Source of the DNA: a virus
Virus record (IMG/VR): IMGVR_UViG_3300045051_000531
Length of the DNA stretch: 64,000 bases
Reading direction: 5' to 3' (one strand)
Part shown: in pieces, positions 1 to 64,000 of the stretch
Layout of the letters: every line of letters begins with the position of its first letter
Position numbering within the stretch: position 1 is the stretch's first letter
The notes under the pieces: generated by a model
The model's database searches: none
What the model saw: the letters and a program-made list of their open reading frames with translations, nothing else
Told to the model about the DNA's origin: nothing
Translations under genes and position numbers: made by a program

Positions 1-3
1 GCC

Positions 4-1755
4 ATGGACCGGAACCCCCGGTTCCGCGCCGCCTTCGAAGACTTCGGCTACAACTACCTGGATCTCGCTGGGGCCCCAGTTCAGCAGGAGAAGGTCGCCG
101 CTGAGGACGCCGTTGTCCTGATCAACTCGGTCACCGACGAAGGCGTCGACGAGCTCACCGACGAGCAGCGCACCACGGTTCTCGAAGGCGGCACTGCCGT
201 CATCGACAATCGTCCCGAGGTCGCCAAGGCGATCCTGTACCGAAAGGAAGTCGAGCGCGAGCTCGAGAACCCGACTACGGGCGCCCTCTACGATGTCCTG
301 TGGTCAGACGGTGCCGTGGCCCCAGCCCTGGTCTGCCCGATCGCCAATGGCGAAAACGAGGTCTTCGTCTTCCGTCCCAACGATGGCGACAAGTACTGCA
401 GCATCGATCGCCGCAAGGTCTTCGTGACCCGGATGTACAGCGCCAACGAGCTCAACGACTGGCTCAAGAAGAACACCAAGGAAGCCTCGGCCATCAAGCC
501 GCAGGAAGTCGTCGTCTTCATCGGTTGCGAGGGCGACGCTACCGCAGCGTTCTGCATCTCCGATGTTCGCACCGGGATCGATGGCATCACGGTGGCCACC
601 GTGAATGATCGGCACCACATGGACGCCGGGAACAACTGCAGCAGCGCTCCGTGCATCAGCAGTGGCTACGCTCGCGGCAACAACGGCGACCCGGAGCCGA
701 ATCAGTACAACAACCTGCCGATCGATGGGATGTGTGATCGGGGAACCCGTCAGCGCGATCCCACGGTCTTCACCAAGGAAGTCATCATCACCGAGGCCGG
801 TGGTCGCTCGCCTCGGTTCTCCAAGACGCAGGTCATCGTCAACGACAAGCACTTCTACGCTCTGAAGGTGAACACCTTCAAGCTGGTCTCGACCAGCGAG
901 CTCTACGAGGGCGAAGTCGAGAAGTACGGTGAGCCCAGGAAGGACGCCCAGCTCAAAGAGTCCGACTTCGGCTGCTACTCCACGGTCTACGAGGCCCTCG
1001 ACAAGGTCGCGGCTGAGTTGAAGACTTGGAAGACGGGTCGCGATCTCACCGTGAAGACCGCGGGTCTCCTGGAGACCGTGGCTTCGGAGCGCGACGCCCT
1101 GGCTGTTCTGATGCAGAAGCTCGGGATGTCGGAGACCGATGCGCGCGTCGTCATCGCTGAGGCTGGTCCAACGGTTCAGTACTACAAGCTGAGCCCGACC
1201 ACCAAGGCCGCGGCTGCCATGCTGGATCTCCCTGAGATCAGGGACACCGATCTCGGTGGTTTCATGAACAGCTACCACCAGTCCCAGGTGCCCTACGCGA
1301 CCACGAACAAGCGGGCCCCCGAGGACAACCGCGAGTTCTACCGGTACTACAGCCCGTTCGCGGGCGGCGCCCCGGACAGCGAGGGCGGCAATGATGGCGG
1401 CGAGGACACCTTCGGGATCGTCGACGAAGCCGCCAAGACGGGTGAGAAGGAAGTCTTCGATGCCGCCGCGTTGGGTTCCCTGATCAAGGCCCACAACCCG
1501 ACGGATCTCGTGGATCGCTTCCTGCCCACGATCACCTCAGGCATGGATCGCATCGGCCGCATGCTGTTCCTGATCTACTGGCACTACGAGGACTTCGAGG
1601 AGCGCTACGGCGAGGACGAGCTCAGCGAGTTCATGGACAACCTGCGCACCGTCTTCGAGCAGCTCGGCGACATCGTGATCTTCGCCAAGAAGCGCACCCT
1701 GGCTGGGGACCCCGAACACTACGGTCTCGGGGCCGCCCCGAACATGGAGGGCTGA
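4..1755 (+). CDS. Putative virion/head protein, probably 5'-truncated by the window edge
   Basis: 583-aa ORF with strong GC3 bias, first in the head operon; ATG at 4 may be internal; KTA/KAA motifs; no family recognised. Confidence 0.75.
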   Translation: MDRNPRFRAAFEDFGYNYLDLAGAPVQQEKVAAEDAVVLINSVTDEGVDELTDEQRTTVLEGGTAVIDNRPEVAKAILYRKEVERELENPTTGALYDVLWSDGAVAPALVCPIANGENEVFVFRPNDGDKYCSIDRRKVFVTRMYSANELNDWLKKNTKEASAIKPQEVVVFIGCEGDATAAFCISDVRTGIDGITVATVNDRHHMDAGNNCSSAPCISSGYARGNNGDPEPNQYNNLPIDGMCDRGTRQRDPTVFTKEVIITEAGGRSPRFSKTQVIVNDKHFYALKVNTFKLVSTSELYEGEVEKYGEPRKDAQLKESDFGCYSTVYEALDKVAAELKTWKTGRDLTVKTAGLLETVASERDALAVLMQKLGMSETDARVVIAEAGPTVQYYKLSPTTKAAAAMLDLPEIRDTDLGGFMNSYHQSQVPYATTNKRAPEDNREFYRYYSPFAGGAPDSEGGNDGGEDTFGIVDEAAKTGEKEVFDAAALGSLIKAHNPTDLVDRFLPTITSGMDRIGRMLFLIYWHYEDFEERYGEDELSEFMDNLRTVFEQLGDIVIFAKKRTLAGDPEHYGLGAAPNMEG

Positions 1756-1758
1756 GCT

Positions 1759-2928
1759 GTGAAGAACACGGCCAAGATCTTGCAGCGTGCTGTCATTAAG
1801 ACAGCCGAGACTTGGGCTGACTACGAGCAGTCGAACCCGGACTGGACCGATGAAGAGAAACGGCGGTATTTCTTAGCCTATCTCGGGAAGCTTCAGGGCG
1901 ACGATAAGCTGCCGAAGGGTGTGAAAACGAAGCGCTGGGCCCGCTGGCTTCTGGGTGGTGTCCCGTACGTTCCGGGCAGCGAAGGTAAGCGACTCTACCC
2001 GAACCGGTTGACGTTCGAGAAGTCGGCGGTGATGGGCGCCATGCCGGTGTCCCTGCAGCCCAATGCTGACGTCAACGGGGTCATCGCGAATCAGCCCCGT
2101 GCATCGGTATCCAAGGCGGCAAGCCCGGCCCCGACCAAGGGGAACGTGGGTACGTTGCCACAGCAGCGCGGCCCAGGCTCTTCGACACTGACTGAGTCGT
2201 TGCGCAAGCTGAACGCGGCTCCGGGTGTCGGAACTCTTCCGGCGCCGAAGCCGACGGTGTCTCCTGGCGTCAGCTCGGTGAAGCAGACCTCGATGACGAA
2301 GAACGTGGGTAACACCGGCGCCCCGCAGATCGGCGGCAATGGACCTACAGCCCCCAGCAGCGCTCAGCAGAACCTCAACGATCTGTCGAGTGTGACGCCG
2401 TCGGGGTCCGGGGCATCCAATGACTCCATGCCGCTCATCAAGACGGAGTCCGCCAAGCTGGCTTGGTTCCTGAACCGGAAGACCGCGCTGAGCACCGGGG
2501 TCGGCGGCGGCACGGACCCCGTGTACCGCAACGACCAGCCGGCCAGCAAGAACCCGGCAGCACCACCGTTGCAGGAGAAGAGCGAGACCGGGCTCATGGC
2601 GGCCAGCAATAAGACGTCAGCGTTGACCAAGAAACTGGCGGCCTCCCTGGACCTCCTGACCAGGCTGGCCCCGCTGGTTAATAAGCGCTTCCTGCCGTTT
2701 GATGGCGGGCCCAAGGTTACCCCGACGTATCTGGCGCAGGCCCTGGCAGAGGGTGGCGCAGACTACGTTGGTGCGGCCGTGGAGACCACGGGAAAGGCTG
2801 CTAAGTCTTTGGCCGCACCTCCTTGGCCGGTACCCATGAAACTCAGGATTCTGCAGGCTGCTCGGAAGCTCCAGCGGACCGGAGAAGGCATAAGGCAATC
2901 CTGGCCCCTCGGTAGCTCGCTCCGGTAA
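1759..2928 (+). CDS. Hypothetical low-complexity (P/S/G-rich) head-associated protein
   Basis: 389 aa, GTG start 3 nt after the previous stop; KTA, KSA and KLA motifs. Confidence 0.7.
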   Translation: MKNTAKILQRAVIKTAETWADYEQSNPDWTDEEKRRYFLAYLGKLQGDDKLPKGVKTKRWARWLLGGVPYVPGSEGKRLYPNRLTFEKSAVMGAMPVSLQPNADVNGVIANQPRASVSKAASPAPTKGNVGTLPQQRGPGSSTLTESLRKLNAAPGVGTLPAPKPTVSPGVSSVKQTSMTKNVGNTGAPQIGGNGPTAPSSAQQNLNDLSSVTPSGSGASNDSMPLIKTESAKLAWFLNRKTALSTGVGGGTDPVYRNDQPASKNPAAPPLQEKSETGLMAASNKTSALTKKLAASLDLLTRLAPLVNKRFLPFDGGPKVTPTYLAQALAEGGADYVGAAVETTGKAAKSLAAPPWPVPMKLRILQAARKLQRTGEGIRQSWPLGSSLR

Positions 2929-3010
2929 CCTGCCAGACCCCTATCTAGCGAATCAGCTCGAACCCGATAACCTGACCCACGTCAAGCAGCCATCCTGAAG
3001 GACCCCTACC

Positions 3011-3205
3011 ATGCCCGCTCCCCAGACGAAGCAGATCAAGCTCAGCGCTGACCAGCAGAAGAAGCTCGCCGCTGTCGACCAGTTCGACCGCGAGCAGGCC
3101 TTCGAAGTTGGCTTCGCGAAGTGCGCCAAGGACCTCGGCCTGAACGACACCGAGTTCAAGCAGTTCTACGAGGCCGCCTGCGAGAAGCTGGCTGCCGCGA
3201 AGTAA
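3011..3205 (+). CDS. Small K-x-A motif protein
   Basis: 64 aa, GAAGGA upstream, strong GC3 bias; KLA and KCA motifs. Confidence 0.75.
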   Translation: MPAPQTKQIKLSADQQKKLAAVDQFDREQAFEVGFAKCAKDLGLNDTEFKQFYEAACEKLAAAK

Positions 3206-3218
3206 GTCCGAGTAGGAC

Positions 3219-4019
3219 ATGCTTCCTAGGCTGCTGGCCCCAGATCGGCCGGACTGGCGCTGGGCCCGTGTAGCCGATCTCTCGCAGTTCTCCAATACCC
3301 AGGCCACGGCGCGACTTCGTTCCGAGGACGAAGCAACGCGCCGTGCATACATGTTCCGGCGTGCCCTGGATCGCGGCACCCCGGACGACTTCCCGGATCT
3401 CCACGCCGCACATCATGTCTTCCACACCAGGCCACACGCCAGGTTCTTCCTGGAGGGCATGTTGCTGGCTGGTGCCGACAACGAGCGCATCGCGTCGGTG
3501 TCCGCTGATGTCGATGCGGTCTCCGTGGTCCAGGCCTACCATGACCTGTTCTTCGCGGTTCGGCCTTATCTGAAGAAGCCGGCTTGGGTTGTGGCCTCCG
3601 TCTTCCAGGGCCCCGTGTACCGGACCCACGCCATGGATCGCTCCGGGATCATGCTGCGGGTCGCCTGGATCCTGGGACCACAGGCGTTCGAGACGATGGT
3701 CTGCCGCGGCAACGCCACAGAGTTGGACCGGAATCAGATCCGGACCATGGTGGAAACCATCCTGCACTCCCAGCTCGCCGAAGTCGCGTTCTCCGCGGCT
3801 ACCCGGCAGGATCTCCCCGACTGGATCACCGCGTTCCTGGCCAAGGTCGACGACGCCAAGGCGCCGGGTTCCTCGGACGCCGAGGTCTCCGGACACGTGG
3901 TCTCGTTCCTGGACGGCTTAGCGCTGTCTGTTGCTGACCCCACCGACACCCGTAACTTGAACCTGCCGGCGCGTGAAGCGCGTGCCATCGCCATACCCGA
4001 GGTAGCAACCAATGCCTGA
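3219..4019 (+). CDS. Hypothetical protein
   Basis: 266 aa; 3' end overlaps the start of the next gene. Confidence 0.75.
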   Translation: MLPRLLAPDRPDWRWARVADLSQFSNTQATARLRSEDEATRRAYMFRRALDRGTPDDFPDLHAAHHVFHTRPHARFFLEGMLLAGADNERIASVSADVDAVSVVQAYHDLFFAVRPYLKKPAWVVASVFQGPVYRTHAMDRSGIMLRVAWILGPQAFETMVCRGNATELDRNQIRTMVETILHSQLAEVAFSAATRQDLPDWITAFLAKVDDAKAPGSSDAEVSGHVVSFLDGLALSVADPTDTRNLNLPAREARAIAIPEVATNA

Positions 4020-5394
4020 ATCTCTGATGAGTGAGGCCCGTCATGAGTGCCTCATCAAAGCCGCTGAGGAGACCATCGGGCTCATGAACATCGGTGTCGA
4101 TGGCAACGCTGCTCTCGCCAAGGTGGCCGAGGACTCCGATCTCAACGACCACGAGGTCGAGATCGTGGCTCACGCCATCAACAACTCCAAGCAGCTCGCT
4201 CACCTGCAGTCCTCGAAGCCCGAGGACCGCGAGAACGCGTTCCCGCTGGTGGATCCTAAGGCCGTGAAGGTCCATCAGGAGGAACCCACGACGAACGCCG
4301 ACGTCGAGACCGGGAACCGCTATGGCTCCCAGGATACCCCGTCGCAGAGCGCCGAGGATCGCTTCGAGGGGAACGATGCCCTCGACATCCAGAAGGAGGT
4401 CTCCAAGGAGGCCTCGGTTCAGGACTTCCGCACCGCTGGGACCAAGGTCGACCACGCCGCCGCGCTCCGCGAAGGCTGGGGACTCCAGCAGGCCAAAGTG
4501 GCCCAGGCCCAGGTCAAGCCGAACCAGGACGTCTGGGCTCCGTTCCGGAAGCTGAGCGGCGACGCCCACGTCCTCCAGGACGCCAGCCGAGCCATCCTGG
4601 AACTCCGGGAGGCCGCCGAGGGTGTCCTGGCCAAGCTGGCCTACGAGCTCCGCCGGACCGATGCTCCGAAGTGGGCCGGGATCGAGAAAGCCGCAGCCGC
4701 CAGTGGTGTCAGTTCAGACACCATCGACCTGGTCTACAACACGGCCGGGCTGGAGAAGTTCGGCGAGGCCCGGGCTGACCTCACCAAGACGGCGTCCGAT
4801 CGGATCTTCGTCTCGGCTCGGGAGGCTGCGATCGTCGAACTTTGTGTCCGCGCGGACACCATCATCAAGGAAGCCGGCGAGCTCGTCGCGACACGGGATG
4901 CCGCGCAGAACAGCTCCAGCGCCGCTGAGCTGGATCTCCTCGGGGTCAAGACCGCTGGTGAAGCCCAGTCGTACGCCCCAGGAGCCTTCGTGGAAGGCGG
5001 CTCGATCAAGTTCGATCCTGGTGCCATCAGCAAGGAGTTCGAAACGGCCCCGCAGGACATCCTGTCCCCGGACAACATGATGATTGCGGCTGGTGGCAAG
5101 CCGACCGGAGCCGAGGCTCCTGAGCTGAGCTACGATAATGCCGTTGGTCAAGGCTTCAGGCAGGACGTCGCCAACATCGATGCCAGGGGTCAGATCGAGG
5201 GGCTCATGAAGGATGACTACATCGGTGGTCACGAGCTCCCGGAAGTCATCGAGGCCTACAACGCCGCGATGTCGGTGAACCCGAACTTCGGTCGCGCTGA
5301 ACTCGTCAGCTATATCCGGCAGCACCTCGCCACGAAGGGCGGCGTCCCGCTGGATCTCCAGATCAGGGCGCGCAACAAGGGTCAGTCGGCATGA
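4012..5394 (+). CDS. Putative internal head protein (K-x-A rich)
   Basis: 460 aa, helical composition; KAA, KVA, KEA, KTA motifs; ATGA coupling to the next gene. Confidence 0.8.
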   Translation: MPESLMSEARHECLIKAAEETIGLMNIGVDGNAALAKVAEDSDLNDHEVEIVAHAINNSKQLAHLQSSKPEDRENAFPLVDPKAVKVHQEEPTTNADVETGNRYGSQDTPSQSAEDRFEGNDALDIQKEVSKEASVQDFRTAGTKVDHAAALREGWGLQQAKVAQAQVKPNQDVWAPFRKLSGDAHVLQDASRAILELREAAEGVLAKLAYELRRTDAPKWAGIEKAAAASGVSSDTIDLVYNTAGLEKFGEARADLTKTASDRIFVSAREAAIVELCVRADTIIKEAGELVATRDAAQNSSSAAELDLLGVKTAGEAQSYAPGAFVEGGSIKFDPGAISKEFETAPQDILSPDNMMIAAGGKPTGAEAPELSYDNAVGQGFRQDVANIDARGQIEGLMKDDYIGGHELPEVIEAYNAAMSVNPNFGRAELVSYIRQHLATKGGVPLDLQIRARNKGQSA

Positions 5395-6572
5395 GTTTCG
5401 CCAAGCAGGCCTCGGAAATCGTCACGGATCGTGTCGCGTGTCTCCTGTTGGCCAAGGAGGCCGAGGCTGTCGTCATCGATCCGGATCGTGAGCTCCAGGA
5501 CGAAGCCACTGAGGACGAGGTCCGGAAGTCGAAGCGGAACCGACTGCTCTGGGCCCTCGGCGGACTCGCGGCGCTTGGTGGCGGCGGGTACCTGGCCCAT
5601 CGTACCGGGATGCTGGACGCGATCGGTGATAAGTTCAGGTCCAAAAATCCTGACACCCAACCAGGCGTGCTCCAGCGCGGTGCTGAGGCCGTATCGCAGG
5701 TCCCAGCTACCGCGTCGCTCGCACTGGGTGCTCTGAACGCATCGCGTGGTTCGCGTCGGATCTCCGAGTTCCTGCCCACAGGCCCGCGGGCACTGCGTCG
5801 GCATGCCCCAGGCAACCCGGCGGACTCCCTGCACGGTACCCTCGGAATGGCCGATCAGCTGCGCGAGGATGTACAGCGGACTCCAACGACCGGTGCTGGT
5901 GATGGGATCTGGTCGACCGTGAGCGGAAACCGTGAGCGGGCCGAATTGCGTGACCGTATGCATAGGATTTTCGAGGGCCTCCCGAAGGGCACGAACCAGG
6001 CGCAGCTCGCCGATCGATTCACGCAGATGTTCGATCGTCAGGGAGCCGCTCCAACTGGGCTTCAGGAAGTCCTGTGGAATCGTGCACGGGCCACGCCCGG
6101 CCCCGGTTCGATGACGCTAGACGATATCGACAAACTCGAGCGCACCGTCGCTGATACCACGCGAGGCGGCCGGTTCGGACGTCTCTTCGCGAATCGTCAC
6201 GTCGATCAAACCGCGCTCAGGCTTCTCGAAGAAGGCCTGCAGAACGACATCGCTGCAGCGAAAGCTGGCGATGCCACCGCGAAGGCGCGCATCGAACGCG
6301 TCGCACGCGAGGACATGGGCTTCGACCCGAAGATGCGAGCAAAGGGAGACCCAGCTATCAGTGAGGCTGACGCGGCTGAAAAGCTGCGCGGCACGCTGCG
6401 GCAGTTCCGTACGCTGCCGACACGCCCTGGTCGTAGTGTTGCGGGTGTACTGCGCCGCGGGCTTCTCCCGCTCGCGATTACACATGGTGTCGCCCCTGTG
6501 ACCGCTGGTGCGCTGCGCTGGTCCGGGCTCGACGCACAACCAGCTCCGAAACCGGAAGAGCAGAAACCGTGA
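5391..6572 (+). CDS. Putative internal/ejection protein with glycine-rich hydrophobic segment
   Basis: 393 aa; starts MSFAKQAS; segment LLWALGGLAALGGGGYLA; coupled to both neighbours. Confidence 0.7.
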   Translation: MSFAKQASEIVTDRVACLLLAKEAEAVVIDPDRELQDEATEDEVRKSKRNRLLWALGGLAALGGGGYLAHRTGMLDAIGDKFRSKNPDTQPGVLQRGAEAVSQVPATASLALGALNASRGSRRISEFLPTGPRALRRHAPGNPADSLHGTLGMADQLREDVQRTPTTGAGDGIWSTVSGNRERAELRDRMHRIFEGLPKGTNQAQLADRFTQMFDRQGAAPTGLQEVLWNRARATPGPGSMTLDDIDKLERTVADTTRGGRFGRLFANRHVDQTALRLLEEGLQNDIAAAKAGDATAKARIERVAREDMGFDPKMRAKGDPAISEADAAEKLRGTLRQFRTLPTRPGRSVAGVLRRGLLPLAITHGVAPVTAGALRWSGLDAQPAPKPEEQKP

Positions 6573-7855
6573 TTCCCAAGCTGATCTCGTCGCAGTCGTT
6601 CAACTTCGATGCCCCCGTGGCGTCGCTGGTTCCGCTGCACGGAAATCACGTCGGGCTCACCAAGCACGCCAATCACGGCGTCTTCACGAAGTACCTCAAG
6701 GACTTCAAGGCGCCGCCCAACAAGACCGTGATCCACGTCCTCGCCGTTGGCGACGAAGAGATGTACGGCCCGAACCGCAATGGCGACGGGTTCAGCCGCG
6801 AAGACAATAGAACCGCACATCGTTCTTTCGTCGACATCGGGCACGTCTTCAAGAACCATCAGAACGATGATCCGTTCAAGTCAGTTGGGGATGTCGTTCA
6901 GAGCGGGCATCACGATCTGATGTCGCGCATCGAGCTGCTTCTCGGGCTCGACAACGATAAGTGCCGTCGCGAGATTCAGGCCCTGCACGAGGGCAAGGAC
7001 ATCCCAGTCAGCATGGGATCCATGCAGGACTACGATGTCTGCAGCATCTGCGGGCACCAGGCTCCAACTGCGGCTGACCACTGTTTCCACATCACAGACC
7101 TGCTCGGCCAGATCCTCTCGGATGGCCGCCGGGTCTACATGAAGAACCCGAAGCCGAAGTACTTCGACATCAGCATCGTGTTCAAGCCAGCGGATCGCAT
7201 CGCATACGCGCTGCGCAAGGTAGCCGAGGCGCACGGTCGCGTCATCGGTGGCCACGAACTCGCCGAGCTCGTCGGTATGGGTTCCTGGGCGAACCCGAAG
7301 TTCGCCACGCTGAAGGCGCTGGCTGCGTTCGCGAAGCGGGTCCCTGCCAAGCTGACTGCAGCGGCTCCGAAGAAGCTGACGACGGCTTCCGTCAAGGAGC
7401 TCAGGAAGATCGCTGAACTTCACGGCATCGAGCAGCTCATCGGGTTCCTGAACGCGAACGGCTGGCTCCTCGGCCCCAGCGACTTCGGCGAGGTCATCGG
7501 CCACCCGAACCCGGCTGGCTGCGAGGCCGCTGCCAACGAGTTCGGCAGTCTGGACGCACTTCTCGACGATCACACCCAGGTCGCCGCTCTGGAGCCACCC
7601 GGCGCCCAGGAGTCCCTGAAGATCAGCCCGGACACCGTGTCTGATCTCCGCCGCCAGACCTCCATGGACCCCGGCGCCACCCAGGCCCGCGTCATCCAGA
7701 TCACGATCCAGCAGCCGGTTAGCAAGACCGCGGCGATCATGGATCCCACCGAGGCCCAGGGCTTCGCGCTGCTCTACGGACACTACAAAGTCGCCTTCGC
7801 CCACGTCCACTACGGTCGTCAGGATGTCCTGAGGACCGTGGCGGTCACCTTCTAG
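6569..7855 (+). CDS. Putative prohead (capsid maturation) serine protease with Cys/His zinc-finger insert
   Basis: 428 aa; NRNGDGF, FKNHQN, PVSMG (candidate catalytic Ser), CSIC..CxH, and FDISIVFKPAD resembling the ExSxVxxPA motif of HK97-type prohead proteases; upstream of scaffold and capsid genes. Confidence 0.65.
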   Translation: MIPKLISSQSFNFDAPVASLVPLHGNHVGLTKHANHGVFTKYLKDFKAPPNKTVIHVLAVGDEEMYGPNRNGDGFSREDNRTAHRSFVDIGHVFKNHQNDDPFKSVGDVVQSGHHDLMSRIELLLGLDNDKCRREIQALHEGKDIPVSMGSMQDYDVCSICGHQAPTAADHCFHITDLLGQILSDGRRVYMKNPKPKYFDISIVFKPADRIAYALRKVAEAHGRVIGGHELAELVGMGSWANPKFATLKALAAFAKRVPAKLTAAAPKKLTTASVKELRKIAELHGIEQLIGFLNANGWLLGPSDFGEVIGHPNPAGCEAAANEFGSLDALLDDHTQVAALEPPGAQESLKISPDTVSDLRRQTSMDPGATQARVIQITIQQPVSKTAAIMDPTEAQGFALLYGHYKVAFAHVHYGRQDVLRTVAVTF

Positions 7856-7863
7856 TATCACGG

Positions 7864-7892
7864 TTGACGAGTCCATTCGGCACCCGTAACTT
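7864..7892 (+). promoter_or_regulatory. Sigma70-like promoter TTGACG-17-TAACTT
   Basis: -35 at 7864-7869, -10 at 7887-7892, upstream of ATG 7921. Confidence 0.55.
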
Positions 7893-7920
7893 CCACCACG
7901 TACTCCAGAGGAACACAGAC

Positions 7921-9279
7921 ATGGCCGGTAAGAACATCCTCAGCGAACTCGATGGTCTGATCAAGCGCGCCAGCGCGAAGAAGACCGCCGAGCTCACCAA
8001 GGCTGCCCAGGATGGCAGCATCAGCGCCAAGCTCGACAACGCCGAGGACGGCACCTCGCCCGCCAGCACTGGCGAGCAGGCCGCCGCTATGGCGAAGGCC
8101 GAGAAGGAGACCTACGCCGACAACATGGTCGACACGGGCGCCAAGGACAACAAGCCCGGCGAGTCCGTCTCGGCTTCGACCGAGGGTGCCACGGCTGTCG
8201 CCACCGACGGCCAGAGCGGCACCGAAGGCGCCATGCTGGAGCCCAAGAAGGAGGCCGACAACGGCCCCACCCTGGGCGACACCCCCGAGGGCGGCAGCTT
8301 CAACAGCGGCTCCTTCAAGACCGCGGCTGCCGCGATGCGCAAGCAGGCCGCCGAGCTCCACAAGGCCGCCGAGGCCCTGCTGACCCCGCTGGACAAGTTC
8401 CTGGTCAAGGCGGCTCGTTCGAACCCGGATGCCAAGCTGCGCAAGCAGGCCGAGGCCGTGCCGGATGACGAGCTCGCGGGCTCCGCCGCTGACTCCCTGC
8501 TCCAGCAGATCGAGTCCGGCCAGCTCGGCGACGAGGAAGCCGCGCAGATCATCCAGGAGGCCGTCCAGGCTGGCGCCATCACCGAGGCCGAGCTCGCCGA
8601 GGCCGCTCAGGCCACCGGCGGCGCCCCCGCTGGTGACCCCGCTGCCGCTGCTGGCGGAGCCCCCGCTGGTGAGCCGGTCTCCGAAGAGCAGCTCATGGAG
8701 GCCAAGCTGGCCGCTGCCGATGTCGGCCCGAATGATCCCCGCTACATCAACAAGCTGGCCTCGTTCTACCCGGCCGAGATCAACGCGGGCTACGCCTTCG
8801 CGATGAAGCTCGCTCAGGACATGAGCGCCGAGGGCGACGTCAAGGAAGAGGCCAAGGCTGAGGGTGAGCCGGTCGCGCAGGAGAAGGAAGAGAAGGAGGA
8901 GAGCGGCGAGAAGGAAGAGGGTGGCGAGGAGAAGGAGGAAGGCGAGGAGAAGGAAGAGGGTGGCGAGAAGGAGGAAGGCGGCGAGGCCGCTCCCCCAGCT
9001 GCCGCTGCTCCGCCCGCTGGCGCCCTGCCTCCCGCTCCGGTCGACGACATGGCCGCTCTGGCCCCCGTCAACCCGGATGAGCAGGCCGCTCTCGGCGCCG
9101 TCCAGCAGGAGCTCGGCCTCGATGACGCCTCCCTGGCCCAGCTGATGGCTGCGCCGGCTCCCGAGGCTGCCAAGATCGCCATGGCGAAGGTCGCCAAGGC
9201 GATGAAGGCCGCTGGTGTCGACTACGGCACCCGCGCCCGCACCCTGATCCTCAACAAGGTCGCGGCCGTCCGGCGCTGA
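7921..9279 (+). CDS. Putative capsid scaffolding protein
   Basis: Acidic Ala/Glu-rich protein of about 452 aa; ATG 7921 with GAGGA preferred to the TTG at 7864; EEKEEGGE repeats; many K-x-A sites; lies between protease and capsid genes. Confidence 0.65.
   Translation: MAGKNILSELDGLIKRASAKKTAELTKAAQDGSISAKLDNAEDGTSPASTGEQAAAMAKAEKETYADNMVDTGAKDNKPGESVSASTEGATAVATDGQSGTEGAMLEPKKEADNGPTLGDTPEGGSFNSGSFKTAAAAMRKQAAELHKAAEALLTPLDKFLVKAARSNPDAKLRKQAEAVPDDELAGSAADSLLQQIESGQLGDEEAAQIIQEAVQAGAITEAELAEAAQATGGAPAGDPAAAAGGAPAGEPVSEEQLMEAKLAAADVGPNDPRYINKLASFYPAEINAGYAFAMKLAQDMSAEGDVKEEAKAEGEPVAQEKEEKEESGEKEEGGEEKEEGEEKEEGGEKEEGGEAAPPAAAAPPAGALPPAPVDDMAALAPVNPDEQAALGAVQQELGLDDASLAQLMAAPAPEAAKIAMAKVAKAMKAAGVDYGTRARTLILNKVAAVRR
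8881..8985 (+). repeat. Imperfect purine-rich tandem repeat encoding EEKEEG(G)E
   Basis: Repeated GAGAAGGA(A/G)GA(G/A)GG units in the scaffold-like ORF. Confidence 0.8.
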
Positions 9280-9304
9280 ACCATAGAACCAAAGGAATCC
9301 AGCA

Positions 9305-9730
9305 ATGAGCAAGTACAAGCAGCTCAAGGAAGCCGCCGCCGCTCTGGAAAGCGCCGCGAGCATCCTCGAGAAGCAGGCCGCCGCGGCCGACAACCTCACC
9401 AAGAAGGCTGCCGCCCAGCCTCAGGCCAAGCCTGAGGTCAAGACGGCCGCCGAGAAGGTCAAGCTTGGCCAGCAGGCCAAGGTGGCAGCCGCCAAGCTGC
9501 TGGAGGTCGGTCTGCTGAGCAACCAGAAGCAGGCCGATGTCTTCGCTTCGCAGCTCCTCGATCATGGCCAGGCGATCCAGAAGATCGCCCAGTTGACGCA
9601 ACACGTCACGGCCACGAAGATGGGCCGTGTCGTGATCGACGAGACCAAGACCAAGACCGCCGAGACGGCGACCGAGGTCTACGACGCCAGGGCTCGCGCA
9701 GTTCTTTCCAAGCTCAACCTCAAAGCCTGA
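9305..9730 (+). CDS. Helical scaffold-like K-x-A protein
   Basis: 141 aa, AAGGA upstream; KEA, KQA, KKA, KTA, KVA, KIA sites. Confidence 0.8.
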   Translation: MSKYKQLKEAAAALESAASILEKQAAAADNLTKKAAAQPQAKPEVKTAAEKVKLGQQAKVAAAKLLEVGLLSNQKQADVFASQLLDHGQAIQKIAQLTQHVTATKMGRVVIDETKTKTAETATEVYDARARAVLSKLNLKA

Positions 9731-9775
9731 CGGTTCGCCGATCAGACCAACCCCTCAGACCAAGGAACTCACACC

Positions 9776-10546
9776 ATGCTGCAGTCATCGATGGGCAAGC
9801 ACAAGCTGGACGTCCGCTACGGCGACCGGAACACGCTCCCCTACTACAACGGCGTTCTGGACACCACGATCCTGAACAACGTCAACAAGGGCGTCATCGC
9901 CACCGCGGGCAAGGTCATGACGCTGACCACCGCGAAGCGCCTCACGGTCGGCCTCAGCGTGCAGGGCGCCGTGCCCTACTACAGCTGGTCGGGCCTCGAC
10001 GCCAACAACTACCCGGACGTCGACCGTGTCCGCGGCATGCCGGGCTACCTGGACAAGCCGGCGGCCGGCATCGGCGCCCCGGGCTCGCCCGGCTGGGCCG
10101 GCATCCCCACGGGCTCCGTGCTCGCGGGCGGCTGGGCCACGATCCAGCACATCGCGGCGGCCGAGCTGTCCTCGACGGCGATGCTGATCACCCCGACCAC
10201 GGCGGCTGAGTGGGCCTTCAATGGCCTCGTCACGCCTCCGGCCACCATCACGGCTGCGGACTACGCCCCGGGCACCCCGCTGACCGTGCTGTGCTACAAC
10301 GAGACCACGACCCCGACCACGACTGACGAGCTCGCCTCGGTCGGTCTCCTGGTCCCGGTCAACGCCGCCGGCGGCGCCGCGGCGACCTCGGTCGTCGTCG
10401 GCTACGTGGCTCCCGCGGGCGTCTTCCTGGGCCCCGAGGGCTACCTGACCGTCGCCTTCACCCCGGCCTTCGTCGCGGGCACCACGGTTCCCGTGCTGAA
10501 CGCTGGCGCCCTGGCCAACGGCGCCGCCGGCGTCGTGATCCCGTGA
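9776..10546 (+). CDS. Putative capsid decoration/cement protein
   Basis: 256 aa, beta/Gly/Thr-rich, extreme GC3 bias, directly upstream of the capsid gene; call is positional. Confidence 0.55.
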   Translation: MLQSSMGKHKLDVRYGDRNTLPYYNGVLDTTILNNVNKGVIATAGKVMTLTTAKRLTVGLSVQGAVPYYSWSGLDANNYPDVDRVRGMPGYLDKPAAGIGAPGSPGWAGIPTGSVLAGGWATIQHIAAAELSSTAMLITPTTAAEWAFNGLVTPPATITAADYAPGTPLTVLCYNETTTPTTTDELASVGLLVPVNAAGGAAATSVVVGYVAPAGVFLGPEGYLTVAFTPAFVAGTTVPVLNAGALANGAAGVVIP

Positions 10547-10553
10547 TGAACTA

Positions 10554-10581
10554 GGGGCCCCGGTCATCTGACCGGGGCCCC
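10554..10581. other. GC-rich inverted repeat between decoration and capsid genes
   Basis: GGGGCCCCGGTCA/TGACCGGGGCCCC, no U-tract. Confidence 0.6.
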
Positions 10582-10626
10582 GCCCCCAGCCTCCAGATCC
10601 ATCCAAGAACAGCAGAGGAACATAAC

Positions 10627-11565
10627 ATGTCGCAGCAGAAGCTCAGCGCGGCCCAGTCCAACAAGGCCTTCTTCGGTCTCCTGCAGAACGGGCAGACCAA
10701 GGAAGCTCAGGACATGGTGACCGACTTCACCCGGATTCGTATCCGCGAATCCAGCGTGTTCGAGAAGGTCATGCCGTCGGTCAAGATCGCCGACGACGAG
10801 CTCACCCCGCAGCTCGGCACCGACAAGAACGTGAAGCTGGTGGAGCGCGAGCCGAACTCGCCCGCCGCCATCACGATCCCGCTCGGCACCCAGCCGATCC
10901 AGTACTACTTCCGCGGCGACCGCTACCCGGTCTTCTTCGACCGGATCGTGACCCCGAAGTTCACCAAGGATGTCTCCGAGCTCCGTACGTACGGCATGGA
11001 CATCCGCCAGGTCATCAGCGACAACGCGATCCTGGACATGGACTTCGAGTTCGACCGCAAGATGATCGCTGCCGCGCAGTCGATCGTCGGCACCGAGGGC
11101 TCGACTGTTCCCGAGACCGGCGTCATCCAGAACCGCAAGATCGTCGACCCGCTCGGCATCACCCGCAACTCGCTCTTCGAGATGCGCAAGATCCTGCCGT
11201 CGACCTTCGCGCACCTGGAAGGCGTCACCATCCTGGTGAACAACATCACGATCCACGACATCGCCAAGTTCGGCCGTGACGAGGTCGGTGGTGAGCTCTC
11301 CGAGAGCATGTTCGTCGAGGGCTTCCAGCAGAAGCGCCTCCTGGGCATGAACTGGATCGTGACCAACAAGACCGAGCTGGTCGAGAACGACACCTTCTGG
11401 ATCTTCGCCTCGCCCGAGTTCATCGGCAAGTCGTTCGTCCTCGAGGACGTCACCCTGTACCTCGACAAGAAGGCCTACAACCTGGAGTTCTTCGCCTACA
11501 CGGAGCGTGGTGCCACCATCGGCAACCCGGCCGCCATCGCGAAGGCCCGCATCGCGACTGCCTGA
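10627..11565 (+). CDS. Major capsid protein (HK97-fold, encapsulin-like)
   Basis: 312 aa, GAGGA SD, very high GC3; RIRIRESSVFEKVMP and FTKDVSELRTYGMDIRQVISDNAILDMDFEFDRKM resemble HK97-type backbone-helix segments; followed by a terminator. Confidence 0.8.
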   Translation: MSQQKLSAAQSNKAFFGLLQNGQTKEAQDMVTDFTRIRIRESSVFEKVMPSVKIADDELTPQLGTDKNVKLVEREPNSPAAITIPLGTQPIQYYFRGDRYPVFFDRIVTPKFTKDVSELRTYGMDIRQVISDNAILDMDFEFDRKMIAAAQSIVGTEGSTVPETGVIQNRKIVDPLGITRNSLFEMRKILPSTFAHLEGVTILVNNITIHDIAKFGRDEVGGELSESMFVEGFQQKRLLGMNWIVTNKTELVENDTFWIFASPEFIGKSFVLEDVTLYLDKKAYNLEFFAYTERGATIGNPAAIAKARIATA

Positions 11566-11588
11566 GCGCAGTTCCGGTACTGGTTGCG

Positions 11589-11622
11589 AGAACCCCGGTC
11601 GAAAGGCCGGGGTTCTTCGTTT
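11589..11622 (+). terminator. Intrinsic terminator after the capsid gene
   Basis: AGAACCCCGGTC-GAAA-GGCCGGGGTTCT followed by TCGTTT. Confidence 0.7.
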
Positions 11623-11639
11623 CCAGCTGTCACAAGCTA

Positions 11640-11667
11640 TTGACGATCGGTCAGGCACCACTACGGT
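11640..11667 (+). promoter_or_regulatory. Promoter TTGACG-16-TACGGT, leaderless
   Basis: -10 box ends 6 nt before ATG 11674; no SD; shares ACCACTACGGT with the promoter at 49099-49127. Confidence 0.6.
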
Positions 11668-11673
11668 TCTGAC

Positions 11674-13578
11674 ATGGATGCCCTCGAGAAGCTCAAGCAC
11701 GCCAGGAACCTCTCCGATGCCGGGCGCTACGATGACGCCATAGCCCTGTTCAAGGAGCTCATAGGGGCCGGCAAGGAGCTCGATAACGCCCATCTTGGCG
11801 TCGGGGTCGCCTTGCTCCGAGCGGGCCGGAATCAGGCCGCTGGGGACTACCTGAAGGGCTGCGGCAGCACAGCCGCTGAGATCTTCATCAACGCGGCCAC
11901 CGCTTACAGCCTGGTCGGTGACGACGAAGCCGAGATCGAAGCGCTCCTGGGAGTCCTGAAGTCCCGGCAGCGGGTCCACGAGAACCCGTACCGCAGGCTG
12001 ACCCAGCTCGCCGTCGAGAAGAAGCAGTGGAACGTGGCCTACGAGGCCCTCATGCTGCTCTTCGAAATCAACTCCGAGGACTTCGCGGTCTGCAACCAGC
12101 TCGCCCAGGCCTGCAAGGAGCTCAAGCGGCACAAGCAGGCCGTGACGTTCTACCTGAAGGCTTACGAGCTCACCGAGGACCCCACCCACAAGGCCAACCT
12201 GCATGCCGCGTTGGCTGGTCTCTACAAGGACACCGCGGAGCAGAAGAAGGCGTACAGCCATTTCCGTGAGGCCTACGAGCGCCACCCGAACCCGAACACC
12301 TGTTCGAACTTCATCATGACGGCGCAGTACACCGCCGGGGTCAACCTGTCGGACTTCTACAATCTGTGTCGGGAGTACAGCGCCAGGTTCCTGAGACACA
12401 CCCCGCACTACCAGTTCCCGCTGGAGCGCTTGGATTCCACGAAGGCGGAACGCGGGCTCCGCATCGGATTCATGTCCGGCGATTTCATCGCGCACTCCCT
12501 GGCCAACCTGCTGCTGGAGCCGTTCAAGGCGTTCCGCAAGGTGGCTCCGCAGCACGACATCATCTGCTACGCGAACCGAGAAACCGACAAGGAGGACCGG
12601 ATCTCAGACGCCTACAAGACCACGGGGCGCTGGGTCAACCTGTTCGGAAAAACCGATAAAGAGGCCGCAGAAATCATCTATCGTGATGAGGTCGACGTTC
12701 TCATCGATCTCGCCGGGCACACCGCATACAACCGACTCCCTGTGTTCGGGTACAAGCCGGCCCCAGTCCAGGCAGGCTGGGTATCAGGCATGATGACACC
12801 CGCGGCTCTGGCGACCATCAACTACTTCATCACGGATCCCTGGATGAAACCGGTGAGCGCGGATCAGGTCTGTGCTGAGAAGTTCTACGAGATGCCGGCG
12901 GCGTACACGTACTTCCCGTTGGCGATGCCGCCACCGATCGCGCCGCTGCCCGCTGACACCGTGGGCTACGTGACCTTCGGTTCGTTCAACAATCCGTGCA
13001 AGATTCACGACGCCACGTTGGAGGCCTGGGCGCGGTGTCTGCGTGAAGTCCCCAGGAGTCGATTCATCATCAAGGTGTACACCTCGGCGACGGAGCATCA
13101 GATCCGGACGTACATGGCGGCTCGCGGAATCGGTCCCGATCGGCTGACGTTCTCGCAGGGCGTCCCGAGCACGGAAGACGTCATGAAGACGTACACCGAG
13201 AAGATCGACATCGTGATGGATACCTGGCCGTGCACGGGCTGCCTGACCTCAGCTGAGGCGATGTGGATGGGGTGTCCCGTGGTCACCTTGACCGGCGACG
13301 CCTTCCTGTTCCGGCAGACCTGGACGATTCTGAAGCAGATCGGGATGCCAGAGCTCGGTGCCGACACCGTCGATGGCTACGTCAAAGCGGCGGTCGAGCT
13401 CGCCAAGGATCGGAAACGGCTGCGCGACTTCCGTGCCACGATCCGCGACAAGATGAACGCGGCGCCGATCCGGAACCCGGAGCTCATCGCGACCCACGTC
13501 TTGAAGGCCTGCGAGACGTTCTGGGTGGACTGGTGCAGGAGCCGGGCTCCGCTGAAGGCGCTCCAGGCGCACCGCTGA
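11674..13578 (+). CDS. TPR-repeat O-linked glycosyltransferase, GT41 (OGT/SPINDLY-like)
   Basis: N-terminal TPR-like helices; LRIGFMSGDFIAHSL, DVLIDLAGHT..NRLPVFGYKPAPVQAGW, FGSFNNPCKI, DIVMDTWP..G.LTSAEAMWMGCPVVT match the SPY/OGT catalytic region. Confidence 0.9.
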   Translation: MDALEKLKHARNLSDAGRYDDAIALFKELIGAGKELDNAHLGVGVALLRAGRNQAAGDYLKGCGSTAAEIFINAATAYSLVGDDEAEIEALLGVLKSRQRVHENPYRRLTQLAVEKKQWNVAYEALMLLFEINSEDFAVCNQLAQACKELKRHKQAVTFYLKAYELTEDPTHKANLHAALAGLYKDTAEQKKAYSHFREAYERHPNPNTCSNFIMTAQYTAGVNLSDFYNLCREYSARFLRHTPHYQFPLERLDSTKAERGLRIGFMSGDFIAHSLANLLLEPFKAFRKVAPQHDIICYANRETDKEDRISDAYKTTGRWVNLFGKTDKEAAEIIYRDEVDVLIDLAGHTAYNRLPVFGYKPAPVQAGWVSGMMTPAALATINYFITDPWMKPVSADQVCAEKFYEMPAAYTYFPLAMPPPIAPLPADTVGYVTFGSFNNPCKIHDATLEAWARCLREVPRSRFIIKVYTSATEHQIRTYMAARGIGPDRLTFSQGVPSTEDVMKTYTEKIDIVMDTWPCTGCLTSAEAMWMGCPVVTLTGDAFLFRQTWTILKQIGMPELGADTVDGYVKAAVELAKDRKRLRDFRATIRDKMNAAPIRNPELIATHVLKACETFWVDWCRSRAPLKALQAHR

Positions 13579-13584
13579 GTCGCT

Positions 13585-13613
13585 TGTACGGAGTTCCCCG
13601 CGGGATTAGGATA
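13585..13613 (+). promoter_or_regulatory. Possible promoter TTGTAC-17-TAGGAT
   Basis: Intergenic, upstream of AGGAG and ATG 13634; coordinates approximate. Confidence 0.4.
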
Positions 13614-13633
13614 TTTCCCAGGAGTACTCCACC

Positions 13634-14560
13634 ATGCCTCGCACCCCCAAGGGCCAGACGCAGCGTAGCTACGCTGGCCGATTCCTTTACGGCGCCGTCG
13701 GTAATTACCGGCTCCGCCGAGTTCTGAACACCGTCCTCGATGCTGCCAACCAGATCTCGGCAGCGGTCGCTCCCGGCGAGCCGCCGGTTACGGCGACCGT
13801 CACGATCCCTGCCAAGGATTCCACGGCCCCCGTCGCGCTGAGCGGCGACGTCGCGGTGTCCGCCGGCACGAGGCCGTCGTGGCCCAAGGAAACCGTGGCT
13901 GGCACCGTCAACGTCTCCAAGCTGCCCGTCCAGGGTGGCCGCTGCGGTGACAACTCCACGGTGGATCTGCCTTACCTGGGCACCGGCTCGCCGGCATCGA
14001 TCGCCAACGCGGCGTACCCACGCGTCTCCGGTGCCGTGGCTGCGGCGACCCCAGCACTCGACATCACCTACGGCAACGGGGACTCCGATCTCGGTGTCGC
14101 CTTCGGCACCGTGCAGACCAACCCGTACGTCGCTGGTGGCACCTACCAGATCGACGCCACGCTGACGGATGTCATGGGTCGGGAGACCCCGGCAGTCCTG
14201 GGAACCTTCGTGGTGGCCGGCGTCGTCCTGCCGGTGTTCACGGTGGCCCCGGCCCTGGCGAACATCCTGGCGACCTCGGCCGACGTGCTCGCCACGCTCA
14301 GCGAGAACGGCACGATCTACGTCGTCGTGGTTGCCGATGGCGACCCGGCTCCGTCGGTTGCCGAGATCCTGCTGGGTCAGGAGAGCGGTGGTGGAGCCCC
14401 GGTGGCCGCGGCCAACGGCGCCGCCACGGCGTCCGTCCAGGCCACGGTGCCCGTCACGGGGCTCACCACGGCGACGGCCTACGACGTCTACGTCGCCGCC
14501 AAGGACACCGCGGGCAACCCGGTGGCTGTCGCGGTCAAGCTGGACCTCACGACCGCCTAG
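13634..14560 (+). CDS. Virion surface protein with C-terminal Fn3/Ig-like domain
   Basis: 308 aa, T/V/A-rich; TLSENGTIYVVVV...VTGLTTATAYDVYVAAKDTAGN is Fn3-like; ends in TAG TAG. Confidence 0.7.
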   Translation: MPRTPKGQTQRSYAGRFLYGAVGNYRLRRVLNTVLDAANQISAAVAPGEPPVTATVTIPAKDSTAPVALSGDVAVSAGTRPSWPKETVAGTVNVSKLPVQGGRCGDNSTVDLPYLGTGSPASIANAAYPRVSGAVAAATPALDITYGNGDSDLGVAFGTVQTNPYVAGGTYQIDATLTDVMGRETPAVLGTFVVAGVVLPVFTVAPALANILATSADVLATLSENGTIYVVVVADGDPAPSVAEILLGQESGGGAPVAAANGAATASVQATVPVTGLTTATAYDVYVAAKDTAGNPVAVAVKLDLTTA

Positions 14561-14632
14561 TAGAAGCGGGTCTTGCGAATGGAGGGACGGCGGCTACTGT
14601 AGCCGCCGTCCTTTCATTTTCGGAGTACCGCG

Positions 14633-15280
14633 ATGACCTTTGGCGCCACCGTCGACACCAGTCGCCCCCACACCGTCATCGAAGTACATCACCCCGTCGA
14701 CCTCTGGGTTCCCAGACGAGCCCATCTCGCCAAGGGTACCTACCAGTTCCAGGGCGACCTGAGGCCTTGCTTCCGGGATCTCTCGACACGGCGTCTCGTA
14801 GCCGCTGGGGTCGTCTCGGTGCGCTACGTCGCCGTCGATGAGGCCCCCCAGACGGTGTCCGCGCGGACAGAAATGGTCCCGGCGTCGGCCGTGGTGTCCC
14901 CGAAGGCCCTGGATCTGAAGTCACAGATCCCAACCGATTTCGCCCCGACCACGGTGAACACCGTGAACCTGGGTCCCGTGCTCCAGGAGCCCGTTATCGG
15001 GACCTCGGCACCGGAGCAGGCCGAGACCATGGAAACGCCTCCTGAGGCGATCTATACGCAGCCGGAACCGGTTCCGACGGAGACCACTCCTGTGGCCACC
15101 GAACCGGCTGTGATCGCAACGGAACCAGAGCCCGTGGTTACCGAGCAGGCCGCCGTGGCGACGGAGCCCGAACCCGTGGCTACCGAAACCAAGCCGGAGT
15201 CCACGGAGATCGAGCCCGTCACGGCTGACGCCATCGCCGGGGCCGAGCCGGTTCGCCGGCGCCGCCGGAACCAGCTCTAA
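14633..15280 (+). CDS. Hypothetical protein with TEPEPVA repeats and basic tail
   Basis: 215 aa; repeated (A/T)TEP(E/A)PV units; C-terminal RRRRR. Confidence 0.75.
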   Translation: MTFGATVDTSRPHTVIEVHHPVDLWVPRRAHLAKGTYQFQGDLRPCFRDLSTRRLVAAGVVSVRYVAVDEAPQTVSARTEMVPASAVVSPKALDLKSQIPTDFAPTTVNTVNLGPVLQEPVIGTSAPEQAETMETPPEAIYTQPEPVPTETTPVATEPAVIATEPEPVVTEQAAVATEPEPVATETKPESTEIEPVTADAIAGAEPVRRRRRNQL

Positions 15281-15320
15281 GTAGATTGCGGCTATCCGGG
15301 GCTCAGGTAAGCTGCGTGCC

Positions 15321-15473
15321 ATGCAGGTCACGCACAACGCGATCCGTCGCGGGCTCGCCAAGCTCGCTGACACCCCGATGTCGAAGACCGCTGCCCGGAG
15401 GCGTTGGCTGGAGGACACCGACCTGGTGAAGCTCTGTCAACTCTTTAAGGCCCAGCAGTCCCGCAAGAAGTAG
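15321..15473 (+). CDS. Small K-x-A protein (50 aa, below the ORF-track cutoff)
   Basis: MQVTHNAIRRGLAKLADTPMSKTAARRRWLEDTDLVKLCQLFKAQQSRKK; TTGCGG-16-TAAGCT upstream. Confidence 0.6.
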   Translation: MQVTHNAIRRGLAKLADTPMSKTAARRRWLEDTDLVKLCQLFKAQQSRKK

Positions 15474-15481
15474 GAGCTCCC

Positions 15482-16504
15482 ATGACGGTTCCCGTGATTC
15501 AGTCCGTTCAGTACTCGAACGTCCTGGTCTACATCTTCTTCGACCGCGCCGTCACGGCGACCCTGGGCCAGGAGCTCAATGGGTTCACGTTCAAGGATGG
15601 TGGGGTCCCGTTCGTACCGACCTTCAGCGCGATCGATGACAACCTGATCACGGCCGTGCTGGCGCTCCCGCTGAGCTCGGATCTCGAGGTCAGCTATGTC
15701 TCCGGGTCCGGTACCGTGGTCGAGGCTGTTGCCCCGAATGATCCCGCAGCCAGCTTCACGGATGCCGTCGGGGTCCCGGTCTACACGGTTCCCGTGTTGC
15801 TGCGCGCCACCGCTGGTGAAGGTTCCAACGACTTCATCAAGGTGTACTTCTCCCAGGCCGTGGGGTCGCCATCTGGCGATCTCGTCACCGGGTTCACGGT
15901 CGAAGTCGACAACGTCGTCCTCGATCTGTCCGCTGCCACGGCGACGCTGAACGAAGACCAGACCGTCCTGACGATCGATACCGGAACGAACTTCGTGTAC
16001 AGCGATGTCGTCGATGTCGACTACGACTCCGGTGTCGGTGATCTCCGGATCTGGCCGGTTGGCACCATCGCCGACTTCACGCTCAACGCGGTCGACAACC
16101 TGAGCACGGACGGACTCCCGAACAGTTCGTACCCGCTCTCGTACGTCATCAAGGAGCCCGTGACGCCCTGCAACGGTGTCGTCACGGCGACCCTGGGCGT
16201 CTCCCTGAACCCGATCGACATCGACATCGTGAATCGCTACGGCCCGCTCGTCGTGTTCACAGGCGGCACCTTCGGGGTCACGATCCAGAACCCGGCTGGC
16301 GTCGTCTTCACGGGCGGCATGGTCGGTGTCGTCGATGGGACCCAGCTCCAGGCCTCCTTTGTGTCCACGAACGTCGCCTGGTCGGTGACCGCGGCTCAGG
16401 ACTGGCAGGCCGTGGTCGCCACGAAGATCGGCATCGAACTCGGCAAGCTCCGCTCCATCGATCAGGGTATCGTCCTCGGCGACCGTACCGTCACGGCGGT
16501 GTGA
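15482..16504 (+). CDS. Ig-like (SwmB-repeat-like) virion protein
   Basis: 340 aa; two similar beta modules (VYIFFDRAV..GFTF / IKVYFSQAV..GFTV). Confidence 0.6.
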   Translation: MTVPVIQSVQYSNVLVYIFFDRAVTATLGQELNGFTFKDGGVPFVPTFSAIDDNLITAVLALPLSSDLEVSYVSGSGTVVEAVAPNDPAASFTDAVGVPVYTVPVLLRATAGEGSNDFIKVYFSQAVGSPSGDLVTGFTVEVDNVVLDLSAATATLNEDQTVLTIDTGTNFVYSDVVDVDYDSGVGDLRIWPVGTIADFTLNAVDNLSTDGLPNSSYPLSYVIKEPVTPCNGVVTATLGVSLNPIDIDIVNRYGPLVVFTGGTFGVTIQNPAGVVFTGGMVGVVDGTQLQASFVSTNVAWSVTAAQDWQAVVATKIGIELGKLRSIDQGIVLGDRTVTAV

Positions 16505-16507
16505 TCC

Positions 16508-19357
16508 ATGGGTGCCCTCGGATCCAGGCTGTACTACAAGCTGGCAGCGGAAGCCGCAGCTAAAGAGTCCACCGTTGTTGGCGCGTTGAACAAGTACCCG
16601 GGCACACCTGAAGAAAAAGTTCAGGGGTTCCTGAGGGACGCGCCGAAGAATCTTAGGTCTGTTCCTGGGGTCATGTTCAAAATCCTGGCTCCGCAAGCGA
16701 TTCAGGACATGTTGGACTGGTCTGCTCAGCAACCGCCAGAGACCCAGGAGAAGCTTATCGGCTTGGTCAACCAGGCTGTCGGGCCCGAGGGTGAACTCGG
16801 CAAGATCATTCAGCAGAAAGATCCCAGCGGGGCGATCTTCAAGCAGGTCCAGCAGTCCGTGGCCGATACCACGGCGCGTGTTCAGGCCGCAATGAAGGCT
16901 GCGACACAGGCTGCCGCAGCTACAGCCAAACCGGTGACGCCGCCGCCGACTAGCCAGCCGGCGTCAACACCTCCAGCCGCGACACCAGCGGCACCTCCAG
17001 CGGGCCAGGCTCCGCCAGCTACCGAGAAGCCCGCTGCGCCACCAGCGCAGAAGGCTCCGGAGAAGCCGGCGACGACGCCAGCGCCTCCGCAGGAGAAGGG
17101 GTTCGGCGAGAAGATCATGGAGTGGTTCTCCAGCGAGGACGGCCAGAAGCTGCTCAGCTTCATTGGCCCCATGATCGGGAAGCCTGATCTCGCCCAGATG
17201 TTCGGCGGTGCCGCGGCATCGAAGAAGGCGCCACAGCGGGTAGCGCCGCCGAAGCCCATCGACTTGGGTAAAGGTGACGCCGCAACGCCTGAGGCGATCA
17301 ACAAGGCACAAGCTGCGGCGGTACCGCCAGACAGCGTCGCTGGTCTGCAGCCCATTCAGCCTGGCGTCAACGCCTACGACAGCGGTGGCAACCAGTACCA
17401 TGTCTCCGATGACAACCGGGTCTGGCGTCGCTACACGGATCCCACCACGGGGAAGGTCGGCTGGCAACACCTCCCGAATCTCAGTGGTTCCAAGACCCCG
17501 TCCGAAGCCGAGGGTGGCTGGGCGGGTCGGCAGAAGCAGTGGGAAGAGTACGAGATCGGGCAGGTCTACGCCAACAAGCGGTACAACCAGATCTACGAGG
17601 CCAAGGGTGCCGACGCCGCTGAGAAGTGGGCTCAGAACGAGATCGTGCGCGCCAAGCAGCGCGCCGCGAATCGTGTCAACGAGGAGCGCAACCTCGGCAA
17701 GGATGCCAAGGCGATCGGTCTGACACAGTTCAAGCCCGGCGATAAGCCGATGTACATCGGCAAGACCAATGACCCGAACTCGCCGGGAGTCGCGCTTCAG
17801 GAGGCCGACGGTAAGGGTGGCGTGAAGCGGTACGAGGGCGGCGTCTGGACCGCTGGCGACCAGGCATCGGCTGGTCGTACGAAGGAACAGCTCGCGTTGC
17901 AGGAGGCCCAGGCCGTCGAGCGCGACCGTCGCGCCAATCGAGCCCAGGATCCCGCGTACGTCGCCAAGCAGGTCAGGGCCTACCGTATGGCTGGTACGGA
18001 GCCGCCCGCTTGGGTTCTGAACGCGCTGCAGAATCCGGAGTTCGCAGCTCAGGTTGAAGCGCACACCGCTGTGGACGCCATGGCTGCGGACCCCAAGAAC
18101 CAGGGCAAGCCGTTCAATCGTGCCCAGCAGTACGAGATTGCGCTGCAGGAGCAGCGTAAGGCTCGTCAGCTCCAAGGGCCGCCGCCGGTGTTCCGGAAGC
18201 CTGGCGACCCCGTGAAACCAGGGCTCGCGAAGAAGCCGGCACCGCCTGAGGTTCCGGATCCCAACGCGGAGCGCGACGCTGCCAAGGATAGCGGCGACGT
18301 TCCGGACTACGTCAGCGTGGCTGATGCTGCTACGGTTCCAGGTGGCACTGCAGCCGCTAACGAAGGAACGCCAGCCGCCGAGCTCCCGAAGCCGAAGGCT
18401 CCCCAGGCACAGACTCCTGCTCAGCCGCCCGCTGCAAAGACAGACTCAGCGGCAACCGCTGCGAAGCCATCAGAGCCCAAGCCGGTCGACAACCGAGAGG
18501 CCGTCATAAACGGTGCCCTGGATCCGAATCGGAAGGCAGATCCTAACTTCCGGCCTAAGGACGGTCCTTCGGCACCGCCGGCCCCAGGGGATAAGCCAGC
18601 CACGGTAGCCAAGAAGCCGGTGGATCCGGATGCTCCGAAGTTGGCCTCAGCTCGTCTTGGTGCCCTGTTGCTCAAGGCCGCCTCGATGCCGGAACCAGCC
18701 CTGCTTCGTACCAAGCTGGTCGCAGCTAAGACGCGGGCCGCTGAACTGCTGGGAACCAAGTCGGCCGCCGAGGCCATCGGGACTCCGTCAACGGCGGGTT
18801 CAGCTCCGATCGGGACTCCATCGACGAGCTCAGCTCCCACCAAGACGCCGGCGAGCAAGCCGGTCGTCAAGCAGCCCGTACGTGGCTCCGTGAAGCAGAC
18901 CGGGCCAGCACCACGCATGAAGGGAACCCAGAAGGCTCAGGACTTCTCGGCTCGACAGGTCACCGGGTCCGTGGCTGGGCGTCCCATGACGCGTAGTCGT
19001 CCGCAGGGACTCGCGAACCCGACATCGGGTGTCAACGCGGCTCGCGTCGACACCAGAAACGTGAACACGCGCGAGGCCGCTCCCATGGTGATCGGCGGCG
19101 GGCGCCTCGGAGCCATGGCGACCCGCACCAAGGTCGACACCAGGGCTGCTTCGGAGTTGTCCGCGCAGCGCAGTGATGACAGCGGGATGCGCCGCGAAGT
19201 TCACAGCAGCGCCCCGGTCCGGAACTGGGGAACCCCCGGTCTCGGTAGCCTGGCGAGTGGGCGCAGCTACGATGTCGACAGGACCCCTGGTGCCAGGGGT
19301 CGTCACATGCAGCACTACAAGTCTGGTCCCATCAATTCCGCCGTGGTCAGAACCTAA
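16508..19357 (+). CDS. Large Pro/Ala-rich putative internal virion protein
   Basis: 949 aa; P/A/K low-complexity linkers around a helical middle part; KLAA, KAAS, KSAA sites. Confidence 0.75.
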   Translation: MGALGSRLYYKLAAEAAAKESTVVGALNKYPGTPEEKVQGFLRDAPKNLRSVPGVMFKILAPQAIQDMLDWSAQQPPETQEKLIGLVNQAVGPEGELGKIIQQKDPSGAIFKQVQQSVADTTARVQAAMKAATQAAAATAKPVTPPPTSQPASTPPAATPAAPPAGQAPPATEKPAAPPAQKAPEKPATTPAPPQEKGFGEKIMEWFSSEDGQKLLSFIGPMIGKPDLAQMFGGAAASKKAPQRVAPPKPIDLGKGDAATPEAINKAQAAAVPPDSVAGLQPIQPGVNAYDSGGNQYHVSDDNRVWRRYTDPTTGKVGWQHLPNLSGSKTPSEAEGGWAGRQKQWEEYEIGQVYANKRYNQIYEAKGADAAEKWAQNEIVRAKQRAANRVNEERNLGKDAKAIGLTQFKPGDKPMYIGKTNDPNSPGVALQEADGKGGVKRYEGGVWTAGDQASAGRTKEQLALQEAQAVERDRRANRAQDPAYVAKQVRAYRMAGTEPPAWVLNALQNPEFAAQVEAHTAVDAMAADPKNQGKPFNRAQQYEIALQEQRKARQLQGPPPVFRKPGDPVKPGLAKKPAPPEVPDPNAERDAAKDSGDVPDYVSVADAATVPGGTAAANEGTPAAELPKPKAPQAQTPAQPPAAKTDSAATAAKPSEPKPVDNREAVINGALDPNRKADPNFRPKDGPSAPPAPGDKPATVAKKPVDPDAPKLASARLGALLLKAASMPEPALLRTKLVAAKTRAAELLGTKSAAEAIGTPSTAGSAPIGTPSTSSAPTKTPASKPVVKQPVRGSVKQTGPAPRMKGTQKAQDFSARQVTGSVAGRPMTRSRPQGLANPTSGVNAARVDTRNVNTREAAPMVIGGGRLGAMATRTKVDTRAASELSAQRSDDSGMRREVHSSAPVRNWGTPGLGSLASGRSYDVDRTPGARGRHMQHYKSGPINSAVVRT

Positions 19358-19366
19358 GGAGTCCAG

Positions 19367-20242
19367 ATGATCGCTCCTATCGAAGTGGCTCCGGCCTCGG
19401 CTCCTGGTCAGGTCAAGGTGATCCGCGTCAGCCAGCGGGCCCGGAAGCAGGTCGTCTTCAAGCTGACCGACGACAGCGGGAAAGCTGTAGATCTCTCGCA
19501 GGAAGTCGAGAATCCGCCGGCACCACCACCGAACTTCTCACCGCAGCCTGCCGCCACGGGCATCAACGTCCGGGTCCGCATGGGAACCGTGAATGGTGGC
19601 GAGCTCGGTGGCGTCATCGGCCCGATCAACGGGACCGTCCTGAACCAGGAACAGTTCCGCGGCTTCGTCGAGTTCATCTTGGAGAACAAGGTCACGAACT
19701 GCGCCGGCGTCTACGACATGGCCGTTGAGCGCCTCACTGTCGGCGGCCAGGTCGTCGATCGGTGGCCGGTTCTCATGATCGTGGAGCCACCGGCGATGCA
19801 GCTCATCGCTGGCACCGGCCCCCTGCTGATCCCCGAGATCCGGCTGGCACTGCTGGATCTCGACAACGGCACCGACGGAGCCCCGTTCAGCAATCTGCTC
19901 GATGACGTCGAGTTCAGCGACATCGAGCTCGTCTTCGCGATGCGGCGTGTCGTCCAGAAGTGGAACGAGACCCCGCCTCCGGTGGCGCTGTTCTCCCCGA
20001 TGAACTTCCCGTATCGGTACCGCTGGCTCCAGGCCACCGTCGGTGAGCTTCTCCTCATGGGAGCAGCCAGGTACCGCAGGAACCGTCTCGCTTATCAGGC
20101 CGGCGGCATCGCCATCGACGACCAGTCCAAGGCCACGGAGTACGAGGAAGTCGGTCGACTCAACCTCAAGGAGTTCGATGAGTGGATGCGGACTGAGAAG
20201 TACCGCATGAACATGGAGCGGGCCTGGGCCACGGGGATCTAA
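19367..20242 (+). CDS. Putative head-tail adaptor (neck) protein
   Basis: 291 aa; helical C-terminal half ending in AGGIAIDDQSKA; first gene of the neck/tail block; mainly positional. Confidence 0.55.
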   Translation: MIAPIEVAPASAPGQVKVIRVSQRARKQVVFKLTDDSGKAVDLSQEVENPPAPPPNFSPQPAATGINVRVRMGTVNGGELGGVIGPINGTVLNQEQFRGFVEFILENKVTNCAGVYDMAVERLTVGGQVVDRWPVLMIVEPPAMQLIAGTGPLLIPEIRLALLDLDNGTDGAPFSNLLDDVEFSDIELVFAMRRVVQKWNETPPPVALFSPMNFPYRYRWLQATVGELLLMGAARYRRNRLAYQAGGIAIDDQSKATEYEEVGRLNLKEFDEWMRTEKYRMNMERAWATGI

Positions 20243-21058
20243 ATGGCGGAGATCCGCGTCTTCAAGCGACTCGCCATCGACGTCTTCTTCAACCCCATCG
20301 TGACGGGCTCCGTGCTCGTCGAGTGGGCCCTGGAGAAGGACTTCGTCGCTGGTGCCGAGGGTCCCTTCACGTTCATCCTGGAACGTGGCTATGCGGCCAA
20401 TGACGACAACTTCGTTCCGGTTGCCCAGACCACAGATCAGCCCTGGGCCTACGACAACGACCCCCAGCTGCCTGACAAAGGCACCGATGTCTTCTACCGC
20501 GTCAAGCTGATCGACGGAGCTGGTCAGGAGTACCTCTCCCAGGCCACCGCGGTGGGGACCTACTGGAACCGCTACGACTACACCCTGGCTCGGGAGATCA
20601 TTCGGAAGGAGCACCTCCTGCAGCGCAAGCGTGCCGGGGTCCGTGGCTGGCTCCTGAAGCGGCGTGTCTACGGGGAGAGCTGCCCGGTCTGTGTGGATCC
20701 CGATACCGGCCAGATCAACAACCCGCAGTGCCCGGTCTGCTTCGGGACCGGCATCACCGGGGGCTACTACGACGCCTTCGAGTACTGGGTCATCATGAAC
20801 CCATCGCAGCGCCTGGGTAAGGTGGACGCCGAGCAGGGCCTCATCACGGCGACCATGGAGACCGTGCGGGCCATGGCTTATCCGCGTCCCGACATGAACG
20901 ATGTCTGGGTCCACGCGCACACCGATCAGCGGTTCCTGGTCCAGGGCGACGTCACCGCGCTGGCCCGGCACCGCGGCATCGACCTGATCCTGAACCTGCG
21001 TCTCGATGAGCGCGACCGTACCGAGGTCATCTACAAGGTCCCAGTTCCGTGCCAGTAG
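20243..21058 (+). CDS. Putative head-closure protein with CxxC..CxxCxGxG zinc finger
   Basis: CPVC and CPVCFGTG motifs; follows the adaptor-like gene. Confidence 0.55.
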   Translation: MAEIRVFKRLAIDVFFNPIVTGSVLVEWALEKDFVAGAEGPFTFILERGYAANDDNFVPVAQTTDQPWAYDNDPQLPDKGTDVFYRVKLIDGAGQEYLSQATAVGTYWNRYDYTLAREIIRKEHLLQRKRAGVRGWLLKRRVYGESCPVCVDPDTGQINNPQCPVCFGTGITGGYYDAFEYWVIMNPSQRLGKVDAEQGLITATMETVRAMAYPRPDMNDVWVHAHTDQRFLVQGDVTALARHRGIDLILNLRLDERDRTEVIYKVPVPCQ

Positions 21059-21219
21059 CCTACCGGACCCGCAAGAAGGCCCCACCAGCTGGGGACGCTG
21101 GCGAGACTCCGGAGACTCGCCAGAATATGGCGAAGAGCTCGGCGGGCTCCGTTGTTCCTAAGTTGGGTTCCCAGCTCGGGATCAAACGGATCCGGTTGAT
21201 CTCGCGTCTGAGGACCTAA
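21049..21219 (+). CDS. Small hypothetical protein (56 aa)
   Basis: GTG-started ORF that fills the gap and ends in TAATG coupling to the next gene. Confidence 0.45.
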   Translation: MPVAYRTRKKAPPAGDAGETPETRQNMAKSSAGSVVPKLGSQLGIKRIRLISRLRT

Positions 21220-22064
21220 TGCCGAAGCGGAATGACGGTAACGAACAGGATCTCAGGGTCCGCCCGACCCTCGACGCGAAACCGTTGGAGGCCGATAACC
21301 CGTTCACGGGGGCCAAGCCGCCGGACAAGGGGCCCTGCGATGAGCACGGCACCCAGATCGATCTCCCAGCTCAGCCGCCCTGTGGAACTGGTGGTGGAGT
21401 CGTTACGACCCCATCGGGGGTCACTCCCGTTGGCTTCGACTGGACCGACCCGTCCGACGTGTGCCCCCGCGGCTTCGACAACCAGACCGTCGACAAGCTC
21501 TTCATGCGGATCCTGAAGAACCACTTCAGCAGGACGGACTGCCGGTTCTACGAGGTCACCAAGCAGTTCGTGTACAGCGATGACCCCAAGGTCTCCACGA
21601 TCCGCATCGCCATGAACACCACATTCGACATGGCGTCCGCTGGTCAGATGCCGGCGATCGTGGTTCGGCGTGGTCGCCAGGAGTTCAAGCGGGTCGCCAT
21701 GGGTGACCGCAACGAGAGCATCCCCCAGGATGGCGCCAGCCGCGGCTACAGCCGGTTCCAGACCGGGAGCCATCGGCTCATCTGTGTTTCCTCTGCCAAT
21801 GGATTCGTGGAGCAGTTCGCGTACGAGGTCTTCGACCTGATGAACGCGGTGAGCCCGGTTGTCCGAACCGATCTCCCCATGCACGACTTCCAGGCTGCCG
21901 GGATCTCCGAAGTCGGCATCCTGGACGAGAACGGCAGCGCTTACGGCGTCAGCATCGATGTCGCCTACACCTTCGAGTACTCGTGGACAACACAGTACAT
22001 CGCTCCAACATTGGCCGGCGGCCGTGTCGCTTTGGCCGCCTCCCTGCTTGAGGTCAACCCATGA
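21219..22064 (+). CDS. Putative tail terminator/completion protein
   Basis: 281 aa directly before the sheath; beta-rich C-terminal half; positional call. Confidence 0.5.
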   Translation: MPKRNDGNEQDLRVRPTLDAKPLEADNPFTGAKPPDKGPCDEHGTQIDLPAQPPCGTGGGVVTTPSGVTPVGFDWTDPSDVCPRGFDNQTVDKLFMRILKNHFSRTDCRFYEVTKQFVYSDDPKVSTIRIAMNTTFDMASAGQMPAIVVRRGRQEFKRVAMGDRNESIPQDGASRGYSRFQTGSHRLICVSSANGFVEQFAYEVFDLMNAVSPVVRTDLPMHDFQAAGISEVGILDENGSAYGVSIDVAYTFEYSWTTQYIAPTLAGGRVALAASLLEVNP

Positions 22065-24031
22065 CGACTTCGACGGTCCCACGTACTTCACTGCTGCAGA
22101 ACTTCCTGTCGCTGCCTGGGGTCATCACGGACAACCTCAGGACGATCATTGTCGGCCCCGATTACGCGGTCAGGCATGACGGCTTCGTTGGGAACTACGA
22201 TCAGACCCTGGGTACCAACGCTGCGTGGCCTGGGCTTCTGACCGGCGAGACCGTGGATCTCGCGACTCCCGCCGTGTTCATCCGCAATGCGCTGGTCCGG
22301 TACTTCACCGATGGCACCGGGGTTCCCACGGGGGCCAATGGCGTCCAGAGCGGGACCACGGTCAACGCGATCCGGCACAACGCTGGTGCCACGATCTGGA
22401 CGGGCATCAACCGGACCCCAGCCCTGAATGTGGACGTCAAGATCGGCGACTACGTCTACCTGGCGAACTCCGGAGCCACGGTGGTCCTCAGGACCAAGGT
22501 GAAGAACTTCGGGTATCTGACCAATGAACCCAGGATCCTGATCCTGGAGGACAACCTTCCAGCCGGGCTTCAGGGTGGCGTCTTTTTCAACGTCACCATC
22601 GCCGAGATCGTTCCCGAGATCGAGCTGCCCACCGCTGACGTCACCGTGACGTCGACCAACGTGCAGGCCGATCCGGCGATCACCTGGGCGACGACGCGTA
22701 CGGGTTCCGCGTACCCAGTCATCGCAGGCTCCAACTTCTCGGGGTCCACGGCGTACTCCAAGGTCTACACGAACTATCGAGCCCTGCGTGTCGCGAATAC
22801 GACTGCGGTGATCGAGGTCACCTCGGAAACTGAGTTGAATGCTTTGTTCGTGGGCTGGCAGTACCCGGAGTCCGAACTCGGATTCGCGATGGCGCGGGCC
22901 CTGGCTCCACAGCTCACCCCGCCGGTCGTGCGTCCCGTTGTCCTGGGGGCCGCGCTTCCCGGGCTCCTGATCACGGACTGGGAGAACACCTTCAGCAAGC
23001 TGCGTCGTCGCCGGGACTGGTACGAGATCGCCCCGTTGAGCACGGACTCCGCAGTTCTCGCCGCGACGCAGGATCTCCTGGAGTCACGTACAGCGTCGGA
23101 TTACGTCAGCCACGCCACCGTCAGCTTGGTCAGGACCACGGAGGCCGAGCTGTTCTCTGGTTCCCTGGCGGTGACGCTGAGTGGCGGCGACCTCGTCGTG
23201 ACGGTGTCGTCAGGGCAACCGTTCCTGGCTGCGGTGCCTGGCGACGTCATCACGCTGAACAATGGCGACTTCATCGTGGCCAACACGAACAGCTCACAGG
23301 AAGTCGTTGTCACGACTCCGGCTACAGGTGCCACCACGCTGACCGCGGTGACCCACCCGTTCTCGATCCCTGAGCAAGCCGCGGACTACGGGGCCCGGGC
23401 TTCGGCGTTCAACACCAGGACGATGTCGGTGTCGTTCCCGGATCAGCCGACGTGGAATGGTGTCGTGGTTCCCGGGTACCTGCTGTCGGCTGCCATCGCT
23501 GGCCTCCGTGGCTACACGGCACCTCAGCAGGGTCTCCGCGGGGTCCTCCTGGAGACCGGGTGGGCGGTTCCGCAGTGCGCCTACGAGTTCCTGGGCGAAC
23601 TCGAGATCCTCTCCAACATGGGCGTCTTCGTGGTCGAAGCCGTCGAGGAAGCCCCGACGGCAGCGTTCGTGGGGTACACGAACACCACGGATCAAAGCGA
23701 AGCCATCGATGCCTACGAGGCCATGGTCGCCAACGTGGACGCCGTGAGGCGGTACTTCAAGGACGTCCTGTGCGCCTTCGAGGGCCGCAACAAGATCACC
23801 GCGCTGACACTGAGCCAGATCACGACGGCTGCTTCAACGGCGCTGGAGTACCTCCGCACGAACTCCGTGATCTCGCCGTTCGGGGCCATCATCGTCGAGG
23901 GCTCCGTGGCCCCGGCTTACCAGGACCCCAACAACGCGGTTCGCGTCGTGGTCCCGATCGCGGTGTCCATCGCCGCGGAGCTCCAGCGTGTCGACGCCGA
24001 CATCACCGTCACGATCTCAGTGGCAGGATAA
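22061..24031 (+). CDS. Contractile tail sheath protein
   Basis: 656 aa; sheath-like C-terminus (IAGLRG.., NVDAVRRYF, YQDPNNAVRVVVPIAV); followed by a 149-aa tube-sized gene. Confidence 0.8.
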   Translation: MTTSTVPRTSLLQNFLSLPGVITDNLRTIIVGPDYAVRHDGFVGNYDQTLGTNAAWPGLLTGETVDLATPAVFIRNALVRYFTDGTGVPTGANGVQSGTTVNAIRHNAGATIWTGINRTPALNVDVKIGDYVYLANSGATVVLRTKVKNFGYLTNEPRILILEDNLPAGLQGGVFFNVTIAEIVPEIELPTADVTVTSTNVQADPAITWATTRTGSAYPVIAGSNFSGSTAYSKVYTNYRALRVANTTAVIEVTSETELNALFVGWQYPESELGFAMARALAPQLTPPVVRPVVLGAALPGLLITDWENTFSKLRRRRDWYEIAPLSTDSAVLAATQDLLESRTASDYVSHATVSLVRTTEAELFSGSLAVTLSGGDLVVTVSSGQPFLAAVPGDVITLNNGDFIVANTNSSQEVVVTTPATGATTLTAVTHPFSIPEQAADYGARASAFNTRTMSVSFPDQPTWNGVVVPGYLLSAAIAGLRGYTAPQQGLRGVLLETGWAVPQCAYEFLGELEILSNMGVFVVEAVEEAPTAAFVGYTNTTDQSEAIDAYEAMVANVDAVRRYFKDVLCAFEGRNKITALTLSQITTAASTALEYLRTNSVISPFGAIIVEGSVAPAYQDPNNAVRVVVPIAVSIAAELQRVDADITVTISVAG

Positions 24032-24040
24032 GGATACCAC

Positions 24041-24490
24041 ATGGCTACTGCGAACACCTGTGTGCCCCGGACGCTCGAAGGTGTCATCAGGGGAACCAAC
24101 TTCACGATCTCCGGTATGGACGGCACCGCGCAGGCCGGTCTGGTGCAACAGTTCAACCTGGAGTTCAAGCGCAACCTGAGCCGGGTCTACGATCTCGCCT
24201 CGCCGAGCTTCTACTACATCGAGGGTCCCGCTGAGGGCACCGTGTCCTTCACCAAGGTGGTTGGCCCCAAGGGTGCCCCTAAGCTGGACTGCAGCTGTGA
24301 GGCTCGCGACATCATCTTGGATACCGGGCCCATGTTGTGCCAGACCCAGGGTGGCGGACCTCTCGGCGCCGGCGGCACCTTCCAGTACATCCTGAAGAAC
24401 GCGATGCCCTTCGGCCTGAACGGGCAGGGGAGCGCGGACAACTTCCTGATCATCTTCGGGGTCAGCTACCTCTTCAACGATATCCAGTAA
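24041..24490 (+). CDS. Tail tube protein
   Basis: 149 aa beta-rich, directly after the sheath; QQFNLEFKRNLSRVYDL. Confidence 0.75.
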   Translation: MATANTCVPRTLEGVIRGTNFTISGMDGTAQAGLVQQFNLEFKRNLSRVYDLASPSFYYIEGPAEGTVSFTKVVGPKGAPKLDCSCEARDIILDTGPMLCQTQGGGPLGAGGTFQYILKNAMPFGLNGQGSADNFLIIFGVSYLFNDIQ

Positions 24491-24503
24491 CCCAGGGGAC
24501 CCG

Positions 24504-26981
24504 ATGTCATATCTCGGGATCACCGGACCGACAAGCGGGCCATCGCAGAACAGCTACCTGTCAGCTGGGTTCTTCAACCAGCCGCATTACCTGGCTATCG
24601 GCACCGTGTTGCTTGGACTGCAGTCCGGGCAGTACTACGACGTCGCGCTCGATGGAAACAACGGACGCGTCCTGGCGTCCTATCTGGGCACAGGCCGCGG
24701 TCTCCTCGGGGTCAGCGAAGCTGGCGGAATCCTGCCAGGTGAGCGTGTCGTCGTAGCGGTATCGTTCGGGTCATCGATGCCTTCCGTCATCGTGGCCAAG
24801 ATGGACTACGCCAAGGCTGGCGACTACAAGTGGCCCTGCCAGCAGCTCACCTATCCGCAGGTCGCCGGCTTCGCAGTTGGCGAACGGATGTCGGGTCGGA
24901 CATACAGCGATTACCCGCGGCTGCAGACCATGACCACGGGGCTCGTCGACGCCCTCGACGGTGAATGGCACCAGCACAACATGTTCGGCGCCGGTGTCGG
25001 TGTCGAGATGTTCCGCAGCTATATCCGCGGTGGCCCAGCCGCGGGGTTGTTCTGCTACTCCGAAGACCAGCACGTCCGCATCATGGGCGCCAAGCTGGAG
25101 TTCGTGACGTTCGGTGAATCGTCAGACGACACCATTGTTGGGACCACGACGTCTAAGGTCGTCAAGCGGTACTTCTACGGTGGCGACCAGCTCGCCGGGT
25201 TCCAGGCACAGGGCTTCGATGCCTTCGGTCCCGTGTTCGGTGGCCACCAGGACATCGTGACGTACCCAGATGGGCTCAATGGTTCCGGCCCCAAGGAAGA
25301 CGGCTCCGTAGGTGAGAGCCGGGTTGCCATGATCCACGAGCATCGTGGGCTCGATGGCAGCTACATCCTGACCGCCGCGAACAGCTTGACGCTGCAGAAG
25401 TGGCTCGAAGTCGCGGTTCCCATCGATATCCGGGAGGCCTCGGCCGTCATTGCCCGCAAGAAGGCTGAAGCCGAGGCCAAGGCTGCAGCTGAGGCAGCAG
25501 CTCAAAGCGGTGAAGAGGAAGTCGTTGTCGAGGATACCTGCGGCTGCGATGCCTGCGAGCTGACCGCTGACCCGATCATCCCAGGGGTCACGGTTCCTGT
25601 CGAGACTCCGACGGAGCCTGGCGAAGAGCCAGAGACCTGTGTCCCGACTCCGAACAAGACCCGATTCACGACGTCGTCGACCCCGAACCCGCTGGCGTTC
25701 GCTATGAATGCGCGTGGGTTCGCGGAACGCCTCGTGATCTGGCAGTCCATCGGCGGCTTCGGCAACCTCTGCGATCAGTGGGGCTACGGGACCACGCCGA
25801 CCAAGCTGTACGGTGGCCGGACCTCCAAGCAGCTGACCTGGAGCAAGTCATCGGCGATGTGGAAGAGCATGCCGCAAACCGTCAAGCTGGCTCTGACGCC
25901 AGATGGTCAGGGCAAGCGGTTCTACTTCGGGCGCGCCCTGATCTCGATCACTGAAGATGGCTCCATCGTGCTCCAGGATGCCCAGGGCAGCCAGATCATG
26001 ATGTCCGGTGGCAACATCTATATGTCGGCGAACCACGACGTGATCCGGGTGGCCGGACGGAACCTGCTCGACATCGCTGGCCGCGACGCCGCACTTCGCG
26101 GTGGTCGTCACGTCGAGATCAACGCCAACGAGGGTCACCTGACTGCGGCTGCCGCTGGGCAGGTCAGCGTGGTTGGTGGCCGGGATGGTCACAGTGGCGT
26201 CATCATTGAATCCCAGGGCAACTACCACGGCACCAACGAGACCGGTGAGAACCCCGCGACGTCTGGTGGCGTCATCATCAAGGCTCGCGGATTCGTCGGG
26301 GTCAGTGCTGGCAACATCACGCTGCGGTCCCGTGTCGAAACCGGGTGGTCCGCGAAGGCCGACGGCTCCGGCTCGATCTCATTGGACTCCGAAGGTCCGA
26401 TCAGCTGGGGCGCCGAGGATAGCGGCGGTGGCTTCGGCAACATGGTGTGGGCCGGTCTCGGCAAGAACTCGTCGGACGGGTTCCGGTTCGGTCGCGGTAC
26501 CGCGGCGTTCAACTTGGACGTCATCACCAACAAGGCCCTGACGTTCCGCACGATGCGGCGCATCGCTGGCCGTGGTGCCGACGTCATCGAGAAGGAGTGC
26601 TACGAGGGCTTCGCGCGCAATGCCGAGCTCCGCGAGGCCTGGTGGGATTTCCAGAACAACCCGCTGTTCATGAAAGACGCGTTCAAGGTGAAGTGGCTGA
26701 CCTCGGCTCAGTACAACATGAACAGCACGTTGTACTTCCAGATCCCGGAGCCGGAGTGGCAGCTCAGGGCGCGGGATCACGTCGATTCGTCATCGACGAT
26801 CCTGAACTCGGTCATGATCGACCAGGACATCGATGGGACCTCACCGCTCCCAGGCAACCAGCGCTGGAACGACGGCATGGCCATCATCGAGTACAGCAGC
26901 CCGAACTTCAACACGACGCCGGTGCTCAAGATCTCCGTGGACAACTACCCGCTCGATGGTTCCCTCCTCAAGGGCATCTGA
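24504..26981 (+). CDS. Baseplate central spike (gp5/VgrG-like)
   Basis: 825 aa; OB-fold-like N-terminus and beta-helix-like repeats (SIVLQDAQGSQIMMSGGNIYMSANHDVIRVAGRN). Confidence 0.6.
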   Translation: MSYLGITGPTSGPSQNSYLSAGFFNQPHYLAIGTVLLGLQSGQYYDVALDGNNGRVLASYLGTGRGLLGVSEAGGILPGERVVVAVSFGSSMPSVIVAKMDYAKAGDYKWPCQQLTYPQVAGFAVGERMSGRTYSDYPRLQTMTTGLVDALDGEWHQHNMFGAGVGVEMFRSYIRGGPAAGLFCYSEDQHVRIMGAKLEFVTFGESSDDTIVGTTTSKVVKRYFYGGDQLAGFQAQGFDAFGPVFGGHQDIVTYPDGLNGSGPKEDGSVGESRVAMIHEHRGLDGSYILTAANSLTLQKWLEVAVPIDIREASAVIARKKAEAEAKAAAEAAAQSGEEEVVVEDTCGCDACELTADPIIPGVTVPVETPTEPGEEPETCVPTPNKTRFTTSSTPNPLAFAMNARGFAERLVIWQSIGGFGNLCDQWGYGTTPTKLYGGRTSKQLTWSKSSAMWKSMPQTVKLALTPDGQGKRFYFGRALISITEDGSIVLQDAQGSQIMMSGGNIYMSANHDVIRVAGRNLLDIAGRDAALRGGRHVEINANEGHLTAAAAGQVSVVGGRDGHSGVIIESQGNYHGTNETGENPATSGGVIIKARGFVGVSAGNITLRSRVETGWSAKADGSGSISLDSEGPISWGAEDSGGGFGNMVWAGLGKNSSDGFRFGRGTAAFNLDVITNKALTFRTMRRIAGRGADVIEKECYEGFARNAELREAWWDFQNNPLFMKDAFKVKWLTSAQYNMNSTLYFQIPEPEWQLRARDHVDSSSTILNSVMIDQDIDGTSPLPGNQRWNDGMAIIEYSSPNFNTTPVLKISVDNYPLDGSLLKGI

Positions 26982-26982
26982 C

Positions 26983-27615
26983 ATGGCTACGATCCCAACT
27001 GAATCCGAGCTCTCCGAGCTCATGACTGCGTCGCCACAGCCAGCCACGGAACAACCCGTGAATCGGCACAAGTTCCTGGATCGCAAGGCGCCTCCGGGCA
27101 TGCCGGATCCAACACCTGAAGTCGTCGAGCGGGCCCAGGTTCTCGTGAATGGTGCCGCCTCAGGTTCCATGGATTCCAAGCAGGTCGTGGAGTCCGTGAC
27201 GACGCAAGACGACAGGCTCCGGTTCCTGGCTCACCTGCTCGGCGGGATCCCGTACCGGAAGACCTACGAGATCCTGGGCGGTGCCCAGGCCGTGACGTTC
27301 ACGACGATCTCCGCTGTGCTCGACACAGCTCTCGCCAAGCTGGCACTCGAAGATGCCAAGGAACACCGCAAGGCGAAGTACCTGGACTACCTGATGCTGG
27401 CGTCGCTGCTGTCCGTGCGAACCGGAGACTCTGTTGTGGAGTTCGCTCCTGATGCCGATCCCAAGGCGTTCCGGGTAGCCTACGAGGCCTGGTTTGTTGA
27501 CCTGAACCGGGAGCAGTACCTCGTCCTGCGCGGCCTCTTCGACCGGTTCCGTGGTGAGCTCGATGCCATGCTCGGGAAGGTCGACGACCCAAGTTTTTGG
27601 CCGACCCCCTCGTAA
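26983..27615 (+). CDS. Putative tail assembly chaperone
   Basis: ATG 26983 directly after the spike-gene stop; 210 aa helical; ends DDPSFWPTPS with a T-run overlapping the next ORF in the -1 frame. Confidence 0.55.
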   Translation: MATIPTESELSELMTASPQPATEQPVNRHKFLDRKAPPGMPDPTPEVVERAQVLVNGAASGSMDSKQVVESVTTQDDRLRFLAHLLGGIPYRKTYEILGGAQAVTFTTISAVLDTALAKLALEDAKEHRKAKYLDYLMLASLLSVRTGDSVVEFAPDADPKAFRVAYEAWFVDLNREQYLVLRGLFDRFRGELDAMLGKVDDPSFWPTPS

Positions 27616-27986
27616 CCGCGACCGTTGACGCCGTTACCAGGGGGTACCTGGATCTCAGGACCTACGAGGACACCCCGCGCTGGTGGGCCCAGGCCCGGTT
27701 GCGGATCCGGGCTTCGAAGCGGGTCACCGACATCGCCACGGCGACCCTGGAAGCCCAGCGGCTCATCGCCGAGGTAGCCGTGCCTGGGATCCGCATCGAA
27801 GAGGCTCGCCGCGTCGCCAAGGACGCCGTGCAGGTCGTCCGGGATCTCATGTACCCCTGGGCGAACGGGTTGCCGGCCGGCGGGGGTGACGATCTCGACC
27901 TTTTGGCGCGCTGGTATATCCTGAATGCTCCAGACCGTCTCCGTGCCCTTGGAGTAGACTTTGGCCCGCTTGAACCCACTTCTTGA
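27597..27986 (+). CDS. Hypothetical protein, possible -1 frameshift extension of the chaperone
   Basis: Only a TTG start with no SD, inside GTTTTTG at 27593-27599; coding-like GC3. Confidence 0.55.
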   Translation: MADPLVTATVDAVTRGYLDLRTYEDTPRWWAQARLRIRASKRVTDIATATLEAQRLIAEVAVPGIRIEEARRVAKDAVQVVRDLMYPWANGLPAGGGDDLDLLARWYILNAPDRLRALGVDFGPLEPTS

Positions 27987-28371
27987 CGGAGAGCCTGAGG
28001 ATTACGACCCCTTGGCCGGTGCCGAGGCCCCCTCTGGCGATTCCGCGCCAGCGGCCAAAATGAACCCACTGCTGGATGAGGTCTCCAAGCCCGGAGTTCC
28101 TCAGAAACCAGATATCGAGGTACGTCGTCCCGATGCCAGTAACGCCGCGGCCACGCTCGCCACAGAACTCACACAGCCGGGCACGCGAACGTCGCCCGCG
28201 GAGGCCGCGATGCGTCCGCGCTCAGAACCAGAAGCCGTGAAGCCGGCGCCACCTCAGGAGGCCAAGCCGGATCCCCGCATCGACGCCTTGATGCGCGAGC
28301 AGGTCGGCCTGAACTTCAAACCGCTGATCACGCGACGCGGCTCACTTCGCGAAGGGCCAGGAGTCGGCTAA
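27961..28371 (+). CDS. Hypothetical low-complexity protein
   Basis: 136 aa; NPLLD occurs twice; TAATG coupling downstream. Confidence 0.6.
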   Translation: MARLNPLLDGEPEDYDPLAGAEAPSGDSAPAAKMNPLLDEVSKPGVPQKPDIEVRRPDASNAAATLATELTQPGTRTSPAEAAMRPRSEPEAVKPAPPQEAKPDPRIDALMREQVGLNFKPLITRRGSLREGPGVG

Positions 28372-28886
28372 TGGCACTCATCACCGGTTGCAGTGGAGCC
28401 AACGGACGCCTGATCCGCGTCAACGCGCAGGTCGCCCTGCCGCTGACGCTGTCGTTGTCGTATCCGTCCACGACGGGTGGGACGACCGAAGGAGTCCCCG
28501 GGACCCAGCTGAACAACAGCGGGCAGACCGTCCTGAGCCAGATCGGTGTGGTCACCAGGTTGCGCGCCAGCCAAGAGGTCGCCGCACAGTTTCAGAACGC
28601 GTTGACCGATGTGATCTACATTACGCCGTTCGGCGACAAGCCTGGAACCATCGAGCTCACGTTTGTCGCCAATAGGTCCTGCGACGGTTCCAACGGCGCC
28701 GGCCTCGGGGTCATCCAGCACTACCTGGATCGTCGCCTGATGCCGTTGGCCAACAAGCGCCCCGCCACCATCATCATTGGCCCCGGCGTGTTCCGGAGCT
28801 ACTTGATCAGCATGGTCATCGACGCTGAGTCCAGCGGAGTCCAGCTCGTCCAGGGAACCCTTGTCTTCCGCGGGTGGCCACAGTGA
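28371..28886 (+). CDS. Putative tail-tube initiator/baseplate protein
   Basis: 171 aa beta-rich, tube-like (YITPFGDKPGTIELTF); positional. Confidence 0.5.
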   Translation: MALITGCSGANGRLIRVNAQVALPLTLSLSYPSTTGGTTEGVPGTQLNNSGQTVLSQIGVVTRLRASQEVAAQFQNALTDVIYITPFGDKPGTIELTFVANRSCDGSNGAGLGVIQHYLDRRLMPLANKRPATIIIGPGVFRSYLISMVIDAESSGVQLVQGTLVFRGWPQ

Positions 28887-29335
28887 TCAACAGCTTCTTG
28901 GTGACGTTGACGAACACGGAGACCCCGCCGGTGAATCCGAACAGCACAGGCGGCAACGTCCTGTGGCCGGATAACGTGCTCGTGAAGACCTACACGGGTC
29001 CCGCTGAGCTCGCCCGCACCGTGCTGTTCGACAACGAGTCCGACGACCTGAAACGGTTCCTGACTGCGATCCAGCTGCTGTGGGTCGTCGAGAACAGCGT
29101 ACTGGCTCCGCTCATCACAGCTGATGACCCCAGGATCTCGTACACCAAGGAGCAGCTTCTCGGGCAGTTCACCATGGCGGTCTATACGCCGCAGCAGATC
29201 TCCAGGATTCTGGGTTCATTCGACGACATCCCAGCGTTGCAGTTCTTGCAGGGCGACCTCCTGGTGACCTACCGCAGCGCGTTGTCTCGCATGGACAAGC
29301 TGGCCGCCATTATCTCGTACTTCGGGGTTCGCTGA
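28883..29335 (+). CDS. Hypothetical baseplate-region protein
   Basis: GTGA overlap start at 28883; 150 aa. Confidence 0.65.
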   Translation: MINSFLVTLTNTETPPVNPNSTGGNVLWPDNVLVKTYTGPAELARTVLFDNESDDLKRFLTAIQLLWVVENSVLAPLITADDPRISYTKEQLLGQFTMAVYTPQQISRILGSFDDIPALQFLQGDLLVTYRSALSRMDKLAAIISYFGVR

Positions 29336-30849
29336 TGGGGACCTCGGCGACCGTTATCCCAGCCACGGCCCGCCTCGTCACGCGAGGTGGTGCCTACGAT
29401 ATCCAGAGCGTCCAGGCATCGTTCAACTCGAACGGCGTCAACGTCTGCATCGTCAGCCTGGCTGTTGGTCGCAAGGAGACCGGAACCGCGATTGTCTCCG
29501 TTGGGTTCAAGCGCGGTGACGAGGCCCGTGTCGAGATCTCGAATGCGGCTCCTACGACGACACAGAACGTCAGGTTCGGGCTGCCCTTCAACAAGACCGA
29601 GTTCACGCTGTTCGATGGAGTCATCGACGACTTCGGGCCGTCTGATCTCAGCTTCGGCAGCTTTTCGATTCAGGTCAGGATCTTCGGTCGTCTGGCGTAC
29701 CTGGCCTCTGGAGCCCTGGACTCCTCGAACATCGTTCCGAAGTCGAACCAGGACACCGCGATTCTCTGGGCCTACGGGCAAGCCGGAGAGGACTCCCCCG
29801 GTCGCATCAACATGGCTACGGCCAGCCAGGACTTCTGGCACGGGCTCAAGGTGGCCCTGAACAACATCGCGTCGATGCGGCGGGCCCCGAAGAACAGCAC
29901 GACACAGTTCATCCAGGATAAGTTCGGCGAGGACGGCAACATCGAGGCTCAGCAGGTCTTCAGCGAGATCACGGGGTCCCTGCTGTGGCGCGACCAGGCT
30001 GAGGCCTACGCGCCAGGCATCGTCACCAGCATGAACGAGTACATGATGCGGCAGTGGTTCATGGAACCGTTCCTGCACCGCATCGCGGCGTTCGGTGAGA
30101 TGCTGCACTTCCGTATCCTGGAGAACGGGTCCGGTATCAAGGTGGTCCCCTACCACCCATTCTTCCGTCGCCGCGACGCCTACGACATCGGGCCAGACAC
30201 GTTCGACAAGTTCTCCTGGCAGATCGGCGAGTACCGGAGCTACGCTGGTGCCGTGTTGGTCGATGGTTCCGGACATGACCAGTCCCAGATCACCACGGGA
30301 CGGGTCGCCGGGTACTACAAGATGCGTGGGACCCCGCTCGGCCAGGTCCACGTTGGCACCGTGCCTGGGTTCCTCACAGGAATCACGGAAGCCATGAGCA
30401 CCGGCGGCGACGGTGTCAGATCCTTCAATGGATCCCCCGATGACACCGCGGCCCGCGCTGGTGCCATCACGATTCCGAATCGGTTCGCCAAGATCCTGAC
30501 CTGGGATCTGAACTACAGGAACCGTAAGTTCACAGTTGAGTGTCCCTTCATGCGCTCCGACATCGGGCCTCTAACTGCCATCCGGGTCTCGTTTCCGAAT
30601 GTCCCCGAGATCGTGTTCGCGGCAACGACTCCGGCGGTCTACGGGTCCGTGGAGTCCGTGGACATCGTGTTGGATGCCGCGCAGGGCTACGCGAGGACCA
30701 GGTACACCTGCAACTGGGCCCGTTCCTACGATCAGCAGGAGTACCTGATTGACCCCGACCTCGGGGCCGGAGAGCACCCCTTCTTCACCACGAACTACAT
30801 CGGCGGACGCCTGGACTCCACACAGAGTCGCGGCGTCAGTGCGGGGTAA
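29335..30849 (+). CDS. Putative baseplate hub protein (gp27/gpD-like)
   Basis: 504 aa; LFDGVIDDFG in the N-terminal region and a beta-barrel-like C-terminus (FTVECPFMRSDIGPL..IRVSF). Confidence 0.55.
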   Translation: MGTSATVIPATARLVTRGGAYDIQSVQASFNSNGVNVCIVSLAVGRKETGTAIVSVGFKRGDEARVEISNAAPTTTQNVRFGLPFNKTEFTLFDGVIDDFGPSDLSFGSFSIQVRIFGRLAYLASGALDSSNIVPKSNQDTAILWAYGQAGEDSPGRINMATASQDFWHGLKVALNNIASMRRAPKNSTTQFIQDKFGEDGNIEAQQVFSEITGSLLWRDQAEAYAPGIVTSMNEYMMRQWFMEPFLHRIAAFGEMLHFRILENGSGIKVVPYHPFFRRRDAYDIGPDTFDKFSWQIGEYRSYAGAVLVDGSGHDQSQITTGRVAGYYKMRGTPLGQVHVGTVPGFLTGITEAMSTGGDGVRSFNGSPDDTAARAGAITIPNRFAKILTWDLNYRNRKFTVECPFMRSDIGPLTAIRVSFPNVPEIVFAATTPAVYGSVESVDIVLDAAQGYARTRYTCNWARSYDQQEYLIDPDLGAGEHPFFTTNYIGGRLDSTQSRGVSAG

Positions 30850-30850
30850 T

Positions 30851-31621
30851 ATGCCTGACGAGAAACCATACACGATCCACGAGGCCTGGGACGACCGCAC
30901 CAAGAAGCGGAAGCCAACGCTTCCGTCTTACGACACCTGGGTGAAGGAGCAGACTCCGCAGAATCTCAAGGCGGTGATTGCTGACCTGACCCCGGATATC
31001 GACGGAGCCGTCGAACACTTCCTGGGCCCCCAGGCGTCCCCAGTGCTCCGGCAGCGTGCCAAGCTGCTCGCCGCGAAAGCGGTGCGGACCTACGATCCCA
31101 AAATGGGAGCCGCGTTGCGGACCCATGTGACCTCGAACCTCCGAGCTCTGCAGCGCATGGCGCCCGCAGTTACTGATCCCCTGGCGCCGCCTGAGCGGTT
31201 CCGTCGGAACCAGCTCGAGATCTCGAAGGCGTCTGAGCTGCTCAAGGAGCAGCTGCATCGTGACCCGACCGATGAGGAGATCGCTGATCTCACCAAGTTG
31301 CCGGAACGCCGGGTCACCAAGGTCCGGTCCAGGATGCGCGCCAGGATCCCGATGTCGTCGCAGGAGTCCGAGGATGACGACGACGCCCCGGACATCGTGG
31401 GTTCCGAGCACACCGACTACGACACCTGGACTGACGCCGTGTACCACGATCTCGGTGAGCTCGACCGGCTCATCATGATGCATCGCACCGGGTACCGGAA
31501 CGCGGATGTCCTTTCAACGACGGACATCGCGAACAAGCTGAACATGAGTGCGCCAGCGGTGAGCCAGCGGGCCCGTCGGATCCAGCAACGCTTGGACAGC
31601 TTCTATGCCTCTCCACGCTGA
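30851..31621 (+). CDS. RNA polymerase sigma-70 family factor (FliA/WhiG-like)
   Basis: Region 2 (KAVRTYDPKMGAALRTHV), region 3 (LHRDPTDEEIADLTKLPERRV), region 4 HTH (STTDIANKLNMSAPAVSQRARRI). Confidence 0.85.
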   Translation: MPDEKPYTIHEAWDDRTKKRKPTLPSYDTWVKEQTPQNLKAVIADLTPDIDGAVEHFLGPQASPVLRQRAKLLAAKAVRTYDPKMGAALRTHVTSNLRALQRMAPAVTDPLAPPERFRRNQLEISKASELLKEQLHRDPTDEEIADLTKLPERRVTKVRSRMRARIPMSSQESEDDDDAPDIVGSEHTDYDTWTDAVYHDLGELDRLIMMHRTGYRNADVLSTTDIANKLNMSAPAVSQRARRIQQRLDSFYASPR

Positions 31622-32243
31622 CACCATCAAGTTCCTGGAGGGCAGGAACAAGTTCAGAAATGAGCTCGCCGCGGCCCTGACCGGGAAGCCGCAGGAGAAC
31701 GCTGATGGCAGCGAGCAGGAGCCCGAGCCTGTAGTGGACCCGGCGACTGCTGATGTCATCTCGGACTCCGATGGTACCGACTACGAGCCCATCCCACCTG
31801 CCACCGAGGAGAACCCGGATCCTGCGGCTGGTTCGGGGTGCGTGCTGCCGGCTCGCGGTGAATCCGATGGTGAAAAGAAGTGCACCAACGTGGTCGTCAG
31901 GCTCGCCGAGGTCACCCCGATCACGATGCTCCGGGACCCCAAGGGTTGGCCGAACTCGGACAAGCTGTACGAGGATCACCGGCTGGCTCTGGACCGCATG
32001 GCCACGGGTTCCCAGCTCTCCGATGACGACATGACCAAGATCCTGATCTACCAGCGCCAGGTTAACGTGATGGAGTCCTACCGTAAAATGCTGCTCCATA
32101 AGAAGCAGCAGGCCTGCCATTTCCTGTCGTCGTGGTGCGAGTGCATGAAGTCTGAACCCCAGAGTCAGGCTCAGCTGAACGCCTTGCTGCTGAACGATCC
32201 CGTCGGCATCGTGGCAACCAAGGCTGCCACGAACACGGTCTAG
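31605..32243 (+). CDS. Hypothetical protein
   Basis: 212 aa overlapping the sigma 3' end. Confidence 0.7.
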   Translation: MPLHADTIKFLEGRNKFRNELAAALTGKPQENADGSEQEPEPVVDPATADVISDSDGTDYEPIPPATEENPDPAAGSGCVLPARGESDGEKKCTNVVVRLAEVTPITMLRDPKGWPNSDKLYEDHRLALDRMATGSQLSDDDMTKILIYQRQVNVMESYRKMLLHKKQQACHFLSSWCECMKSEPQSQAQLNALLLNDPVGIVATKAATNTV

Positions 32244-32287
32244 CGCGTCCCAGATCCCCGGCGAGAATAGCCACCGCAAGAGGAGCC

Positions 32288-32671
32288 ATGGCCGAGGACT
32301 TCGCTCTCCTGGAGGGCCCCGCAGAGGGCTTGTACTCGTTGACGGATCCCACCACGGATCCGCTGGAGCGCATTCGGAGCCGCTTCGTGGTCCAGTTCCT
32401 GAGCCGCGAGGTCAGCCCGCGTGGATCCGTGTTCGTCACGGAGGTCCTCGCCGGTAGAGTCAAAACGAACTCCGACGTGGTCGGGCTGTTCGCGGTCACC
32501 GCTGGCCGCATCATCGATGACATGCGAACCCTGGCGCTCGATATCGCTCCGGCGCGAGCCCAGCTCGACAGCTTCGAGTTCCTGGACTCCAACCGCCGCA
32601 TCAAACTCAACTTTACCGTGGTCACCGAGCTTGGTTCCGTGACGGAGACCCTGACCGTGGGTGAGGCATGA
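32288..32671 (+). CDS. Baseplate wedge protein, gp25/W-like
   Basis: 127 aa, GAGGAG SD, directly before the J-like gene. Confidence 0.6.
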   Translation: MAEDFALLEGPAEGLYSLTDPTTDPLERIRSRFVVQFLSREVSPRGSVFVTEVLAGRVKTNSDVVGLFAVTAGRIIDDMRTLALDIAPARAQLDSFEFLDSNRRIKLNFTVVTELGSVTETLTVGEA

Positions 32672-34332
32672 CGAACATCAGCGAGAACATCACGCAGACC
32701 GACATCGATGCGGCCACGGAGGCCAACCGGGCAGTTCTGCAGGAGCGCTTCCCGGATCTCGATATCTCCGTTGGTGGTCCCGTCGACAGCCTGTTGGTCG
32801 ACGGCAACGTCGTCATCACGGCGCAGAACGATGCCAACGTCGACAAAGCCTACCTGTACCAGCAGCTCAAGGCGGTCTCCGAGGGCACCGTCACGATCCC
32901 GGATGAAGATCTCGATCGCCTCATGGCGAACTACTTCCTGACCAGGCAGGAAGCCATCGTGGCCACGGGCACCGTGGTCTTCGTGGTTCGCGACAACACC
33001 CAGAGCACGTTCCAAGCCGGCTACCGGCTGACATCGTCGGGGCAGAGCTACCAGCTCGGCGCCACGTACACCGTGTACCCCGTTGGCACCACCAACGTGG
33101 ATTTCACGGTGCCCACGAATGTGCTCATGGAGCAGATCTTCGACGCCGAGACCGGCTATCAGTTCCAGTACGAGCTCCCGATCGAATCCGTCGATGCGAC
33201 GCCGTCTGCGGTCCGGGTCTCCGGCGACCGCTTCGAAGCGGCGCAGCCGTTCGACGGTCTCGGCTACATCCAGGCCGTCACGAACTTCCAGGGCGGCACC
33301 GCAGCGGAGACCAACGAGCAGTTCGCGAAGCGCGGCCTCCAGGGGCTCCTGGCGAAGACCGTTGGTGGCCAGGATCACATCGATGCCCTGGTTCGGGAAG
33401 CCGTTCCCCTGGCGGATTCCAACAGCATCGGTGTCAATGACCCCCTGATGACCCGGGACCGCGCCAACGTCTTCAACATCTCGACAGGCGGCCGTCTCGA
33501 TGTCTACGTGAAATCTGGTGCCATCGCGCAAGCCGGGTACGTCGTCACCGGTGTCGTCCTCAACGATGTCGCCCGTACGGTGTCGTTGACCCTGACGCGG
33601 GAGCAGTCCGCCGGTGTGTACCGGACCGCGGTTACCCCGGTGTACCTCTCCGCTCCTCCGACCATCGTCAGCGGCGGCATCACGGTGCAGTCCGTGGTCC
33701 ACAACGTCTGGACGGATCCCGAGGCTGGAGCCTTCAACCCTCTGATGCCGGCTGATATCGATCGGGCCTTCAGCACCCGGCAGGAGATCGTGATCACGAT
33801 CGTCGATGATCGCCAGACCGGATCCGGGTACTACGTCGACATGACTCCAGGCCCGGGCACCGAGATCGAGGACGCGTACTCCGTCGGTACCGAGTACCAG
33901 CCCGGTTGCCTCCTCGTCGACGACATCCTGATGGGCCCCGCGAATCGGCCGCCTGGTGTCGACGTCCTCGTCAAAGCGGCGGTGCCGTGCATCGTCACCA
34001 TCGGCATCACGGCCAAGAAGCCTGCGAACTACAACGGCCCCGGGGCTGATGTCCTCGCGGCTGAGGTCGCGTCGGCGATCAACCTGCTACCCGTGGAAAC
34101 CGCTGACCTCGACGGCTTCACGATCTCCAACATCCTGAAGACCGCGGCCCCGCAGCTCGTCCTGACCGGCCTCAGCATGGCTGGCACGATCTACGGCCAG
34201 GATGGCACCAACATCTCGGTGCCCCAGCTCGGCGGCAAGCTCACCATCGTCACGAACACCACCGCCAAGGTGTCCTCGGCGAACTGCTATTACACGACAA
34301 CACCACCCCAGGTGAGTGTGACCCTTGTTTGA
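32668..34332 (+). CDS. Baseplate J-like wedge protein
   Basis: 554 aa; DLDRLMANYFLTRQEAIVATGTVVF, FQGGTAAETNEQF, GGRLDVYV. Confidence 0.85.
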   Translation: MTNISENITQTDIDAATEANRAVLQERFPDLDISVGGPVDSLLVDGNVVITAQNDANVDKAYLYQQLKAVSEGTVTIPDEDLDRLMANYFLTRQEAIVATGTVVFVVRDNTQSTFQAGYRLTSSGQSYQLGATYTVYPVGTTNVDFTVPTNVLMEQIFDAETGYQFQYELPIESVDATPSAVRVSGDRFEAAQPFDGLGYIQAVTNFQGGTAAETNEQFAKRGLQGLLAKTVGGQDHIDALVREAVPLADSNSIGVNDPLMTRDRANVFNISTGGRLDVYVKSGAIAQAGYVVTGVVLNDVARTVSLTLTREQSAGVYRTAVTPVYLSAPPTIVSGGITVQSVVHNVWTDPEAGAFNPLMPADIDRAFSTRQEIVITIVDDRQTGSGYYVDMTPGPGTEIEDAYSVGTEYQPGCLLVDDILMGPANRPPGVDVLVKAAVPCIVTIGITAKKPANYNGPGADVLAAEVASAINLLPVETADLDGFTISNILKTAAPQLVLTGLSMAGTIYGQDGTNISVPQLGGKLTIVTNTTAKVSSANCYYTTTPPQVSVTLV

Positions 34333-35791
34333 TTTCGACGACATCATCACCGGAGCTCTGCGGGATCCTGAACGGGTCTGGCGGTACCTGGATTCGTTCT
34401 GGCGCACCAGGACGACGCCGACGACGCACGACCTCGTCCTGTTCGAGACCTACGCCCAGACCCTGTTGGAACTCAACGTCCTGGCGAAGTCTGACCACTT
34501 CATCCGGGCCCAGACCGTTCCCGTCATCGAAGACTTCCTGCGGGTACCGTGGTACCCCGTGATCCTGTTCCAGGATCGCCTCATCGATCAGTCCCTGGTG
34601 TTGTACGGCGAAGGCTACATCTACGACCCCCTGCCGGAAATCGTCTACGGTCAGCAGGGCCTCCCCCGGTTCCTGTATCCCATGGCGGAACCCTTGGTCG
34701 CGGTGTCCGAGATCTGCGATGCCATCACGAACACCTCGGTGGTCCTCGATGCCACGCAGTTCGCCTACGACGTCATCCAGCAACGCTTCATCTTCAGCGT
34801 GGATCCTTTCACGCTGATCCCTGCGAAGACCGATGCCGGATCGGGGCGCCAGTACATCGTGCTCTGGCTCCGGAACCCGCAGTTCGACATGGGGGTCCCG
34901 TTCGACTGGGCCGGCTGGGTCGCGAAGTACGAGCGCAGCGGCGAGAACTACGCCGCCACGTTGCAGATGATCTGGGAACTCATCCTGCTTGGTCCCAGTG
35001 TGGCCCGGTACCAGGACGGCTTGCTCCGAGCCGCCGGGCTCCCGTACGTCAGCGACGGTGAAGAGGTCGTCAGGCGGGTCGAGAACGACGGCTTCAGGAA
35101 CCTGATCTCGACGGACACCAAGGTCTACGGGGCCCCGCTGTCCGTGGTCCCCGTGGTGGCCCCCGGCGACGTCGTCACTAGGGGGACCCCGCTGACCGAT
35201 GGGATCCGGTTCATGGACTACCAGGGGGTCCTGGCGTCCACGGATGCCACGCTGCCTGGGCTCCTGCTCAAGGTCCCCCTGTCTACGGGGGTCATAGCAG
35301 AACTCAGCTTCGCCAACGTGACCGACGCCTGGACCTATGATGCCCTGAGACCGTCTCCCTGGCGGTTCCCCGTCGGTGGCGACCCGACCTCCGTGGAGCA
35401 ATTCTGGGTCGATGTGGACACCTTCGCCACGGCCAATGGGATCGATTTCCAGACACTTTACGGACTCCCGGCAGCCGTGAACCCCATGAAGCGGATCGTC
35501 GAGGATCTCCTCCAGAACAGCCTCTACGTGGCCTCCCTGCGGCTCAGCGAGATGCCTGACGTCTTCGGGGGCTTCAGCGACCGCGCCAGGCTCCTGTTGC
35601 CCGGGGACGTCCTCATCGTGCTCCAGCAGTTCCTGGACTCCGTGTCGGACAGCTTCGATCTGGGCTCCGAGACTTCCGATACCGTGGGATACGGCTACCA
35701 TGCCGCGGTACCCACAGAGATTATCTCGGTACCCGGAAATGGGACCGACCTGACGTACTACGACTACACCCCCTTGGTGGTGACGACATGA
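34325..35791 (+). CDS. Baseplate wedge protein (gpI/gp7-like)
   Basis: 488 aa following J; positional call. Confidence 0.55.
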   Translation: MFDFDDIITGALRDPERVWRYLDSFWRTRTTPTTHDLVLFETYAQTLLELNVLAKSDHFIRAQTVPVIEDFLRVPWYPVILFQDRLIDQSLVLYGEGYIYDPLPEIVYGQQGLPRFLYPMAEPLVAVSEICDAITNTSVVLDATQFAYDVIQQRFIFSVDPFTLIPAKTDAGSGRQYIVLWLRNPQFDMGVPFDWAGWVAKYERSGENYAATLQMIWELILLGPSVARYQDGLLRAAGLPYVSDGEEVVRRVENDGFRNLISTDTKVYGAPLSVVPVVAPGDVVTRGTPLTDGIRFMDYQGVLASTDATLPGLLLKVPLSTGVIAELSFANVTDAWTYDALRPSPWRFPVGGDPTSVEQFWVDVDTFATANGIDFQTLYGLPAAVNPMKRIVEDLLQNSLYVASLRLSEMPDVFGGFSDRARLLLPGDVLIVLQQFLDSVSDSFDLGSETSDTVGYGYHAAVPTEIISVPGNGTDLTYYDYTPLVVTT

Positions 35792-36339
35792 TCAAAGACT
35801 CCATCGCCCTGAACCGCGTCCTCCGGGGCTACGTCCGGGTCCGCAACGAAGCCGGGGTTGAGGTCCACAGCCACAACCTCGTCGTCTACAACGGCGGCGA
35901 CATCATCGCCAAGCTCCTCGGCGGCAACGAGGAGTACCGGATCTCGCACATGTACTTCGCCTACGAGAACACCGTGGGGGTCCCGGCGCCGCCAGCCGCG
36001 GCACGCTCGGATACCGCGGCGACGACGTTTCACGCCCTGGCGCCGCCCGATGACTTCCTCCGGGCCCCCGTGCTGGATCCCCCGCAGTACCAGGCCGCTG
36101 ACGCCAACCACCTCTTCAACCGCGTCATCTTCAACGCCATCGCGTCGGACACCGTTGGAGTCCTCGGGCTCCCCTTCGGCGCCGCGAACAACTCCAAGGT
36201 GTACGGGGTCGGTCTGATCGCGGCTCCTACGGGCGCCTACCTCGGTGACCTGCTCTACGCATACTTCGTGTTGCCCACAGCTCTGCCTGCAGCTGGTTCC
36301 GGCCAGATCTCGGCGTCCTGGGCAACGGAGGCCAACTAA
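35788..36339 (+). CDS. Tail fibre attachment/collar protein
   Basis: 183 aa; HNLVVYNGGDIIAKLLGG..RISHMYFAY resembles fibre-collar domains. Confidence 0.5.
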   Translation: MIKDSIALNRVLRGYVRVRNEAGVEVHSHNLVVYNGGDIIAKLLGGNEEYRISHMYFAYENTVGVPAPPAAARSDTAATTFHALAPPDDFLRAPVLDPPQYQAADANHLFNRVIFNAIASDTVGVLGLPFGAANNSKVYGVGLIAAPTGAYLGDLLYAYFVLPTALPAAGSGQISASWATEAN

Positions 36340-38093
36340 TGGCTACCTTCGTTCCCACGGTTCGCGTCATCGTTGATGGGACCCCCGTCGACGCCGCGAA
36401 TACCAATGGTCCCATTGCGGATCTCACCCAGCGGACCCAGTGGCTCAAGGATCAGCTCTTGGCCCTCCAGGCCGGGACCCAGCTCATCCTGCGGAACCAG
36501 ACCATCGATCCCGCGGTGATCCCGGGCACCCCGGTGTACCTGGATACCGCCACGGACACCTTCAAGCCGGCGATGGCTGAAGTCGACACCACGAACCTGA
36601 ACCAGGCCTCTGATCGGGCGTTCTGGCAGGGCATCGCGTTGACCGCATCAGGCACCGTTGGCGACATCGTCATCGGTGGCGACATGGTCTTGCCCCCGGC
36701 GACCTGGGCTGCCGCGTTCGACACCGGGATCTTCGCGGCTGGCGACATCTTCCTCGGTGGCGTCGTACCCGGGAAGCTGTCGACGTCAGCGGGCACCGCC
36801 GGGATCTACCTGGGTCACATGCGGATCTCGGGCGAAATGTTGGTCCGTCTGGGCAACCCGGGCGCCTTCCTGGAACACATCCACCTCCAGCGCTTCCTGG
36901 TCGGGTCCCCAGCAGACAGCGCTCCGACGACACCAGCGGTGAACACCCCGCAGACCATCGGAACCCCGGACCCCTCGCAGCAGGGCTGGTTGCCTGCCAA
37001 CGCGACGTACTTCCCGGGCTTCGTGATCGGTGTTCAGATCCCCACGGGTGCCGTGTTCGGCTACAACATCCAGCACCCCGCGGAGACCGCGCTGCGCCAG
37101 GTCTTCCCGGTGCTTCCGCCGGAGAACGCGCAGTTCGATCAGGACGGCCAGGTTCTCAGCACGGATCTCGTCATCATCAACCAGTTCGGGATCTGGTGGA
37201 TGGATGACAGCTACGGACAGGCTCCGTGGCCCGTGGATTACGCGACGTCGTCAACGGCCCCCGAGATCACGCTGTGGACCACGCGGCTCATCGCGGCGGC
37301 CTCCGTCGTGGATCTCGCCGTCAACGAGCTCATCGCGCAGCTCAACGCCGGTCTCGCCGCGGACTTCTCGGTGACCAAGCTGTTCACCTCGGACGCCGGG
37401 ACCATCGAGATCGCGGCTTCCGAGGGTGACGGCGTCACGGGCTACCATGGCGTCGTCACGCTGACTCCCAAGGCAGTGAATGCAGCCAGGTACCGTCGTG
37501 GCATCCTGATCGAATCGGCGTCCTCGCTGGGTGACAACACCACGGGCTACAAGGGCATCATCGACGCCGAGTTCAACGCGGATCTCGAGGCCAAGCACCA
37601 GTTCACCTTGGTGACCGCGGCGCCACAGGACACCATGGCCCCGGTGAGCACCAACGGGTTCTCCGTGGGTGCCGACATCGGGCTCCGTGGCCACCGTCTC
37701 GGCGCCAACGTCGCCGACTTCATCGACTTCCTGATCACTGGTGGTCGGGATCTCGTCGTGGCACCAGCGGAGTACCGGTTGTCGCCGGTGTTCCACTTCG
37801 CCGTGAACACGGCGGCAGCGGTTCCCGTGATCCGGAACTTCGAGGTCCGGTTCTACCGCTTCAAAGTGGGTTCCCCGCTGAGCTCGACGCAGCTCGTGAA
37901 GACCGTCCAGGTCGACGCCCAGACCGGGGTGCCCGGACAGCTCCAGACCGCGGCTCTGGGTCCCTACGCTGACGTCGTGCTCCAGCAGAACGAGCACATC
38001 CTGGTTCGCATCGTGAACAGCACTGGTGGCAACCCGCTGCCCGTGGACACCCTGCGCGTGGTCTCCCTGTACTACGGTCTCACGGAGGCCTGA
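36339..38093 (+). CDS. Tail fibre / receptor-binding protein
   Basis: 584 aa; N-terminal NTNGPIADLTQRTQWLKDQL resembles P2 gpH-type fibre N-termini. Confidence 0.65.
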   Translation: MATFVPTVRVIVDGTPVDAANTNGPIADLTQRTQWLKDQLLALQAGTQLILRNQTIDPAVIPGTPVYLDTATDTFKPAMAEVDTTNLNQASDRAFWQGIALTASGTVGDIVIGGDMVLPPATWAAAFDTGIFAAGDIFLGGVVPGKLSTSAGTAGIYLGHMRISGEMLVRLGNPGAFLEHIHLQRFLVGSPADSAPTTPAVNTPQTIGTPDPSQQGWLPANATYFPGFVIGVQIPTGAVFGYNIQHPAETALRQVFPVLPPENAQFDQDGQVLSTDLVIINQFGIWWMDDSYGQAPWPVDYATSSTAPEITLWTTRLIAAASVVDLAVNELIAQLNAGLAADFSVTKLFTSDAGTIEIAASEGDGVTGYHGVVTLTPKAVNAARYRRGILIESASSLGDNTTGYKGIIDAEFNADLEAKHQFTLVTAAPQDTMAPVSTNGFSVGADIGLRGHRLGANVADFIDFLITGGRDLVVAPAEYRLSPVFHFAVNTAAAVPVIRNFEVRFYRFKVGSPLSSTQLVKTVQVDAQTGVPGQLQTAALGPYADVVLQQNEHILVRIVNSTGGNPLPVDTLRVVSLYYGLTEA

Positions 38094-38491
38094 TGCCATT
38101 CACGGTCACCTTGGTTCGTCAGTTCAGCGACAACGTCGCCACGAACGCCAATCAGCCCTGCGATAACCAGCAGGTCCGGATGACGGAGACCGTGACGGCG
38201 TACACCGGACTCCAGGATGGCGGTGTCTTCGTGTACCGCGTCGATCCGGTCACCTTGGTGCCCAGGTACGATCACATCGCGGTGCCCTGTGATCTGCAGC
38301 GCTACAACCTGAACGTGGTCACCCCAGGTGCCGAGTTCATCCGGAAGACCGCGATCGATCTGTACTACGCCACCGCCCAGGACGCCCAGGAAGGTGCCGT
38401 GGTCATCGAGAACTCCGTGCAGGATCTCGTCGATGAACTCGAAGCTCTCCAGAACATGTCGCCCTCGGTGACCACCACGATTTCGTCATGA
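38093..38491 (+). CDS. Hypothetical protein
   Basis: 132 aa, coupled start and stop. Confidence 0.7.
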   Translation: MPFTVTLVRQFSDNVATNANQPCDNQQVRMTETVTAYTGLQDGGVFVYRVDPVTLVPRYDHIAVPCDLQRYNLNVVTPGAEFIRKTAIDLYYATAQDAQEGAVVIENSVQDLVDELEALQNMSPSVTTTISS

Positions 38492-38778
38492 CCCCAGTCG
38501 CGGTCACGAAGTCCTACCTGATCCGGTTGGCACGGGATCCCAAGTACAACTGGATGTCGTCGCTGCGCGCGATCCGGGAGACCTACGTGATCGCTGGGCT
38601 CCAGCAGCCCACGAAGAAGTGCTGTGGGCAGCGGAAACCTGCAGTGGCGGTTCCCGATACCGCTATCGCACGGGTGACCTCGGATCCCAGGTTCTTGAGC
38701 GATCTCCGCGCCCTGAAAGTTCGGGAACAGTTCGGTCCTGTTGTCATCAACGTCGGCAGCTTACAGGCGCGCCTCTAA
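38488..38778 (+). CDS. Small hypothetical protein with CC motif
   Basis: 96 aa; last gene of the + operon; 18-bp convergent overlap with the next gene. Confidence 0.65.
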   Translation: MTPVAVTKSYLIRLARDPKYNWMSSLRAIRETYVIAGLQQPTKKCCGQRKPAVAVPDTAIARVTSDPRFLSDLRALKVREQFGPVVINVGSLQARL

Positions 38779-39612
38779 CTCGGCGATCAGTTCAGCCTTC
38801 TTCGGCATCTTCTTCTCGATCCGGCAGGCCAGCAGCTTCATACCATTCACCGTGGGCTGCCCGTTGGCATCGGTGCCGATCTCTTCGACGACGTGCGGGC
38901 TGTTCTTGTAGCGCCCGAACAACAGGGTGTCGCCTTTCTCGATGTCGAGCGTGATCGCAGCCGTTTTCTCCTGAGCGGGCTGGAGCTGGATTCCGATGTT
39001 GCCGAGCTGCTGGATCAACTCGACGATCTTGGAGTCCAGCCAGATATCGACTTCGTTGGCGCGTTCCTGCGCGGATCCCCAGGCTCCGGCGTAGTACTGG
39101 GGGTCACTGAAGCCTTCGTTCTTCACGATCTTGGAACCTGCGAACTCCAGCGCCTTGGGAGCGATCGTGAAGCCTTCGTCGTCGAGGACGACGCGGACGT
39201 ACTTCTGGATGTTGCGGCTCCATGGCGACGCCGGATCTCTGGTCACCGGATCGGGATCCACGAGACCGATTTCGGTGACCGCCCAGGCGACGTCGTCAAC
39301 GGACGGGACCCCCTTCTGTACCCCGACGCCGTCACCTGCCAGGGCTGAGACGGTCTCATCGAAGATGGCGACGTCCTTGTAGACGGAGTCCGTGGTCACC
39401 GCGGCGATCAGCGCCATGAGCTTGTCGTAGACCCGACGCGGCATCTCGACACCGAAGTCATCTTTGACTTCGAGCTCGATGGTGGCGCCATCCCAGTTCA
39501 TGGCCTCGATGCCGAAGGCGGCGACGACACCGCAGAGCAGTGTGGTCGCGAAGCACTCCCGTTCACCGCTGAGATACGGGGTCAGGCCTTCTTTGAGAGC
39601 GCGAGGCAACAT
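38761..39612 (-). CDS. Hypothetical protein with C-terminal SH3/KOW-like module after a KTAA site
   Basis: ATG at 39612; tail LDIEKGDTLLFGRYKNSPHVVEEIGTDANGQPTVNG. Confidence 0.75.
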   Translation of the reverse strand: MLPRALKEGLTPYLSGERECFATTLLCGVVAAFGIEAMNWDGATIELEVKDDFGVEMPRRVYDKLMALIAAVTTDSVYKDVAIFDETVSALAGDGVGVQKGVPSVDDVAWAVTEIGLVDPDPVTRDPASPWSRNIQKYVRVVLDDEGFTIAPKALEFAGSKIVKNEGFSDPQYYAGAWGSAQERANEVDIWLDSKIVELIQQLGNIGIQLQPAQEKTAAITLDIEKGDTLLFGRYKNSPHVVEEIGTDANGQPTVNGMKLLACRIEKKMPKKAELIAELEARL

Positions 39613-39629
39613 TGTCCGCGCGGACACTA

Positions 39630-40577
39630 TTAGGCGAGGCGGACCAGGAGATCGGCGTCACCCCGTGGCAGCGTGGGGAGCACCGCGGCGAGCTCCTCGG
39701 AGCCCAGCTTGGCGAGCGCGGGGTCCACGGCGGCCAGGGCTTCCTTGGAGAGCTCCGCGATGTCCACCGTGGCACCGTTGGTCAGTGCGACGGCCTGCTT
39801 CGAGATCCCGGCCAGCTTGGCGAGCTTCTCGGTGGTCTGCGCGGAGTCGATGATCTCCTCGGGGAGCTCGACTGAAGCCGTCTTCACCGCGATGCCGGTC
39901 TCGACGTCGAAGTGCTCCAGGGCGGCCACGGCTTCCTTGACGAAGTCGTCGTCGTAGCGGAGCTCAGGCTTCTCGGTCATGACCTCCACGAGGGAAGCCA
40001 GCTTGTCGAAGAGCTCGGGGTGGGTCTCCAGGGCACCGACGCGCTGATCCAGAGCGGCCTGCAGGGACTCCGCCGAGGGGTACCCGAAGCCGGCTGACTT
40101 GTGCAGGCTGGTCTCGACGTACTCCGGGAGATGGGCTCCGAAGCGCTGGGCGCGCTCCAGGAGACGAGCCGCGGCTTCCTTGCGCCACTCCAGCGGGTAG
40201 CTCCGCTTGGTCTCCGCGAACTGGACCGCGGACGCGATCACCGAGGGGGCATCGTAGGCCGCGAACTTCCGGACCTCGAGGCCGCCGTGCTTGGCGACCA
40301 TGGCGAAGTCCTTGGCCTCGAGCTCAGCTGGCTTGTAGGTGGCCACCTTGGCCACAGCAGCTTCGCAGTCCGCCAGGTTGCCCCAGAACGCGGCGTGATC
40401 CCGGCAGGTCTGCTTGGTGGCCTCAGAGGCCTTCTTGACGTACGCCTGGACGAAAGAGATCATCGTTGCATCGCGGCTATTGAAGAGATAGTCTTCGTCG
40501 CGACGCGCCACGGCGGTCTTCGCGAGACCGGCGTGGCCGGCGAGAACGAGAGCTTTATCAAGGGGCAGCTGGCTCAT
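39630..40577 (-). CDS. K-x-A-rich putative virion protein
   Basis: 315 aa helical; 14 of 22 lysines in K-x-A context by hand count. Confidence 0.8.
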   Translation of the reverse strand: MSQLPLDKALVLAGHAGLAKTAVARRDEDYLFNSRDATMISFVQAYVKKASEATKQTCRDHAAFWGNLADCEAAVAKVATYKPAELEAKDFAMVAKHGGLEVRKFAAYDAPSVIASAVQFAETKRSYPLEWRKEAAARLLERAQRFGAHLPEYVETSLHKSAGFGYPSAESLQAALDQRVGALETHPELFDKLASLVEVMTEKPELRYDDDFVKEAVAALEHFDVETGIAVKTASVELPEEIIDSAQTTEKLAKLAGISKQAVALTNGATVDIAELSKEALAAVDPALAKLGSEELAAVLPTLPRGDADLLVRLA

Positions 40578-43029
40578 GCGGATCGACCCTCATCATGTCT
40601 TCAGGCTGGTGGGCATCGGTGAGGTAAGTAGGTACCCCGTGACGGTGGATTGTCCGCTCTGTTCCGGCGTCAGCAAGTTGGAACTCCGGACCCCGGATCA
40701 CGTCCAGTGCCGGAGCTGTCACTTCAGCGGCGACCTGGTCTCCCTGTACGCCAAGAAGACCGGGGTCGAGATCGCGGATGCCGTCGGTACCCTGCAGCAG
40801 CTCGGTGCCCTGGATCTCCGAGGCGCCGAAAGTGGCCCCTACGTCGACGACGCCAAGCGTCAGGACGCCATCAAGGGGCTCATCGCGAAGCGGCTCGCCT
40901 GGATCGCCAAGGAAGGCTTCGGGTTCGCGATCCCGTCGATCCTGGATCGCCTGAACTGCAGGCAGTACATCCATGGGCTCCCCGCGTTGCTCCCACACGT
41001 GATCCCGCTGCGCCGTGAGGACCTCATCGGACCCGTGTTCGCGAGCTCAGAAGCGGTCCCCAAGGAGTGCAAGCAGACCTGGGTGTGGTGGTCCAATTAC
41101 TCGGCACTCACGGTCCCAGTATATCATGGCACCGACATAATCGGCTTACACGTCATGACTTCCAAGGAGACCCGGTATCTCCCGTTCGTCGGTGGATCCA
41201 AGCGGATCCACGTTGGTGCCGCGTTCGGGCTGCTACCGTCGTACCTGGATCCAGCGGTGCTCGTCGTCGACGACGTCCACGTCGCCCTGCGGTACATGCT
41301 GTGGAGCCTGGCTGACCACGGCAGAGTGGTCCCCTTCGTGGCGCCCCAAGGGATCCGGGACACCGTGGAGTTCTACCAGGGTGGTCGTACTGTGTTTTGG
41401 TCCCCGCGCGGGGACCCCAAGCACTACCTCCGCGCCATTGAGACCCCACGGGCTCAGACCCTGGACCACACCTACGCCGGGAAGTTCGACGTCGACCGCG
41501 ATCTCCCGTTCCGGGGCAGCTTCGGGCAGCTCATCGCCGCAGCCCAGGAGTCCGTGCCAGCCCACCAGGCCGCCGCGGTACAGCTCTGCCGGATGCCGGA
41601 GCCTGAGGCCAGAACGGTGCTGGCCACGGTCCGCCTGGACGCCGCGGATCGCGCCAAGGTGCTCGCCTACGTCGGTGGTGACGACGCCAGGCACGTCGCC
41701 AGCCTGTTCGAGAACGCCGTGCACGACGAAACCATCACCTGGGGTGGCGACATCATCACGGACACCCAGGACGGCTGGATCTCTCGGGGCCGCGTGATCA
41801 GCTCGGCGAAGTTCTACATCGAGAAGATCAGGCCACAGGGCAACTCAGGCGAAGCCATCGCTGAAGGCGTCATCCTGTACCGGACCCCAACCGGGAATCG
41901 GGTCAGCTTTAAGTTCGTCGAACAGATCACCGCGATGCGCAAGGACACCGGGGAGTGGCTCCAGCGCCGTGTCATCTCAATAACCGGATTTACGCCGTTC
42001 GTTGATCCACCGTGGTCCAAGAAGCTCATCGAGATCGCGCAGCAGTTCCATGCCCCGGTTCCGATCCTGGGGACCCAGTACTACGGCTGGAACGAGGACG
42101 TCCTCCGGATGCCGAACTTCACCGTCGACGCGAACGGGCTCCAAGGGGCTCAAGCGCTCGTCGAGGGTCCCATGCTGCTGCTCCCGGCCCCGCTCAGCGA
42201 CGCCGAGTGGGACGCCTTTACCTCGGAGACCTTCTGCCGCGTTTTCCTGGCGTTCCTCGGCAACGTGATCCGGACCAAGCAGGGTCGCCCCGGGTTCGCT
42301 ATGTTGCTCGCCAACGAACCACACGTCGTGTTCCGACTCGCTGATGCCTTCGCAGCCCAGGTCGTCACGAACCCGCGTCGGGATGTCCTCGAAGAGGCCA
42401 CGCTGCAGCCCTTGCCGGTGTTCGTGGAGTTCAGTCATAAAGCGGCTAACGACTTCTTCCTGTACCACCAGAACCCAGCTAACGTGGTCGTCAACACGGA
42501 CAGCAAAACAGCGCTGTTTGCCGCGTTCCGGTCGACCTGGTTGAAACTCGACATCCAGGGGGCCATCAACTACGGCGCCCTGCGTGCGATCTTCCTGGCT
42601 CTTCCGGAAATCATGCGGGCGCCAGCGATCCAGCTTGACCGCGATGATTTCTATCGACGCATCGTCCACCTGCTCGGGTTCATCCAGATGTTCCAGGTCC
42701 ACCGCACCGAGCTGCTCGCGGCTGCGGCACACCTGGACACCAAGGCGATGTACTCCTCGTCGACCCTGGCTCGTCGAGTCATGGAGACCATTGTCAGTGC
42801 TCACCGGGCCGGAGAGCTCGAGATCCATCGGACCGAGAACTACGTCAGGGTCTCCACGCTCGCCTTCATGGCCGCGGTGTCGTCCCCGATGCTGCCGCCT
42901 CCTGACATCAAGGCGATCACGCTGGCCCTGGTTGCGGCGCGGTTCATTACGTCAGGGAAGCATCTCAAACAGGAGTGGGAGTTCCCGGTGTCGATGTGGG
43001 ACATCCATATGTCGATGGTGCTGTCGTGA
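40576..43029 (+). CDS. Primase-related protein with CHC2-type zinc finger and DUF927-like region
   Basis: CPLC..HVQCRSCHFSGDLVSLYAKKTGVEIADAV; no clear TOPRIM DxD or Walker A; start may instead be a GTG near 40639. Confidence 0.6.
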   Translation: MRIDPHHVFRLVGIGEVSRYPVTVDCPLCSGVSKLELRTPDHVQCRSCHFSGDLVSLYAKKTGVEIADAVGTLQQLGALDLRGAESGPYVDDAKRQDAIKGLIAKRLAWIAKEGFGFAIPSILDRLNCRQYIHGLPALLPHVIPLRREDLIGPVFASSEAVPKECKQTWVWWSNYSALTVPVYHGTDIIGLHVMTSKETRYLPFVGGSKRIHVGAAFGLLPSYLDPAVLVVDDVHVALRYMLWSLADHGRVVPFVAPQGIRDTVEFYQGGRTVFWSPRGDPKHYLRAIETPRAQTLDHTYAGKFDVDRDLPFRGSFGQLIAAAQESVPAHQAAAVQLCRMPEPEARTVLATVRLDAADRAKVLAYVGGDDARHVASLFENAVHDETITWGGDIITDTQDGWISRGRVISSAKFYIEKIRPQGNSGEAIAEGVILYRTPTGNRVSFKFVEQITAMRKDTGEWLQRRVISITGFTPFVDPPWSKKLIEIAQQFHAPVPILGTQYYGWNEDVLRMPNFTVDANGLQGAQALVEGPMLLLPAPLSDAEWDAFTSETFCRVFLAFLGNVIRTKQGRPGFAMLLANEPHVVFRLADAFAAQVVTNPRRDVLEEATLQPLPVFVEFSHKAANDFFLYHQNPANVVVNTDSKTALFAAFRSTWLKLDIQGAINYGALRAIFLALPEIMRAPAIQLDRDDFYRRIVHLLGFIQMFQVHRTELLAAAAHLDTKAMYSSSTLARRVMETIVSAHRAGELEIHRTENYVRVSTLAFMAAVSSPMLPPPDIKAITLALVAARFITSGKHLKQEWEFPVSMWDIHMSMVLS

Positions 43030-43598
43030 CTGTTCCGCACATATTCGAGGAACCACAGTTCGGTCAGAACTGGTTCACGTACGCCGGGTTCTACAAGCAG
43101 CTCATAAGAAACGCGCCGCGCGGTGCCGTGATAGTCGAGGTTGGATCCTGGAAGGGTAAAAGCACCGCGTTCCTCGCCGTTGAGGCCATCAACGCCAACA
43201 AGAACATCAGCATATACGCGGTGGATCTGTGGCTCGGGTTGGATGACCCAGCGTACCTGGCTGATCACGATGTTAAGGCAGGGACACTGTACGCCAGGTT
43301 CCTGGACAACATGAAACCGTTGAGAAGCGTGGTTACCCCGCTTCGGATGCCGTCGTTGGACGCCAGCCGGTTGTTCCAAGATGGCGCCGTCGATGCGGTG
43401 TACATCGATGCCAGCCATAAATACGAAGACGTGCGGGCCGACATTGCAGCGTGGCTTCCCAAGGTTAAGCCGGGCGGTGTCCTGGCTGGACATGATATCC
43501 ATATTCCAGATGTCGGGCGCGCCGTATTGGAAGCCAAGCTGCCCGGCATAGGCTACAACTCAACCGAGGACATCTGGGTACACTGTAAACCGACGTAG
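43026..43598 (+). CDS. Class I SAM-dependent methyltransferase (Methyltransf_24-like)
   Basis: VIVEVGSWKGKST, VDAVYIDASHKYEDVRADIAAWLPKVKPGGVLAGHD; GTGA overlap start. Confidence 0.9.
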   Translation: MTVPHIFEEPQFGQNWFTYAGFYKQLIRNAPRGAVIVEVGSWKGKSTAFLAVEAINANKNISIYAVDLWLGLDDPAYLADHDVKAGTLYARFLDNMKPLRSVVTPLRMPSLDASRLFQDGAVDAVYIDASHKYEDVRADIAAWLPKVKPGGVLAGHDIHIPDVGRAVLEAKLPGIGYNSTEDIWVHCKPT

Positions 43599-43669
43599 TC
43601 GCGTCACCAGGATTCGAACCTGGTCGCCGGGTGTCAAAGACCCAGATGCTGCCGTTACATCATGACGCG
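43599..43669 (-). tRNA. tRNA-Gln(TTG)
   Basis: Cloverleaf; acceptor CGCGTCA/TGACGCG; loop CT-TTG-AC; no encoded CCA. Confidence 0.85.
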
Positions 43670-43670
43670 G

Positions 43671-43744
43671 TGGTTGGGGAACTAGGATTCGAACCTAGGT
43701 TGCCGGAGTCAGAATCCGGAGTCCTACCGTTGAACGATTCCCCA
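43671..43744 (-). tRNA. tRNA-Gln(CTG)
   Basis: T1-A72; loop TT-CTG-AC; CCA encoded. Confidence 0.9.
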
Positions 43745-43819
43745 TGGCTCCGAGGGCAGGGCTCGAACCTGCGACCTTGGCATTAACAGTGCCTTGCTCT
43801 ACCGCTGAGCTACCTCGGA
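43745..43819 (-). tRNA. tRNA-Asn(GTT)
   Basis: Canonical cloverleaf; loop CT-GTT-AA; CCA encoded. Confidence 0.92.
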
Positions 43820-43824
43820 ATGAA

Positions 43825-43911
43825 CCCTGTGCGCAGGATCGGCCTGCATCTCCGTCGATACGGGACGTTGAACATTCTGGCGGTATTCATTTCCGCTTAC
43901 GCCAGCACAGG
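43825..43911 (-). pseudogene. Degenerate class-II tRNA-like element with TCA at the anticodon position
   Basis: Acceptor CCTGTGC/GCACAGG plus G73; variable hairpin CCGT-ATCG-ACGG; T-stem GCAGG/CCTGC with aberrant loop CCGAT; weak anticodon stem. Confidence 0.45.
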
Positions 43912-43913
43912 TG

Positions 43914-43990
43914 TGGTCTGAACGAGAGGATTCGAACCTCCGGCCCCTTGGTCCCAAGCCAAGTGCTCTGCCAGGCTGAGCTACGTTCAG
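43914..43990 (-). tRNA. tRNA-Pro(TGG)
   Basis: Loop CT-TGG-GA; C1-G72; CCA encoded. Confidence 0.92.
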
Positions 43991-43993
43991 GTG

Positions 43994-44069
43994 TGGTGCT
44001 GTCCACCGGAGTTGAACCGGTAACCCCCTGCTTACGAAGCAGGTGCTCTGCCAGTTGAGCTAGGACAGC
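43994..44069 (-). tRNA. tRNA-Thr(CGT)
   Basis: Loop TT-CGT-AA; CCA encoded. Confidence 0.9.
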
Positions 44070-44070
44070 A

Positions 44071-44141
44071 TGCCACCGCCGGGAATCGAACCCAGTCCCC
44101 CTGCTTACAAAACAGGAGCTCGGCCTTAGAGCTTCAGCGGC
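44071..44141 (-). tRNA. tRNA-Thr(TGT)
   Basis: Loop TT-TGT-AA; acceptor GCCGCTG/CGGTGGC; no CCA. Confidence 0.85.
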
Positions 44142-44157
44142 GAACTACGTCATAGAT

Positions 44158-44197
44158 AAAATAAAAGAGCGGAGCCCCGACCACTGGCCGGGGCTCT
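44158..44197 (-). terminator. Intrinsic terminator after the HAD gene
   Basis: GAGCCCCG/CGGGGCTC stem followed on the minus strand by CTCTTTTATTTT. Confidence 0.65.
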
Positions 44198-44304
44198 CTG
44201 GGAGATCTGAAGCGAGGGAATCGCTTAGACGCCGAGAACCGCGGCCAACCGTGTCGGTGGCTGTTGCGTGTTCGTCGGATTGGGCGTCGAAGCGGTCATC
44301 TGGG

Positions 44305-44694
44305 CTACAGCGTAACGTCGATTTCGAAGTGTCTAGCGACAGCGGCCCAGTCCACGCAGGGCCGCTTGAAACCCTCAGGCTGGATCAGTGGGCATCCGAA
44401 CGCGGCGTCATCGATGTAGAGCTGGGCGTACGCTTTCGGGGATGCCGTCCAGGTGTGCTGTTCCGGGTTCTCCAGGATCCCCCACAGCTTGATGCCGTGA
44501 CGTGTAAACCACATCACGGCATCGGCGAGCTGGGGTCCGCTGCGCATCGTCCACAGGATCAGCTTGGTCCCAGCCGCTTCCATGGCTCGCAGAACAGCCA
44601 CAGATCCTGGAGCGTCGATACCTACGGCAGGGAACCGGTGATCGACGCAGGTCCCATCGAAGTCGACGGCGACAATAGCGGGGAGGTCAGGCAT
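44305..44694 (-). CDS. HAD-superfamily phosphatase
   Basis: IVAVDFDGT, LILWTMRSG, LYIDD motifs. Confidence 0.88.
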   Translation of the reverse strand: MPDLPAIVAVDFDGTCVDHRFPAVGIDAPGSVAVLRAMEAAGTKLILWTMRSGPQLADAVMWFTRHGIKLWGILENPEQHTWTASPKAYAQLYIDDAAFGCPLIQPEGFKRPCVDWAAVARHFEIDVTL

Positions 44695-44733
44695 CTCAGA
44701 TACCTAGCGGTGCCCAGCCGTTTTGCAAGAGGC

Positions 44734-45210
44734 TTAGACGTTATCTGGCGGCAACGTGTTCAGGTAGTTGACCTTCAGGCGGATCTTTCCCGCAGTGAAA
44801 GCTTTGTCGTTGTCGGAGCCGCGACAGGTGATCGTGATCGGCAGCGCCGAAAACGAGAACGTGGCAGTCAGCTGCGTGTTGCCTGAGAGCGTGTACACGT
44901 TCGACTTCTTCGTGTTGACGAAGACATCATCCAGATTGGCGTAGCGGCTGCCGATCTGAATCTCTGCCCAAGGGGCCTCATCGGTGGTCACGAGCTCTTC
45001 GATGATGATCGCCGAAAACGAGTACAGCCCAGCCTCTGCTGGGACCTGGAACGGTAACGTGACGATGTGGTCCGTGTTTCCAGCGAAATCGATGATGGTG
45101 TCGATCGTGGTGAAATCGCTGGTACCGCCGCCTTGCCCCGCCGCGAGATCATCCAGCGCGGTCTTATGGCGGCTCAGATAGCGGACCGAGGAGGATGGCA
45201 GTGTGGTCAT
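44734..45210 (-). CDS. Hypothetical beta-rich protein, leaderless
   Basis: 158 aa; TTGCTG-17-TAACTT ends 6 nt before the ATG. Confidence 0.7.
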   Translation of the reverse strand: MTTLPSSSVRYLSRHKTALDDLAAGQGGGTSDFTTIDTIIDFAGNTDHIVTLPFQVPAEAGLYSFSAIIIEELVTTDEAPWAEIQIGSRYANLDDVFVNTKKSNVYTLSGNTQLTATFSFSALPITITCRGSDNDKAFTAGKIRLKVNYLNTLPPDNV

Positions 45211-45273
45211 GTCGACAAGTTACCGGCGTCTCCTGGTCCCAGCAACAGCAGCTCTACGGGCTCAATTTGCAAG

Positions 45274-45361
45274 TGGCGGAAGCGGAGGGAGTCGAACCCC
45301 CAGTGCCAGTAAGGCACGGCAGTTTTCAAGACTGTTGAGCGCGCCAGTGCTCAGCGCTTCC
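45274..45361 (-). tRNA. tRNA-Ser(TGA)
   Basis: Loop CT-TGA-AA; long variable arm; G73; CCA encoded. Confidence 0.9.
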
Positions 45362-45364
45362 AAG

Positions 45365-45438
45365 TCGCCGCGGAGGGATTCGAACCCCCAACATCTACGA
45401 CCTCAACGTAGCGCCTCTGCCAGTTGGGCTACGCGGCG
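45365..45438 (-). tRNA. tRNA-Leu(GAG), short variable loop
   Basis: Loop TT-GAG-GT; variable region ATGTT; A73. Confidence 0.85.
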
Positions 45439-45515
45439 TGGTACGCCTGGGTGGACTCGAACCACCAACTGACTCCATTTTGAGTGGAGCACCTCTGCCG
45501 TTGGGTTACAGGCGC
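45439..45515 (-). tRNA. tRNA-Leu(CAA), short variable loop
   Basis: Loop CT-CAA-AA; variable region TCAGTT; A73; CCA encoded. Confidence 0.88.
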
Positions 45516-45518
45516 GTC

Positions 45519-45608
45519 TGGTGGGATGGGGAGGAGTCGAACCTCTTGCCCCGAAGGGAACTGGTTTACAGCCAGCCGCACTGCCGTCGTACCTTATGAC
45601 CTCATCCC
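45519..45608 (-). tRNA. tRNA-Tyr(GTA), atypical D region
   Basis: Loop CT-GTA-AA; variable hairpin CCC-TTCG-GGG; enlarged irregular D region; CCA encoded. Confidence 0.8.
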
Positions 45609-45611
45609 ATG

Positions 45612-45688
45612 TGGTACCGGAAGTGGGAGTCGAACCCACATAGATCTTGGTTCTGAGCCAAGCATGTCTCCTGTTGCATCATTCCGGC
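45612..45688 (-). tRNA. tRNA-Leu(CAG), short variable loop
   Basis: Loop CT-CAG-AA; variable region ATCTAT; A73; CCA encoded. Confidence 0.88.
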
Positions 45689-45697
45689 GTGAATTAT

Positions 45698-45772
45698 CAA
45701 AGAAAAGGGCCACCTCCGGGATTCCGGGGGTGGCCCTAAAAGCGGAACCCCCGGCCTAGCAGCCGGGGGTCC
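45698..45772 (-). terminator. Two tandem intrinsic terminators
   Basis: Hairpins 45744-45772 and 45706-45737, each followed by a T-tract on the minus strand. Confidence 0.65.
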
Positions 45773-45856
45773 ATCACAACCGCGATGAAGCTCCCAGCTC
45801 TACTGCGTAAGCAGTGAGGACAAATAGGAGCGAACTAACGAGATCTTGGTCACGAC
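45738..45856 (-). ncRNA. Candidate small RNA with its own promoter and terminator
   Basis: TTGACG-16-TACGGT promoter at 45890-45863; rod-like fold (GCTCC/GGAGC, ACTGC-TTAC-GCAGT); terminator; no ORF. Confidence 0.45.
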
Positions 45857-45894
45857 GTTAGCACCGTATGTGTTCCTTTGAACACGTCAAGTTT

Positions 45895-46227
45895 CTAGCG
45901 GCGGACACCCTGGCTTATGCCAGAGGCCAGGGGCGCCGACGGTGACGCTTCGATGAGTTCACGGATCGAACGGATCACATCGAGGCGCTCGCGGCGCTGC
46001 ACTTCCAAGACGGATACGAGATCAGACAGTCCGCCACCACAGCACCCCTTGCCCTCGGTCTTCTCGGCGGCCGGGGAGGGGCCATGGATCTGGTCATGGA
46101 GGGTATTGCGGACGAGCTCGAGCAGCGCCAGCTCCTCGATCTGATCCTTGCGCAGCGTGTCGAGATCGCTGCTGATGCCCCGAAGGGTAGACGGGGAGCG
46201 GGTGGTTGGGTTGGATGAGCTAAGCAT
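45895..46227 (-). CDS. Hypothetical coiled-coil protein
   Basis: ATG 46227 with AGGAGG SD; 110 aa; CCGGG motif. Confidence 0.7.
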   Translation of the reverse strand: MLSSSNPTTRSPSTLRGISSDLDTLRKDQIEELALLELVRNTLHDQIHGPSPAAEKTEGKGCCGGGLSDLVSVLEVQRRERLDVIRSIRELIEASPSAPLASGISQGVRR

Positions 46228-46288
46228 GTGGGCCTCCTGGTGGTAGTGGTTTACTCGGTTCACGAGTACGTTAGTGGGTCTGAGCGCC

Positions 46289-47974
46289 TCAGGTTTCGCG
46301 GTACGTCGGCACACCCGGCTGCGCCTCGACCTTTTTATAGGTCTTCTGGATATCGGCCTCCAGCGCGGCATCGACGGGGTCCGGGTGGTTCGACGTACTG
46401 TATTTCCCGACGTCAGCCGTGATCCCGTAATACGCCCTGATCTCATCGGGCGTCCAGTTCATGATGCGCTGCCGTTCCCCCTCGTTCAGCTTGCCGTGCA
46501 TTTTGTCAGGGAAACAGCTGGGGGTTCTGGTGTGAGCGAAGTGAACCAGCGGAGCCCGGAGTTGGATCGCGGGACCATAGATCTTGGTGTACCGGAGCAG
46601 GAGTTCGTCGTCCTCGGCACCCCAGCCCCAGAACAGCTCGCTCATGCCCCTGGCGTGTTTGAACTTCGCGGTGTTCAGGAACACGCAGGCCTGGGCCACC
46701 GCCATGTTGATCTTCCAGAGAACTTCCTTGGGGTCATTGACGACACCGAAGTTGAAGCGACCAGCTTTGACCGCGGCGAGATGTTTCCGACCGATGTGGT
46801 AAAGCGTGTTGAACGGCGTCGCGGCAGCATGCCCGGCCTTGGTGACAGCGTAGTAGGCCCCAGTGACTTGCCCCATGGAGATCAGGGCGTCGGTGTCCCA
46901 GATCGCCACGGCCTCTGTTTCGACCCACTGCAACGCGGTGTTCACGGGCCTCGTCCTGGACCACAGCGCCCCAGGTTCCCGCTGCACGAAGAAGTACCGG
47001 ATCCCCGGCTTATCCAGGAAGAACTCAGCGAGCCTGGGACGGGTGTCGTACTCCACGATGAAGATCTGCGGGATGCAGAGCCGCTCCAACATGTAGGTCG
47101 TCACCGTCATGATGTTTTCGAAGCGGTCCGTGCTGTCGATGCACACCGGCATGATCGCGGTGAGATCCAGTGCCGGCTTATCGAAGTACTTCCGTATCGC
47201 GGCGTGGTACGAGTTCTGCATCTCGAAGACGCCGATCTCCGAGGCGAACTGCAGGTAGTACCAGTTCACGGACAGCCCGAGCGCAACGATATAAGCTGAG
47301 TCCATGGGATACGAGGTATCCATGAACATTCTGGACTTACCTTCATCAGTCCAAGCTGGGACAGGATTCGGTTCGGTCCGGAGTCCGATGAACTGACCGG
47401 GAAGCTTATCGGCTACGGTCTTGAACGCGCGTTTGGTGAACACCGCGTTCCGCTCATCGAAGTCGCCTGGCTCATCGTAGGCCAGCAGGGCCTGCAGCAC
47501 GATATGTTTAACCGGGGCTGCGAGGACCGAGGATACCAGCGAGACTTCGCCGTTTCCCCAGATCTCTTCACAGGCCATGACGACGTCGTCGTTCCAGGCC
47601 GGCATCGAACGAATTGGCTTCAGGAAGATGGAGTCGATGTCGGCGTAGATCCCGCCATGTTCATAGATGATCTCGAACCGCGCGAAGTCCGTCATCAAAC
47701 CAGGATACGGGATCCGACGACCCTTATGGACGTGCTTGAACTCCTTGTACCTAGCCTCAATGGGAACCTTATAGAAGTCCCGGGCCCGAATCACGGCGCG
47801 CTCGAACCACTCCAAGCCATCCATGGGCCCATCGGACCACACCACGATGCGGTCCGGCTTCTGGGTCTCCGCGCAGGACAACAGGGCGGCGTACTGCATC
47901 CCGCAGAACGGCACCATCTGTTTCCCGTTCAACGGCTTCTGGAGATGGATGAAGTGCCAGGTGTTTGGGATCAC
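46289..47974 (-). CDS. Two-domain glycosyltransferase (GT32-like DXD domain plus GT2/GT7-like domain)
   Basis: DFARFEIIYEHGGIYADID; WDTDALI; GMSELFWGWGAEDDELLLR; GTGA-coupled start at 47974. Confidence 0.85.
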   Translation of the reverse strand: MIPNTWHFIHLQKPLNGKQMVPFCGMQYAALLSCAETQKPDRIVVWSDGPMDGLEWFERAVIRARDFYKVPIEARYKEFKHVHKGRRIPYPGLMTDFARFEIIYEHGGIYADIDSIFLKPIRSMPAWNDDVVMACEEIWGNGEVSLVSSVLAAPVKHIVLQALLAYDEPGDFDERNAVFTKRAFKTVADKLPGQFIGLRTEPNPVPAWTDEGKSRMFMDTSYPMDSAYIVALGLSVNWYYLQFASEIGVFEMQNSYHAAIRKYFDKPALDLTAIMPVCIDSTDRFENIMTVTTYMLERLCIPQIFIVEYDTRPRLAEFFLDKPGIRYFFVQREPGALWSRTRPVNTALQWVETEAVAIWDTDALISMGQVTGAYYAVTKAGHAAATPFNTLYHIGRKHLAAVKAGRFNFGVVNDPKEVLWKINMAVAQACVFLNTAKFKHARGMSELFWGWGAEDDELLLRYTKIYGPAIQLRAPLVHFAHTRTPSCFPDKMHGKLNEGERQRIMNWTPDEIRAYYGITADVGKYSTSNHPDPVDAALEADIQKTYKKVEAQPGVPTYRET

Positions 47975-49092
47975 TGGAGCCCCATGAGTCCGAGCCACTC
48001 CGAGGCGCACCGCGTCCAGGCCCACTCGGAACCCTTGCGGTGGGTCTCTACGAGACAGACATCCCGGATCTCCTTATGAAGATCCGTCGAGAACGCCTTC
48101 GCGATGCGTTCCGCGGCGGCGTCAGGCAGGACACGTCTCCGGAACTCCGGCCTGATCTCAAGGAGCCCAGCTGGCAGCTCGATACCACGCTTCCCTTCGA
48201 TGAGTTCCAGCCAGATGTGGTCATCCGGAGCCGCGACAACACATCCCGCAGCCTGGGCTTCCAGAATGTCGCCAGGCCAACCCGACGCGGTGTCCGCGCA
48301 GAGGTAGACGTCGGCGGCGTTGTAGACCAGGTTCCGGGTTCCGGCGTCGGGGATCCCGTACAGAGGCCTGACATCGGTTCCGAAGACGAGATCGAGACCG
48401 GAGCATCTGGCCTCGATCCAGGGATGCTTGGCGAGCAGGGCCACGACGACCCGCCGCGGTGCCATGCGGTCCTTGAGCTGCTTGATCGTCGCCAAGGTCA
48501 CCGCGGTATCGTGGGCCCAGGTGACTACGACGAAATCGGAGTCCGTGACGTCGCCGAAGATGGCTTCCCGGATCTCGGCCCGGCTGAAGTCCCGCTTGAA
48601 GGGATCCATGGGAACAAACGTCTTGGTGTCCGTACCAGGCCTGATCACCTTGGTTTCATAGGCCCCCTTGAACACCGCCTTGGGGACCTTGCCGTTGAGA
48701 TCGAGGAGCACGTTGCGGTATGCCTGTGCCGCCATGTTGGAGGTCGCCACGAAGAAGTCGAAGTGCGTTGCCAACGGGGCCACGGTGCGACCCAGGAACG
48801 GGGTCTCGATGAAGGCGTACGCGTAGACGATCGCGGAACTCGCCGTGGACGTGATGCCAGCGGCGACGTACTGCTCCAGGTCAGCTGGGGTCCCCATGAC
48901 GACGACATGGGTCCAGGCTACAGCAGCCAGTGCTGCCGGTAACTCGACGTCAGCTGGGTAACTCTTGAACCCAGGGATCTCGGGGCCGTGGATCCCGACG
49001 GTCTCGAACTTCGCAGCGATCAGGGGTACCAGGGCAGCCGGGATCCCGGTGTAGGACCCCCTGGCGGGGGCGACAACGAGAAGGGCAGCCAT
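47971..49092 (-). CDS. GT-B fold glycosyltransferase (GT4-like)
   Basis: RNLVYNAADVYLCADTASGWPGDILEAQAAGCVVAAPD resembles the GT4 EX7E region, with the first Glu apparently replaced. Confidence 0.75.
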   Translation of the reverse strand: MAALLVVAPARGSYTGIPAALVPLIAAKFETVGIHGPEIPGFKSYPADVELPAALAAVAWTHVVVMGTPADLEQYVAAGITSTASSAIVYAYAFIETPFLGRTVAPLATHFDFFVATSNMAAQAYRNVLLDLNGKVPKAVFKGAYETKVIRPGTDTKTFVPMDPFKRDFSRAEIREAIFGDVTDSDFVVVTWAHDTAVTLATIKQLKDRMAPRRVVVALLAKHPWIEARCSGLDLVFGTDVRPLYGIPDAGTRNLVYNAADVYLCADTASGWPGDILEAQAAGCVVAAPDDHIWLELIEGKRGIELPAGLLEIRPEFRRRVLPDAAAERIAKAFSTDLHKEIRDVCLVETHRKGSEWAWTRCASEWLGLMGLQ

Positions 49093-49098
49093 TCCCGG

Positions 49099-49127
49099 AC
49101 CGTAGTGGTACCTAGGGTAGTTGTCAA
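49099..49127 (-). promoter_or_regulatory. Promoter TTGACA-17-TACGGT, leaderless
   Basis: -10 box ends 6 nt before ATG 49092. Confidence 0.65.
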
Positions 49128-49140
49128 TAAATGGAGTACC

Positions 49141-49225
49141 CCGGCCAGGGGGTCCCAGGGGGCCAGATCCCCCTGACCGGGGATCGATCCCCCTGGGGAG
49201 GCATATACCCCCTACCGGGGGTACT
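49141..49225. repeat. Cluster of G4-5/C4-5 inverted and direct repeats in the divergent intergenic region
   Basis: CCAGGGGG twice, GATCCCCCTG twice, CCCCCTACCGGGGG; adjacent AT-richer segment. Confidence 0.6.
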
Positions 49226-49343
49226 TAATAAACACCCCATATGTCGCATAATACCTTGAGTCCCCTATAGCTCTCACGAACTAATAGAGATTCAGGATCC
49301 AGCAGGTTCAAGCTTCGGCTTGGATCTGAGGGGTACCTATCAC

Positions 49344-49420
49344 TGCAGAATGGAGGAGAGGTTGTCCTCGCTGGGCTCATATCCCAGAGACCGCTGGTTC
49401 GAATCCAGCTTCTGCACCCA
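49344..49420 (+). tRNA. tRNA-Met(CAT), initiator-type
   Basis: Anticodon stem CTGGG/CCCAG with three G-C pairs; loop CT-CAT-AT; CCA encoded. Confidence 0.88.
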
Positions 49421-49440
49421 TAGCCCTTCGGGGCTGCATA

Positions 49441-49625
49441 ACGGGGGTAGCGCAGTCTGGTAGCGCGTCGGGCTCTGTCATACGAGGTCTCCCATCCTTT
49501 AGCCGGGACAGTGGGATCTCAGACAACTTTAGGAGATGTTGAGACCGGGTCGGCTAAACCCGGTTTTGATGTTGCCTGAAGCGATGACCCGAAGGTCGGT
49601 GGTTCAAATCCATCACCCCGTACCA
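49441..49625 (+). tRNA. tRNA (probably Met-CAT) interrupted by a 108-nt insertion in the anticodon loop
   Basis: 5' half 49441-49475 (D-arm GCGC/GCGC, stem TCGGG, CTC); 3' half 49584-49625 (ATGA, CCCGA, AGGTC, T-arm GGTGG-TTCAAAT-CCATC, CCA). Confidence 0.8.
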
Positions 49626-49724
49626 TTCATGGAACCGCCAGACCACGTAGCCGCTGGAGCCGGTGCTCCAACGACCGCGTGGTCTGGCGGTATGTTTTTC
49701 TTTACCTATTACACAGGAGGTCAG

Positions 49725-50324
49725 ATGCGCTCAGATCTCGAAGCTTTGGTCGCCCGGTTCGCCGCCAAGGCGCACCTCGGCCAGGTCCGGAAGTACGTCG
49801 CGGCGCCGGAGATGGTGCCCTACATCTTCCACCCCGCCGCCGTCGCCGACATCGTCCGCGACTTCGGTGGAACGGAATCCATGATCTGCGCGGCGTGGCT
49901 CCACGACGTCGTCGAGGACACCCCGGTGACCTTGGCGGACATCGATAGGGAGTTCACGCGGGAATCCGGTCACGGCATCGCGGAGCTCGTCGGCTGGCTC
50001 ACCGATGTTGCCAGACCCAGCGATGGGAACCGTAAGGCTCGGGTCAAGCTGAACCGGGAGCACTCCTGGGCGGCCCCTGTGGAGGCCCAGGTCTGCAAGG
50101 TGGCGGACTGCATCCATAACACGTACAGGATCTACGTGCTGGCTCCCAAGTTCGCTCCGATCTTCATGGCCGAGATCAAGGAGCTCATGGGTGGTCTCGA
50201 TAAGGTCGACCCCAAAATCAAACAGGTCTGGTATGACATGACCGGAACCGATGCGGACGACTTCAAGTACGAGGTCGCATCGCCGGAAACCCGTCAGCTT
50301 ATCGGATCACTAACCGGGCCGTAA
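49725..50324 (+). CDS. HD-domain hydrolase, RelA/SpoT (Mesh1-like) family
   Basis: AHLGQVRK..VPYIFHPAAVA, AAWLHDVVEDT, VKVADCIHN-like motif (CKVADCIHN); AGGAGG SD before ATG 49725. Confidence 0.88.
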   Translation: MRSDLEALVARFAAKAHLGQVRKYVAAPEMVPYIFHPAAVADIVRDFGGTESMICAAWLHDVVEDTPVTLADIDREFTRESGHGIAELVGWLTDVARPSDGNRKARVKLNREHSWAAPVEAQVCKVADCIHNTYRIYVLAPKFAPIFMAEIKELMGGLDKVDPKIKQVWYDMTGTDADDFKYEVASPETRQLIGSLTGP

Positions 50325-50360
50325 CTGGCCCACAGCGCCCCTCGGGGCAGAAGGAGACGT

Positions 50361-50861
50361 ATGCCATCGATACTGCGTTTCGAGAAAGACGGGATCGCGT
50401 TCACCGCGTTCCTGACCAATCTGTCGTGCGCCTACCAGTTCATCGGCGAGGAGGGCGTCCTCCTCAAAGATATCTGCGAGGCGCACGAGGACTGGATGCA
50501 GCACTTCAACTTCCTGGGCTGCGCGGGCATCAAGAACGCCGTGATCCGGGCCACCGGCGCCAGCGAACCCAGGCAGTCCTTCCAGATCCGCGACCTGGAC
50601 AGCAGGAACAACCACGTCCTCAGCGTCACGTTCTCGGAGGACCACCGGATCACGGTCCTGAAGGCTCAGGAAAACAAGTGGTCGGAGTCCGCCTTCCAGA
50701 CCGCGATCCAGGATGCCAACGAGTTCCTCAAAGCCATGCAGGATGCCGAGGAGCGCGCCAAGACGAAGCGTGCCCTGGCGGAGCGCGAGGCCAGGCTGCG
50801 CGAGCAAGAGATCGATGAGGAGGCCGAGGAACGCTCCAGGATGTACGGGAGGGCCCCGTGA
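50361..50861 (+). CDS. Hypothetical protein with C-terminal coiled coil
   Basis: 166 aa, AAGGAG SD. Confidence 0.75.
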   Translation: MPSILRFEKDGIAFTAFLTNLSCAYQFIGEEGVLLKDICEAHEDWMQHFNFLGCAGIKNAVIRATGASEPRQSFQIRDLDSRNNHVLSVTFSEDHRITVLKAQENKWSESAFQTAIQDANEFLKAMQDAEERAKTKRALAEREARLREQEIDEEAEERSRMYGRAP

Positions 50862-51496
50862 ACTACCTGACCCAATTCGAGGCCGGGGAATGGCTCGGAC
50901 ACCTGAAGACCGCGATCCGAGAGTTCAGCGACATCGAGGAACGCCGGCGGCCCACGAAAAAGGAGCTCACGGAGCTCCTCTACAACGTCTTGAACACGAT
51001 GCCGACCGACCCCTGGAACGCGGATCAGGACGACCGGCTGCAGATCGTGGAGTGCGACCTCCGGGTCCACTACACGTTCACCGGGCTCTGGCTCCGGGAG
51101 GTTCGAAGGATCTCGGCGTGGTTCAAGGTAGCCCTGGAGTACGACGACTGGGCCAGGGCGCGCGATGAGAACACCGCTGAGTTGAACGAAGTCGGTGCCA
51201 AGCAGGGCTGGTATGTGGTGCACGTGCTCCGTGCGTTGGGGCACACCCCGGACGTGTACAAGTATGACGATGCCACGTTAGGCAGGCACTTCTGGGCCAA
51301 GGCTTCCGAGGGCCACAATACGTACGACCCGATCTCCAAGTGGAAGCGACTGGACCACATCCAGGGCAACCTGGATAACGTCAACAAGGTCATACGTACC
51401 CAAGGGTTGAACTACGACCGGCACACCCGGCGGGAGAAGCTGGAGCAAGGGAAGGCCGAGCTTTTGGACAAGATCAGCAGGCGAGTCGTCGCTTAA
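50858..51496 (+). CDS. Hypothetical protein
   Basis: 212 aa, GTGA overlap start. Confidence 0.75.
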   Translation: MNYLTQFEAGEWLGHLKTAIREFSDIEERRRPTKKELTELLYNVLNTMPTDPWNADQDDRLQIVECDLRVHYTFTGLWLREVRRISAWFKVALEYDDWARARDENTAELNEVGAKQGWYVVHVLRALGHTPDVYKYDDATLGRHFWAKASEGHNTYDPISKWKRLDHIQGNLDNVNKVIRTQGLNYDRHTRREKLEQGKAELLDKISRRVVA

Positions 51497-51566
51497 ACAG
51501 TCACCTATCAAGCCCATGTCGAGAAGGTCTCGGCGTGGCAGCGCAATCACCCCCACAGGAGACCAT

Positions 51567-51812
51567 ATGCGCAAACACATCAATCCCATTTCCGGCCGGG
51601 CCGGTTTCGAGACGGTCGAGGTGCTCATCGCCCTCGTCCTGCTCATCGCCGTGGCCGTGCTGCTGGTCCCGGCGTTCGTCGACCTGCGCCCGGAGCGCGA
51701 GGTCATGACGGCGCCGAAGCCGGTGGCCACGGTGGCCAAGCCGGTCGTCAAGCCGGCCAAGCCCGTGGTCAAAGAGGCCCCCAAGGAGACGACGCCGTCG
51801 CCGCGGCACTAG
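51567..51812 (+). CDS. Prepilin-like (class III signal peptide) small protein
   Basis: MRKHINPISGRAG/FETVEVLIALVLLIAVAVLLVPAF: basic leader, G-F, E at +5, hydrophobic helix; P/K/V-rich tail; AGGAG SD. Confidence 0.7.
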   Translation: MRKHINPISGRAGFETVEVLIALVLLIAVAVLLVPAFVDLRPEREVMTAPKPVATVAKPVVKPAKPVVKEAPKETTPSPRH

Positions 51813-51916
51813 TGCCGTGATCTGAGCTCTTTCTCATCTTTCCCTGCAGAGGGGCACCCGGATGGACCGGGTGCTAATGCCCCCGCGGTGGCCCGCGGAC
51901 CGTCCCAAGGCGGCTA

Positions 51917-51944
51917 TTGCAAGTCTGAGATCTGTCATTAGTGT
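51917..51944 (+). promoter_or_regulatory. Possible promoter TTGCAA-16-TAGTGT for the tRNA/Y RNA unit
   Basis: Upstream of tRNA 51981 and the Y RNA array. Confidence 0.45.
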
Positions 51945-51980
51945 TCCGTCGTTGACAACTAAACGCAATACCATGGTTAT

Positions 51981-52051
51981 GGCGGGGAGCCTCAGAGGTC
52001 GGCTGGTCTCATAAGCCAGCTTAGATGGTTCGACTCCATCCCCCGCAACCA
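51981..52051 (+). tRNA. tRNA-Met(CAT) with reduced D-arm and 1:72 mismatch
   Basis: GGCGGGG/CCCCGCA-A-CCA; loop CT-CAT-AA; T-arm GATGG-TTCGACT-CCATC. Confidence 0.75.
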
Positions 52052-52055
52052 CTTA

Positions 52056-52118
52056 GAGGCGCAGCGGCGTCAGGGTTACTTCTTGGAACGAAACACACCC
52101 TGGCTTCATTCTCGCCTC
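52056..52118 (+). ncRNA. Y RNA array unit 1 (minimal, stem module only)
   Basis: GAGGCG-CAGCG...GTTACTTC...ATTCT-CGCCTC; no tRNA-like domain. Confidence 0.7.
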
Positions 52119-52130
52119 GTTGACAACTTC

Positions 52131-52250
52131 GCCGGCAGCGGTGATCGGGTTACTTCTTTAGTAAAGAAGAGGTCGTTGGTTCGAGTCCAACCAGGGGCAA
52201 CCCTGTAGCTCAGTGGCAGAGCGCTAAACACCTGATCTTTATTCTCCGGC
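52131..52250 (+). ncRNA. yrlA: YrlA-like Y RNA unit 2 (tRNA mimic)
   Basis: Conserved stem plus T-arm GTTCGAGTC, closed acceptor hairpin, then D-arm TAGCTCAGTGGCAGAGC (permuted order). Confidence 0.85.
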
Positions 52251-52260
52251 TTTTAGCTTC

Positions 52261-52384
52261 GGCAGTAGCGGTGATTGGGGTTACTTCTCTGATAAAGAAA
52301 AGACCTGGGTTCGACTCCCAGCAGGGCTTCGGCTCTGTAGCTCAACGGTAGAGCGTAAAAACACCTCGATCTATATTCTCTGCC
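52261..52384 (+). ncRNA. yrlA: YrlA-like Y RNA unit 3
   Basis: GGCAG/CTGCC ends; T-arm GGTTCGACTCC; acceptor hairpin with TTCG loop; D-arm TAGCTCAACGGTAGAGC. Confidence 0.85.
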
Positions 52385-52395
52385 TTTTCAATTTC

Positions 52396-52519
52396 GGGCG
52401 CAGCGGTTCTAGAGTTACTTCTATCCAATCTGCTGGACCGGTTCGACTCCGGAAGGTCATAGACCTTAGTGTAACGGCAGCACAGCGGACCCAAAAGCCT
52501 CTAGGCAGTATTCTCGCCC
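52396..52519 (+). ncRNA. yrlA: YrlA-like Y RNA unit 4
   Basis: GGGCG/CGCCC ends; T-arm CCGGTTCGACTCCGG; D-arm TAGTGTAACGGCAGCAC. Confidence 0.82.
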
Positions 52520-52528
52520 TTGTTCTTC

Positions 52529-52657
52529 GGTGGCAGCGGTGGTCGCGTTACTTCTATACTAAAGAAAAGGTCGGTAGGTTCGACTCCTACCCCAGGGGGC
52601 CAGATCCCCTGGTAGCTCAGCGGTAGAGCGTAAAACACGCGGCTTATATTCTCCACC
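52529..52657 (+). ncRNA. yrlA: YrlA-like Y RNA unit 5
   Basis: GGTGG/CCACC ends; T-arm GTAGGTTCGACTCCTAC; D-arm TAGCTCAGCGGTAGAGC. Confidence 0.85.
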
Positions 52658-52666
52658 TTGTCTCTC

Positions 52667-52732
52667 GGTCGCAGCGGCGTCACGGTTACTTCTCTCATAA
52701 AGAAACAACCACCGTGGCGGCTATTCTCGACC
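52667..52732 (+). ncRNA. Y RNA array unit 6 (minimal)
   Basis: GGTCG-CAGCG...GTTACTTC...ATTCT-CGACC. Confidence 0.7.
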
Positions 52733-52741
52733 TTTCTCCTC

Positions 52742-52803
52742 GCTGGTAGCGGTGCCCCGGTTACTTCAGCCATACGAAACCACCGGTGCGATTATTCTCC
52801 AGC
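52742..52803 (+). ncRNA. Y RNA array unit 7 (minimal)
   Basis: GCTGG-TAGCG...GTTACTTC...ATTCT-CCAGC. Confidence 0.7.
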
Positions 52804-52812
52804 TTTTCACCC

Positions 52813-52846
52813 GAAGCCCGACGGTAACCCCGTCGGGTTTCTTTTT
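52813..52846 (+). terminator. Terminator between the Y RNA array and the Ro60 gene
   Basis: GAAGCCCGACGG...CCGTCGGGTTTC followed by TTTTT. Confidence 0.7.
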
Positions 52847-52859
52847 CGAAGGGAGCCCT

Positions 52860-54401
52860 ATGGGCAGGTTCGCAACAAATCCGGCGCTCGCCGCCGGTGC
52901 GGTTCGCGCCGCTGATACCACGAACGCGGCCGGAGGCCGCGCCTACGCCAACGACCCGAAGACGTCGCTGGCCATCCAGCTCGTGTCGAGCTTCGCCTCC
53001 GGTGACCACTACCGGGACGAGGCCGCCCAGCTCAAGGGTCTCCTGGACGCCGTCCAGAAGGTCCCCGATCTCCAGTGGGTCGCCAAGGCGGCGATCTATG
53101 CCCGCGACGTCATGGGCATGAGGACCACGAGCCACTTCGTGACGGCCTGCATCGCGGTCTTGGGCCACGGCCAGCCTTGGCTCAGGAAGTTCTACCAGCG
53201 CGTCGTCCTGCGCCCCGACGATATGTGCGAAGTGTTGGGGGCGTACTGGATGCTGAAGGGCCACACCGGGAAGGGCAAGACGGCGGTGCCGAACGCGCTG
53301 AAGCGCGGCTTCGCGGACCGCTTCGCCCAGCTCACCGGGTACGCCCTGGCGAAGTACCGCGGCGGTGGCCGCGCCGTCAAGCTGATCGACGTGGCCCGCT
53401 TGGTCCACGCCAAGGGCGACCTGGTCACCCAGCTCTGCAAGGGCACCCTGCCCCCGGCGGAGACCTGGGAGGTCGGGATCTCCGGCGCCGGCGATGCCGC
53501 GGCTCGTACCAAGGTCTGGGGCGACCTGCTCCGCACCGGCAAGCTGGGCTACATGGCCACGATGCGGAACCTCCGCAACATCGCCAAGGACGCCCCGGAT
53601 CACCTCGCAGCGGCCCTGGAGGTCATCCGTGACACGGAACGGATGCGCAAGGCCCGGGTGTTCCCGTTCCGCCTGTTCACGGCCTACCGGCTCTTCGAGA
53701 CCACTGAAGGTGCCGAAGGTCTGACCAGGGCCCAGATCCGCGAGATCCACGAGGCCCTCTCGGTGGCCCTGGACGCCTCGACAACCACGGTTCCTAAGTT
53801 CGAGGGCGACTCCTTGGTCGTCATCGACACCTCGGGGTCCATGGAGTCCACGGTGTCCCAGAAGTCGTCGGTCCGCTGCGTCGAGGCAGCGGCGGTCATG
53901 GGGGCCACGGTGCGCCGCCAGAACCCGAAGTGCGACATGGCGATCTTCGCGGACACCTCGAAGTACATCACCACGGGCCCCGCGGCCCGCCCGGTGGTGG
54001 ACGTCGTCGCAGGGGTCCTCGGCAAGATCGGTGACGTCGGGCACGGCACCAACATGAGCTCGATCTTCGGGCTCATCGATCTGGCGCAGTTCAGGCGCAT
54101 CTTCGTGATGTCCGACATGCAGAGCTGGTACGGGGACGAGACTGCGGCCACGAACTGGCTGAACAGGAACCCCAAGAACCACCTCTACGTGTGGAACCTG
54201 CATGGCGACGGGTCCACCCTGGCGGCCCCGGAGAACAAGCGGGTCATCCAGCTCGGCGGGTTCAGCGACAGGATCTGGGATACGATCCCGATGCTGGAGC
54301 AGGGCCCCGCAGGTCTGGTCCAGGCGATCGACGCCTGGGACCCCTGGGCGAAGAAGGCGGCCGATGCCGCCGAGGATCCCGGGGCGGACCCGGTTTCCTG
54401 A
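52860..54401 (+). CDS. rsr: Ro60-related TROVE + vWA protein
   Basis: TTNAAGGRAY, KAAIYARDVMGMRT, YMATMRNLRNI, RVFPFRLFTAY; vWA MIDAS motifs VVIDTSGSM, HGTN, VMSDMQ; adjacent Y RNAs. Confidence 0.93.
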   Translation: MGRFATNPALAAGAVRAADTTNAAGGRAYANDPKTSLAIQLVSSFASGDHYRDEAAQLKGLLDAVQKVPDLQWVAKAAIYARDVMGMRTTSHFVTACIAVLGHGQPWLRKFYQRVVLRPDDMCEVLGAYWMLKGHTGKGKTAVPNALKRGFADRFAQLTGYALAKYRGGGRAVKLIDVARLVHAKGDLVTQLCKGTLPPAETWEVGISGAGDAAARTKVWGDLLRTGKLGYMATMRNLRNIAKDAPDHLAAALEVIRDTERMRKARVFPFRLFTAYRLFETTEGAEGLTRAQIREIHEALSVALDASTTTVPKFEGDSLVVIDTSGSMESTVSQKSSVRCVEAAAVMGATVRRQNPKCDMAIFADTSKYITTGPAARPVVDVVAGVLGKIGDVGHGTNMSSIFGLIDLAQFRRIFVMSDMQSWYGDETAATNWLNRNPKNHLYVWNLHGDGSTLAAPENKRVIQLGGFSDRIWDTIPMLEQGPAGLVQAIDAWDPWAKKAADAAEDPGADPVS

Positions 54402-54422
54402 TCTCATCAACAACGGAAAGCA

Positions 54423-54458
54423 GACGACGCCGTGGTGATCCCACGGCGTCGTCGTTTT
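54423..54458 (+). terminator. Terminator after rsr
   Basis: 13-bp stem GACGACGCCGTGG/CCACGGCGTCGTC followed by GTTTT. Confidence 0.7.
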
Positions 54459-54478
54459 CACAGACGAAAGGAGCCACT

Positions 54479-54997
54479 ATGTGGCTGCACGTGTTACTGG
54501 CTATCGCCTCGGTCCTGCTCAGCGCCGCTGAGCCCGAGCTCCCCATCGGCGCCCAGCGCGCCTTGGGATCCTACAACACCGCTGAGACCTCGGCCCGCGC
54601 CGCCTTGGTCAAGTCGCTGGAGGCCGAGCAGGCCAAGGCGACCAAGGCCAACAAGCTCGATGAAGCCCTCGCGATCCGCGCACTCATCGAGAAAGCGCAA
54701 GCCGGGGAACCGCTCCCCGCACCAGCCAAAGATGATCTCCTCGGCGACGGCGCCGGAAAGTCGGTCTTCGTCGGTAAGTATGAGGGCAAGATCAAGCTGG
54801 AACTTCTAGCAGATGGATCTGCTACGACTCCATGGCAGCGAGTGCCAGGTAAATGGACCGTCGAAGGTGGCAAGGCTGTGGTCCGTTGGACTACAGGTCA
54901 GATCGACTACATGAGCCCACCCGATAAAGACGGCGTCTTCGAAGTCGTGAACGGCGAGGGGCAGCGATATCAGCAGCGCAAGGAGGCCAAGAAGTGA
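54479..54997 (+). CDS. Secreted protein with signal peptide
   Basis: MWLHVLLAIASVLLSAAEPELP; helical KATKANKLDEALAIRALI segment and a beta-rich C-terminal domain; AAGGAG SD. Confidence 0.8.
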   Translation: MWLHVLLAIASVLLSAAEPELPIGAQRALGSYNTAETSARAALVKSLEAEQAKATKANKLDEALAIRALIEKAQAGEPLPAPAKDDLLGDGAGKSVFVGKYEGKIKLELLADGSATTPWQRVPGKWTVEGGKAVVRWTTGQIDYMSPPDKDGVFEVVNGEGQRYQQRKEAKK

Positions 54998-55119
54998 AGT
55001 GCCTCCACATCGCCCTGATCTCGGGCATCCTGGGGCTCGGCATCGGCCTCGCCCTGGGGGCCACGATCGCGTCCCGCCAACTCAGCAACCAGGCCCACGA
55101 GGCCGGGAGGTCCAAGTGA
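54994..55119 (+). CDS. 41-aa membrane peptide
   Basis: GTGA overlaps at both ends; LHIALISGILGLGIGLALGATIAS. Confidence 0.6.
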   Translation: MKCLHIALISGILGLGIGLALGATIASRQLSNQAHEAGRSK

Positions 55120-56030
55120 CGTTCAGGTACCAGTTCTCGGTGGATCCCCTCAACGCGGCCCACGTCGGGGCCCTGGGGACGATCTTCAAGGTCCTCTCGG
55201 ATGCCGGGATCAAGATCATCGCCGGGGCCCCCGAGGCGGCCCAGCAACCGGTTCCGGCTCCGGCGCACCCCGTGCAGCCGCAGAAGGTCGACCGGCTGCC
55301 GAAGCCCCGTCGGGTCACCAAGTCGCAGTCCCCGAAGAAGACCGGTATTCCACCGGTGGACGTCGACATCGTAAGCGAGTCCCTGGACCGCAAACTGGTG
55401 GTGCGGCGCCGCGACAACGGTGAAGAGCTCCTCTCCAACCTCGGGCTCGCCGAGGTTCTCGGGATCTCATACAAGGCCTGCAAGATGCAGGACCGCCGGC
55501 TGACCTCGCTGTGGGTCAAGGCGTCGACCCAGAAGCCGTTCGTGGCGGCACCGATCCGCGGGCTCTGGGAGGCCCTGCGCGGCATCCAGTGCCTCGGCAT
55601 CGACAAGTTCCCCGATGAGGCCTCGTTCCTCAAGGACGTCGCCGCGCTGCGAACGCTGGGGAACAAGGAGCCCGAGAGCAAGGGCCCCGAGGAGATCGTG
55701 ACGCCGCAGGAGCCCGATCCACCGGCATTGCCGCCGGTGCCTCAGGCCAGGCCGGTGGCAGTTGTGGCCCAAGCCGCTGCAGCGGTGGTGAAGAAGGGAC
55801 CCAAAATCCCTGTAATCACCAACAACTCGTCGATTCGTGACATCGATGAGGTCGTCGAGTTCCTCAAGGGCTCCATGACCCACACCAACGGCGGCAAGTG
55901 TCTCCGGATCTGGACCCCCAGGGGTTCCACGGAGCTCGGGGTCGGCTGGAAACACGTCCCCAGGGCCGTGTTCCGGAAGCTGAACCGTTGGGTCGAAGAT
56001 CAGCTCGAAGCGGAAGGCCGGCACCGCTAG
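55116..56030 (+). CDS. Hypothetical protein
   Basis: GTG start at 55116 coupled to the upstream peptide; 304 aa. Confidence 0.7.
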   Translation: MTFRYQFSVDPLNAAHVGALGTIFKVLSDAGIKIIAGAPEAAQQPVPAPAHPVQPQKVDRLPKPRRVTKSQSPKKTGIPPVDVDIVSESLDRKLVVRRRDNGEELLSNLGLAEVLGISYKACKMQDRRLTSLWVKASTQKPFVAAPIRGLWEALRGIQCLGIDKFPDEASFLKDVAALRTLGNKEPESKGPEEIVTPQEPDPPALPPVPQARPVAVVAQAAAAVVKKGPKIPVITNNSSIRDIDEVVEFLKGSMTHTNGGKCLRIWTPRGSTELGVGWKHVPRAVFRKLNRWVEDQLEAEGRHR

Positions 56031-56090
56031 ATCAACTGTTGGCCCACCAGGACATGGCATCCTGGTGGGCCCCGAACCACTGGAGAACAC

Positions 56091-56300
56091 ATGCATCATA
56101 AACTTAACGAACTTGAACTGCGCCGGGATCAGCTCGGCCAGATGATCTGCGCGATGCCCGACGACGTCACCTTACTCGAGGCTGAACTCGAGCAGGTCGA
56201 GGGCGCCATCGCTGTGATCGAAGCCGATAACAGGCGTGCCACCATCCAGGTGGTCGTCGCCGAGGCTGCGGAACCCGAGCTCGTCCGGAGTCCTGCTTGA
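56091..56300 (+). CDS. Small coiled-coil hypothetical protein
   Basis: 69 aa, GGAGA SD. Confidence 0.65.
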   Translation: MHHKLNELELRRDQLGQMICAMPDDVTLLEAELEQVEGAIAVIEADNRRATIQVVVAEAAEPELVRSPA

Positions 56301-56845
56301 TCCCCGACGCGGACCGGATCACGGAGATGTTCCACGCGATGCACTCGCATCGCGGGATCATCACCGAGAAACGGCAGACCGAGTTCCGGCTGCTCCTGGT
56401 TCCTGGGAAGATCCCGTTGCCGGCAGCCATGGATGCCGTGGAAGCCATCGAGGGCAACACGATCCAGGGCGACATCGAGATCCGCCCGGAGCGGACCGTG
56501 TCGGCGTGGTCCGTTCTGAAGTCATCTGCAGGTATGATTTCCGGCTATCTGTGCCGGACGATCCGGGAGACCCTGGAGCGCCTGGAGCGCGTCGGGTCGT
56601 TGGAGAAGATCGAAGAGACCGAGCACGGCGCGATACGCCGGCTGGTCGCCGCACTGGGGCTCATCGAACCCCTAATGCGGCTTGATCGCAGGTGGATCCT
56701 GCTCGGCCATGATCACGTCGAGGATCTCCTCGACAAAGTCACCAAGCTCTACGCCGCGGTTCCCGAACAGGATCGCAGCTCGTTTCCTCTCGTCGATCTC
56801 GAAGCCCTCGCCACCTGGCGAGATGAGGTCGTCGAAGGCGTCTAG
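56297..56845 (+). CDS. Hypothetical protein
   Basis: 182 aa, TTGA overlap start. Confidence 0.65.
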   Translation: MIPDADRITEMFHAMHSHRGIITEKRQTEFRLLLVPGKIPLPAAMDAVEAIEGNTIQGDIEIRPERTVSAWSVLKSSAGMISGYLCRTIRETLERLERVGSLEKIEETEHGAIRRLVAALGLIEPLMRLDRRWILLGHDHVEDLLDKVTKLYAAVPEQDRSSFPLVDLEALATWRDEVVEGV

Positions 56846-56894
56846 GTTGAACCCATCCCCGCTAGCTGGACGGATATATCCAGCAGGAGTACCC

Positions 56895-58031
56895 ATGGCC
56901 AAGAGCCAGCACCACAACACGCCCCGCCACCACGAGACCCGCAAGGGCAACCAGGAGGGCCGCGGGGGCCCCGTCGAACGGGACTACACCTTGTTCTTCG
57001 ACAAAATCGTTCCGGATATGACCCCCGGGGAAGTCGCGAAGCGACTGGACCGTTCGGTCCTGTACTTCGGCGTCTCCGCCCTCAGGGAGCAGGTCGAGGC
57101 CTACGCCGACGCGAAGCGCCGGGACCCCACCCTGGCGCCCCACGGCGTCGTCGCCAAGATCCTGGCGAACGCGACCATCAAGCTGGTCATGCAGGGCCTG
57201 GGCTGCGAACACCAGCAGGGCAAGCAGAAGATCGCCGTGATCACGGCGACCGCGCTGCCCAACAAGTGGTACCGCGGCGAGGACGGCTTGCCGTACACGG
57301 TGACCCCCGTGAAGGCGGCCATGGAGGCCATCGCCAAGGCTGACGCCGTGATCCGCAGCCTGATCACCTACGGGCGCTGGGCCCAGAAGGTCCTGGAGGC
57401 CTGCTCGGCGCTGCGGACCCCGGGCGAGACCGTGGCGCTGCCCGAGGACATCGGGGAGATCCCCGAGTTCGGGACCTACCACAAGTGGGTCTACGGCTGC
57501 ATCTGGCGCGACGCCTACATCGAGCTCAAGAAGGCCGTGGAGGCCGTCAACGAGCACGAGCGCGCCCTGGCGACGTCGACCGCCCTGACCATCGTGGCGG
57601 CCGGCAACCAGACCGAACCCGAGGAGGTCGTCGTGGGGGTCACCACCGAACAGCTCGAGGAGAACCTCGTCTGGGTGGAGAAGTACCTCCCCGAGGGCCA
57701 CGAACTCAGGTCGCTGCGTGACCTGACCACCCGCGGTGCCGTGACTGCGGATGATGCCGTGACGGCGATCAAGAAGGAGCACAAGGCCATGATGGACCGC
57801 AAGGCGGTCATCGACGAGGCCGCCGCTCAGGCCCAACAGGAGAGGGAACAGTTCCTGGGCACCCTGAAGCACTTCGAAGACGTCGCCCCCGATGGCGACG
57901 ACGTCCACGCCATCCGGGACATGCTGGACAAGGGCGAGGTCACCCTGGAGCAGGCCGAACAGCTGCTCACGGCCTACCTCGACGACATCAAGAAGAAGGA
58001 GGCCGCCGCGGCGGAGCCCAAGCAGGACTGA
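56895..58031 (+). CDS. Hypothetical helical protein
   Basis: ATG 56895 with AGGAG SD; very high GC3; 378 aa. Confidence 0.8.
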   Translation: MAKSQHHNTPRHHETRKGNQEGRGGPVERDYTLFFDKIVPDMTPGEVAKRLDRSVLYFGVSALREQVEAYADAKRRDPTLAPHGVVAKILANATIKLVMQGLGCEHQQGKQKIAVITATALPNKWYRGEDGLPYTVTPVKAAMEAIAKADAVIRSLITYGRWAQKVLEACSALRTPGETVALPEDIGEIPEFGTYHKWVYGCIWRDAYIELKKAVEAVNEHERALATSTALTIVAAGNQTEPEEVVVGVTTEQLEENLVWVEKYLPEGHELRSLRDLTTRGAVTADDAVTAIKKEHKAMMDRKAVIDEAAAQAQQEREQFLGTLKHFEDVAPDGDDVHAIRDMLDKGEVTLEQAEQLLTAYLDDIKKKEAAAAEPKQD

Positions 58032-58068
58032 CACTGCCGCTTAGCCGAGCGCATCGGCCGCACTAAAA

Positions 58069-58135
58069 ACCTCATAACTACCCGACCACACCTGCATACA
58101 CCACTGCAGGGCGTTGGTTCGGGTAGTTATGAGGT
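58069..58135. other. Long intergenic hairpin with a 17-bp perfect basal stem
   Basis: ACCTCATAACTACCCGA/TCGGGTAGTTATGAGGT with inner CCTGCA/TGCAGG. Confidence 0.7.
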
Positions 58136-58191
58136 CGCGTTGCTTTACTCGGTAATGCTTTATTTTTTACCTATCACACAGAGAGGATACC

Positions 58192-58440
58192 ATGCGTGAT
58201 TTATCCGCCGTGATCGACAAGCTGCTCGAAACGATCCCGAAGTCTGAGAAGTCGTTGATCGCTGAGCTCGACGACATCAAGTCGAGTTACGAGTTCGCGT
58301 CGCCGGAACTCCGCTCGATGTGGTGGCGTGAGGCCGCCGAGATCCTGGCGAACGCCATGAAGACCCCGACCAAAGACTGGGAGTGGGACTGCTGCGACAT
58401 CTTCGCTGACAAAAAGTTCCCCAGGGTGACGGCTTCATGA
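58192..58440 (+). CDS. Hypothetical protein
   Basis: 82 aa, GAGGA SD, ATGA coupled to the helicase. Confidence 0.75.
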   Translation: MRDLSAVIDKLLETIPKSEKSLIAELDDIKSSYEFASPELRSMWWREAAEILANAMKTPTKDWEWDCCDIFADKKFPRVTAS

Positions 58441-59783
58441 AAGACCTCTTCGCACCGGACCCCAAGCCGCCGGCGCAGAAGCCGGGAGACGGGGTCACCT
58501 TGTCTCCAGGTCAGGATGAAGCCGCGAAGCGCGTCCTGGCTCCACAGGGTCGGGTCTCCATCCTGACGGGTCCAGCTGGTTGTGGGAAATCCACGATCAT
58601 CAACCATCTCCGCGAAACGGTGCCCTGCACGATCGCCGCGACGACTGGCAAAGCCGCGATGCACATCGACGGCTGCACCGTGGACTCCCTGTTCTGTTTC
58701 AACCGGGACAACTACCGGGTCTGGAACGAGGACTTCCTGACGTACGTGATGAGGGAAGCCGCGGATCTCATCATCATCGACGAGGCCTCCATGATCGGGA
58801 AAAGGATGGCCAATCTGATCTACGAGATCGCCGTGGCCCACAAAAAGCGGCTCCTTCTCGTCGGTGACTGGGCCCAGGCCCGTCCGGTCAAGGATGACTG
58901 GATCACGAACTCCAAGATGATGGCGGACTACGACCTCATCAAGTTGACGGAGTGCCACCGGCAGAGCGAGGGCCCCTACCTGGAGGCCCTGAACGATGTC
59001 AGGCTCGGGCATATCTCCGAAGCCACGGAAGCCCTGTTCAAGTCGCGTGTCGGTTTGAAGCCGCCGGAGGGCAGCCACGTCATCCGGGCCTTCGCGACCA
59101 ACGCGAAAGCTGACGCCTTCAACCAGGCCAACCTGTGGAGGCTCGTCGCCCTCGGTGGCGCCACGGCGTTCCGGCTCTTCGCGACATACCACGATGCCCG
59201 GGATCCCAAGAAGCAGGCCGATAAGCCGCGGGACGAGGGCTACAAGCTGGACGCCATCGAAGCCACGAACTTCGCTCACGGGGAACCCTTCGCGCTGGGG
59301 TGCCGCGTCGTCTGCACCTACAACGAACCCGAGTTCAAGTCTTACGTCAACGGTGACACCGGGGACCTCATCGGGGGATCCTGCCAGGACGGCAGATCCC
59401 TGCAGTCCGCGCTGGAGGCCTTCGCGAAGAACGAGACTCCGTTTCGGATCGAGGCTCTCCAGATCAAGCTGGACCGGGGCCCCGTGGTCCTCGTCAGGAC
59501 CCTGGAGCGGGAGAAGAAGGATGCCCTGGACCGCGTCCAGGACGTCATCACCGGGTTCCCGCTGCGTCTCGGTTACGGGATCACGATCCATAAGAGCCAG
59601 GGCATGACGGTGCAAGCCGCACAAGTCGACCTGGAGTCCTTACTGGCGTTCCCCGATAAGGAGAGCCGCCACGGACTCGCGTATGTTGCCCTGAGCCGAA
59701 CCAAGACGCTCGAAGGGCTCTATCTCCGCAACTGGGCCCCAGAAGCGATCTTCTGCGACCCCGAGATCAGAGGATTCCTATGA
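58437..59783 (+). CDS. Pif1/RecD-like SF1B DNA helicase
   Basis: TGPAGCGKS, IIDEASM, VGDWAQ, LGYGITIHKSQGMT, YVALSR. Confidence 0.93.
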   Translation: MKDLFAPDPKPPAQKPGDGVTLSPGQDEAAKRVLAPQGRVSILTGPAGCGKSTIINHLRETVPCTIAATTGKAAMHIDGCTVDSLFCFNRDNYRVWNEDFLTYVMREAADLIIIDEASMIGKRMANLIYEIAVAHKKRLLLVGDWAQARPVKDDWITNSKMMADYDLIKLTECHRQSEGPYLEALNDVRLGHISEATEALFKSRVGLKPPEGSHVIRAFATNAKADAFNQANLWRLVALGGATAFRLFATYHDARDPKKQADKPRDEGYKLDAIEATNFAHGEPFALGCRVVCTYNEPEFKSYVNGDTGDLIGGSCQDGRSLQSALEAFAKNETPFRIEALQIKLDRGPVVLVRTLEREKKDALDRVQDVITGFPLRLGYGITIHKSQGMTVQAAQVDLESLLAFPDKESRHGLAYVALSRTKTLEGLYLRNWAPEAIFCDPEIRGFL

Positions 59784-60097
59784 CCCGTGTCGTCGAGGTC
59801 GTCCTGCGCGAAGTCAGGGAGCAAAAATATCTCATGGAGATCCCAGACGATCGCGAACTGGAATGGATCAAGCGGTACTTCTGGGACGCCAACATAAGCT
59901 CGTATGTTGATCCGATCGACGAGGACTACGTGGAGACCGATGTCACGCGCGTCGAAGGACTGGATTCTGACGTCGTCGAAAAGATGCCGGGGCACATAAC
60001 GCGCAAGATCCGGTATCTCGATGCCGACGCAGCCGCAGAGGTCGATGGTGTGTTCGAACAGCTCCGGCGAGAAGCTCAGGCCACGACGAACCGGTAG
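59780..60097 (+). CDS. Hypothetical acidic protein
   Basis: 105 aa, ATGA coupling, TAG stop. Confidence 0.7.
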   Translation: MTRVVEVVLREVREQKYLMEIPDDRELEWIKRYFWDANISSYVDPIDEDYVETDVTRVEGLDSDVVEKMPGHITRKIRYLDADAAAEVDGVFEQLRREAQATTNR

Positions 60098-60103
60098 CCC
60101 CAG

Positions 60104-60176
60104 GCGTCCGTACCTCAGTGGCAGAGGAGCGGTTTCTAAAACCGGCCAGTCGCGGGTTCGATCCCCGCCGGACGCA
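60104..60176 (+). tRNA. Amber suppressor tRNA (anticodon CTA)
   Basis: Acceptor GCGTCCG/CGGACGC-A; D-stem CCTC/GAGG; anticodon stem GCGGT/ACCGG; loop TT-CTA-AA (60134-60140); T-arm GCGGG-TTCGATC-CCCGC. Confidence 0.85.
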
Positions 60177-60216
60177 GTACCTTGCTCAATCAACAGGAAC
60201 CCATAGAAAGGGAACC

Positions 60217-60540
60217 ATGCGCCAGTAGCTAACTCACTTCTTCGTTTGGGTCAGAACCGACTTATCGGTCCCCCAGCAACTCGTTCAGGCCGTCCATGCC
60301 GCTCACACGGCTGGGGCCAGGTTTACAGATCTCCCTGATCAACTCAGCGTTGTGGTTTGCGCGCTTCCCGATGAAGCCGCGATCGATGAGCTCGTCAAGT
60401 ACCTCGATCTCGTTGGGATCACCTATGTCGTGTTCCGGGAACCCGACCTCGGCGACACCAGGACCTCCGTTGCTACGGCGCCACTGACGGCGTCGCAGCG
60501 TCGCGCCCTGAGGCACTACCAGCTCTGGGGGTCCCAGTGA
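60217..60540 (+). CDS. pth2: Peptidyl-tRNA hydrolase 2 (Pth2)-like protein with in-frame TAG at codon 4
   Basis: SD GAAAGGGA, ATG CGC CAG TAG, then LTHFFVWVRTDLSVPQQLVQAVHAA...LSVVVCALPDEAAI...FREPDLGDTRTSVATAP, matching Pth2 motifs (VRxDL, QxxHA, PD/T). Confidence 0.8.
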
Positions 60541-60614
60541 CCCCATACCTGGCTAGAGGCCCTCCGAGACACCTGGATGCCCGACGTAACCCAACCACCC
60601 AACATGGAGTCTGT

Positions 60615-60899
60615 ATGCCCACCAACACCGCCGACACCGTCGACTTCTACCGCCAGTTCACCGAAGAGGAGCGCGCCGCGTTCCACGCCAAGCGCATCGC
60701 GCTTCGCGACCAGATCAAGGAGCTCGCCGGTCACCAAGTCCTGGCCAAGGAGACCCTGAGGCAGCCGCATCACGAGGTCTTCAAGGTCGGCCCGATCATG
60801 GCGCACGCCCACTGGCGCGCCAAACGGATCACGGATCTGCTCCGGGAATACCACGTTCACCGGAGAACCGGCAAGGAGGCCGCGCACCACGTGGCCTGA
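60615..60899 (+). CDS. Hypothetical protein
   Basis: ATG 60615 with GGAG SD; 94 aa. Confidence 0.7.
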   Translation: MPTNTADTVDFYRQFTEEERAAFHAKRIALRDQIKELAGHQVLAKETLRQPHHEVFKVGPIMAHAHWRAKRITDLLREYHVHRRTGKEAAHHVA

Positions 60900-60950
60900 A
60901 CAAGACCCAGCTAGCTGGAAACAGCTGGCTGGGTCGCATTGAAAGGAATT

Positions 60951-61376
60951 ATGACCTACGAGCAGCACGACAGGCTCAAGATAATCGGCGGGGTCCTGCT
61001 CATAGCGGCCCTTATAGCCTGGGTGGTCGCTGAGTTCGCCGTGACGAAGTCTTTCGTTGGGGCGCTGGTCAGTAAGGGCATCTCGGTGTCCTACAGCCGG
61101 GACTACGAGGACGACGAGACCACGGCGACGAAACGCTACGAGCTCACGTTCTACGTCGACGGTAACATGAAGACCGTTCTCGTTGAAAAACAGCGGGCCA
61201 CGCGCATCGGCTGGAGTGAAGCGGCTGCCCTCCAGAAGCTGGAGGCCAACAACTCGGAACCAGCTGAGTTCACGCACGCCAAGGTACAGAGGCAGTACGT
61301 CGTCAAGACGCGCGGCTGGATCATCGATGACACCGTTATCGAGATCACCGATCTCGCAACTATAAAAGCGGAGTAA
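60951..61376 (+). CDS. Hypothetical membrane-anchored protein
   Basis: N-terminal hydrophobic helix; AAAGGA SD. Confidence 0.7.
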   Translation: MTYEQHDRLKIIGGVLLIAALIAWVVAEFAVTKSFVGALVSKGISVSYSRDYEDDETTATKRYELTFYVDGNMKTVLVEKQRATRIGWSEAAALQKLEANNSEPAEFTHAKVQRQYVVKTRGWIIDDTVIEITDLATIKAE

Positions 61377-61378
61377 CC

Positions 61379-61810
61379 ATGAAAACACTCGAACAGATCA
61401 TGGGGTACCAGTCCGAGGCCCTCGACGGCCGTGACCTTTACAGGCTCATGGACTTCATCCCAGAAGCCGATCTACCCAAGCTCAAGCTCGAACTGAAACC
61501 CGAGTACGTCGGGAAGCACGCCGCGGTTCCCCTGACCCGCGAAGCCGTTCTGGAGCGCCTGAAGCGCGATCTCGAGTTCGCCTTCGAGAAGGCGCTCAAC
61601 AAGCGTGGGATCTCGGCCAGCCTGATGGTCGAGGTCGTCGCGATGTGGAATTGGGTCCTGGAAGAGGGGCTCGAGAAGTGCCCCGAGGACATGTACGCCC
61701 AGTACGGGCTCCCGTTCCTCAAGGCCACCGCGCTGAAGCATGGGTTCGAGAACCCCATCGGCGATGACCGCGGTGACGAGTTCAAGTACAGCGCTGAAGG
61801 CGAGTACTGA
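61379..61810 (+). CDS. Hypothetical protein
   Basis: 143 aa, GGAG SD. Confidence 0.75.
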   Translation: MKTLEQIMGYQSEALDGRDLYRLMDFIPEADLPKLKLELKPEYVGKHAAVPLTREAVLERLKRDLEFAFEKALNKRGISASLMVEVVAMWNWVLEEGLEKCPEDMYAQYGLPFLKATALKHGFENPIGDDRGDEFKYSAEGEY

Positions 61811-61811
61811 T

Positions 61812-62249
61812 ATGACCTATTTCAAGGACACCAAAAAGCCGTTCATGATCAACCAGGACTTCAAGTTCCGGATCAACTCCTGGGTGATCTCGTACTGGCA
61901 GACCGGCATCGATACCTCGTTCAGGCGTAATGAGTCCTTCAAGTCGTACGACGCCGTGCGAGCCCGAGTCAAAGAGATCAAAGATCCCAGCACCCCAGGG
62001 ATCTACTCCAGCCTGGGGGTCCGCTATATCACGAAGCACAACAAGGCCAGATACGTGCAGAAGCCGAAGCCGGATCCCAAGACGATCACGTTCTCGGAGC
62101 TCAAGCGGCTCGCGTTCTGCAACTCGAAGAAACTGCCGAGGCGGGTCTGGCTCCCCAACGGCCACTTCATGGAGTGGGTCGGGATCGGCTGGATCTCTGT
62201 TGGCAAGGGGACCCCCAGCGACAGCGATATCAGGGTCGTCGACGGATGA
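61812..62249 (+). CDS. Hypothetical basic protein
   Basis: ATG 61812 directly after the upstream stop. Confidence 0.65.
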   Translation: MTYFKDTKKPFMINQDFKFRINSWVISYWQTGIDTSFRRNESFKSYDAVRARVKEIKDPSTPGIYSSLGVRYITKHNKARYVQKPKPDPKTITFSELKRLAFCNSKKLPRRVWLPNGHFMEWVGIGWISVGKGTPSDSDIRVVDG

Positions 62250-62455
62250 AGGAGTCCACTCGCATCATGTTGGCAGCGTTCAGCACTGCCGCGATCCTTC
62301 TCGTCGTGCTTCTCGGCGGATCCGTGCTCATCGCTCACTACGCCAGGCCGCCGTGGTCGTACATCGCGTCTGGATGCTGGGGATTCCTGGTGGCCAGTCA
62401 GTTCAGGTGTTTGATCCCGTTTCTGATGCACCACGTCTTCGGTATAAAGGAATAA
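62246..62455 (+). CDS. Small membrane protein (two hydrophobic segments)
   Basis: ATGA overlap start; 69 aa. Confidence 0.65.
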   Translation: MKESTRIMLAAFSTAAILLVVLLGGSVLIAHYARPPWSYIASGCWGFLVASQFRCLIPFLMHHVFGIKE

Positions 62456-62457
62456 CC

Positions 62458-63162
62458 ATGGGCGATTTCTCGATCCGTTGCTCGATCAGCGGGGTTCCGA
62501 TCCCGTGCAACACGGACGTCCTCGTCATCAAGATGCAACGTAGCGTGAACCACCCCGAGTACCGGTACCCGGTGTCGATGCCGGTACCTGGGCTCATGGG
62601 TAGCTACGGCTACGTCGACGACGTCAGTGACCACAACGATAACGACAAAGTCACCAGTTATCTCCACGTTCTCCCGAACCTGTGGAAAGCGGCTGGTGAT
62701 ATCTGGGAACGCGGCATGTTCGGTAACAAGGTCCCAAGCCTCACCGAGGAGATCGAAGCTGAGCGCGAGAAGTACAGGAACGCGCTCGCGGAGTACGCTC
62801 AGTTCAAGGACAGCGGGGCCTACGAGTCGCTCGTCGAGCTCCGCATGAACGACGGTGGCGAGTGGCTCAGGCGGCTCAAAAACATTGTGTTGTTCGCACC
62901 AGACTTCGGGAAGACCAATCCGATTTACACCGGAGTTCTGGACATGATCAAGCAGAAGAAGGCGCCTGCTCAGGAGGAGATCGAGAAGCTCCACGACCTC
63001 ATCGCAGCGTTCATGTCATCAGGCATCACCGGGGTATCGCTAGGTGGTGGAACCGAAGGCGGCTACCCGTTCGAGCAGTACCCCGAGCTGAAGTGGGACC
63101 TGCTCTGGCACCAGGCCATCGTTAAGGAGATCAAGCTGCTCCGTACCGAGATCCACTCCTAG
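62458..63162 (+). CDS. Hypothetical protein
   Basis: ATG 62458 with AAAGGA SD; 234 aa. Confidence 0.72.
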   Translation: MGDFSIRCSISGVPIPCNTDVLVIKMQRSVNHPEYRYPVSMPVPGLMGSYGYVDDVSDHNDNDKVTSYLHVLPNLWKAAGDIWERGMFGNKVPSLTEEIEAEREKYRNALAEYAQFKDSGAYESLVELRMNDGGEWLRRLKNIVLFAPDFGKTNPIYTGVLDMIKQKKAPAQEEIEKLHDLIAAFMSSGITGVSLGGGTEGGYPFEQYPELKWDLLWHQAIVKEIKLLRTEIHS

Positions 63163-63171
63163 GAGGACCCC

Positions 63172-63642
63172 ATGGACGAAACGGATACCCTCAGCGGTCG
63201 CTACGGCACCGCCAAGATGATTATGCCCGACGGGCAAGAGATCCCCTGCTTGGCCCGCAAGGTGCCCAGGGGTGACGGTTCATTCGGCTGGGTCATCATC
63301 GATGACCGCGTCCTGGCCTACGAGGCCTCCCAGGCCCACACCGACTACAAGGCCGCGGATCACATCGACGCCGCTACGGAGGCCATCACTAAGCGGCCCA
63401 CGACGATCTCGACGACCTCCGAGGACCGCAAGGGCATCAGCCTGGATCTCCTCCAGTTCCTCGGTGACCCGGACCCCGTGATTGCCAACGGTGGCTTCCC
63501 TCCGGAGAAGCTCGCCGCGTTCAAGGCGCACCCGCTGTCCGTGACGATGGCGCGGCGGCTCTGCCTGGTCTACGGTGGCAAGTGGGCCACGGTTCTGAAG
63601 TTCCTCCCGAAGTTCTACCCGGATAGCCGTCCCGGTGGCTGA
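63172..63642 (+). CDS. Hypothetical protein
   Basis: 156 aa, AGGAGG SD. Confidence 0.72.
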   Translation: MDETDTLSGRYGTAKMIMPDGQEIPCLARKVPRGDGSFGWVIIDDRVLAYEASQAHTDYKAADHIDAATEAITKRPTTISTTSEDRKGISLDLLQFLGDPDPVIANGGFPPEKLAAFKAHPLSVTMARRLCLVYGGKWATVLKFLPKFYPDSRPGG

Positions 63643-63868
63643 GGAGACCGCCACGGTTGAAGTCGTCACCAGCGGAGGCCCTGACATGGTCTGGGCCTCC
63701 GACCTGATCCAGGTTCCCAAGCAGGACTTCCTGGACGCCGTGGCTGCCTTCAAGTCAACGGGGGCCTGCTGTTGCGACACGAAGCGGCGATTCATCGTCG
63801 ACATACCGGGGTATCCGATGGACATCCGGAGGTGCGCGGTCTGTGACCGTTCCCTAGGTGGCGTATGA
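63635..63868 (+). CDS. Small Cys-containing (possible zinc ribbon) protein
   Basis: CCC and CAVC motifs; 77 aa. Confidence 0.62.
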   Translation: MAEETATVEVVTSGGPDMVWASDLIQVPKQDFLDAVAAFKSTGACCCDTKRRFIVDIPGYPMDIRRCAVCDRSLGGV

Positions 63869-63975
63869 CGCCACGACGGATCACGCGCTCCGCGTTCTAC
63901 CGCAACGGCGGTTTCTCCAGCACCAGCCAGTTCCGTTACATGCGTAGCGGGATCTGGCGTTACTACACGTACTAA
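63865..63975 (+). CDS. 36-aa Arg/Tyr-rich peptide
   Basis: ATGA-coupled start; stop overlaps the AAGGAGG of the next gene. Confidence 0.5.
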   Translation: MTPRRITRSAFYRNGGFSSTSQFRYMRSGIWRYYTY

Positions 63976-64000
63976 GGAGGCCAGATGCCTGATCCAGCTC

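What the first reader, a model, noticed from the sequence alone, without database searches (positions are those of the whole stretch)
49441..49625. tRNA with a 108-nt kissing-loop insertion in its anticodon loop
Seen: intact 5' and 3' tRNA halves flank 49476-49583. Removing it gives TCGGG-CTCATGA-CCCGA-AGGTC, an initiator-like stem with CAT; other registers would give CTT or CTG. The insert folds into two hairpins (49484-49520 and about 49536-49572) whose loops TTAGCCG (49499-49505) and CGGCTAA (49551-49557) are exact complements. Its start GTCAT (49477-49481) can pair with the 3' exon ATGAC (49584-49588), and it ends in G. Established: bacterial tRNA group I introns are about 200 nt or longer, and group II introns start GUGYG and carry domain V; neither pattern is visible. 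Inference: a new miniature intron or ribozyme class, a protein-spliced intron, or an anticodon-shielding domain.
Basis: partly seen in the sequence, partly recalled or inferred. Interest (0 to 1): 0.85.

Follow-up and report, generated by a model that had tools for sequence, protein, structure and literature searches.

The report
Phage initiator tRNA split by insert
A large phage carries a methionine (initiator-type) tRNA gene whose anticodon is split by a 108-base, strongly folded RNA insert that fits no known intron class; it has a group-I-like exon guide but no catalytic core, and whether and how it is removed is unknown.

Summary
Window 49441-49625 is a tRNA-Met(CAU) gene with an initiator-type anticodon stem. 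It is interrupted between C34 and A35 by 108 nt (49476-49583).

- **Exons:** the joined exons form a clean cloverleaf. They align without a gap across the junction to uninterrupted phage tRNA-Met genes.
- **Fold:** the insert folds only on the tRNA strand (z = -4.3, against -1.4 for the complement). It forms two long hairpins rich in G.U pairs, whose loops are complementary over 8 nt.
- **New here:** the insert's 5' end is arranged like a group I internal guide. GUCAU pairs with the 3' exon, GAG pairs with the 5' exon, and the last base is G.
- **What is missing:** there is no group I core, no BHB motif and no known ribozyme. The phage encodes no RtcB, EndA or Rnl ligase.
- **Homologues:** I found none for the insert. 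A related phage has the intronless tRNA.

My best reading (about 0.35) is a real intervening sequence removed with help in trans. The rivals are a core-deleted group I relic, an unspliced tRNA-scaffolded RNA and a self-splicing mini-ribozyme. No RNA data could be obtained.

The scan has noted short, unexplained inserts in phage tRNA genes on other DNA before, but not this sequence or this architecture.

The parts
49225..49252 (+). sigma-70-like promoter candidate (TTAATA-16-CATAAT) for the two-tRNA transcription unit
   Evidence: This is a consensus match only.
49253..49343 (+). structured leader upstream of the first tRNA
   Evidence: -34.1 kcal/mol, z = -3.1. Its function is unknown.
49344..49420 (+). 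uninterrupted tRNA-Met(CAT) with a GGG:CCC anticodon stem, U1:A72 and an encoded CCA. It is a possible second initiator-type tRNA.
   Evidence: 56.6 bits
49441..49475 (+). 5' exon: acceptor strand, D arm, anticodon stem 5' strand and loop bases C32 U33 C34
49476..49583 (+). 108-nt intervening sequence, present once in the 191.5-kb genome
49477..49481 (+). GUCAU, complementary to the first five bases of the 3' exon (AUGAC, 49584-49588). This is a P10-like guide segment.
49484..49486 (+). GAG, complementary to the last three bases of the 5' exon (CUC, 49473-49475). This is a P1-like guide segment, and it also forms the base of hairpin A.
49484..49520 (+). hairpin A, with apical loop UUAGCC(G) at 49499-49505. 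Its 3' strand GGGAUCUC resembles the end of the 5' exon, GGGCUC.
49527..49581 (+). hairpin B: a 7-bp lower stem, an A/G mismatch and a 16-bp upper stem, with loop CGGCUAA at 49551-49557. It has 7 G.U pairs in all, 6 of them in the upper stem.
49583..49583 (+). terminal G of the insert, in the omega-G position of a group I intron
49584..49625 (+). 3' exon: A35 U36 G37 A38, anticodon stem 3' strand, variable loop, T arm, acceptor strand, A73 and CCA
49634..49700 (+). long G+C-rich hairpin followed by a T run, an intrinsic-terminator candidate that closes the unit

Best explanation
The locus is a genuine initiator-type tRNA-Met(CAU) gene. It is co-transcribed with a second tRNA-Met from its own promoter to its own terminator, and it is interrupted between C34 and A35 by a 108-nt intervening RNA.

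The proposed mechanism is as follows:
- The insert's 5' end works as an exon guide. GUCAU (bases 2-6) pairs with the start of the 3' exon and GAG (bases 9-11) pairs with the end of the 5' exon, so the two splice sites are held side by side.
- The rest of the insert forms two long hairpins whose apical loops can pair over 7-8 nt, giving a compact domain that sticks out of the anticodon stem.
- The insert has no catalytic core of any known self-splicing intron. Its removal, if it occurs, must therefore rely on factors supplied in trans. The most plausible are an endonuclease plus a host RNA ligase such as RtcB, as has been suspected for the 'enigmatic' introns of other phage tRNAs. This route is not yet described for bacteria or their phages.

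Shown: the split gene, the fold, the guide pairings, and the absence of known cores and enzymes.

Inferred: transcription, excision and the trans factors.
For: 1. The exons are intact. The joined form is a canonical cloverleaf. It aligns across the junction to uninterrupted phage tRNA-Met genes at 86-92% identity. It is 79% identical, without gaps, to the intronless initiator tRNA of a related phage, L054, whose Ro60 is 51% identical.
2. The RNA structure is specific to the tRNA strand, with many G.U pairs, so it acts at RNA level rather than as a DNA palindrome.
3. The P10-like and P1-like guide in group I order arises in 0.125% of shuffles, before counting the terminal G.
4. A promoter-like site lies upstream and a terminator hairpin downstream.
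5. The same tRNA-to-gene spacing is kept on two further contigs of this phage from other samples.
6. There is precedent. Lak megaphages carry unclassified, sequence-conserved tRNA introns of about 93 nt (PMC6784885). IMG/VR contig L035:933-1046 carries an initiator tRNA-Met with a 39-nt two-hairpin insert at the same site.
Against:
- No homologue of the insert was found, so there is no covariation.
- The phage encodes no RtcB, EndA, Rnl1-type or Rnl2-type ligase detectable with Pfam (the Rnl1 control was uninformative).
- No protein-based tRNA splicing is known in bacteria.
- A second tRNA-Met with an initiator-type stem sits 20 nt upstream (49344-49420), so this copy may be dispensable.
- The acceptor stem has a G7.A66 mismatch, and A1:U72 replaces the 1:72 mismatch seen in the relatives' initiator tRNAs.
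- The L035 insert lacks the guide pairings, so the two inserts need not share a mechanism.
Confidence: 0.35

Rival explanations
1. Core-deleted relic of a group I intron. A group I intron once sat at this site. Its catalytic core (P3-P8) was lost, leaving the 5' guide (P1/P10), one 5' and one 3' peripheral hairpin whose loops still pair (like the P2.1-P13-P9.1a belt of IC1 introns), and the terminal G. Under this reading the gene is now a dead or dying tRNA pseudogene, tolerated because another tRNA-Met lies next to it.
For: - The guide order, the C-1:G pair and the terminal G fit group I. The Leu.3Cg type shows that C-1 occurs (10.1101/2020.01.27.920355).
- Kissing between 5' and 3' peripheral hairpins is a known group I feature: P13 is a 6-bp pairing (10.1101/2021.08.11.455951).
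- Only 6 nt (AGACAA) lie where a core would be.
- A related phage has the intronless tRNA, so the insert was gained in this lineage.
- No homologue of the insert was found anywhere.
- A neighbouring tRNA-Met could cover for its loss.
Against: - There is no residual similarity to any group I model, even at E <= 10 or genome-wide at E <= 1.
- The known bacterial fMet intron sits one base upstream (fMet.2Ug).
- Bacterial tRNA introns are of subgroup IC3, which uses tetraloop-receptor contacts and not kissing loops (from memory).
- Both hairpin stems, the 8/8 loop match and both exons show no decay.
- The unit keeps promoter-like and terminator-like signals.
Confidence: 0.28
2. Unspliced tRNA-scaffolded RNA. 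The 185-nt RNA is the final product. The tRNA body gives RNase P and 3'-end processing, CCA and stability, as in engineered tRNA scaffolds. The two-hairpin domain is the working part, for example a protein sponge or a self-associating module that uses its complementary loops. It could belong to the phage's wider set of tRNA mimics (the Y-RNA array with Ro60, 2.4 kb downstream).
For: - The insert is an independently folding domain with strong, strand-specific structure.
- The phage invests heavily in tRNA-like non-coding RNAs. These include about seven Y-RNA-like units with permuted tRNA modules, Ro60 and a twister-like element.
- No splicing machinery was found.
- 7-bp kissing loops are known to drive RNA self-assembly (10.1101/2021.08.11.455951).
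Against: - A long-lived scaffold has no need to keep a restorable CUC|AUGA anticodon loop or guide pairings to both exon ends.
- The insert shares no motif with this phage's Y-RNA units (no CAGCGG, GTTACTTC or ATTCTC).
- The Rfam YrlA hit at 49372-49496 (23 bits) only reflects two adjacent tRNAs.
- There are no homologues to show conservation of the domain.
Confidence: 0.2
3. Self-splicing miniature ribozyme. The 108 nt carry out both transesterifications themselves, using the group-I-type guide and terminal G with a new compact core built from the two kissing hairpins.
For: - The P1-like and P10-like pairings and the terminal G are in the right order.
- The fold is compact and strongly stabilised, with a potential tertiary lock.
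- No protein splicing factors are encoded by the phage.
Against: - The smallest well-studied self-splicing group I intron is 205 nt (PMC13168695).
- No P3-P7 pseudoknot or G-binding site can be drawn. The possible long-range pairings do not have group I topology.
- C-1:G Watson-Crick pairing inactivates the Tetrahymena intron, as cited in 10.1101/2020.01.27.920355.
- There is no comparative support.
Confidence: 0.06
4. Chance or DNA-level insertion: a mobile DNA element, a repeat, or an assembly artefact with no RNA role.
For: - The insert is single-copy and an orphan, with no homologue.
- Any simple insertion leaves a junction that can be restored.
Against: - There are no terminal or target-site repeats, and no copies in the phage or in 185,579 prokaryote genomes beyond the 4 hits expected by chance.
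- The fold depends on G.U pairs and is far weaker on the other strand.
- The same spacing appears on three independent assemblies.
Confidence: 0.05

Closest known systems
'Enigmatic' tRNA introns of Lak megaphages (Devoto et al. 2019, Nat Microbiol, PMC6784885, Table S6)
   Same: Both are inserts of about 90-110 nt in the anticodon loop of phage-encoded tRNAs. Both are unclassifiable with Rfam, too short for a group I intron, and without a known splicing route or RNA proof.
   Different: - The Lak inserts are AT-rich and contain a nested tRNA-like or T-arm element. They are identical across cohorts.
- This insert is GC-rich and not tRNA-shaped. It has two long hairpins with complementary loops and a group-I-type guide, and no relatives are known.
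- There is no sequence similarity between them.
Bacterial tRNA group I introns (subgroup IC3; types fMet.2Ug, Leu.3Ug and Leu.3Cg of Williams 2020, 10.1101/2020.01.27.920355; Azoarcus pre-tRNA-Ile, 205 nt, PMC13168695)
   Same: It sits inside the anticodon loop. The 5' exon end pairs with a guide a few bases into the intron (P1-like), the 3' exon pairs just 5' of that guide (P10-like), the last base is G, and C at -1 is as in Leu.3Cg.
   Different: - It is 108 nt against at least about 200 nt.
- It has no P3-P9 core and no match to Rfam Intron_gpI.
- The site is CUC|AUGA (position 3), not the classical fMet position 2.
- The P1-like pairing is only 3 bp and competes with hairpin A.
Peripheral belt P2.1-P13-P9.1a of IC1/IE group I introns (Tetrahymena; 10.1101/2021.08.11.455951)
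   Same: A hairpin near the 5' end and a hairpin near the 3' end of the intron are joined by Watson-Crick pairing of their loops, over 6 bp there and 7-8 nt here.
   Different: In Tetrahymena the belt wraps a catalytic core. Here nothing but 6 nt lies between the two hairpins. Descent from such an intron is not shown.
IMG/VR contig L035:933-1046 (IMGVR_UViG_3300035698_002384), an initiator tRNA-Met with a 39-nt insert
   Same: It has the same tRNA type, the same anticodon-stem sequence and the same insertion point (C34/A35; in L035 the point is ambiguous by 2 nt). Its insert is also made of two hairpins.
   Different: It is 39 nt against 108 nt. It has no guide pairing to the exons and no complementary loops, and the insert sequences are unrelated.
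Archaeal/eukaryal protein-spliced tRNA introns (bulge-helix-bulge, EndA plus RtcB)
   Same: Both are short, non-catalytic introns in the anticodon loop, with a helix between the two cut sites.
   Different: - The 4-5-bp helix lies 3' of both cut sites, which is the mirror image of a real BHB.
- No 3-nt bulges can be drawn.
- No EndA or RtcB gene is present in the phage.
- The host looks bacterial.
Engineered tRNA scaffolds for RNA expression (Ponchon and Dardel 2007; from memory) and YrlA-type Y RNAs (PMC4201824)
   Same: A tRNA body carries a foreign structured RNA in place of, or next to, the anticodon loop. The phage also encodes YrlA-like tRNA mimics with Ro60.
   Different: The scaffolds are artificial. 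YrlA is a circularly permuted tRNA with a Ro60-binding stem, whereas this RNA is not permuted and lacks this phage's Y-RNA motifs.

Membership tests
Group I intron | Conserved catalytic core (P3-P9 with the G-binding site in P7), detectable with Rfam RF00028 | tested here: not met
   There is no hit at E <= 10 in 49250-49750, none in the window at E <= 1 and none in the whole genome at E <= 1. Only 6 nt separate the two hairpins.
Group I intron | U at -1 forming a G.U wobble in P1 | tested here: not met
   The -1 base is C34. It can pair with G49484 as a Watson-Crick pair. C-1 is known only in the untested Leu.3Cg type.
Group I intron | Internal guide that pairs the 5' exon (P1) and, just 5' of it, the 3' exon (P10); terminal omega-G | tested here: met
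   GAG 49484-49486 pairs with CUC 49473-49475, and GUCAU 49477-49481 pairs with AUGAC 49584-49588. G49583 is the last base. The arrangement arises in 0.125% of shuffles.
Group I intron | Length of about 200 nt or more | tested here: not met
   It is 108 nt. The compact Azoarcus intron is 205 nt.
Group II intron | 5' GUGYG, domain V, 3' AY | tested here: not met
   The insert starts UGUCAU and ends GCG. No Rfam group II match was found.
Archaeal BHB (protein-spliced) tRNA intron | hBHBh' motif: two 3-nt bulges on opposite strands separated by a 4-bp helix that lies 5' of each cut site | tested here: not met
   This was checked by hand on the sequence. The required H helix (G29-C32 with insert bases 103-106, GAAG) does not pair. 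The only helix, GUCA/UGAC, lies 3' of both cut sites.
Archaeal BHB (protein-spliced) tRNA intron | Splicing endonuclease (EndA) and RtcB available | tested here: not met
   PF01974 and PF01139 are absent from the phage genome, with positive controls. The host's enzymes could not be tested. The host looks bacterial, given TTGACA-type promoters, an AGGAGG site before the HD gene, intrinsic terminators and YrlA-like RNAs.
Lak-type tRNA-shaped phage tRNA introns | Insert in the anticodon loop of a phage-encoded tRNA, not classifiable by Rfam | tested here: met
Lak-type tRNA-shaped phage tRNA introns | Nested tRNA-like or T-arm minihelix inside the insert | tested here: not met
   No tRNA or T-arm match lies inside 49476-49583. 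The loops are UUAGCCG and CGGCUAA, and the stems are 13 and 23 bp.
Lak-type tRNA-shaped phage tRNA introns | Conservation of the insert among related phages | not testable with these tools
   Only near-identical copies of this phage exist and their DNA could not be fetched. The nearest relatives lack the insert.
YrlA / Y RNA | Permuted tRNA module plus Ro60-binding stem; Rfam RF02553 | tested here: not met
   The only hit is 23 bits (gathering score 69) and spans the T arm of one tRNA and the D arm of the next. The insert lacks the motifs of this phage's own Y units.
Small self-cleaving ribozymes (hammerhead, twister, twister-sister, pistol, hatchet, HDV-like, hairpin) | Match to the family covariance model | tested here: not met
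   None matches at E <= 10 within 49250-49750. The twister-P5-like hit is elsewhere, at 51845-51914.

The most novel reading that the evidence does not exclude
The 108-nt insert is a minimal self-splicing RNA. On this reading it keeps the group I exon guide and terminal G but replaces the roughly 120-nt core with a compact fold built from two kissing hairpins. That would make it by far the smallest self-splicing intron known. A weaker version of the same reading is that it defines a protein-dependent tRNA splicing pathway in bacteria or phages that uses an RNA guide.
Probability: 0.06. Interest if true: 0.95.

Novelty: new variant of a known kind. Interest (0 to 1): 0.55.

Why it matters
Bacteria and their phages are thought to splice tRNAs only through self-splicing group I introns. 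Short, core-less inserts in phage tRNA anticodons (the Lak phages, contig L035 and this case) point to one of two things. Either an undescribed cut-and-rejoin route exists, or phages use tRNA bodies as scaffolds for other RNAs.

This example is useful because it links the two worlds. It has a group-I-style guide and terminal G but no core. It could therefore show how group I introns decay, or how a guide RNA can hand splicing over to proteins.

It is also a compact, easily synthesised 185-nt test object. It sits in a phage that also carries a Y-RNA/Ro60 module, twister-like ribozymes and an amber suppressor tRNA.

Tried and rejected
Searches for homologues of the insert or of the split design:
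- BLAST of the locus against 50,697 phage records found only the neighbouring tRNA. Megablast of 10 kb found nothing.
- Exon-anchored pattern scans for initiator tRNAs with inserts of 15-45, 45-75 and 90-120 nt in IMG/VR gave chance hits or tandem tRNAs, apart from L035.
- The 90-120 nt scan in JGI metagenomes gave chance hits only.
- Insert-anchored scans found nothing in IMG/VR. In GTDB genomes they found 4 hits, the number expected by chance, in unrelated contexts.

Searches for relatives of the phage:
- The search for related loci found none through the HD or Ro60 proteins.
- Protein searches found relatives at only about 50% identity. L021 and L022 lack the tRNA. L054 has it without the insert.
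- DNA of the two other contigs of this phage could not be fetched.

Other attempts:
- RtcB, EndA and the Rnl2-type and Rnl1-type ligase families gave no hit in the phage. The Rnl1-type control was silent, so that answer is uninformative.

Ideas considered and dropped:
- Archaeal BHB intron: the geometry is the mirror image of a real BHB.
- Hammerhead: CUGAAGC lacks the required A.
- RNase P or RNase Z cuts around hairpin B, or around the GUCAU helix: both are off by one base.
- tmRNA-like RNA: G3:C70, and no reading frame.
- IS200/IS605-type hairpin element: the two hairpins are dissimilar and depend on G.U pairs.
- Box C/D guide RNA: only loose UGAUGU and CUGA strings, and a bacterial context.
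- The ARAGORN call of a tRNA-Ser with a 360-nt intron elsewhere in the genome is a false positive.

Full report
**What is there.**

The window is the minus strand of positions 115875-179874 of a 191,518-bp IMG/VR virus record. The record has direct terminal repeats and about 63% G+C. It has no close relative among 50,697 phage records.

At 49441-49625 the Rfam tRNA model scores 44.2 bits, with a 112-nt insertion placed in the anticodon loop.

Joining 49441-49475 to 49584-49625 gives a standard 77-nt cloverleaf. Its anticodon loop is CUCAUGA, its anticodon stem has three G:C pairs, and it has A73 and an encoded CCA. This virtual tRNA aligns across the junction with uninterrupted phage tRNA-Met genes at 86-92% identity.

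A related phage contig, L054, has a Ro60 protein 51% identical to this phage's and the same Y-RNA array. It carries an intronless initiator tRNA that is 79% identical to the virtual tRNA, without gaps. The junction C34|A35 is therefore fixed by comparison, and the insert was gained in this lineage.

**Is the structure more than chance?**

The insert folds at -46.6 kcal/mol on the tRNA strand, with z = -4.3 and 0 of 500 shuffles as stable. The complement folds at only -31.2, z = -1.4.
- Hairpin A is 49484-49520.
- Hairpin B is 49527-49581. It has 7 + 16 bp, and 7 of these are G.U pairs, which would be mismatches on the other strand.
- The apical loops are Watson-Crick complementary over 8 nt (49498-49505 with 49551-49558). 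The chance is about 1.4e-5 for one fixed pair of loops.

The element is single-copy in the genome, with no partial paralogues. It is an RNA-level structure, not a DNA repeat.

**Context.**

A promoter-like site lies at 49225-49252. It is followed by a structured leader and an uninterrupted tRNA-Met (49344-49420), which also has a GGG:CCC anticodon stem. Then come the split tRNA and a long hairpin with a T run at 49634-49700. Together these form a compact unit.

Downstream lie:
- an HD_4 hydrolase gene;
- a twister-P5-like element;
- an odd third tRNA-Met;
- an array of Y-RNA-like units with permuted tRNA modules;
- a Ro60/TROVE gene.

The host is probably bacterial. The evidence is TTGACA boxes before RNA genes, an AGGAGG site before the HD gene, intrinsic terminators and YrlA-like RNAs.

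**What it is not.**

- No Rfam family other than tRNA matches the insert, even at E <= 10.
- There is no group I model hit in the window or the genome.
- It does not start GUGYG and has no domain V.
- A true bulge-helix-bulge motif cannot be drawn. The only helix between the cut sites, GUCA/UGAC, lies 3' of both sites, which is the mirror image of the archaeal motif.
- The insert is not tRNA-shaped, unlike the Lak phage introns and unlike most earlier notes of this scan.
- It shares no motif with this phage's Y RNAs.
- The phage encodes no RtcB, EndA or Rnl2-type ligase. The Rnl1 search was uninformative.

**What is new in this analysis.**

The 5' end of the insert is organised like a group I internal guide. 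Bases 2-6 (GUCAU) pair with the first five bases of the 3' exon, which is P10-like. Bases 9-11 (GAG) pair with the last three bases of the 5' exon, which is P1-like, with a C-1:G pair. The last base of the insert is G.

The two guide segments in this order arise in 0.125% of shuffled inserts. This was noticed after the fact, so it is suggestive rather than proof.

In Williams' nomenclature the site would be 'fMet.3Cg'. The classical bacterial fMet intron is fMet.2Ug, and a Leu.3Cg type with C at -1 exists but is untested.

Pairing between a 5' and a 3' peripheral hairpin loop is also a group I feature, as in P13 of Tetrahymena. The insert therefore looks like the shell of a group I intron with nothing where the core should be: only AGACAA separates the two hairpins. 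GAG is also the base of hairpin A, and the 3' strand of hairpin A (GGGAUCUC) mimics the end of the 5' exon (GGGCUC). Two mutually exclusive pairings are therefore possible.

**Homologues.**

I found none for the insert. BLAST against phages and exon-anchored and insert-anchored scans of IMG/VR, JGI metagenomes and GTDB genomes gave only chance hits.

There was one relevant exception. IMG/VR contig L035 carries an initiator tRNA-Met with an unrelated 39-nt two-hairpin insert at the same point. Two further assemblies of this same phage keep the same 633-nt spacing between the flanking genes, but their DNA could not be fetched.

**Weighing the explanations.**

Several things argue that the RNA is, or was until recently, under selection:
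- both exons are intact;
- the stems are perfect;
- the loop match is 8 of 8;
- the fold is specific to one strand;
- the transcription signals are kept.

The guide pairings point to exon alignment, and so to splicing or its remnant. Known chemistry cannot be carried out by 108 nt without a core. My weights are:
- 0.35 for a real intervening sequence removed with factors in trans, a route not demonstrated in bacteria or phages;
- 0.28 for a core-deleted group I relic that leaves a dead gene, tolerated because another tRNA-Met is adjacent;
- 0.20 for an unspliced tRNA-scaffolded RNA, in line with this phage's other tRNA mimics;
- 0.06 for a self-splicing mini-ribozyme;
- 0.05 for an insertion with no RNA role.

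**Relation to what is known, and to this scan.**

Lak megaphage tRNA introns (PMC6784885) are the only published precedent I found for unclassified short introns in phage tRNAs.

Earlier notes of this scan describe many short inserts in phage tRNA anticodons on other DNA. These include initiator tRNAs split at 34/35 by 21-23 nt, and a 108-nt tRNA-shaped insert. They are unverified AI notes, and none shares sequence with this locus.

This case differs from them in three ways: its two-hairpin architecture with complementary loops, its group-I-type guide, and its lack of any relative.

**Verdict.**

Interest is moderate to high, because a simple in-vitro assay and one RNA experiment would decide between explanations that range from ordinary (a relic) to remarkable (a new splicing route or a mini-ribozyme).

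Noticed in passing
window 52056-52750 (with the Ro60 gene at 52752-54401): There is a tandem array of about seven Y-RNA-like units upstream of a Ro60/TROVE gene. Rfam YrlA hits are below threshold: 42.7 bits at 52129-52255, with further hits at 52302-52354 and 52527-52662. Units with the permuted tRNA module carry an extra hairpin like an anticodon arm (for example CUUCU-UUAGUAA-AGAAG), which the YrlA model treats as an insertion.
   Followed up: partly
L054:1835-2600: A related phage contig (Ro60 51% identical) has an intronless initiator tRNA-Met directly upstream of a similar Y-RNA array. ARAGORN also calls an odd 'tRNA-???(gatt)' at L054:2146-2219.
   Followed up: partly
window 51845-51914; L021:9439-9510; L022:6122-6196 and 6792-6866: These are twister-P5-like ribozyme matches just under the Rfam gathering score (30.6-35.8 bits against 37.6). 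They lie in intergenic spacers of this phage and of two distant relatives. In the window the match lies just upstream of a tRNA-Met.
   Followed up: no
window 51978-52051: This is an atypical third tRNA-Met(CAT). It scores 26.8 bits on the Rfam model (below threshold), has a short D arm and a G1.A72 mismatch, and is preceded by a TTGACA box.
   Followed up: no
window 49253-49343: A roughly 90-nt leader upstream of the first tRNA-Met folds into two stable hairpins (-34.1 kcal/mol, z = -3.1) and matches no known family.
   Followed up: partly
L035:933-1046 (IMGVR_UViG_3300035698_002384): This is an initiator-type tRNA-Met with a 39-nt insert of two small hairpins at the same C34/A35 point (ambiguous by 2 nt). 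Its sequence is unrelated to the window's insert.
   Followed up: partly
window 60104-60176: This is a tRNA with anticodon CTA (an amber suppressor, called tRNA-Pyl by ARAGORN). It hints at TAG read-through or recoding in this phage.
   Followed up: no
L052:9150-10010: In a syntenic relative (two glycosyltransferase genes, a methyltransferase gene, then Ro60), the gap before Ro60 holds Y-like units. It also holds what reads as the C-terminal remnant of a TnpB-like protein (CxxC ... DRDLNAARNI).
   Followed up: no

What the first reader, a model, noticed from the sequence alone, without database searches (positions are those of the whole stretch)
52056..54401. Tandem array of seven Y RNAs (four tRNA mimics, three minimal) upstream of a phage Ro60/Rsr gene
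Seen: seven units share N5-(C/T)AGCGG...GTTACTTC...ATTCT-N5'. The terminal 5 bp differ in every unit but are always complementary (GCCGG/CCGGC, GGCAG/CTGCC, GGGCG/CGCCC, GGTGG/CCACC, GGTCG/CGACC, GCTGG/CCAGC, AGGCG/CGCCT), and a second helix also covaries. Units 2-5 carry a permuted tRNA module (T-arm, closed acceptor hairpin, D-arm); units 1, 6 and 7 lack it. Units are separated by 9-12 nt, mostly pyrimidine-rich linkers, and a terminator precedes the TROVE-vWA gene. Established: YrlA RNAs are tRNA mimics encoded next to rsr, and Rsr/Y RNA is linked to PNPase-mediated decay and to RtcB repair operons induced by tRNA damage. Inference: a processed, diversified Y RNA library on one Ro60 scaffold, possibly acting as decoys or adaptors against host tRNA-targeting defences; the minimal units could be competitors or gates.
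Basis: partly seen in the sequence, partly recalled or inferred. Interest (0 to 1): 0.88.

Follow-up and report, generated by a model that had tools for sequence, protein, structure and literature searches.

The report
Seven-gene Y RNA array before phage Ro60
A 191-kb uncultured phage carries seven small structured RNA genes (four tRNA look-alikes, three short hairpins) in a row in front of its Ro60 RNA-binding protein gene; it is a real but enlarged version of a known Ro60/Y-RNA arrangement, and similar arrays of up to six units turned up in many related loci.

Summary
Seven units lie at 52057-52803, each with the pattern N5-YAGCGG-helix-GUUACUUC...AUUCU-N5'. U2-U5 carry a T arm, a closed acceptor hairpin and a D arm; U1, U6 and U7 do not. 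An intrinsic terminator and a TROVE+vWA Ro60 gene follow.

They are Y RNAs. Rfam YrlA matches U2, U3 and U5 below its cut-off. Two covariance models built here find the same two RNA classes beside Ro60 genes in 210 of 242 loci from phages, metagenomes and bacterial MAGs. Every listed hit of the short-unit model is on the Ro60 strand. Covariation is very strong: 96% of cells paired, against 44-50% in slid controls.

Mixed arrays of 3-6 units are common, so seven is only the largest seen, not a new kind. Published cases have 2-4 Y RNAs, with one tRNA-like and one hairpin-like RNA cut from a single precursor in M. smegmatis.

New details:
- the Ro-binding motif is divergent (YAGCGG, not GNCGAA);
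- UUACUUC is near-invariant across the family;
- the "V" hairpin has anticodon-arm geometry.

The decoy idea is untested, and the phage has no RtcB. Transcription, processing and Ro60 binding could not be tested here.

The parts
51845..51914 (+). Candidate type-P5 twister self-cleaving ribozyme; predicted cleavage between U51875 and A51876. It may separate the ncRNA array from upstream mRNA.
   Evidence: Rfam RF02684 31.8 bits (cut-off 37.6), E 2e-4 for the 1.3-kb search and 6.9e-6 for the genome. GAGGG, UAA and UCCCAAG are present. Pseudoknot T2 is kept by a GG/CC double change, read directly from the sequence. Not found in 5 related phage records.
51978..52051 (+). tRNA-Met(CAU)-like gene with a G1xA72 mismatch, a stunted D arm and an encoded CCA, 5 nt upstream of U1.
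   Evidence: ARAGORN. Rfam tRNA 26.8 bits, below the cut-off of 29. tRNA-Met(CAU) genes lie inside or beside Y RNA arrays in L179 and L172.
52057..52117 (+). Y RNA unit 1, minimal class (61 nt).
   Evidence: R1 32.4 bits; R2 57.3 bits, E 3.7e-12.
52131..52250 (+). Y RNA unit 2, YrlA-like tRNA mimic (120 nt); hairpin loop UUAGUAA, acceptor hairpin closed by GCAA.
   Evidence: Rfam YrlA 42.7 bits, E 8.2e-8, full model length.
52261..52384 (+). Y RNA unit 3, YrlA-like tRNA mimic (124 nt); hairpin loop CUGAUAA, acceptor hairpin closed by UUCG.
   Evidence: Rfam YrlA 36.1 bits for the tRNA-like core.
52396..52519 (+). Y RNA unit 4, diverged tRNA mimic (124 nt); T arm, 6-bp closed hairpin and D arm, with a different first hairpin.
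   Evidence: R1 39.6 bits, E 2.8e-8; fold.
52529..52657 (+). Y RNA unit 5, YrlA-like tRNA mimic (129 nt); hairpin loop AUACUAA, 8-bp acceptor-like hairpin.
   Evidence: Rfam YrlA 26.1 bits.
52667..52732 (+). Y RNA unit 6, minimal class (66 nt); apical loop CUCAUAA, identical to the anticodon loop of the upstream tRNA-Met-like gene.
   Evidence: R2 58.3 bits, E 2e-12.
52742..52803 (+). Y RNA unit 7, minimal class (62 nt).
   Evidence: R2 68.3 bits, E 3.2e-15.
52813..52848 (+). Intrinsic terminator (12-bp stem, T tract) between the array and Ro60. Only 11 nt separate it from the start codon, so Ro60 mRNA probably comes from read-through (inferred).
   Evidence: sequence.
52860..54401 (+). Ro60/Rsr orthologue (513 aa; TROVE ring plus vWA), with an AGGGAG ribosome-binding site at 52850-55.
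   Evidence: Pfam TROVE 5.9e-25, vWA_Ro60 6e-7. Homologues are 25-51% identical.
54423..54459 (+). 13-bp GC-rich hairpin followed by GTTTTC; likely terminator after Ro60.
   Evidence: Read from the sequence; not listed by the consensus scan because the T run is short.

Best explanation
The locus is a polycistronic non-coding RNA gene cluster. It holds a tRNA-Met-like element plus seven Y RNAs and lies on the same strand as a phage Ro60 gene. All seven RNAs share one protein-binding module: a 5-bp terminal stem, a bulged pyrimidine, A-U and G-C pairs, a conserved GCGG/AUU internal loop, a second helix, and a junction of G-UUACUUC on one side and AAACAC on the other. I infer that this module binds the phage Ro60, as the equivalent stem does in bacterial and animal Y RNAs. 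Four units add a circularly permuted tRNA mimic made of an anticodon-arm-like hairpin, a 5-nt variable loop, a T arm, a closed acceptor hairpin and a D arm. Three are bare hairpins of the YrlB/Yrn2 type. The precursor is probably cut in the short U-rich linkers and at the tRNA, then trimmed back to the Ro60-protected stems. The terminator lets many RNAs but little Ro60 mRNA be made. The resulting set of Ro60 RNPs would gate the Ro60 cavity (minimal units). Through the tRNA-like modules it would tether Ro60 to host tRNA- or RNA-binding enzymes, most plausibly PNPase, so that the phage redirects host RNA decay. Structure, conservation and synteny are shown here. Transcription, processing, Ro60 binding and PNPase recruitment are inferred.
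For: Seven units against 0 expected. TROVE+vWA gene immediately downstream. Rfam YrlA matches U2, U3 and U5, with E down to 8e-8. Model R1 (long units) and model R2 (short units) find the same two classes in 210 of 242 Ro60 loci, mostly within 1 kb upstream; every listed R2 hit is on the Ro60 strand. Covariation: 96.1% of cells paired against 44-50% when partners are slid, and 30 of 33 pairs show double changes. For the core module the figures are 93.1% against 43-57%, with 16 of 16 pairs. UUACUUC is at least 97% invariant in 107 distinct units. Genuine tRNA genes are interleaved in arrays of other phages, which points to co-processing. Published precedents: M. smegmatis YrlA and YrlB are cut from one precursor upstream of rsr, and every studied species has one tRNA-like and one hairpin Y RNA (PMC4201824). 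Thermus phage phiLo Ro60 binds two upstream Y-like RNAs and host PNPase (PMC12135203).
Against: There are no expression, end-mapping or binding data. No sigma-70-type promoter was found. The canonical GNCGAAN0-1G Ro-binding motif is not literally present. No unit reaches the Rfam YrlA cut-off (42.7 against 69 bits). A global MFE fold of the whole precursor cross-pairs several units, so independent folding is not shown thermodynamically. The CM-derived alignments are fitted to the model structure, which inflates pairing percentages somewhat.
Confidence: 0.8

Rival explanations
1. Decoy or sensor library. The units display different anticodon-like loops on a Ro60 scaffold to soak up, or to report, host anticodon nucleases or other enzymes that target anticodon loops.
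For: The hairpin after UUAC has anticodon-arm geometry. In 32 of 37 distinct long units the loop is 7 nt, with U at loop position 2 in 28 of 32, a purine at position 6 in 29 of 32 and A at position 7 in 29 of 32. A 5-nt AGGUC-type linker then leads into the T arm. The middle triplets differ between units: AGU, GAU, ACU and CAU here, and mostly NNU (the ANN-decoder type) across the family. ARAGORN and Rfam call some units tRNAs. The phage carries many tRNA genes.
Against: The hairpin stems (CUUCU/AGAAR) are conserved rather than copied from different tRNAs. A at the wobble position (AGU, ACU) is unusual for real bacterial tRNAs. U4 and the minimal units lack a clean anticodon-like loop. The triplets show no relation to the phage's own tRNA set. 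No RtcB or RNA ligase is present for a repair branch. The models were built from units that have these loop features, so the family statistics are partly biased. There is no experimental link.
Confidence: 0.12
2. The array is mainly a cis-acting leader of the Ro60 mRNA. It would be an autoregulatory site where Ro60 binds its own upstream RNA to tune terminator read-through, rather than a set of stable trans-acting RNAs.
For: The terminator sits 11 nt before the Ro60 start codon with no room for a separate promoter, so Ro60 expression must pass through the array.
Against: In some related loci units lie downstream of Ro60 or more than 1 kb away (L264, L193, L190). Real tRNA genes are interleaved. 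Bacterial counterparts accumulate as stable Ro60-bound RNAs (PMC4201824).
Confidence: 0.05
3. The units are tandem tRNA genes or decayed tRNA pseudogenes, which give false YrlA-like hits. This is the dimeric-tRNA artefact flagged by Chen et al. 2014.
For: R1 also hits junctions of true tandem tRNA genes elsewhere in the window at about 25-30 bits.
Against: ARAGORN finds no tRNA inside 52057-52803. The acceptor position is a closed hairpin. The 5' and 3' ends pair with each other with compensatory changes in every unit. Three units have no tRNA part at all yet keep the same outer module.
Confidence: 0.02

Closest known systems
Mycobacterium smegmatis YrlA + YrlB upstream of rsr (Chen et al. 2014, PMC4201824)
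   Same: One tRNA-like Y RNA (V, T, closed acceptor and D arms, with YUAY before V) plus a hairpin-type Y RNA. Both lie upstream of Ro60 on the same strand and are cut from one precursor.
   Different: Two RNAs there, seven here (4+3). Here the 5' motif is YAGCGG, not GNCGAAN0-1G, and UUACUUC is invariant. The V hairpin looks like an anticodon arm followed by a 5-nt variable loop. The host is a phage. Scores are below the Rfam YrlA cut-off.
Thermus phage phiLo Ro60 with Yrl1 and Yrl2 (NAR 2025, PMC12135203)
   Same: A phage-encoded Ro60 with Y-like RNA genes directly upstream. That protein binds them and host PNPase.
   Different: Two RNAs, defined by a CGAA motif. Its Ro60 is only about 26% identical to this one. 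No array and no two-class structure is described.
Deinococcus radiodurans Yrn1/Yrn2 (four small RNAs a-d upstream of rsr) and the RYPER complex
   Same: Several Y RNAs are encoded upstream of Ro60. One is tRNA-like and one is a long hairpin. The Y RNA tethers Ro60 to PNPase.
   Different: A different lineage of Y RNA, with the tRNA-like parts in another orientation (PMC4201824). It is chromosomal and stress-induced.
Rfam RF02553 (YrlA), including mycobacteriophage members
   Same: U2 aligns over the whole model, covering stem, T arm, closed acceptor and D arm.
   Different: The best score is 42.7 bits against a cut-off of 69. No unit in 15 related array loci reaches the cut-off either. A 14-nt hairpin is inserted relative to the model.

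Membership tests
YrlA-type bacterial/phage Y RNA (Chen et al. 2014; Rfam RF02553) | Encoded within 4 kb of a Ro60/TROVE gene and on the same strand | tested here: met
   The array ends 57 nt before the Ro60 start codon and is on the same strand. The same holds in 210 of 242 related loci.
YrlA-type bacterial/phage Y RNA (Chen et al. 2014; Rfam RF02553) | T-arm-like and D-arm-like stem-loops with a closed 'acceptor' hairpin between them | tested here: met
   Present in U2-U5. These helices covary across the family (helices 4-6). Absent from U1, U6 and U7, which are therefore not YrlA-type.
YrlA-type bacterial/phage Y RNA (Chen et al. 2014; Rfam RF02553) | Conserved YUAY at the start of the V region | tested here: met
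   UUAC is present in all seven units. UUACUUC is at least 97% conserved in 107 distinct family members.
YrlA-type bacterial/phage Y RNA (Chen et al. 2014; Rfam RF02553) | GNCGAAN0-1G motif near the 5' end (putative Ro60 contact) | tested here: not met
   The window units have YAGCGG(Y)G. The family consensus is Y-AG-YG-A, and some relatives have AGCGAA, which overlaps the canonical motif. This looks like a diverged version, not a literal match.
YrlA-type bacterial/phage Y RNA (Chen et al. 2014; Rfam RF02553) | Score at or above the Rfam gathering threshold (69 bits) | tested here: not met
   42.7, 36.1 and 26.1 bits for U2, U3 and U5. There were no YrlA hits at the gathering threshold in the window or in 15 related loci.
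Y RNA in general | The 5' and 3' ends pair into a stem with a bulged helix, followed by an internal loop or effector domain | tested here: met
   Terminal 5-bp stem, a bulged C/U, then A-U and G-C pairs in all units. All 7 pairs of helix 1 and all pairs of helix 2 show compensatory changes.
Y RNA in general | Bound and stabilised by Ro60 | not testable with these tools
   Needs EMSA or co-immunoprecipitation. Binding is inferred only from synteny and the conserved module.
Twister ribozyme, type P5 (RF02684) - for the upstream element | Conserved core nucleotides, P1/P2/P4 stems and T1/T2 pseudoknots; score above the cut-off | tested here: inconclusive
   31.8 bits against a cut-off of 37.6. 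The core nucleotides and a compensatory T2 are visible in the sequence. Self-cleavage is untested.

The most novel reading that the evidence does not exclude
The long units are not just 'YrlA with a V arm'. They are complete, circularly permuted tRNA mimics opened at the position 26/27 junction. Each shows a different ANN-decoder-type anticodon loop (NU-NNU-AA) on a common Ro60 handle. A phage expanding them to a seven-member set would then be building a panel of anticodon-loop baits for host enzymes (anticodon nucleases, or the t6A and other modification machinery). Ro60/PNPase would dispose of, or signal, what is caught.
Probability: 0.15. Interest if true: 0.8.

Novelty: new variant of a known kind. 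Interest (0 to 1): 0.5.

Why it matters
Ro60/Y RNA particles are conserved from bacteria to humans, yet their function in bacteria and phages is poorly understood.

This locus and the roughly 200 relatives found here show three things. First, a large clade of phage and bacterial Ro60 genes comes with multi-gene arrays of two conserved Y RNA classes. Second, these RNAs escape the curated Rfam model. Third, parts of them can be mis-called as tRNAs.

The census gives a ready comparative data set: two covariance models, an invariant UUACUUC junction and an anticodon-arm-like hairpin. That data set can be used to ask what the effector modules recruit and why phages multiply them. For this window alone the result is incremental, since it is simply the largest array in a continuum.

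Tried and rejected
1. Close relatives by DNA: megablast against phage records found nothing. A motif scan of viral contigs (CAGCGG-N7-10-GTTACTTC) gave only single, apparently chance matches.

2. A single-protein locus search found no relatives. An alignment-based search was needed.

Only P0005's contig was reached, through GTDB (L286). It has about three diverged units (YGGCGG...GAUACUUC), not an orthologous seven-unit array.

5. I tested the idea that distinct stems keep units folding independently. A global MFE fold of the 873-nt precursor cross-pairs several units, so the idea is not supported by thermodynamics alone.

6. Link to RNA repair: the phage genome has no RtcB, Rnl2-type RNA ligase or CCA-adding enzyme.

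7. A sigma-70 promoter scan found none. The repeated CGTTGACAACT (51950 and 52118) has no usable -10 element and occurs nowhere else in the window.

8. Twister as a family trait: absent from 5 related phage records.

9. The tandem-tRNA artefact was rejected on structure.

10. Two reviews on bacterial Y RNAs (PMC10870794, PMC6047535) are not held, so the claim that larger arrays are unpublished rests only on the papers I could search.
Full report
**Observation.** The stretch 52057-52803 holds seven units, each built as N5-YAGCGG-helix 2-GUUACUUC-...-AUUCU-N5'. Coordinates and lengths are U1 52057-52117 (61 nt), U2 52131-52250 (120), U3 52261-52384 (124), U4 52396-52519 (124), U5 52529-52657 (129), U6 52667-52732 (66) and U7 52742-52803 (62).
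- AGCGG-N7-10-GTTACTTC occurs seven times in the 64-kb window, against 0.00 expected from 100 shuffles.
- Linkers are 9-13 nt and pyrimidine-rich.
- A strong intrinsic terminator (52813-52848) follows U7.
- The gene at 52860-54401 encodes a 513-aa TROVE + vWA_Ro60 protein.
- The window belongs to a complete 191.5-kb virus record with direct terminal repeats.

**Identity.**
- At relaxed thresholds Rfam's YrlA model aligns end to end with U2 (42.7 bits, E 8e-8). It also matches U3 and U5, but all stay under the 69-bit cut-off. Nothing is reported at gathering thresholds.
- U2-U5 contain, in order: a hairpin after UUAC, a T arm, a closed hairpin in the acceptor position (GCAA, UUCG, AUA or 5-nt loops) and a D arm. 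This is the permuted tRNA-like module that defines YrlA (PMC4201824).
- U1, U6 and U7 keep only the outer module and a small apical hairpin.
- ARAGORN finds no tRNA inside the array, so the dimeric-tRNA artefact does not apply.

**Relatives.** It has many homologues at 30-40% identity. An alignment of 20 homologues (A1) retrieved 80 viral loci, 80 metagenome loci and 80 GTDB genome/MAG loci. I built two covariance models:
- R1, from U2, U3 and U5 with a hand-set structure.
- R2, from nine minimal units of this and four other phages.

R1 recovers all seven window units. Its only other full-length hits in the window are junctions of true tandem tRNA genes.

Across 242 loci, 210 have at least one unit. 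Every listed R2 hit is on the Ro60 strand, and most units lie within about 1 kb upstream.

| Set | Loci with 1 / 2 / 3 / 4 / 5 / 6 / 7 units |
|---|---|
| Viral loci plus the window and L002 | 32 / 8 / 17 / 6 / 6 / 4 / 1 |
| Metagenome loci | 31 / 12 / 15 / 8 / 2 / 3 / 0 |
| Genome and MAG loci | 20 / 18 / 15 / 8 / 1 / 3 / 0 |

The single seven-unit locus is the window. Some loci are duplicates of the same phage, and a few R1 partial hits in the genome set may be real tRNAs. Mixed long-plus-short arrays with 8-19-nt linkers are therefore a family trait in both phages and bacteria (Verrucomicrobiota, Saprospiraceae and others). Seven is the top of a continuum. The closest reachable relative (L286, 49% Ro60 identity) has about three diverged units with YGGCGG and GAUACUUC, so the expansion to seven is lineage-specific.

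**Structure support.**
- On 37 distinct long units, 96.1% of cells pair, against 44-50% when partners are slid. Thirty of 33 pairs show double (compensatory) changes, and no shuffle reaches the observed values.
- On 107 distinct units aligned to the core model, 93.1% pair against 43-57%, and all 16 pairs show double changes.
- These alignments are fitted to the models, so the percentages lean high. The margin is nevertheless very large.
- The family consensus is nnnGG-u-AG-ugA-[helix 2]-G-UUACUUC ... AAAAAcaC-[helix 2']-UUuCUC-nnnn, with UUACUUC at least 97% invariant.
- The canonical GNCGAAN0-1G motif is not literally present. Relatives with AGCGAA bridge the two forms. The window and L286 share a G in place of the family's A (AGCGG).

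**The hairpin after UUAC.** Chen et al. call this region the V arm. In this family it has anticodon-arm geometry:
- a stem of 5-6 bp;
- a 7-nt loop in 32 of 37 distinct long units;
- U at loop position 2 in 28 of 32;
- a purine at position 6 in 29 of 32;
- A at position 7 in 29 of 32;
- then a 5-nt linker, most often AGGUC, leading into the T stem, exactly as a class I variable loop does.

The stem itself covaries (helix 3). The middle triplets vary: AGU, GAU and ACU in U2, U3 and U5, CAU in U6, and mostly NNU elsewhere. ARAGORN calls several such units tRNA-Asn or tRNA-Ile, and Rfam's tRNA model passes its cut-off on one. The models were built from units with these features, so some ascertainment bias is likely. 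U4 and most minimal units do not show a clean anticodon-like loop.

**Surroundings.**
- A tRNA-Met(CAU)-like gene sits 5 nt upstream of U1 (51978-52051). It has a G1xA72 mismatch, a stunted D arm and an encoded CCA. Rfam scores it at 26.8 bits, below the cut-off.
- tRNA-Met(CAU) genes also lie within or beside arrays in L179 and L172. L179 shows the same G1xA72 mismatch. Ordinary tRNA genes (Glu, Pro) are interleaved in arrays of L161 and L149. This suggests shared tRNA-type processing.
- At 51845-51914 there is a candidate type-P5 twister ribozyme: 31.8 bits against a cut-off of 37.6, core nucleotides present, and pseudoknot T2 kept by a GG/CC double change. It is absent from five related phages.
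- No sigma-70 promoter was found.
- The phage genome has no RtcB, Rnl2-type ligase or CCA-adding enzyme.
- Neighbouring genes include an HD_4 hydrolase and a superfamily-1 helicase; the rest have no Pfam match.

**Mechanism.** The best-supported reading is a co-transcribed precursor that is cut into seven Y RNAs, all of which bind the phage Ro60 through the shared bulged stem and internal loop.
- Minimal units would act as gate-only partners.
- tRNA-like units would act as tethers to host tRNA- or RNA-binding enzymes, most plausibly PNPase.
- The analogies are the Deinococcus and Salmonella RYPER complex and Thermus phage phiLo, whose Ro60 binds two upstream Y-like RNAs and host PNPase (PMC4201824, PMC12135203).
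- The terminator 11 nt before the Ro60 start codon implies that Ro60 is made by read-through, giving an excess of RNA over protein.
- Everything beyond structure, conservation and synteny is inference.
- The decoy hypothesis remains possible but untested.

**Novelty.** The kind is known. Bacteria studied so far have two to four Y RNAs, including one tRNA-like and one hairpin type, and M. smegmatis cuts its two from a single precursor (PMC4201824). A phage example with two RNAs has been characterised (PMC12135203). What is new:
- the scale (seven units; arrays of 3-6 are common);
- a divergent sub-family that Rfam misses;
- a conserved minimal class;
- the invariant UUACUUC junction;
- the anticodon-arm-like hairpin.

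I found no paper describing such arrays in the library I could search. Two reviews were not available.

**Earlier notes of this scan.** Other first-stage notes on the same stretch also mention anticodon-like loops. My family-wide count partly tests that.

Noticed in passing
window 51845-51914 (+): Candidate type-P5 twister self-cleaving ribozyme, 64 nt upstream of the tRNA-like gene. It scores 31.8 bits (cut-off 37.6), has the core nucleotides and keeps pseudoknot T2 through a GG/CC double change. Predicted cleavage is at 51875/51876. A weaker second hit (22.3 bits) lies at about window 11567-11610.
   Followed up: partly
window 51978-52051 (+); L179:1570-1647; L172:2937-3013: tRNA-Met(CAU)-like gene with a G1xA72 mismatch, a very small D arm and an encoded CCA, directly before the array. 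L179 has a tRNA-Met with the same G1xA72 mismatch inside its Y RNA array, followed by a tmRNA gene. L172 has one beside a short unit. The U6 apical loop (CUCAUAA) equals this tRNA's anticodon loop.
   Followed up: partly
window 51950-51960 and 52118-52128 (+): The exact 11-mer CGTTGACAACT occurs only at these two places in the window: before the tRNA-like gene and in the U1-U2 linker. The 29 nt ending at each copy are 72% alike. This could be a trace of a segmental duplication or a shared signal. It contains TTGACA but has no usable -10 element.
   Followed up: partly
L161:3483-3558, L149:3444-3520 and other related loci: Ordinary tRNA genes (Glu, Pro) sit between Y RNA units in arrays of other phages. 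Several Y RNA units are themselves called tRNA-Asn or tRNA-Ile by ARAGORN (L176, L144, L193), and one is called a tRNA by Rfam (L196:3385-3446). This is an annotation pitfall.
   Followed up: partly
L264:4712-6249, L193:5688-5808, L190:5419-5556: In a few loci Y RNA units lie downstream of the Ro60 gene instead of upstream.
   Followed up: no
window 49536-50324 (+): HD_4 (RelA/SpoT-type HD hydrolase) gene 2.5 kb upstream. The four other + strand ORFs between it and Ro60, and four after Ro60, have no Pfam match. A superfamily-1 helicase (AAA_30) gene lies at 58437-59783.
   Followed up: no
L286:2369-2470: The closest reachable relative has a unit that starts normally (UAGCGG...GUUACUUC, with a T arm) but shows no obvious matching 3' stem. 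It may be a broken or rearranged unit.
   Followed up: no

What the first reader, a model, noticed from the sequence alone, without database searches (positions are those of the whole stretch)
60104..60540. Amber suppressor tRNA directly upstream of a Pth2-like gene that needs UAG readthrough at codon 4
Seen: a complete cloverleaf with anticodon CTA (60136-60138) ends 40 nt before a good SD and ATG (60217). The frame reads ATG CGC CAG TAG and then continues as a full Pth2-like domain to TGA 60540. No in-frame ATG/GTG/TTG lies between the TAG and the conserved VRxDL/QxxHA motifs, so the enzyme can only be made by amber readthrough. TAG is otherwise used as a normal stop here, so this is not genome-wide recoding. 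Established: Pth2 releases peptides from dropped-off peptidyl-tRNA; bacterial LeuRS largely ignores the anticodon. Inference: a two-part switch in which hydrolase output reports charged-suppressor availability or RF1 competition, e.g. during host translation shut-off or tRNA attack. The tRNA body (GGCAGAGG D region, CCAGTC variable region, A73) resembles the short-arm Leu tRNAs of this phage, so Leu may be inserted.
Basis: partly seen in the sequence, partly recalled or inferred. Interest (0 to 1): 0.92.

Follow-up and report, generated by a model that had tools for sequence, protein, structure and literature searches.

The report
Suppressor-tRNA-gated phage Pth2-like gene
A complete 191-kb phage that uses the normal genetic code has a UAG stop as codon 4 of a small peptidyl-tRNA-hydrolase-like gene, 40 bases after its own UAG-reading tRNA; dozens of distant phages share this layout, so the enzyme is probably made only when that tRNA overrides the stop.

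Summary
A full-length tRNA with anticodon CUA lies at 60104-60176. Forty bases later come a Shine-Dalgarno site and ATG-CGC-CAG-TAG. The frame then stays open for 103 codons with no start codon before the conserved core.

That product has a Pth2 fold (AlphaFold pLDDT 93; best PDB matches are all Pth2 or Bit1). The genome is not recoded: 43 of about 224 genes end in TAG, and this is the only gene built this way.

The gate is not an error. Of 91 distinct related loci, 58 have a 1-11 codon Met-leader ending in an in-frame stop just before the domain. These include the cultured phages ME3, GAP32, fHe-Yen9-04, RsoM2USA and Arash.
- 41 of 54 TAG-gated loci carry a tRNA-CUA in the fetched DNA.
- Two of three TGA-gated loci carry a tRNA-UCA instead. 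One of them is the window's nearest relative.

I read it as suppression-dependent translation. Why a Pth2-like enzyme is tied to a suppressor remains inference, and Leu insertion is unsupported. Raw reads could not be checked.

This scan has already noted the same layout in at least 22 other genomes. I found no paper describing it.

The parts
60104..60176 (+). Amber-suppressor tRNA, anticodon CUA at 60136-60138. Discriminator A, no encoded CCA, class I (short variable arm).
   Evidence: ARAGORN. Rfam RF00005 at 58.3 bits, full length. The sequence resembles the tRNA-CUA of related loci L025 and L026.
60177..60216 (+). 40-nt spacer carrying a Shine-Dalgarno-like GAAAGGGA (60206-60213), 3 nt before the leader ATG. 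No promoter or terminator is predicted between the tRNA and the gene.
   Evidence: Sequence. The promoter/terminator scan found none on the + strand. Related loci carry GGAG/AGGAG-type sites at the same spacing before their leader ATG.
60217..60228 (+). Leader ATG-CGC-CAG followed by the gate codon TAG (60226-60228). The next base is C.
   Evidence: Leaders of 1-11 codons (mostly 2-4) ending in an in-frame stop occur in 58 of 91 distinct homologous loci.
60229..60540 (+). Pth2-fold domain of 103 codons plus TGA stop, in frame with the leader. It holds the family's invariant R9, D11, Q20, H23, A24, F69, E71, P72, D73 and T79.
   Evidence: tblastn aligns homologues from residue 2-4 onward. Alignments A1 and A2. 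AlphaFold2 pLDDT 93.4. Foldseek top hits are all Pth2/Bit1, TM 0.73-0.79. The family profile hits solved Pth2 chains at E 4e-10 and 8e-9. 26 of 33 homologues match Pfam PF01981.

Best explanation
Ribosomes start at the Shine-Dalgarno-led ATG at 60217 and meet UAG at codon 4. RF1 can release a useless tripeptide, or the phage's own tRNA-CUA can insert an amino acid and translation continues into the 103-residue Pth2-fold protein. That tRNA is encoded 40 nt upstream and is probably cut from the same transcript. Output of the enzyme is therefore set by the balance between active suppressor tRNA and RF1. Placing the stop in a short, unconserved leader means any inserted residue is tolerated and failed attempts cost almost nothing. 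Shown here: the anatomy, the fold, normal use of TAG elsewhere in the genome, wide conservation of the gate, and co-variation of stop codon with anticodon. Inferred: that readthrough really occurs; that the protein hydrolyses peptidyl- or N-acyl-aminoacyl-tRNA; and that linking it to UAG decoding supplies tRNA-recycling capacity when UAG termination is being overridden or RF1 is limiting. The logic resembles the early in-frame UGA of prfB, which senses RF2.
For: Anatomy. No recoding: TAG ends 43 of 224 called genes and the standard code covers 93% of the genome; no other gene has this build. The genome is complete, with direct terminal repeats and 100% CheckV completeness. Conservation: a leader plus in-frame stop occurs in 58 of 91 distinct loci at 24-50% identity. 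These include the cultured phages ME3, GAP32, fHe-Yen9-04, RsoM2USA and Arash, and the HD-Pth fusions of XacN1 and CM1. Linkage: tRNA-CTA is present in 36 of 65 IMG/VR loci, always on the gene's strand, while the next most common anticodon is in 14 of 65. Five complete gated phages with no tRNA in the flank all carry a tRNA-CTA elsewhere. Co-variation: the TGA-gated loci L019 and L039 carry tRNA-TCA and no tRNA-CTA. Counting loci that carry only one kind of suppressor, 40 TAG-gated loci have tRNA-CTA (one more has both kinds); Fisher p = 0.0012. L019 is the window's sister on the tree, SH-aLRT 93. TAG is read elsewhere too: L040 and L060 have a second TAG inside the domain, and the neighbouring HD-like gene of GAP32 and fHe-Yen9-04 has an internal TAG with homology on both sides. 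Context: Shine-Dalgarno sites sit at start-codon spacing before the leader ATG, and a purine follows the stop in 52 of 58 gates. Fold.
Against: A crude codon-usage score for the 41 codons between the TAG and GTG 60352 is slightly negative (-4.9), so composition alone does not mark them as coding. The window protein gets no Pfam PF01981 hit. The position that aligns with the Pth2 'GK' lysine holds Gln or other residues in this family, and the Asp of the Pth2 'DAG' motif is replaced by an invariant Glu, so hydrolase activity is not assured. 13 of 54 TAG-gated loci show no tRNA-CTA in the DNA fetched; many are short contigs. 11 of 33 ungated homologues still keep a tRNA-CTA nearby, among them Mycobacterium phage IkeLoa. 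The tRNA-enzyme link is therefore not explained by gating alone. The window's stop context (Gln before, C after) departs from the family norm of Thr before and a purine after.
Confidence: 0.75

Rival explanations
1. The gate is real, but the enzyme's main substrate is the suppressor tRNA itself. The Pth2-like protein strips the aminoacyl or peptidyl group from tRNA-CUA, so its suppression-dependent synthesis forms a negative-feedback loop that holds readthrough at a low set level.
For: The tRNA-CTA stays next to the gene even where the gene has a normal start (L034-L038, L048, L074, L076, L079, IkeLoa). That points to a link beyond expression control. The active-site residues differ from classical Pth2. 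No other target of the suppressor is visible in this genome, and none was found in XacN1 (PMC5852040).
Against: There is no direct evidence. It leaves open why the phage keeps a suppressor at all. The suppressor tRNAs differ widely in sequence and even in class; L060's has a long variable arm. A hydrolase specific for them would have to recognise the anticodon.
Confidence: 0.12
2. The mini-ORF simply terminates at UAG. The ribosome then re-initiates on a non-canonical codon just after it, so the tRNA-CUA is unrelated to expression of the gene.
For: The codon after the stop is Ile (ATT, ATC or ATA) in 17 of 43 gated loci. A few loci have GTG or ATG right after the stop (IkeLoa, L029, L065).
Against: In the window, none of the eight codons between the TAG and the Arg codon of the R-x-D-L motif is a canonical or near-cognate start. 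No post-stop codon is conserved across the family. Shine-Dalgarno sites are spaced for the leader ATG, which puts them 12-18 nt from the post-stop codon. This model cannot explain the TGA/tRNA-UCA co-variation or the second, internal TAGs.
Confidence: 0.07
3. The gene is a pseudogene or carries an assembly or sequencing error at codon 4, and the tRNA-CUA sits there by coincidence.
For: Raw reads could not be inspected. Codon-usage support for the N-terminal part is weak.
Against: The same early stop occurs in 58 of 91 distinct, independently assembled loci, including finished genomes of cultured phages. The downstream domain keeps every invariant residue of the family.
Confidence: 0.02
4. The phage reads TAG as a sense codon throughout its genome (code-15-like recoding), and this gene is one of many affected.
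For: The phage encodes a suppressor tRNA, as recoded phages do.
Against: TAG ends 43 of 224 called genes. The standard code gives 93% coding density. In-frame continuation after TAG stops (8 of 43) is no commoner than after TAA (16 of 58). No release-factor gene was found.
Confidence: 0.01

Closest known systems
Stop-codon-recoded phages with their own suppressor tRNAs (TAG read as Gln, 'code 15'; bioRxiv 10.1101/2021.08.26.457843, PMC9523058)
   Same: A phage-encoded tRNA-CUA decodes in-frame TAG in phage genes while the host uses the standard code. Suppressor supply has been proposed to control which genes are translated.
   Different: In those phages TAG is reassigned in many, mostly late, genes and is lost as a terminator. 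Here TAG ends 19% of genes and a single gene carries one TAG, in a 3-codon leader, with the tRNA linked in cis.
prfB (RF2) autoregulation through an early in-frame UGA (from general knowledge, not tested here)
   Same: A translation-factor gene carries a deliberate stop codon near its 5' end. Full-length product is made only when termination at that stop loses to a competing event, so output reports termination capacity.
   Different: prfB escapes by a +1 frameshift and senses its own product. Here the escape is cognate decoding by a dedicated tRNA, the frame does not change, and the termination factor involved would be RF1, which the phage does not encode.
Peptidyl-tRNA hydrolase 2 (Pfam PF01981; PDB 2zv3, 3erj, 1wn2, 1xty, human Bit1 1q7s)
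   Same: It has the same fold (TM 0.73-0.79). The R-x-D-L and Q-x-x-H-A motifs and the T-A motif line up. Most homologues match PF01981.
   Different: It is shorter. The 'GK' lysine is not conserved, and the 'DAG' Asp is replaced by the Glu of an invariant F-x-E-P-D motif. The window protein falls below Pfam detection. Activity is untested.
Orphan suppressor tRNAs of standard-code jumbo phages (XacN1, PMC5852040; Atu_ph07, PMC6102473)
   Same: These are phages of the same kind with tRNA-CUA or tRNA-UCA and a standard code. XacN1 itself carries a homologue of this gene.
   Different: The XacN1 authors read through 18 annotated amber stops and found no target. The candidate target here is a 2-4 codon leader too short to be annotated. 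In XacN1 it is ATG-AAG-TAG, 15 nt before the annotated start of ORF364.
Leader-peptide and minigene control (ErmCL, SecM; lambda bar minigenes; from general knowledge)
   Same: A very short ORF lies directly in front of the regulated gene. Two-to-four-codon ORFs are known for poor termination and peptidyl-tRNA drop-off, which is the substrate of Pth.
   Different: Those systems unmask or couple to a separate start codon. Here the domain has no start of its own and is in frame with the leader.

Membership tests
Canonical elongator tRNA (Rfam RF00005) | Full cloverleaf scoring above the family's gathering score | tested here: met
   58.3 bits against 29, model positions 1-71 of 71. ARAGORN calls it with anticodon CTA.
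Pyrrolysine system (tRNA-Pyl with PylS) | A PylS synthetase encoded alongside the tRNA-CUA | tested here: not met
   TIGR02367 has no match in the complete genome. ARAGORN's 'Pyl' label only reflects the CTA anticodon.
Pth2 (Pfam PF01981) | The protein itself matches PF01981 above the curated cut-off | tested here: not met
   No Pfam hit at E <= 1 for the window protein. PF01981 does not match anywhere in the genome.
Pth2 (Pfam PF01981) | Homology to Pth2 at the level of the family profile | tested here: met
   Profile A2 against PDB sequences: 24bt_A 4e-10, 2zv3 8e-9, 1rzw 1e-5, 1wn2 5e-5, Bit1 9e-5. 26 of 33 aligned homologues hit PF01981, best E 9.6e-13.
Pth2 (Pfam PF01981) | Pth2 alpha/beta fold | tested here: met
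   AlphaFold2 pLDDT 93.4, pTM 0.86. The top 12 Foldseek PDB hits are all Pth2/Bit1 structures, probability 1.00, TM 0.73-0.79.
Pth2 (Pfam PF01981) | Catalytic Lys ('GK') and Asp ('DAG'); these residues are recalled from the Sulfolobus Pth2 literature and were not re-read here | tested here: inconclusive
   In the HMMER alignments the Lys position holds Gln or a variable residue, and the Asp position holds the family's invariant Glu71.
Pth2 (Pfam PF01981) | Hydrolysis of peptidyl-tRNA or N-acyl-aminoacyl-tRNA | not testable with these tools
   This needs an enzyme assay or complementation of a pth(ts) strain.
Genome-wide TAG reassignment (code-15-like phages) | TAG lost as a terminator and present inside many genes | tested here: not met
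   43 of 224 genes end in TAG, standard-code coverage is 93%, and only one gated gene was found.
Suppressor-gated Pth2-like module of large phages (the recurrent layout described here) | Met-leader of 1-11 codons ending in an in-frame stop directly before the Pth2-like core, with no usable start after it | tested here: met
   Window: ATG CGC CAG TAG, no start for 41 codons. 58 of 91 distinct loci are gated, 47 of them strictly.
Suppressor-gated Pth2-like module of large phages (the recurrent layout described here) | A cognate suppressor tRNA in the same genome, usually nearby on the same strand | tested here: met
   Window: tRNA-CUA 40 nt upstream. 41 of 54 TAG-gated loci carry tRNA-CTA, 2 of 3 TGA-gated loci carry tRNA-TCA, and 5 of 5 complete genomes have one elsewhere.
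Leader-peptide or arrest-peptide control of a downstream cistron | The regulated gene has its own start codon and Shine-Dalgarno site, unmasked by events on the leader | tested here: not met
   There is no canonical or near-cognate start between the TAG and the conserved core, and the domain is in frame with the leader.

The most novel reading that the evidence does not exclude
The tRNA-CUA and the amber-gated Pth2-like gene form a self-contained sensor-effector circuit for UAG decoding. In some phages a neighbouring HD-like gene carrying an internal TAG, or fused to the gated gene, would belong to it too. The leader stop measures the balance between suppressor and RF1. The output is an enzyme acting on tRNA 3' ends that either clears the peptidyl-tRNA made when UAG termination fails or deacylates the suppressor itself to hold readthrough at a set point. 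This would be the long-missing purpose of 'orphan' suppressor tRNAs in standard-code jumbo phages, and a natural single-gene, tRNA-operated translational switch.
Probability: 0.3. Interest if true: 0.92.

Novelty: new variant of a known kind. Interest (0 to 1): 0.85.

Why it matters
Many large phages with a standard code carry suppressor tRNAs whose targets nobody has found. The XacN1 authors looked and reported none. This layout supplies a specific, conserved target that gene callers miss, because the leader is only 2-4 codons long and the gene then appears to have no start. In several GenBank records the gene is unannotated or called too short. If readthrough is confirmed, this would be a natural switch in which one tRNA controls one gene, in a system tied to tRNA recycling. 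It occurs in cultured phages of Cronobacter, Acinetobacter, Yersinia, Salmonella and Ralstonia, so it can be tested directly at the bench. It would also offer compact natural parts (leader contexts and matching suppressor tRNAs) for controlled amber suppression.

Tried and rejected
- **Near-identical DNA in GenBank phages.** None found. The closest protein relatives anywhere are only 42-50% identical, so the test 'do close relatives keep the TAG' could be run only at that distance.
- **The search for related loci with alignments.** It failed on metagenome contigs and genome contigs because no block was conserved enough. The single-protein scan of genome contigs found no relative in cellular genomes.
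- **Pfam and PHROGs on the window protein.** Pfam gave nothing. PHROGs gave only an unnamed family, phrog_34073.
- **Neighbouring ORFs (59780-60097, 60615-60899, 60939-61376, 61379-61810).** No Pfam family. No neighbour family is conserved with the window across loci.
- **HD-like partner gene.** It is fused or adjacent in XacN1, CM1, ME3, Arash, RsoM2USA and GAP32, but absent from this genome by tblastn.
- **tRNA identity.** Comparison with the phage's own 12 other tRNAs and about 350 tRNAs of related loci gave no convincing assignment. The best matches were Arg(cct) and Lys(ctt) at 25-30 of 73, so neither Leu nor any other residue can be named.
- **Codon-usage scoring of the stretch after the TAG.** Uninformative.
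- **Backup stops after the phage's normal TAG terminators.** No enrichment.
- **Promoter and terminator scan around the module.** Nothing on the + strand.

Full report
**What is in the window.**
ARAGORN calls a 73-nt tRNA at 60104-60176 on the + strand, with anticodon CTA at 60136-60138. Rfam's tRNA model matches it end to end at 58.3 bits, against a gathering score of 29. It has no encoded CCA. ARAGORN's 'Pyl' label only reflects the anticodon: the complete genome has no PylS.

Forty bases after the tRNA, and 3 nt after a GAAAGGGA Shine-Dalgarno-like site, the sequence reads ATG CGC CAG TAG (60217-60228). The frame then stays open for 103 codons to TGA at 60538-60540. None of the eight codons between the TAG and the Arg codon of the conserved R-x-D-L motif is a canonical or near-cognate start. 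The first in-frame start is GTG at 60352, which would remove the first strand and helix together with five invariant residues. No promoter or terminator is predicted between the tRNA and the gene.

**The genome.**
The window lies in a 191,518-bp IMG/VR virus record with direct terminal repeats, rated 100% complete. It is about 62% G+C. All 13 of its tRNAs lie in the window.

A crude codon-usage gene call gives 224 genes covering 93% of the genome under the standard code. Their stops are TGA 123, TAA 58 and TAG 43. In-frame continuation after TAG stops is no commoner than after TAA. This is the only called gene that has an ATG, a short leader and a TAG with no start after it. The phage is therefore not recoded. 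It encodes no release factor and no CCA-adding enzyme. It has no close cultured relative.

**The protein.**
The window protein gets no Pfam hit. Even so, tblastn aligns it from residue 2-4 onward to genes in jumbo phages and in Mycobacterium Bixzunavirus phages, where the gene is annotated 'peptidyl tRNA hydrolase'.
- A 33-sequence alignment gives an AlphaFold2 model with pLDDT 93.4.
- The top Foldseek PDB matches are all Pth2 or Bit1 structures, TM 0.73-0.79.
- The family profile hits solved Pth2 chains at E 4e-10 and 8e-9.
- 26 of the 33 homologues match Pfam PF01981.

In those alignments the R-x-D-L, Q-x-x-H-A and T-A motifs line up. The Pth2 'GK' lysine is not conserved, however, and the 'DAG' aspartate is replaced by the Glu of an invariant F-x-E-P-D motif. 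The gene is thus a divergent member of the Pth2 superfamily whose activity is unproven.

**The gate is conserved.**
I collected homologous loci from IMG/VR, JGI metagenomes and GenBank phages, which gave 91 distinct loci. In 58 of them a Met-leader of 1-11 codons, most often 2, ends in an in-frame stop directly before the domain. In 47 of these there is no usable start after the stop.

The leaders differ in length and sequence, but the stop is kept. Examples are MT*, MAQ*, MSH*, ML*, MGFT* and MRPDT*. Shine-Dalgarno sites sit at start-codon spacing before the leader ATG. The residue before the stop is Thr in 29 of 58 gates, and the base after it is a purine in 52 of 58. The window (Gln before, C after) is atypical on both counts.

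Cultured phages with the gate include Acinetobacter ME3, Cronobacter GAP32, Yersinia fHe-Yen9-04, Ralstonia RsoM2USA and Salmonella Arash. In several of their records the gene is missing or called too short. Xanthomonas XacN1 and Stenotrophomonas CM1 carry the domain fused behind an HD-like domain, and that longer frame is itself preceded by ATG-AAG-TAG.

**Link to the tRNA.**
In the 65 IMG/VR loci, tRNA-CTA is the commonest tRNA by far. It occurs in 36 loci, always on the gene's strand, while the next most common anticodon occurs in 14. Overall, 41 of 54 TAG-gated loci have a tRNA-CTA in the DNA fetched. Five complete gated phages had none in the flank, and all five carry one elsewhere, 3 to 100 kb away.

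The strongest evidence is co-variation. The TGA-gated loci L019 and L039 carry a tRNA with anticodon TCA and no tRNA-CTA. Among loci carrying only one kind of suppressor, 40 TAG-gated loci have tRNA-CTA; the resulting table gives Fisher p = 0.0012. On a maximum-likelihood tree L019 is the window's sister (SH-aLRT 93), and the three TGA gates lie at three separate places inside TAG-gated groups. The tRNAs of the window, L019, L025 and L026 look related in acceptor, anticodon-stem and T-arm sequence.

TAG is also read elsewhere in these phages. L040 and L060 have a second TAG inside the domain, with homology on both sides. The HD-like gene just downstream in GAP32 and fHe-Yen9-04 has an internal TAG at codon 47.

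**Interpretation.**
These results exclude an assembly error, a lone nonsense mutation and genome-wide recoding. They also make re-initiation on a non-canonical codon unlikely, although Ile codons are frequent after the stop (17 of 43). The best reading is suppression-dependent translation: the enzyme is made in proportion to active tRNA-CUA relative to RF1.

Why a Pth2-like enzyme should be controlled this way is not shown. I favour a feed-forward link between overriding UAG termination and recycling of peptidyl-tRNA. This is close in logic to the early UGA of prfB, and it fits the known tendency of very short ORFs to shed peptidyl-tRNA; both comparisons rest on general knowledge. An alternative is that the enzyme acts on the suppressor itself as negative feedback. 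That would fit the 11 of 33 ungated homologues that still keep a tRNA-CTA next door, including Mycobacterium phage IkeLoa.

The inserted amino acid cannot be named. The tRNA is no closer to the phage's Leu tRNAs than to its Thr or Asn tRNAs. Suppressors in other loci differ in sequence and even in class, which suits a gate placed where any residue will do.

**Novelty.**
Four literature searches found no description of this layout. The XacN1 paper states that targets of its two CUA suppressors could not be identified. The Klebsiella phage paper likewise leaves the role of such tRNAs open.

This scan's own notes already record the same layout in at least 22 other genomes, with the same reading. 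I re-derived the main points independently here and add that the window's nearest relative is a TGA/tRNA-UCA variant.

**Limits.**
Raw reads could not be examined. Codon-usage support for the stretch after the TAG is absent. Nothing here demonstrates expression, charging or catalysis.

Noticed in passing
window 45364-45438, 45439-45515, 45612-45688 (- strand): The three tRNAs with Leu anticodons (gag, caa, cag) are only 75-77 nt long. They lack the long variable arm that bacterial tRNA-Leu normally has, whereas the neighbouring tRNA-Ser(tga) is 88 nt and keeps it. How they would be charged is unclear.
   Followed up: no
L011 2815-3378 (Cronobacter phage GAP32) and L012 2815-3378 (Yersinia phage fHe-Yen9-04): The HD-like gene directly downstream of the gated Pth2-like gene overlaps its stop (ATGA) and has an internal in-frame TAG at 2953, with homology to ME3_194 and XacN1 ORF364 on both sides. 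GenBank splits or omits it. This is a second gene in these phages that needs amber suppression.
   Followed up: partly
L013 1943-2803 (XacN1 ORF364), L018 (CM1); L010 2797-3360, L015 2796-3332, L014 3439-3978: An HD-like domain (H-D-x-G-K-P ... F-P-x-H-A) is fused in front of the Pth2-like domain in XacN1 and CM1. It is a separate adjacent gene in ME3, Arash and RsoM2USA. It has no Pfam hit and is absent from the window's genome.
   Followed up: partly
L040 6106 and L060 6070: Two IMG/VR homologues carry a second in-frame TAG inside the Pth2-like domain, in addition to the leader TAG.
   Followed up: partly
L015 3795-3869 (Salmonella phage Arash): The record annotates this tRNA as tRNA-Phe, but ARAGORN reads its anticodon as CTA.
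   Followed up: no
L016 2468-2476 (Mycobacterium phage IkeLoa): The annotated GTG start of its 'peptidyl tRNA hydrolase' is directly preceded, in frame, by ATG TAG. The Shine-Dalgarno spacing fits the GTG, so this may be a relic of the gate. A tRNA-CTA lies 250 nt downstream. The related high-GC locus L078 is strictly gated (MT*).
   Followed up: partly
L047 7713-7807; L060 6333-6423: Two odd suppressor-like tRNAs lie next to gated genes. One is a 95-nt call with anticodon tta containing a hairpin-like insert. The other is a 91-nt tRNA-CTA with a long variable arm.
   Followed up: no
window 60095-60097: The 105-codon ORF upstream (59780-60097) ends in TAG only 6 nt before the tRNA-CUA. Readthrough would add 13 residues before a TAA that overlaps the anticodon loop of the tRNA gene.
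   Followed up: no
whole genome G000: 216 of 224 crudely called genes lie on one strand. The genome has two tRNA-Met(cat) genes 2.5 kb apart (window 49344-49420 and 51978-52051).
   Followed up: no
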